Assembly: GCA_964016885.1 (NCBI GenBank)
Contig: OZ024765.1
Coordinates: forward strand, 16,120,001-16,184,000
DNA from: Eledone cirrhosa
Taxonomy: Eukaryota
Length of the DNA stretch: 64,000 bases
Direction: 5' to 3'
Shown: piece after piece, positions 1 to 64,000 of the stretch
Layout: every line of letters starts with the position of its first letter
How positions within the stretch are numbered: the stretch's first letter is position 1
Translations under genes and position numbers: made by a program
The notes under the pieces: generated by a model
Seen by the model: only the letters and a program-made list of their open reading frames with translations
Databases searched by the model: none
Told to the model about the DNA's origin: nothing

Positions 1-40675: not shown

Positions 40676-41180
40676 CCACCACCACCAACAACAACAACAC
40701 CAGCACCGACAATAACAATAACAAAACCAACACCGACAACAACAACATCACCAACAACAGTATTTCCACAAACACCACCACCAATAACAACAACAACACC
40801 AACACCACCACCGACAACAAGAACATCTCCACCACCACCAACAACAACAACGGCACCAACAACAACAAACCAACACCGCCACCAATAACAACAACAACAA
40901 CAACACCAACACGACCATCGACAAGAACATCACCACCATCAACAACAACAACATCACCACCGACAACAACAACATCACCACCACCAACAACAACAACAAT
41001 AACACCAACACCACCACGAACACACAACAACATCACCAACAACAACAACGATACCACCAACAGTATTTCCACCATCACCACCAGCAATAATAGCAACAAC
41101 AACAACAACACCACCGACAACAACACCATCATCACCAACAACAACAACAATGACAAATAAATACATCACCAACAACAAAA
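40676..41180. repeat. (CAA/CAC)n array
   Basis: Direct reading. Confidence 0.93.
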
Positions 41181-41296
41181 TAACTACATCATTGTATACA
41201 CGCCGGTTTTATTGACAGCTAAATATTACTTCATTTTACCCTGAGGGGTTGTAAGAAAATACACATAACAGCAAAAATATAGTCATTTTATTGTAC

Positions 41297-41391
41297 CTTA
41301 ATTTCCTTGGCCTTGACACAGCCAAGCACAAGAATAGGAAATATTTGATAGAAAATCTCAACCGTTACTGGTAATGGTGGAAATGTCATTT
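41297..41391 (-). CDS. Candidate first coding exon encoding a signal-peptide-like sequence (copies also at 45176-45270 and 46979-47073)
   Basis: tatag|AAATG...AAG|gtacaa; MTFPPLPVTVEIFYQIFPILVLGCVKAKEIK; no downstream exon identified. Confidence 0.28.
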
Positions 41392-41469
41392 CTATAGATT
41401 CGTAATTAAATATGAAAAATTATTGGAATTATCTGTATTCGATGAGAAAGCATCTGGTAAATGACAGTA

Positions 41470-41504
41470 TTGTGTGTGTGTATGTGTATATATGTATATA
41501 TAAC

Positions 41505-41541
<37 letters not shown>

Positions 41542-41786
41542 ATATATGTATGTATATATATAAATGGGGGTGTGTGTGTGTGTGTGTGTATATATGTATG
41601 TATATATATATATATGTGTGTGTGTGTGTATGTATATATATGTATATATATATGTGTGTGTGTATATATGTATGTATATATATGTGTGTGTGTGTGTGTA
41701 TGTATGTATATATATATGTGTGTGTATGTATGTATGTATGTATGTATATATATATATATGTGTGTGTGTGCGTATATATGTATGTT

Positions 41787-41817
<31 letters not shown>

Positions 41818-43177
41818 ATATATGTAGGTATATATATGTGTGTGTATATATGTATGTATATATATATGTGTGTGGGTGTGTGTATATATGTATGTATATA
41901 TATAAATGGGGGTGTGTGTGTGTATATATGTATGTATATATATATATATATGTGTGTGTGTGTCTGTGTATATATATGTATGTATATATATGTGTGTGTG
42001 TGTATATATATATATGTATGTATTTATATGTGTGTGTATATATGTATATATATTTATATGTGTATGTGTGTGTATATATGTATGTATATATATGTGTGTG
42101 TGTGCGTATATATGTATGTATATATATATATATGTGTCTGTGTGTGTATATATGTATCTATATATATCTGTGTGTGTCTGTGTATATATATGTATGTATA
42201 TATATATGTGTGTGTGTGTATGTATGTATATATATGTGTGTGTATATATGTATGTATATATATATATATGTGTGTGTGTGTATGTATGTATGTATATATA
42301 TATATGTGTGTGTGTGCGTATATATGTATGTATATATATATATGTGTGTGTGTGTGTGTATATATGTATGTATATATATATGTGTGTATATATGTATATA
42401 TATATGTGTGTCTGTGTGTGTGTATATATGTATGTATATATATATATGTGTGTGTGCGTATATATGTATGTATATATATATGTGTGTGTGTGTCTGTGTA
42501 TATATATGTATGTATATATATGTGTGTGTGGGTGTATATATGTATATATATATATGTGTGTGTATATATGTATGTATATATATGTGTGTGTGTGTGTGTG
42601 TGTATATATGTTTGTATATATAAATGTGTGTGTGTGTGTGTATATATGTATGTATATATATAAATGTGTGTGTGTGTGTATGTGTATATATATGTATGTA
42701 TATATATGTGTGTGTGTGTGTATATATGTATATATATATATGTGTGTGTATATATGTATGTATATATATATGTGTGTGTGTGTGTATGTATGTATGTATA
42801 TATATATGTGTGTGTGTGCGTATATATGTATGTATATATATATATATATATATAATGTGTGTGTGTGTGTGTATATATGTATGTATATATATGTGTGTGT
42901 ATATATGTATATATATATATATATGTGTCTGTGTGTGTGTATATATGTATGTATATATATATATGTGTGTGTGCGTATATATGTATGTATATATATATGT
43001 GTCTGTGTGTGTGTATATATGTATGTATATATATGTGTGTGTGTGTATATGTATGTATATATATATGTGTGTGTCTGTGTGTTTATATGTGTATGTATAT
43101 ATATGTGTGTGTGTGTATATATATATGTGTGTGTGGGTATGTATATATATGTGTGTCTCTCTGTGTATATATGTATG

Positions 43178-43208
<31 letters not shown>

Positions 43209-43288
43209 GTATGTATATATATATGCTCGTATATGTGTGTGTGTATGTGTATATATATGTATATGTATATGTATATATATATGTATAT
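41470..43288. repeat. (TA)n/(TG)n compound array
   Basis: Direct reading. Confidence 0.95.
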
Positions 43289-43924
43289 ATAATAGAGTAT
43301 ATGTTCCTACACGCACAAGGCGCTTTGGGACACATGTATTGTCCAACAATATACCAATGTAGTTCAATGGCAGGTTAATAAATTAACGAGCCAGAACATA
43401 TATAATGAAAGTTTAGCAAATAAGATAACGTTTCAAAATAAATTTTAAAAAATTAACTTTACTTACTATGGTTACCTTTACCGAATCGGTTTCGAGTCTC
43501 AAAAATAAACGGAGTCCATACGGCATCCGTTGCAAAGATAAACTCTCGTCAGAAGGATCATTTCACTCGGAGAATATAAAATTCCCGAGTTCAAATTACG
43601 AACTGTCGCTATTCAAAATTGTTCCCGAGATGAGAGAAAATGAAGTGGAATCCATTCTTTTAAGTGCCGTGTGTAAAGATAGAAGCAGAGTCAGGGAGGT
43701 CAATCGGCTCCCGCTATAACTAGCAGCAGTCAGAGCGACCAAATTTGTTTCACAACCAAGAGGAGAATAGTAATAATAGAGTATATGTTCCTACAAGCAC
43801 AAAGCGCTAAGGGACACATGTATTGTCCAACCATATGCCAATGTGGTTCAATGGCAGGTTAATAAATGAACGAGCCAGGACATATATAATCAAGATTTAG
43901 CAAATAAGAAAAAGTTTCAAAATA
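43289..43924 (-). mobile_element. Retrozyme-like 1.3-mer: 484-bp monomer with ~150-bp terminal direct repeat and one HHR
   Basis: 43289-43440 repeats at 43773-43924 (offset 484); HHR between the repeats. Confidence 0.78.
43475..43556 (-). ncRNA. Canonical type I HHR motif (family G)
   Basis: CCTT-CTGACGA-GAGTTT...AGACTC-GAAA-CCGATTCGG-TA-AAGG; G10.1-C11.1, true stem III, GUA site. Confidence 0.88.
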
Positions 43925-44261
43925 TAATATAGATCAGTTTTATAAATAAATATTGACATACCCTTAAAGAATGCAACCACTACTGTTGGAAGCTCCAGGA
44001 GCTTCCAACAGTAATGGTTGCATACTTTAAGGGTATGTCAATATTTATTTATAAAACTGTTCTATATTATCTTTTATCTGATGAAAGCACACCATAATTT
44101 AACTTGGTCCCCTTGAAATATGTATAATGAAATAAATATGGTTTTATAAATATAGTTTCCATTTCTTAATATCGTATTTTTACTCCAAATATTTGTTGAG
44201 TGCTTTATATCAGTTATAAAAATATTTGCTTGTTGTATCCCAACAATATAAATAGAAATTT

Positions 44262-44309
<48 letters not shown>

Positions 44310-44536
44310 GGGGCTATATTTAATTTGTTGGGATTCAACAAGCTTTAAAATGTTATAACTGATATAAAGCACTCAACAGTTTAGTGGAATAAATACACAA
44401 TATATTAATAAATGGAAACTATATTTATAAAACCATATTTATTTTATTATACATATTTCAAGGGTAACCAAGGTAAACTATGGGGCGCTTTCATCAGATA
44501 AAATACAGATTTGGTTTATAAATAAATATTGACATA
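43924..44536. mobile_element. Two family A elements tail-to-tail across (TA)n, with a 147-bp hairpin (axis 43997)
   Basis: HHR plus at 44072-44132 and minus at 44440-44505 (TATTTTAT-CTGATGA-AAGCGCCCCATAG...CCCTT-GAAA-TATGTA-TA-ATAAAATA). Confidence 0.83.
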
Positions 44537-44630
44537 TTATATGTATATATATGTATATATATATGTATATATATATGTATATATATATGTATACACATAT
44601 ACTACTATATATATATGTATATACATATAC

Positions 44631-44665
<35 letters not shown>

Positions 44666-44668
44666 TAC

Positions 44669-44723
<55 letters not shown>

Positions 44724-44724
44724 C

Positions 44725-44769
<45 letters not shown>

Positions 44770-44770
44770 C

Positions 44771-44815
<45 letters not shown>

Positions 44816-44850
44816 CTACTATATATATATATATATATATATACATATAC

Positions 44851-44887
<37 letters not shown>

Positions 44888-44888
44888 C

Positions 44889-44925
<37 letters not shown>

Positions 44926-44926
44926 C

Positions 44927-44995
<69 letters not shown>

Positions 44996-45355
44996 TTATG
45001 ATAATAATAATAAAAGGACGTTTTGTTATGTCGTCATTACCTTTATTGGCTGGTAACGTGCGTTTCGCTATGTGTGAGCTCAAGGTTCGATCCGGCCCAA
45101 CTCTGGAATCAAACGCTTGTCAGACCTCTGACAATCTGTAATTACCACAGCAGAGCTCCTACTAGCTTATTGTACCTTAATTTCCTTGGCCTTGACACAG
45201 CCAAGCACAAGAATAGTAAATATTTGATAGAAAATCTCAAACATTACTGGTAATGGTGGAAATATCATTTCTATAGATTCGTAATTAGATATGAAAAATT
45301 ATTGGAATTATCTGTATTCGATGAGAAAGCATCTGGTTAATGACAGTATTGTGTC

Positions 45356-45421
<66 letters not shown>

Positions 45422-45430
45422 ATATATATA

Positions 45431-46216
45431 TGAGAGACGTAAAATAAGAAAATTATGAAATTAACTTACTTACTAAAATTTCACTCTCAACTAATTAGTT
45501 ACTGAAATGGAATAAATATACTTTCCGAAGAAAATATACAGAAGCATTTCGTCGTCAGGGAAGACTATTCTCAGCTAAGTATCCAGGCAAAGCGTGGACT
45601 CTGGAAACTTATACAAAAATAATTCACTGGTTAGAAAATAGCAAAGCGTGGACTGAATTCCTAGCCATTGAGAAAATCACTGCCTCTGCGTCGGTGGCAA
45701 ATTCAAAAAGAATCAATCAAGTGACATCGAGGTCAATCAGTGGAAAGTGGTTTGTTAATAAGACAGCGGCCTGCCTGCCACCATAGCAGCAGTCTTGGCC
45801 AATATTGCTCGACAAATAATTTGGAGATAATTATAAAGAATTAATATCTAGTAACATATATATACATACAGATGCCTATCAATGCTAGCAAATATATAGG
45901 TGTTGTCTTAGTAACTTTGTGGTTCAATGCATGGGGTTGCAGAACAATAATATGAGAGACGTAAAACAAGAAAATTATAAAATTAACTTACTTACTAAAA
46001 TTTCACTCCCAACTAATTAGTTTCTGAAATGGAATAAATATACTTTCCGAAGAAAATATCGCAGAAGCATTTCGTCGTCAGGGAAGACTATTCTCAGCTA
46101 AGTATCCAGGCAAAGCGTGGACTCTGGAAACTTATACAAAAATAATTCAGTGGATAGAAAATAGCAAAGCGTGGACTGAATTTCTAGCCATTGAGAAAAT
46201 CACTTCCTCTGCGTCG
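45431..46216 (-). mobile_element. Retrozyme-like 1.5-mer: 522-bp monomer, 263-bp direct repeats each carrying an HHR (duplicate at ~47214-47999)
   Basis: 45431-45693 repeats at 45953-46216; flanked by (TA)n. Confidence 0.8.
46006..46086 (-). ncRNA. Type I HHR motif (family H); duplicate at 47789-47869; GAAA>GTAA mutant copies at 45484-45563 and 47267-47346
   Basis: CTTCC-CTGACGA-C[GAAATG...C(TTCG)G...CATTTC]A-GAAA-CTAATTAG-TT-GGGAG. Confidence 0.75.
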
Positions 46217-46333
46217 ATATATATATTAATAATAAGATTCTATTCGTTTGCATTTATGCAAATAATCGTCATTTTTAAAGCCATGTCAGTAGAATGATCC
46301 GTTCATTCTTGCTCTTGTGTTGCCATGTAAACA

Positions 46334-46383
46334 GAACTGCACACACTAATGTTTCTAGGTATTACCCTTCATCAGTACAGTTC
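46334..46383 (-). ncRNA. Degenerate type I HHR motif (family I; duplicate at 48117-48166)
   Basis: GAACTGTA-CTGATGA-AGGGTAATACCTA-GAAA-CATTAGTG-TG-TGCAGTTC; 8-bp stem I, but the cleavage triplet is GUG (H=G, normally not cleaved). Confidence 0.6.
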
Positions 46384-46410
46384 ACTAGTCAGAGCTAGTG
46401 AAAATATATG

Positions 46411-46613
<203 letters not shown>

Positions 46614-46634
46614 ATATATATATATATATATATA

Positions 46635-46798
<164 letters not shown>

Positions 46799-47158
46799 TT
46801 ATGATAATAATAATAAAAGGACGTTTTGTTATGTCGTCATTACCTTTATTGGCTGGTAACGTGCGTTTCGCTATGTGTGAGCTCAAGGTCCGATCCGGCC
46901 CAACTCTGGAATCAAACGCTTGTCAGACCTCTGACAATCTGTAATTACCACAGCAGAGCTCCTACTAGCTTATTGTACCTTAATTTCCTTGGCCTTGACA
47001 CAGCCAAGCACAAGAATAGTAAATATTTGATAGAAAATCTCAAACATTACTGGTAATGGTGGAAATATCATTTCTATAGATTCGTAATTAGATATGAAAA
47101 ATTATTGGAATTATCTGTATTCGATGAGAAAGCATCTGGTTAATGACAGTATTGTGTC

Positions 47159-47206
<48 letters not shown>

Positions 47207-48193
47207 ATATATATGAGAGACGTAAAATAAGAAAATTATGAAATTAACTTACTTACTAAAATTTCACTCTCAACTAATTAGTTACTGAAATGGAATAAAT
47301 ATACTTTCCGAAGAAAATATACAGAAGCATTTCGTCGTCAGGGAAGACTATTCTCAGCTAAGTATCCAGGCAAAGCGTGGACTCTGGAAACTTATACAAA
47401 AATAATTCACTGGTTAGAAAATAGCAAAGCGTGGACTGAATTCCTAGCCATTGAGAAAATCACTGCCTCTGCGTCGGTGGCAAATTCAAAAAGAATCAAT
47501 CAAGTGACATCGAGGTCAATCAGTGGAAAGTGGTTTGTTAATAAGACAGCGGCCTGCCTGCCACCATAGCAGCAGTCTTGGCCAATATTGCTCGACAAAT
47601 AATTTGGAGATAATTATAAAGAATTAATATCTAGTAACATATATATACATACAGATGCCTATCAATGCTAGCAAATATATAGGTGTTGTCTTAGTAACTT
47701 TGTGGTTCAATGCATGGGGTTGCAGAACAATAATATGAGAGACGTAAAACAAGAAAATTATAAAATTAACTTACTTACTAAAATTTCACTCCCAACTAAT
47801 TAGTTTCTGAAATGGAATAAATATACTTTCCGAAGAAAATATCGCAGAAGCATTTCGTCGTCAGGGAAGACTATTCTCAGCTAAGTATCCAGGCAAAGCG
47901 TGGACTCTGGAAACTTATACAAAAATAATTCAGTGGATAGAAAATAGCAAAGCGTGGACTGAATTTCTAGCCATTGAGAAAATCACTTCCTCTGCGTCGA
48001 TATATATATTAATAATAAGATTCTATTCGTTTGCATTTATGCAAATAATCGTCATTTTTAAAGCCATGTCAGTAGAATGATCCGTTCATTCTTGCTCTTG
48101 TGTTGCCATGTAAACAGAACTGCACACACTAATGTTTCTAGGTATTACCCTTCATCAGTACAGTTCACTAGTCAGAGCTAGTGAAAATATATG

Positions 48194-48230
<37 letters not shown>

Positions 48231-48398
48231 GAACAAAAGATGCTTAAAAGAGTTCCATGTATTTTATTATGCGCATTTCAAAAACAAATATCATCATGCA
48301 ATAATATTTGTGTTTTCATCAGATAAAACAGGAAGACATGATATGAAGGTTAAAAAACACTTGTGGATAGTGCAGTTTTAAATCACTATGTTGATTTA
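48231..48398 (-). mobile_element. Family B single arm with intact HHR (48261-48329)
   Basis: Homologous to 1081-1255; ends in a short AAATCA/TGATTT fold-back; (TA)n on both sides. Confidence 0.85.
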
Positions 48399-48716
48399 TA
48401 TATATATATATATATATATACAGAATAAGAAATTGCGAAGTAGTTTCAGGTGTTAAAGTCCTTTAATGATAATGCAGTGATATAGATTTCAATGATGGCA
48501 GTGGCCACACGCTTCCATGGACACAGTGCCGCGACATCATCAGGGCGCTTCTTACTTAATAAGGTTATGTTTCCGAGGCAATCCAAATTTTAATCGACAA
48601 GGGAACGGACAAAGCGGGTGTTCCTGAATCCTTCGCCCGTTCCCTATGTGGAAAAATACGTTGAGTGCTTGAATAGAATAGCATCAATGTTTACCTTAAG
48701 TATATAGTATGTATAT

Positions 48717-48936
<220 letters not shown>

Positions 48937-48940
48937 GTAG

Positions 48941-49044
<104 letters not shown>

Positions 49045-49114
49045 TTATTAAAATAACAGATTAAAGTTTAAGCAAAGAATCGGTGTTTATTATTTTTATT
49101 ATTATTTTTATTAC

Positions 49115-49194
<80 letters not shown>

Positions 49195-49734
49195 TGTGTG
49201 TCTAGATGCCACCACATTCTACAGTTTTATCACTCAATCCTACTGTATTTTCCGTTTTAAAGTCCTGTGTATGTGCGTGTGTATGTATGTATGTATGTAT
49301 GTATGTATGTATGTATGTATGTATGTATGTATGTATGTATGTTCTTCTGGTTTTATAATTTATTAAATATTTACCAATAGAGGGAAAGAGAGAGAGCCGG
49401 TTTCTAACCAAGAACAATCGGTGCATGTCGGGTCATTGATGACTAAACCGTCAACCACACCAAGTCGTTTTTTTTTCTGTGGTGCGAGAGGCTCCTAGTC
49501 GTCATTGTGACATCCCTCTTGGAGAGATATATTATTGATATAAAACTTGCGATTTCCTTTGAATTCAATGATGTAGACCACAGGTTCTCAACCCATTTAG
49601 GCCAAACGCCCCCTTTTGTCCCTCGAAATCACGAAACGCCGACCCCCCCGCCACCCTATTTTTTCACATTTTCAAAATACTACTGATTTGTATATCAGTA
49701 GATTACTAAAAAATTGATTAACAATATTCCAAAC

Positions 49735-49860
49735 GTGTGTATTATCTGATTATGTGTTGTATGTGGTCCTAGATGTGTGTATTATCTGATTATGTGTTGT
49801 ATGTGGTCCTAGATGTGTGTATTATCTGATTATGTTTTGTATGTGGTCCTAGATGTGTGT
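49735..49860. repeat. 40-bp tandem repeat x3 inside the hAT element
   Basis: GTGTGTATTATCTGATTATGTGTTGTATGTGGTCCTAGAT. Confidence 0.95.
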
Positions 49861-50059
49861 TCTACTCGCTTCTGTTTTTTTTCTTTTCTTTTTTTTATTT
49901 GTAATATTATTTATACAATAGGGATTAAAATAGATCTACATAGTGTTAACTCGTTACGGTTGAGTCAATAATTTCAGACATGAAATACATTGTTATCAGT
50001 GAAGGAAAGATAAGATTCTAACTCTCTGCGCTCAAAGTGTCTTTGACTCAGTTGACTGT

Positions 50060-50260
50060 GGGTTTTTCCATTTTTAGGATCTCAATTACCGGTTAACGTC
50101 TCAATTGCCGGACATGCCTGCGCACCTGCTCACAGCTGCGGTCAGACTATAGTTATGCTGTCTGCAAGCTCATTCAAACCGAAGCTGTGAGCAGCTGTGC
50201 AGGCATGTCCGGTAATTGAGACGTTAACCGGTAATTGAGATCCTAAAAATGGAAAAATCC
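50060..50260. mobile_element. ~200-bp fold-back MITE-like element nested in the hAT element
   Basis: ~80-bp inverted arms GGGTTTTTCCATTTTTAGGATCTCAATTACCGGTTAACGTCTCAATT...; no TSD seen. Confidence 0.75.
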
Positions 50261-51416
50261 AGCGCCCCTTAACCCCTCCCCCAGCTCCAAACGCCCCCCC
50301 CCCCCTAACGCGACCGTGCTCCCCCCCCCCCCCCCCCCGGAGTTCTGAAACGCCCCCCGTTGAGAATCTTTGATGTAGACCATTACCTCTTTTTGGGAAA
50401 ATGCATTCGATGTTTAGAGAGTGGGATTGGCCCCGTGCAAAGCATTTCCTCGCTTAAAAAAGCTTCAATAACATGCATCGTTTGATATGTGACATTTTTT
50501 TGTGATGTATGGCATTGCTGGCCATACGCAAGACCCTAGCAGGATAAAAAGCCACGCCCGTGATGCTCATGCTTACGTATCAAGCAATGGCGTTACTGGA
50601 AATCGAGTTGCAGCCATCACGTATGTATGTATGTATGTATGTATGTATGTATGTATGTATGTATGTATGTATGTATGTATGTATGTATGTATGTATGTAT
50701 GTATGTATAAACGTATGCTTATTTCGGTGTGTCACTCATTTTATTTGCTTGTACGTACGAATACAACCTTTTATGTTCTATAGCTTAGCATTTCCAAGAA
50801 ACAAAAACATTTTAAACTTCAACGTACGAAGGAGAAACCAGAGCGAAAATATTTACTAGTTCAAGGGCTGCAAGCAGAAAAATAGAAATAAAGACATACA
50901 TAAAACGTCCCCTAACCCAGAGACATTAATAGAACAAAGGATTGCTACAGCTTATGTTAAGATTTTGCATTTATAAGATTGCTTCATTTTAGGGTTTTTT
51001 TCTTTCATTTTTTTTCCTTCGTTCTTTTGAGGCTCTGAGACGAAATTGCCGAGTATATCCGGAATTTGGTCTTTTCGTTGTATGTGAGGAGAATAAAGGA
51101 ATACATATTCTTATAGTGAATGTCTACATATATTTGTTAAACCAATGCAAGAAGAATTCTCTGGAGGAAATGGCAAAAAGATGACAAGATTATCTTTGCA
51201 CCGACATGGTTTTATTTTTCCTCTTTGCCAACGTTTTTGCTGGAAGTACAAATGTAGAAAGTAGCAGATAACAGCTACGCACCCTTAAGCATATAGTCAG
51301 AATAATTGAGACGGCAGAGATCAAAGGTTGCAGGGATATTTCTTGGAACAAACATGGAGGCGATGCGTTGAGAATTAAAGTGAGATACACACATATGGAA
51401 TGTAGAGACACTAAGA

Positions 51417-51464
<48 letters not shown>

Positions 51465-51573
51465 TATATATATGTGTGAGTGTGTGTGTGTTTGTACGTA
51501 TATATGTATATATATGCATCTGTATATAAACAGATGTAGACAATGTGAGAATTATACATATGTATGTGAATGA

Positions 51574-51605
<32 letters not shown>

Positions 51606-51819
51606 ATATATATATGTGTGTGTGTATATATATATGTGTGTGTGTGTGTATATATATATGTGTGTGTGTGTATATATATATATGTATATGTATATATGTA
51701 TATATATGTATATATATATATATAGGTGTGTGTGTGGAGACGTTTATAGTAAACACGAAGACTTGTATGTGTTATAGAAAAAAAAATATATATATAAACA
51801 TTGCAGATAGAAAACCCGA

Positions 51820-54770
51820 GAGATGGTGGTGGTGGTGTTGGTGGTGGTGGTGGTGGTAGTGGTGGTGGCGGTGGTGTTGATGATGGTGGTTGTGGTGTTG
51901 GTGGTGGTGGTGGTGGTGATGATGTTGATGGTAGTGGTGATGGTGGTGGTGGTGGTGATGGTGTTGATGTTGATGGTATTTGTGGTGGTGTTGCTGGTAG
52001 TGGTGGCGGAGTTGGTTGTAGTGGTGGTGGTGGTGTTGGTGGTGGTGGTGTGGTGTTGATGGTAGTGGTGGTGGTGTTGCTGGTAGTGGTGGCGGTGTTG
52101 GTCGTAGTGGTGGTGGAGTAGGTGGGGATGATGTTGATGGTGGTGGTTGTGGTGTTGGTGGTGATGGTGGTGGTGGAGGTGATGGCGTTGATGTTGATGG
52201 TATTTGTGGTGGTGTTGCTGGTAGTGGTGGTGGTGATGATGTTGATGGTGGTGTTGGTGGTAATAGTGGTGGTGGAGGTGATGGTCTTGATGTTGATGGT
52301 ATTTGTGGTGGTGTTGCTGGTAGTGGTGGCGGTTCTGGTTGTAGTGGTGTTGGTGGTGGTGGTGATGATGTTGATGGTAGTGGTGGTGGTTGTGGTGTTG
52401 GTGGTGATGGTGGTAGTGGAGGAAATGGTGTTGATGGTATTTGTGGTGGTGGCGGTATTGGTCGTAGTGGTGGTGATGATGTTGATGGTAGTGGCGGTGG
52501 TTGTGGTGTTGGTGGTGATGGTGGTAGTGGAGGTGAGGTGTTGATGGTATTTGTGGTGGTGTTGCTGGTAGTGGTCGCGGTGCTGGTTGTAGTGGTGGTG
52601 GTGATGGTGGTGGTGGTGATGATGTCGATGGTGATGGTGGTGGTGGAGGAGATGGTGTTGATGTTGATGGTATTTGTGTGGTGGTGTTGTTGGTGGTCGT
52701 GGCGGTGTTGGTGGTGGTGGTGATGGTGATGATGTTGATGGTAGTGGTGTTGGTGGTGATGGTGGTGGTGATGGTGTTGATGTTGATGGTATTTGTGGTG
52801 GTGTTGCTGGTGGTTGTGGCGGTGCTGGTTGTAGTGGTGGTGGTGTTGATGATGTTGATGGTAGTGGTGTTGGTGGTGATGGTGGTGGTGATGGTGTTGA
52901 TGTTGATGGTATTTGTGGTGGTGTTGCTGCTGGTTGTGGCGGTGCTGGTCGTAGTGGTGGTGGTGTTGATGGTGATGATGTCGATGGTAGTGGTGGTGGT
53001 GGTGATGGTGGTGGTGTTGGTGTTGATGCTATTTGTGGTGGTGTTGCTGGTAGTGGTGGCGGCGCTGGTTGTAGTGGTGGTGGTGGTGATGATGTTGATG
53101 GTAGTGGTGGTGTTGATGGTGGTGGTGGTGGTGGAGGTGAAGGTGTTGATGTTGATGGTATTTGTGCTGGCGGTGCTGGTAGTGGTGGCGGTGCTGGTTG
53201 TAGTGGTGGTGGTGTTGGTGGTGGTGGTGGTGATGATGTTGATGATAGTGCTGGTGGTGTTGGTGGTGGTGGTGATGATGTTGATGGTAGTGGTGGTGTT
53301 GGTGGTGATGGTGGTGGTGGAGGTGATGGTGTAGACGTTGATGGTATTTGTGCTGGCGGTGCTGGTAGTGGTGGCGGTGCTGGTTGTAGTGGTGGTGGTG
53401 TTGGTGGTGGTGGTGATGATGTTGATGATAGTGCTGGTGGTGGTGGTGGTGGTGGTGGTGATGGTGTTGATGTTGATGGTATTTGTGGTTGTGGCGGTGC
53501 TGGTCGTAGTGGTGGTGGTGTTGATGGTGGTGGTGATGGTGGTGGTGATGATGTCAATGGTGATGGTGGAGGTGATGGTGTTGATGGTGATGGTATTTGT
53601 GGTGGTGTAGTTAGTGGTGATGTTTGTGGAGCTGGTGGTGGCCATCGTTGTCATGGTCGCAGTGGTGGTGTTTGTGGTGATGGTGGTGCGACTGGTTTTA
53701 ATGGTTGTGGCGGTGATGTTGGTAGTGTTGGCGCTGGTGGTCTTTGCGGTGGCGGTAGTGGTGGTGTTGGTTGTGGGGCTTTCGGCTGTGGTGGTGGAGG
53801 TGGTGGTTTTGGTTTTAGTGGTGTTGGTGGTGGTGTTGGTGTCATTGATGAAAGATTTGGTTTTAGTGTGGTTTTAGTGGTGGTGGTGGTGGTTTTAGTG
53901 GTGGTGGTGGTGGTGGTGGTCTTTGCGGTGGCGGTAGTGGTGGTGTTGGTTGTGGTGCTTTCAGCTGTGGTGGTGGAGGTGGTGGCTTTGGTTTTATTGG
54001 TGTTGGTGGTGGTGTTGGTGTCATTGATGAAAGATTTGGTTTTAGTGTGGTTTTAGTGGTGGTGGTGGTGGTTTTAGTGGTGGTGTGGTGGTCTTTGCGG
54101 TGGCGGTAGTGGTGGTGTTGGTTGTGGTGCTTTCGGCTGCCGTGGCGGTGGTGGTGGTGTTGGTGTCATTGATGAAAGCTTTGGTTTTAGTGTGGTTTTA
54201 GTGGTGGTGGTGGAGGTAGTTTTGGTGGTGGTGGTGGAGGGGGTGGGGATTTATGATAGCGTTGGTGGTGGCTGTGGTTTTAGTGGTGGTGGTGGTTTTA
54301 GTGGTGGTGGTGGTGGTGTCATTGATGAAAGCTTTGGTTTTAGTGTGGTTTTAGTGGTGGTGGTGGAGGTAGTTTTGGTGGTGGTGGTGGAGGGGGGGAT
54401 TTATGATAGCGTTGGTGGTGGCTGTGGTTTTAGTGGTGGTGGTGGTGTTGGTGGAGAGGGTGGCGGTGGTGGTGGTGGTGGTGGTGGTGGCATTGATGAT
54501 AGCGTTGGTGGTGGCTGTGGTTTTAGTGGTGGTGGTGGCGTTGATGTCATTGATGAAAGCTTTGGTTTTAGTGTGGTTTTAGTGGTGGTGGAGAGGGTGG
54601 CGGTGGTGGTGGTGTTTGTGTCATTGATGAAAGCTTTGGTTTAAGTGTGGTTTTAGTGGTGGTGGTGGTGGTGCTGGGGGCTTTGATGATAGCGTTGGTG
54701 ATGGTGGTGGTGGTGGTTTTAGTGGCGTTGGTGTTGGTGGCGACAGTGGTTTCGGTGGTGGTGTTGCTAC
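51820..54770. repeat. (GGT/GAT)n-based degenerate minisatellite
   Basis: Anchors GTTGATGGTATTTGTG and GTCATTGATGAAAG recur. Confidence 0.95.
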
Positions 54771-54947
54771 TGCTATGTGATTTGATAGATAGGGCAATAG
54801 ATCCGTGTATCACACAACGGGAGTGTTTCAGAGCTGTCATATCTCAAGCATGACATTAATATAGCGAGGTGATATTATCACAAAAGCCTGTCTTGTTGTG
54901 TGAGAGAGAGGGCGGTTGTATTTCTGAGAGTGATTATATACATTCAA

Positions 54948-55009
<62 letters not shown>

Positions 55010-55056
55010 ATATATATATATGTATATATATGTATATATATGTATATGTATATATG

Positions 55057-55107
<51 letters not shown>

Positions 55108-55126
55108 GTATATATATACATATACA

Positions 55127-55158
<32 letters not shown>

Positions 55159-55221
55159 CGTCCATATATATATGTATATATATAGATACATATACATGCA
55201 TATATATATATATATATACGT

Positions 55222-55349
<128 letters not shown>

Positions 55350-55432
55350 GCATTAATATATATATATATATATATATACATATACATAAATATAAATACA
55401 TATAAATATACCTATACATGCATACTATTTCA

Positions 55433-55478
<46 letters not shown>

Positions 55479-56143
55479 CATATACATAAATATAAATACA
55501 TACAAATATACCTATACATGCATACTATATCATATGTGTGTGTATATATATATATATATATATAAATATATACATATCAAAATATCCTTAGATATATGTC
55601 TACAAACACACAAACACACTCACATACATACACACACACACGCATACACACATACACACACATGCATACACACACACACGCATACACACATACATACATA
55701 CCTATACACACACACGCATACACACAGACGCATGCGCACACAGTGATGATGGCGTCTTCCTTCCAGTCCCTCCCGAAGGACAGAAATATGAATTTAGACA
55801 CAAATATAAATAGGCTTTCAAACGCTGTGCTTTTGTAAGATAACTTACAAAATTTAAGCTTCTCTGCTTGCTGGTCATCAAAGAGGCAGAGCTTGAGTTT
55901 TCTTAAGAACAGCCGCCATACTTGTATTAAAAGATCTAAGTAAAACTGCTTGCTCATAAGTATTACGAAGAGATAGGATGCGAGATATTGATAGGTGTGT
56001 AGTGTATAATAGAGAGGAGGGGTGGAGAGATAAGGTGCAGGAGAGAGAGGTGGAGGGAGGAGGAAGTTAGGAGGGGGAGAAGGAGTGACTCGGAGAGAAA
56101 GAGAGTGACTTGAAGTTTAAAGGATGTATACCTATATATAATA

Positions 56144-56199
<56 letters not shown>

Positions 56200-56239
56200 G
56201 ACTAAAATATGTTATTTAATCTGTTATTTTAATAAATAA

Positions 56240-56280
<41 letters not shown>

Positions 56281-56281
<1 letters not shown>

Positions 56282-56406
56282 CAAAGGAATTGTGGTAAGG
56301 AACCAGATGGACCATAGCGCACGAGAGTACTCAATACTTAGGTTAGTGAGGCCAGAAATAGCCGTCGAAACGGCTTGAGGTCTGCCGTCGAGGTCATACT
56401 TCTTCC
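56281..56406 (+). mobile_element. Internally deleted copy of the 28805-28968 family
   Basis: Collinear similarity in opposite orientation; (TA)n on both sides. Confidence 0.7.
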
Positions 56407-56746
56407 TATATATAAATATATATATATATATAAATATATATATTTCACTGCTTTACGATCGTTTCTATGTGATGATAATACATCGTAACTATACCTCGTT
56501 ATCGATACATATTCACTTATATATTTATAAACAAATACACACACATATGTATACATATATAAATAAATATATATATATATATATATATATACACTTATTA
56601 TTCAGAATATTCATACATGATGACATTCAATGACTGTAGAGTGCTTTTAATCTATTGTAAAACTATATCCATTGAGTAATCAATGAACCATATTAATCTT
56701 TGGTTATATATACACTTATATATTTATAAACACATACCCACACATA

Positions 56747-56791
<45 letters not shown>

Positions 56792-56854
56792 CTAAAGTTA
56801 CCCGGCACCCGAAATTGTAGCTTGAAAATATATAAATCTAGTATATATATGCGA

Positions 56855-56901
<47 letters not shown>

Positions 56902-57080
56902 GATAAATATATAGGTCTATATATAAATACGTATATAGGTCTATATATATGTGCGTTTATATATATATATATATGTATATATGTAAATATTTATTCATAT
57001 ATATATATGTCGGTGTATATATACATATATATGTACATATATATACATATATATATATATGTGTATACATATATATATAT

Positions 57081-57160
<80 letters not shown>

Positions 57161-57176
57161 ATACATATATATATAT

Positions 57177-57247
<71 letters not shown>

Positions 57248-57622
57248 TATGTATGTATATGTGTAATTTCAATTCATTTCATGGTAATTAACTTTCATTT
57301 CCAACATGTCTAATTAGATAATCATATATTGTCTTTTTACACCTCCTTTTTTTCTCATGTCTGATGCAACACACACAGACCCATACACACACACACACAC
57401 ATATATATATAAATATATATATATATATAATATATATATATGTATATATATATATGTATATATATGTATATATATATATGTATATATATGTATATATATA
57501 TATGTATATATATGTATATATATGTATATATATATATGTATATATATATGTATATATATATGTATATATATATGTATATATATATGTATATATATATGTA
57601 TATATATATGTATATATATATG

Positions 57623-57681
<59 letters not shown>

Positions 57682-57744
57682 GTATATATATATATACAAA
57701 GTGCGTGTTTGTGTAGAAGAGTGTGCCGATGTAAACATTTATCT

Positions 57745-57799
<55 letters not shown>

Positions 57800-57822
<23 letters not shown>

Positions 57823-58054
57823 TTAAATATATATATATATAAATATTAAATATATATATATATAAATATTATATATATATATATGTATATATAAATACTA
57901 TATATATATATATATAAATACTATATATATATATATATAAATACTATATATATATATATATAAATACTATATATATATATATATATATAAATACTATATT
58001 TATATATATAAATACTATATATTTATATATAAATACTATATATTTATATATAAA

Positions 58055-58108
<54 letters not shown>

Positions 58109-58238
58109 CGAGAGAGCGAGAGAGAGAGTGAGAGAGAGGGAGAGAGAAATAGATATATTATATTTATTCCCGCATACCTATCTACTCATAGACGTAGACT
58201 CACACACACACACACAACACACACACACACACACACAT

Positions 58239-58279
<41 letters not shown>

Positions 58280-58484
58280 TTAAATATATATATATATAAA
58301 TATTATATATATATATATGTATATATAAATACTATATATATATATATATAAATACTATATATATATATATATAAATACTATATATATATATATATAAATA
58401 CTATATATATATATATATAAATACTATATATATATATATAAATACTATATTTATATATATAAATACTATATATTTATATATAAA

Positions 58485-58542
<58 letters not shown>

Positions 58543-58641
58543 CGAGAGAAAGAGTGAGAGAGAGAGAGAGAGAAATATATATATTATATTTATTCCCGCA
58601 TACCTATCTACTCATAGACGTAGACTCACACACACACACAC

Positions 58642-58709
<68 letters not shown>

Positions 58710-58923
58710 TTAAATATATATATATATAAATATTATATATATATATATGTATATATAAATACTATATATATATATATATAAATACGATATATATATATAT
58801 ATAAATACTATATATATATATATATAAATACTATATATATATATATATAAATACTATATATATATATATATATATAAATACTATATTTATATATATAAAT
58901 ACTATATATTTATATATAAATAC

Positions 58924-58964
<41 letters not shown>

Positions 58965-59086
58965 CGAGAGAGCGAGAGAGAGAGAGAGAGTGAGAGAGAG
59001 AGAAATAGATATATTATATTTATTCCCGCATACCTATCTACTCATAGACGTAGACTCACACACACACAACACACACACACACACAT

Positions 59087-59140
<54 letters not shown>
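57800..59140. repeat. ~430-bp tandem triplication of a compound microsatellite block
   Basis: TATTCCCGCATACCTATCTACTCATAGACGTAGACTCAC occurs three times (~58165, 58591, 59021). Confidence 0.93.
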
Positions 59141-59143
<3 letters not shown>

Positions 59144-59424
59144 TGCCATTGTGTGTGTGTGTGTATAAACATATATATATTAATTTATATTTAATAGTTT
59201 TTTTTTTCTGATTAGTGAAAGCAGTAGGTTATTAGAGATAATTATCTTATTACATGTAAAATATAAATATATATGTCTTCATTACAAGAGACTGAATATA
59301 ACTGAGAAAATTACTTTCAACATTTAGAGTCATGACAAGAAATTAAACGTAATAACAACATCTACAGCAATACCAACTATAATAATAAATGTTTCTCATT
59401 TTGGCACAAGGCCAGCAATTATCC

Positions 59425-60790
59425 CAGTGTCGCTGTGGATCCACCGTCGACCGTTTCGGTCTCCACCCGCCTTCCTGTCGCTACAGTTCCGGCCGTCTTG
59501 CAAGCCATGCTGTCCTCTTCGAGGTCATAAAACATGGATTGGATACTGCCAGTTTCCCCTCCCCAACTAGAGCCCGCTTTCCTGTCCCTACAGTGCCGGG
59601 CCGCCTTCGACGCTATGTTGCGCTATACGAGGTCATAAAACATGGATTGGATACTGCCAGTTTCCCCTCCCCAACTAGAGCCCGCTTTCCTGTCCCTACA
59701 GTGCCGGGCCGCCTTCCACCCTATGTTGCCCTATACGAGGTCATAAAACATGGATTGGATACTGCCAGTTTCCCCTCCCAACTAGAGCCGGCTTTCCCGT
59801 CCCTACAGTGCCGGGCCGCCTTCCACGCTATGTTGCCCTATACGAGGTCATAAAACATGGATTGGATACTGCCAGTTTCCCCTCCCAACTAGAGCCGGCT
59901 TTCCCGTCCCTACAGTGCCGGCCGCCTTCCACGCTATGTTGCCCTATACGAGGTCATAAAACATGGATTGGATACTGCCAGTTTCCCCTCCCAACTAGAG
60001 CCGGCTTTCCCGTCCCTACAGTGCCGGCCGCCTTCCACGCTATGTTGCCCTATACGAGGTCAGAAAACATGGATTGGATACTTCCAGTTTCCCCTCCCAA
60101 CTAGAGCCCGCTTTCCTGTCGCCTTAGAGCCGACCGCCTTCCATGCTATGCTGCCCTATACGAGGTCATAAATCATGGCTTGGATACTGCGGGCTTCCCC
60201 TCCCAGCTAGAGCCCGCTTTCCTGTCGCTACAGTGGCGGCCGCCTTCCACGCTATGCGGCCCTCTACGAGTTCATAAATCATGGCTTGGATGCTGCAGGC
60301 TTCCCCTCCTAGCTGGAGCCGGTGGTGCTGCACGAATGGACGGCAAAAGGCCTGTTGGTATGACCATCTTCCCGTTCAGCGGTCGTAAACCCCTCGTGTG
60401 GTATGCCACTTATAGCGACACTTTCTCCGGCCGCAACCTGGTGCTGTCTGTGATTAACCCAGGTTCTGATGCACTTCGGGCTGAGGAGAGCAAACTCTCT
60501 AAATACCGGTCGCTCTCCGACAGGTTTGTGGTCATTTCCTTGGCAGTGGAGACTTCTGCTCTCCTTGACACTAGGGCTACCTCCCTACTCACTACCATAG
60601 GCGCTGAGCTGGCCAGCAGCAATTGTCAACATTGCGAGATGGAATGGCTTTTCCAACGCATCTCTCTTACCATCCTCCGGGGAAACGCCTTCTCCATTCT
60701 GTCCGCCGGGGCTATCGGGCGGCCAGCTAATGGGACCCCATTTGCTCACTATAGTAAGAGATGGGGAGGGCGAGCGAGATGGGGGAGATG
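59425..60790 (+). pseudogene. CRE-clade non-LTR retrotransposon C-terminus (CCHC knuckle plus restriction-like endonuclease), disrupted by an internal tandem array
   Basis: CRCGSTVDRFGLHPPSC; PSQLEP; DGKRPVGMTIFPF..G..LVWYAT; AEESKLSKY; AVET; WLFQRISLTILRGNA; catalytic RPDG and WDAT aspartates are substituted. Confidence 0.88.
59467..60320. repeat. 106-108-bp minisatellite (8 anchors) derived from CRE coding sequence
   Basis: GAG(G/T)TCA anchor at 59521, 59629, 59737, 59844, 59950, 60056, 60162, 60268. Confidence 0.95.
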
Positions 60791-60949
60791 ACAGTGGGAG
60801 TTCGGCTCATCCGTGGTCGGACACATTTAACCTGTCAAGAGCATATAGTTTATTGAGTCTCGAACAGAACACACGTAGAACGAGATGAAACTGATATTTT
60901 GAATTAGAATCAGAAGCCAAGTATATTTTAGAGAACGATCTCCAATTTA

Positions 60950-61855
60950 TAAACTTTATTGATCCCGTAAGGATGAACAGTAAAGCTAACCTCAGTAAGA
61001 TGGCAAATCTAAATAATAATTGTTTCTATTTTTGGTACAATGCCAGCAAATACCCAGTACATTACTGGTACTTTGTTTTATCGACCCCGTAAGGATGAAA
61101 TGCAAAGTTAACCTCGGCGGGATTTGAACTCAGATCGTAAAAGGACATAACTATGTTGGAAAGCATGTCCGACCCTCTACCAATTCTGCCAAATAATAAT
61201 AATAATAACAATAACTGTTTCTACTATAGGCACAAGGCCCGCAATTTGGCTGCAGGGTAAAGTTGATTGAATCGACCCCAGTGCGTTACTGGTACCTTAT
61301 TTTCGCGACCCCGTAAGCGTGAAAGGCGAAGCTAAACTCACATGGATTTGAACTCATAACGTAAAGCGATATAGTTATATGCCGCAATGTATAGCGTCTG
61401 ACGCTCTACCAATACTGCCAGTCTATCGCCTTATAATAATAATAATAGTAATAATAATTGTCTCTACTTTAGGCACAAGGCCAGCAAATGCCCAGTACAT
61501 TACTGGTACTTTATTTTATCGACCCTGTAAGGATGAAAGGCAAAGTTAACCTCGGCGGGATTTGAACTCAGAATGACAAGGGCCGTAACTCTATGCGTCA
61601 AATCATGGTGTCCGACCCTATAATAATAATAATAATAATGGTTTCAAATTTAGTCACAAGTCCAGCAACCTTAGGGGAGGGGAAAGTCGATTAAATTGAC
61701 ACCAGTACATTACTGCTATTTTAATTAAGGATGGAAGGCAAAGTTAACCTCGGCGGGATTTGTTCTGAGTTCAAATACTGCCGAAGTTAGCTTCACCTGC
61801 CATCCTCAAGGGGTTGATAAAATAAGGCACTGGTGATGCACCGCGGTCGATTTAA
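60950..61855 (-). mobile_element. Cluster of ~5 minus-strand tRNA-SINEs ending in one inverted plus-strand fragment
   Basis: Repeated SINE bodies separated by (AAT)n; orientation flips at ~61762. Confidence 0.9.
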
Positions 61856-62049
61856 TAATAATAATGGAGAAACGGCGCCACTATTTTGTCTGCTGAGGCC
61901 GAGGTGTGGCCAGGGCGTGGGCCCACATTTGCTCACAATAGGGTCAGCTGGGGAGATCATCAGGAGAGACGGACGCAATGACTGTGGGAGTTTGGTTCCT
62001 CTGTGCTTGGACCTGGCGTATATGTATATATTTATTTACCATAGAACTT

Positions 62050-62810
62050 TATCCCAAAGCTTAACGGACGATACACATTTAAAGCCATTAAAACACGGGC
62101 GCTATCTCTGGTGAGATTCTGAGCTCGGATTTTTGGCTTGAATGTCGAAGAACTGGAAAACATGGACCGAAAAACATGAAAGCTTCCAATGAGATATTGA
62201 TATCTTCATCCAAGCAAAGACTATTATAGGTTACACGCCAAGGAAAAACGAATGTATAGATTTGACATATTATAGAAGATGTATATGGACAGGAGAAACC
62301 AATGGTATATAAACCTTGTCACGGAACCTTTACCGTTGGAAGTGAGAATGTCAGATTTGGTTAATATTGATATTTTCAAAGACAAAGTCCAATCCAAAAG
62401 AGAGAAGAATGCTGAAGCTGTGAAAAATTCTTGTACATAGACGTTGAAACTGGAATGGTAAAGAGTTGGTTATGGATGCACAAGAGTTATTTGAAACCAG
62501 GATCAGAAGTCATTGTCAGTATTTCTCAAGAAGAGGTCCTTACTGCAAACTACATTAAAACGATAACAAATCAGAAGGGGTTAAATATTGAATATATGAG
62601 TAAAACTCTAAGAAGCGCATCACTACAACATTGACAGGACTAGCCAAAAATGGTTAGGATCAGTGACAGGGTGTTGTGTGAAAAGTAAGGTCTTGATAGA
62701 TGAGATAAATGATATGAACTGTAACTAGATGTCAATGTGGGGAATGATTTTATTAAATTTTCGTGAGTTTACATGATCCCATGTGAAGTGGGAGACAGGA
62801 GGCATCTCTA
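62050..62810 (+). pseudogene. Decayed R4/Dong-clade retrotransposon (RT thumb to start of endonuclease)
   Basis: KLNGRYTFKAIKTRALSLVRF*ARIFGLNVEELENMDRKT*KL; LHPSKDYYRL; SWLWMHKSYLKPGSEVIVSISQEEVLTANYIK; stops and frameshifts present. Confidence 0.8.
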
Positions 62811-63029
62811 TATTTTAATGAGCCGTCATTAAAAATGATTTATCCATAGCATTTGTACGTATGCTTCTCTTTCTCCCTCCACCCCTTCTCTCTCACACTC
62901 CACCCCTTCTCTCTCTCCCTCCACCACTTCTCTCTCTCACTCTCATTGGATTTTAGTATAAGGTAATTTGGGGAGACAGGACACATGTCATACATAATCT
63001 CAATCATGACATCCATAACTTTGAAGTTA

Positions 63030-63078
<49 letters not shown>

Positions 63079-63351
63079 GTTGCGAGGTAAATTAGGCTTA
63101 GAAAAGGAATGAGAATAAGAATAAAGCAAGAACAGGGGTTGTCCTTTTCCTCATCAGTTGTCTACTGGTGGTTTCGGATATTTCAATGCTTTAAAGACAA
63201 TATATCTACCCCCATACATACATACACGTATGTATAACCAAATGAAAGTACATATGTATATACAGAGAGAGAAAGAGCCATATATTGTTTAAGGAAGACA
63301 GTACATTATAGATTATGTATTGGGTATATATAATATACTCTCCCATTATAT

Positions 63352-63404
<53 letters not shown>

Positions 63405-63406
<2 letters not shown>

Positions 63407-63589
63407 GTTTCTACTTTAGGCACAAGGCCAGCAATTAACCAGTGCATTACTGGTACTTTATTTTATCGACCCCGTAAGGATGAAAGGCAAAGTCAACCTC
63501 GGCGGGATTTGAACTCAGATCGTAAAGGGACGTAACTATGCTGGAAAGCATGGCGTCCGACACTCTACCGATACTGCCAATCCACCGCA
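63405..63589 (-). mobile_element. Full-length tRNA-SINE (short variant)
   Basis: A box TGGCAGTATCGG, B box GAGTTCAAATCCC; close match to 22238-22422. Confidence 0.93.
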
Positions 63590-63659
63590 TATATAATATA
63601 TATATATATATATATATAATATATATATATATATGATATATATATAATATATATATATA

Positions 63660-64000
63660 TAGAAAAGCTTCTACAGGACTAGAACTGGTTCATTCGTTAG
63701 AAATCCTCATGAGCTTCGTGATGATTTCTCACGAATAAAACAGTTCTAGTGCTGTAGAAGCTTTTCTATTTTAAATATTTATAATCTGCGTTGTATTGAG
63801 TATCTTACTTACTGTGGTTAACCCCGATTGAACCCGGGATAAACTTATATATATATATATACGTTATTCTGGGTTGAATCGGAGGTAACCACAGTAAGTA
63901 AAGTACTCAATACATAGCAGAGTATAACAGTTTTAATATAGATGAGATTCTACAGGACTAGAACTCTTTCATTCTTTAGAAATCATCAGGAATCTGAGCC
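63660..64000. mobile_element. Nested fold-back element with degenerate HHR-like cores
   Basis: Hairpin 63660-63768; 63720-63843 is inverted against 63863-63990 across (TA)n; CTGATGA-TTTCTAAAGAAT-GAAA-GAGTTC-TA on the minus strand, stem I not pairable. Confidence 0.6.

What the first reader, a model, noticed from the sequence alone, without database searches (positions are those of the whole stretch)
45431..46216. 522-nt monomer delimited by two tandem hammerheads with a C(UUCG)G-capped stem II
Seen: 263-bp direct repeats 522 bp apart, each with an HHR at the same position, so cleavage at both sites would release a ~522-nt unit. Stem II ends in a C(UUCG)G tetraloop hairpin and stem III is the palindrome ACTAATTAGT. 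One HHR has GAAA>GTAA. Established: this is retrozyme architecture and UUCG is an extra-stable RNA tetraloop. Inference: a second, independent retrozyme-like family.
Basis: partly seen in the sequence, partly recalled or inferred. Interest (0 to 1): 0.8.

Follow-up and report, generated by a model that had tools for sequence, protein, structure and literature searches.

The report
Penelope-mobilised hammerhead retrozyme, 522-nt unit
This is one damaged copy of a non-coding 522-base repeat that occurs thousands of times in this animal genome; each unit carries a conserved hammerhead-ribozyme fold and the repeat is likely copied into TA microsatellites by Penelope-like retrotransposon enzymes, so it is a new member of a known kind of selfish RNA.

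Summary
There are 263/264-bp repeats 522 bp apart, each with a minus-strand type I hammerhead fold; the 3' one is mutated (GUAA, plus a stem I mismatch). The repeats are not LTRs: this is 1.5 turns of a head-to-tail 522-nt unit. An 18-mer of its ribozyme occurs 12,847 times in the genome. Subfamilies 67-91% alike keep stems I and II by compensatory changes. The UUCG loop is not conserved (0 of 49 in a sister subfamily). Insertions carry Penelope-like (PLE) hallmarks: variable 5' truncation, 5'-to-5' inversions (21 of 63 clusters), and 3' ends at two fixed sites (74 of 77) joined to (TA)n (72 of 77). Units encode no protein. Four loci join the repeat directly to coding PLE families, which points to shared reverse transcription. 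Best reading: an animal non-LTR retrozyme, i.e. a non-autonomous PLE, with a PLE-type ribozyme that likely works as a dimer. The window copy probably cannot release a monomer. Cleavage, expression and circular RNA are untested. An unusual core (extra base on both sides of stem II, U17) leaves activity open. It is a new member of a known kind, useful for testing how retrozymes move.

The parts
45431..46216 (-). One insertion of the repeat family: 1.5 head-to-tail units (786 bp), 5'-truncated at 46216, 3' end at the family's first preferred site
45953..46216 (-). 5' direct repeat (264 bp); not an LTR but the part of the unit that is present twice
45431..45693 (-). 3' direct repeat (263 bp)
46005..46087 (-). 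5' type I hammerhead, core intact: stem I, CUGACGA 46081-46075, extra C 46074, stem II 46073-46068/46031-46026, extra A 46025, GAAA 46024-46021, palindromic stem III 46021-46012, U17 46011
46040..46059 (-). Distal hairpin of stem II capped by C(UUCG)G (46052-46047); stem conserved by covariation, loop not conserved
45483..45564 (-). 3' hammerhead, damaged: GUAA for GAAA (45501) and a C.A mismatch in stem I (45487)
45489..46010 (-). Predicted 522-nt monomer between the two cleavage sites (not shown to be made)
   Evidence: coordinates; fold
45357..45431 (.). (TA)n target joined to the 3' end through a short TA-like microhomology
45827..45836 (-). Second preferred 3'-end site of the family (TA-like stretch, about 180 nt after the cleavage site); read through in this copy
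45712..45740 (-). E-box and CCAAT-like motifs upstream of the ribozyme; possible internal promoter (inferred; motif names recalled; E-box mutated at 45720 in this copy)
   Evidence: sequence; similar motifs in coding PLE 3' UTRs
46217..46226 (.). Short (TA)n at the 5' junction
47214..47999 (-). Second copy of the same insertion inside a 1783-bp tandem duplication (same lesions)

Best explanation
This is a copy of a non-coding, head-to-tail 522-nt repeat with one hammerhead fold per unit that is likely an animal non-LTR retrozyme moved by Penelope-like (PLE) enzymes. Shown: tandem units, no ORF, a structure-conserved type I hammerhead, 3' ends fixed at two TA-like sites and joined to (TA)n, variable 5' truncation, 5'-to-5' inversions, and four direct junctions with coding PLE families. 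Inferred cycle: (1) an upstream unit likely promotes transcription of a multimer; (2) two ribozymes would pair through the stem III palindrome and cut as a double hammerhead after GUU; (3) the monomer would be ligated into a circle; (4) a PLE GIY-YIG endonuclease would cut (TA)n, and the cut DNA would prime the PLE reverse transcriptase at one of two internal TA-like sites; (5) copying would run on past the cleavage site for up to several units, and priming from both sides of the break would give the inverted arm. Confidence: about 0.9 for PLE-type retroposition, 0.6 for ribozyme activity, 0.5 for a circular rather than uncut linear template.
For: Tandem, permuted copies in the 60 loci. 12,847 and 9,991 exact matches of two motifs, 0 for controls. 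Stem II second pair occurs as A-U 87, U-A 55, C-G 11, G-C 6 of 162. 95% of cells paired against 35-48% for slid controls, 8 of 19 pairs with two-sided change; RNAalifold finds the same junction. In the first 100 anchor hits, 74 of 77 3' ends are at two sites, 72 of 77 meet (TA)n, and 21 of 63 clusters are inverted, all 21 5'-to-5'. Longest ATG ORF is 27-86 aa in 49 units. Coding RT+GIY-YIG PLEs in this genome end in (TA)n in the same way. Direct junctions with 3-5 nt microhomology to three coding PLE families in L224, L026, L112, L118. Double hammerhead -38.4 kcal/mol against -26.4 for two monomers. Five natural units fold as circles at z -3.1 to -6.4. 88 of 100 anchored segments run through the cleavage site. 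Tandem units of one locus differ no more (1.35%) than inverted arms (1.5%), against 2.5% between loci. PLE hallmarks as in PMC8557442 and PMC4209133.
Against: No cleavage, transcript or circle was observed. The core departs from the consensus: an extra A before GAAA, and U17, which can pair with A14 (predicted probability 0.48); the dimer's minimum-energy fold (-43.8) is not the active one. Eight of nine Xenopus retrozyme dimers did not cleave in vitro (bioRxiv 2026.07.22.740005). No 5' junction lies at the cleavage site itself: none from -8 to +3 among 162 junctions. No coding PLE sharing this unit's 3' sequence was found in 50 GIY-YIG loci or in the P17 family. The four chimeras could partly be nested insertions or repair joins. 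Two of five covariation measures were not above shuffles (128/500 and 358/500), and stem I covariation partly reflects a one-base indel on both strands.
Confidence: 0.82

Rival explanations
1. Non-autonomous PLE copied from uncut linear multimeric RNA. The hammerhead is a slow or non-catalytic structural element (for example a protein-binding or dimerisation signal) and no circle is needed.
For: Most segments run through the cleavage site (88 of 100) and no 5' junction falls at +1. The core has U17 and extra bases. PLE hammerheads have low in vitro activity (PMC4209133), and Naiad and most Chlamys PLEs thrive without canonical ones (PMC8557442).
Against: CUGANGA, GAAA and all three stems are kept across subfamilies about 75% alike. 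Whole units fold well as circles. Tandem units are no more divergent than inverted arms. GUU is listed among cleavable triplets (PMC3138052). This rival shares the mobility mechanism with the best explanation and differs only in the RNA step.
Confidence: 0.3
2. The unit is the pseudo-LTR of a coding PLE, and the copies are its 5'-truncated 3' ends.
For: The ribozyme has PLE-type traits (base between 9 and 10.1, G10.1-C11.1, long stem II, palindromic stem III), and coding PLEs here have the same promoter-ribozyme-tail layout. Only 50 loci from 10,596 GIY-YIG candidates were examined.
Against: Upstream of a unit lies another unit, an inverted arm, (TA)n or unrelated DNA. tblastn with 19 PLE ORFs hit 13 of 194 fetched loci (some overlapping), never the unit itself, and no hit ran into the unit as its own 3' UTR. 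A remote pLTR origin remains likely.
Confidence: 0.06
3. A satellite that spreads by DNA-level tandem amplification and recombination.
For: One array of at least 19 units over 10 kb (L245). The window block itself is tandemly duplicated. The 2026 preprint proposes local amplification by unequal crossover.
Against: Most copies are dispersed and short, with fixed 3' ends, random 5' ends and oriented inversions; RNA structure is under selection. DNA amplification may explain only the rare long arrays.
Confidence: 0.03

Closest known systems
Animal non-LTR retrozymes (Cervera & de la Pena 2020, PMC7229834; Li, Clavereau & Pollet, bioRxiv 10.64898/2026.07.22.740005)
   Same: Non-coding tandem repeats, one type I hammerhead per unit, low GC (35.6%), no LTR, thousands of copies, self-paired circular fold, PLEs in the same genome.
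   Different: Units of 515-571 nt exceed the 170-400 nt of the 2020 paper but lie within the 51-972 bp of the preprint. The ribozyme is of the PLE type, with a long stem II, rather than the canonical type. Expression and circles are unproven here. The parts of those papers I read do not describe fixed (TA)n-primed 3' ends, 5' inversions or chimeras with coding PLEs.
Non-autonomous Penelope-like elements such as MRC1 of Chlamydomonas (Craig et al. 2021, PMC8557442)
   Same: Pseudo-LTRs from partial tandems, multicopy head-to-tail insertions, 5' truncation, inverted 5' arms, microsatellite targeting, easily mistaken for an LTR element.
   Different: Chlamys elements mostly lack canonical hammerheads and target (CA)n or (C)n; their non-autonomous forms generally share 3' sequence with an autonomous partner, which was not found here.
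Minimal hammerheads of metazoan PLEs (Cervera & de la Pena 2014, PMC4209133)
   Same: Type I, short stem I, long stem II, unpaired base between positions 9 and 10.1, G10.1-C11.1, palindromic stem III suited to dimers.
   Different: A second extra base between 11.1 and G12, fixed U17, a 10-nt palindrome (12 with A14/U17), and a stem II extended by an internal loop and hairpin.
Plant LTR retrozymes (as described in PMC7229834 and PMC6765202)
   Same: Two hammerheads flanking a non-coding monomer of similar size.
   Different: Those have type III ribozymes, true LTRs, PBS/PPT and 4-bp target duplications and rely on Gypsy elements; here the ribozyme is type I and the repeats are a permutation overlap.

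Membership tests
Animal non-LTR retrozyme | Head-to-tail repeats with a type I hammerhead in each unit | tested here: met
   window copy has one intact and one damaged motif
Animal non-LTR retrozyme | No protein coding | tested here: met
   longest ATG ORF 27-86 aa in 49 units; no tblastn hit of 19 PLE ORFs on the element
Animal non-LTR retrozyme | No LTRs | tested here: met
   5' starts vary across the whole unit; repeats are overlap of a tandem. PBS and PPT were not searched for separately
Animal non-LTR retrozyme | Small, low-GC unit | tested here: met
   GC 35.6%; 515-571 nt in 49 units: above the 2020 range, inside the 2026 range
Animal non-LTR retrozyme | Highly self-paired circular fold | tested here: met
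   5 of 49 natural units folded as circles: 59-64% paired, z -3.1 to -6.4 against 25 shuffles each; the aged window unit folded linear gives z -1.44
Animal non-LTR retrozyme | Self-cleavage of the transcript | not testable with these tools
   needs in vitro assay; core variants leave it open
Animal non-LTR retrozyme | Expressed as linear and circular monomer RNA | not testable with these tools
   needs RNA data or a northern blot
Animal non-LTR retrozyme | Target-site duplication longer than 4 bp when present | tested here: inconclusive
   junctions lie in (TA)n, which hides duplications
EN+ Penelope-like element (autonomous) | ORF with RT and GIY-YIG endonuclease | tested here: not met
Penelope-like mobility (non-autonomous PLE) | Partial tandems with 5' truncation | tested here: met
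Penelope-like mobility (non-autonomous PLE) | Inverted 5'-truncated arm at the 5' end | tested here: met
   21 of 63 clusters, all 5'-to-5'
Penelope-like mobility (non-autonomous PLE) | Microsatellite insertion bias | tested here: met
   72 of 77 3' ends meet (TA)n
Penelope-like mobility (non-autonomous PLE) | 3' sequence shared with an autonomous partner | tested here: inconclusive
   none in 50 GIY-YIG loci of 10,596 candidates; four direct junctions with three coding families instead
PLE minimal hammerhead | Base between 9 and 10.1, G10.1-C11.1, palindromic stem III | tested here: met
   C at 9a in 87 of 88 (A) and 46 of 49 (B); G-C in 155 of 162; palindrome in 85 of 88, partly by the choice of anchor
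Consensus hammerhead core | G12 directly follows C11.1 | tested here: not met
   an extra A lies between them in 88 of 88 (A) and 49 of 49 (B); equally readable as a C.A mismatch at 10.1-11.1; a U.U mismatch there is tolerated (PMC3088659)
Plant LTR retrozyme | Type III hammerhead inside true LTRs | tested here: not met
   type I topology; no LTR

The most novel reading that the evidence does not exclude
The family is a genomic record of the retrozyme life cycle. A dimer-only hammerhead variant (extra base on both sides of stem II, GUU site, 10-nt palindrome) makes ~520-570-nt circles that have no dedicated partner. Reverse transcriptases of several PLE families prime them at two internal TA-like sites, roll round the circle, and switch between retrozyme and PLE RNAs within one insertion. 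That would turn the proposed PLE-retrozyme link into a mechanism countable at ~13,000 junctions.
Probability: 0.3. Interest if true: 0.62.

Novelty: new member of a known kind. Interest (0 to 1): 0.38.

Why it matters
Animal retrozymes are known, but how they are mobilised is still argued from co-occurrence and sequence likeness (PMC7229834 discussion passage; 2026 preprint). This family offers thousands of fairly young insertions whose ends show priming sites, inversions and chimeras with coding PLEs, so the PLE model and the circular-template idea can be tested by counting junctions. It also supplies a naturally covarying hammerhead variant whose activity is unknown. The window copy itself is an aged, probably inactive member and is not special.

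Tried and rejected
Rfam: the whole-window scan was swamped by microsatellite-driven miRNA hits, of which only the best 150 of 412 were listed; 0 hits in 45420-46420. Sequencing runs: no RNA holder listed; contigs of three runs of unknown kind from one sample were laid on the element and say nothing on expression. UUCG as a defining trait: rejected. LTR reading of the repeats: rejected. Search for an autonomous partner sharing the 3' end: negative in 50 GIY-YIG loci and the P17 family; this covers a small part of the genome's PLEs. A peak of 5' ends at the cleavage site: not found. A cluster at +4 to +12 (14 of 81 junctions between -100 and +36; pointwise p 0.0008, scan-corrected p 0.053) and a gap at -8 to +3 are only suggestive, and AT-rich fold-back microhomology confounds them. 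The first junction run mixed in wrongly oriented references and was replaced. The first within/between-locus comparison was dominated by the long array L245 and was redone without it (48 loci). Locus-private alleles did not separate circular from linear templates (inverted arms: 8 shared, 95 unshared). Lunse et al. on PLE hammerhead dimers is not held; only its title was seen in a reference list. No rate for GUU sites or for an extra base after C11.1 was found (searches; passages). Earlier-findings look-ups by place and by sequence were empty.

Full report
Observation. The window holds direct repeats at 45431-45693 and 45953-46216, 522 bp apart, with 9 substitutions and one indel. On the minus strand each carries CUGACGA, a long stem II ending in a C(UUCG)G hairpin, GAAA (GUAA in the 3' copy), the palindrome ACUAAUUAGU and a short stem I. 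The intact motif folds as a type I three-way junction. The predicted cleavage sites, after 46011 and 45489, are 522 nt apart. Rfam has no hit in the region and the motif alone is not more stable than shuffles (z -0.17). The block 44991-46420 is repeated at 46794-48203 with one substitution outside the microsatellite.

A large family. The genome is 3.0 Gb; I did not identify the organism (a cephalopod is my untested guess from recalled genome features). DNA searches gave 2,032 and 1,623 first-look candidates, with top copies 95-98% identical. An 18-mer spanning GAAA to the cleavage site has 12,847 exact matches and a downstream 20-mer 9,991; reversed controls give 0. Subfamilies are 67-91% identical to the window unit, with units of 515-571 nt among 49 complete ones. 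One array has at least 19 units.

Architecture. Copies are head-to-tail arrays with 5' ends spread over the unit, so the window's repeats are the overlap of 1.5 units, not LTRs. In the first 100 hits of the 20-mer on contig C1, 23 ran on beyond 200 nt and 77 ended: 36 at a site about 60 nt after the cleavage site, 38 at about 180 nt, 3 elsewhere; 72 of the 77 meet (TA)n. Of 63 clusters, 21 have arms in both orientations, all 21 joined 5'-to-5'. These are the PLE traits listed in PMC8557442: partial tandems, inverted 5' arms, microsatellite bias (passages; section 10).

Ribozyme. Among 165 contexts (162 scored; overlapping loci may count a few twice), the core is kept: GAAA in 85 of 88 subfamily A and 48 of 49 subfamily B instances; the two GUAA cases are the window copy and its duplicate. 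Stem II's second pair occurs as A-U 87, U-A 55, C-G 11, G-C 6, other 3. On 16 aligned copies, hand-picked as full-length from the window and the 30 loci, 95% of cells pair against 35-48% in slid controls; three measures beat all 500 shuffles and two did not. Those loci were selected by a pattern covering stem III, so its invariance there is no evidence. RNAalifold recovers the junction. UUCG is present in 75 of 88 A, 0 of 49 B and 3 of 24 pattern-picked instances. The motif fits the PLE minimal-hammerhead profile of PMC4209133 (parts 1-2 of 4 read). It differs by an extra A before GAAA and by U17 (88 of 88 A, 48 of 49 B). One coding PLE family here has the same kind of variant, with U on both sides of stem II and U17. 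A double hammerhead is favoured over two monomers (-38.4 against -26.4 kcal/mol), but the lowest-energy dimer (-43.8) pairs A14 with U17 and is not the active form. In a dimer each enzyme half cuts the other unit (inferred from the strand order), so the window copy, with GUAA and a stem I mismatch in its 3' motif, is impaired at both sites.

Coding or not. The longest ATG ORF is 27-86 aa in 49 units. A GIY-YIG search gave 10,596 candidates. Of 11 ORFs scanned, 8 had RT plus GIY-YIG hits, 2 RT only and 1 GIY-YIG only. tblastn with 19 such ORFs hit 8 of 90, 3 of 30 and 2 of 74 family loci, and never the element. No coding family examined shares the unit's sequence. They do share its layout: E-box/CCAAT-like motifs, a hammerhead, an AT-rich tail, and 3' ends at TA-like sites joined to (TA)n. 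The label Neptune-type for the L091 family rests on its linker cysteine motif and is recalled, in line.

Link to PLE enzymes. Among 194 loci (some overlapping), 16 have a coding-PLE segment within 40 nt of the repeat; 12 of these meet across (TA)n or are repeat noise, and four join directly. L224 runs retrozyme into the 5'-truncated ORF of a very young PLE family (copies 99-100% identical, 1,003 candidates; weak RT and GIY-YIG hits below Pfam cut-offs) at the second priming site, with about 4 nt of microhomology. L026 joins the same family. L112 is a 5'-to-5' inversion with one PLE arm and one retrozyme arm, and L118 joins a third family. Template switching during one insertion is the simplest reading; nested insertion is not excluded for every case.

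Template. 88 of 100 anchored segments run through the cleavage site, so cut linear monomers are not the usual template unless the enzyme jumps ends. No 5' junction lies from -8 to +3; a cluster at +4 to +12 is borderline. Tandem units differ by 1.35%, inverted arms by 1.5%, loci by 2.5%. Five natural units fold as circles at z -3.1 to -6.4. This fits a circle but does not exclude uncut multimers.

Comparison. PMC7229834 (passages; section 14) defines animal non-LTR retrozymes and calls PLEs a strong candidate for their mobilisation. The 2026 preprint (parts 1-3 of 5) gives 51-972 bp, links them to PLE pLTRs, and saw cleavage in 1 of 9 dimers. Also seen as passages: PMC3088659, PMC6765202, PMC3138052, PMC1636495. 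Searches listed no paper that names this family; the library is partial and the organism unknown, so this is weak. An earlier AI finding in another genome (e1-7810660) describes the same TA-targeted tandem mobility; it is a lead, not support.

Verdict. Real, structurally conserved and abundant; a new member of the non-LTR retrozyme / non-autonomous PLE kind. Interest 0.38, for the junction evidence on mobilisation and the untested core variant.

Noticed in passing
window 46335-46385 (-), duplicated near 48158: A hammerhead of another family with an 8-bp stem I and extra bases at both ends of stem II; position 17 is G here but C in a copy in L071. It lies in a high-copy repeat.
   Followed up: partly
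window 43289-43931 (-): A second retrozyme-like partial tandem, period 484 nt, with a consensus-core hammerhead at 43552. It shares the AT-rich stretch after the ribozyme and short upstream motifs with this family.
   Followed up: partly
window 1172/1339, 23466/23598, 29753/29814, 44078/44497, 48322, 29458, 2919, 38084, 48543, 63989: Many more hammerhead-like cores of several families, four as inverted pairs; the window is dense in PLE-type non-coding elements.
   Followed up: no
window 44991-46420 and 46794-48203: 1783-bp tandem duplication with one substitution outside the microsatellite: very recent, or an assembly artefact.
   Followed up: partly
L245 (G000:C9:18424000-18433999): Satellite-like array of at least 19 units of this family that fills the 10 kb fetched.
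   Followed up: partly
L091, L092, L096, L098, L099, L102: Young coding PLE family (938-aa frame in L091, about 97% protein identity) whose hammerhead-like motif seems to have the U3-A8 core swap and whose 3' end falls just before the ORF start of the next unit.
   Followed up: partly
L246-L265, L017, L224: Very young PLE family, copies 99-100% identical, open frame of at least 994 codons in L252; it was missed among the top GIY-YIG hits.
   Followed up: partly
L092:5700/6159 and L101:7068/7579: Further tandem hammerhead families with periods 459 and 511 nt.
   Followed up: no
window 45985-45996 (-): A splice-donor-like GTAAGT follows the ribozyme in all subfamilies and in the 484-nt family; PLEs carry introns in this region. 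Untested.
   Followed up: no
window 46110-46122 and 46164-46176: A 13-mer is present twice, 54 nt apart, upstream of the ribozyme in each unit.
   Followed up: no
window 22100-22450, 25000-25650, 30300-31050, 39300-39460, 40040-40680, 60950-61760, 63350-63630: Another repeated family with partial tandems and inversions, spread over the window.
   Followed up: no
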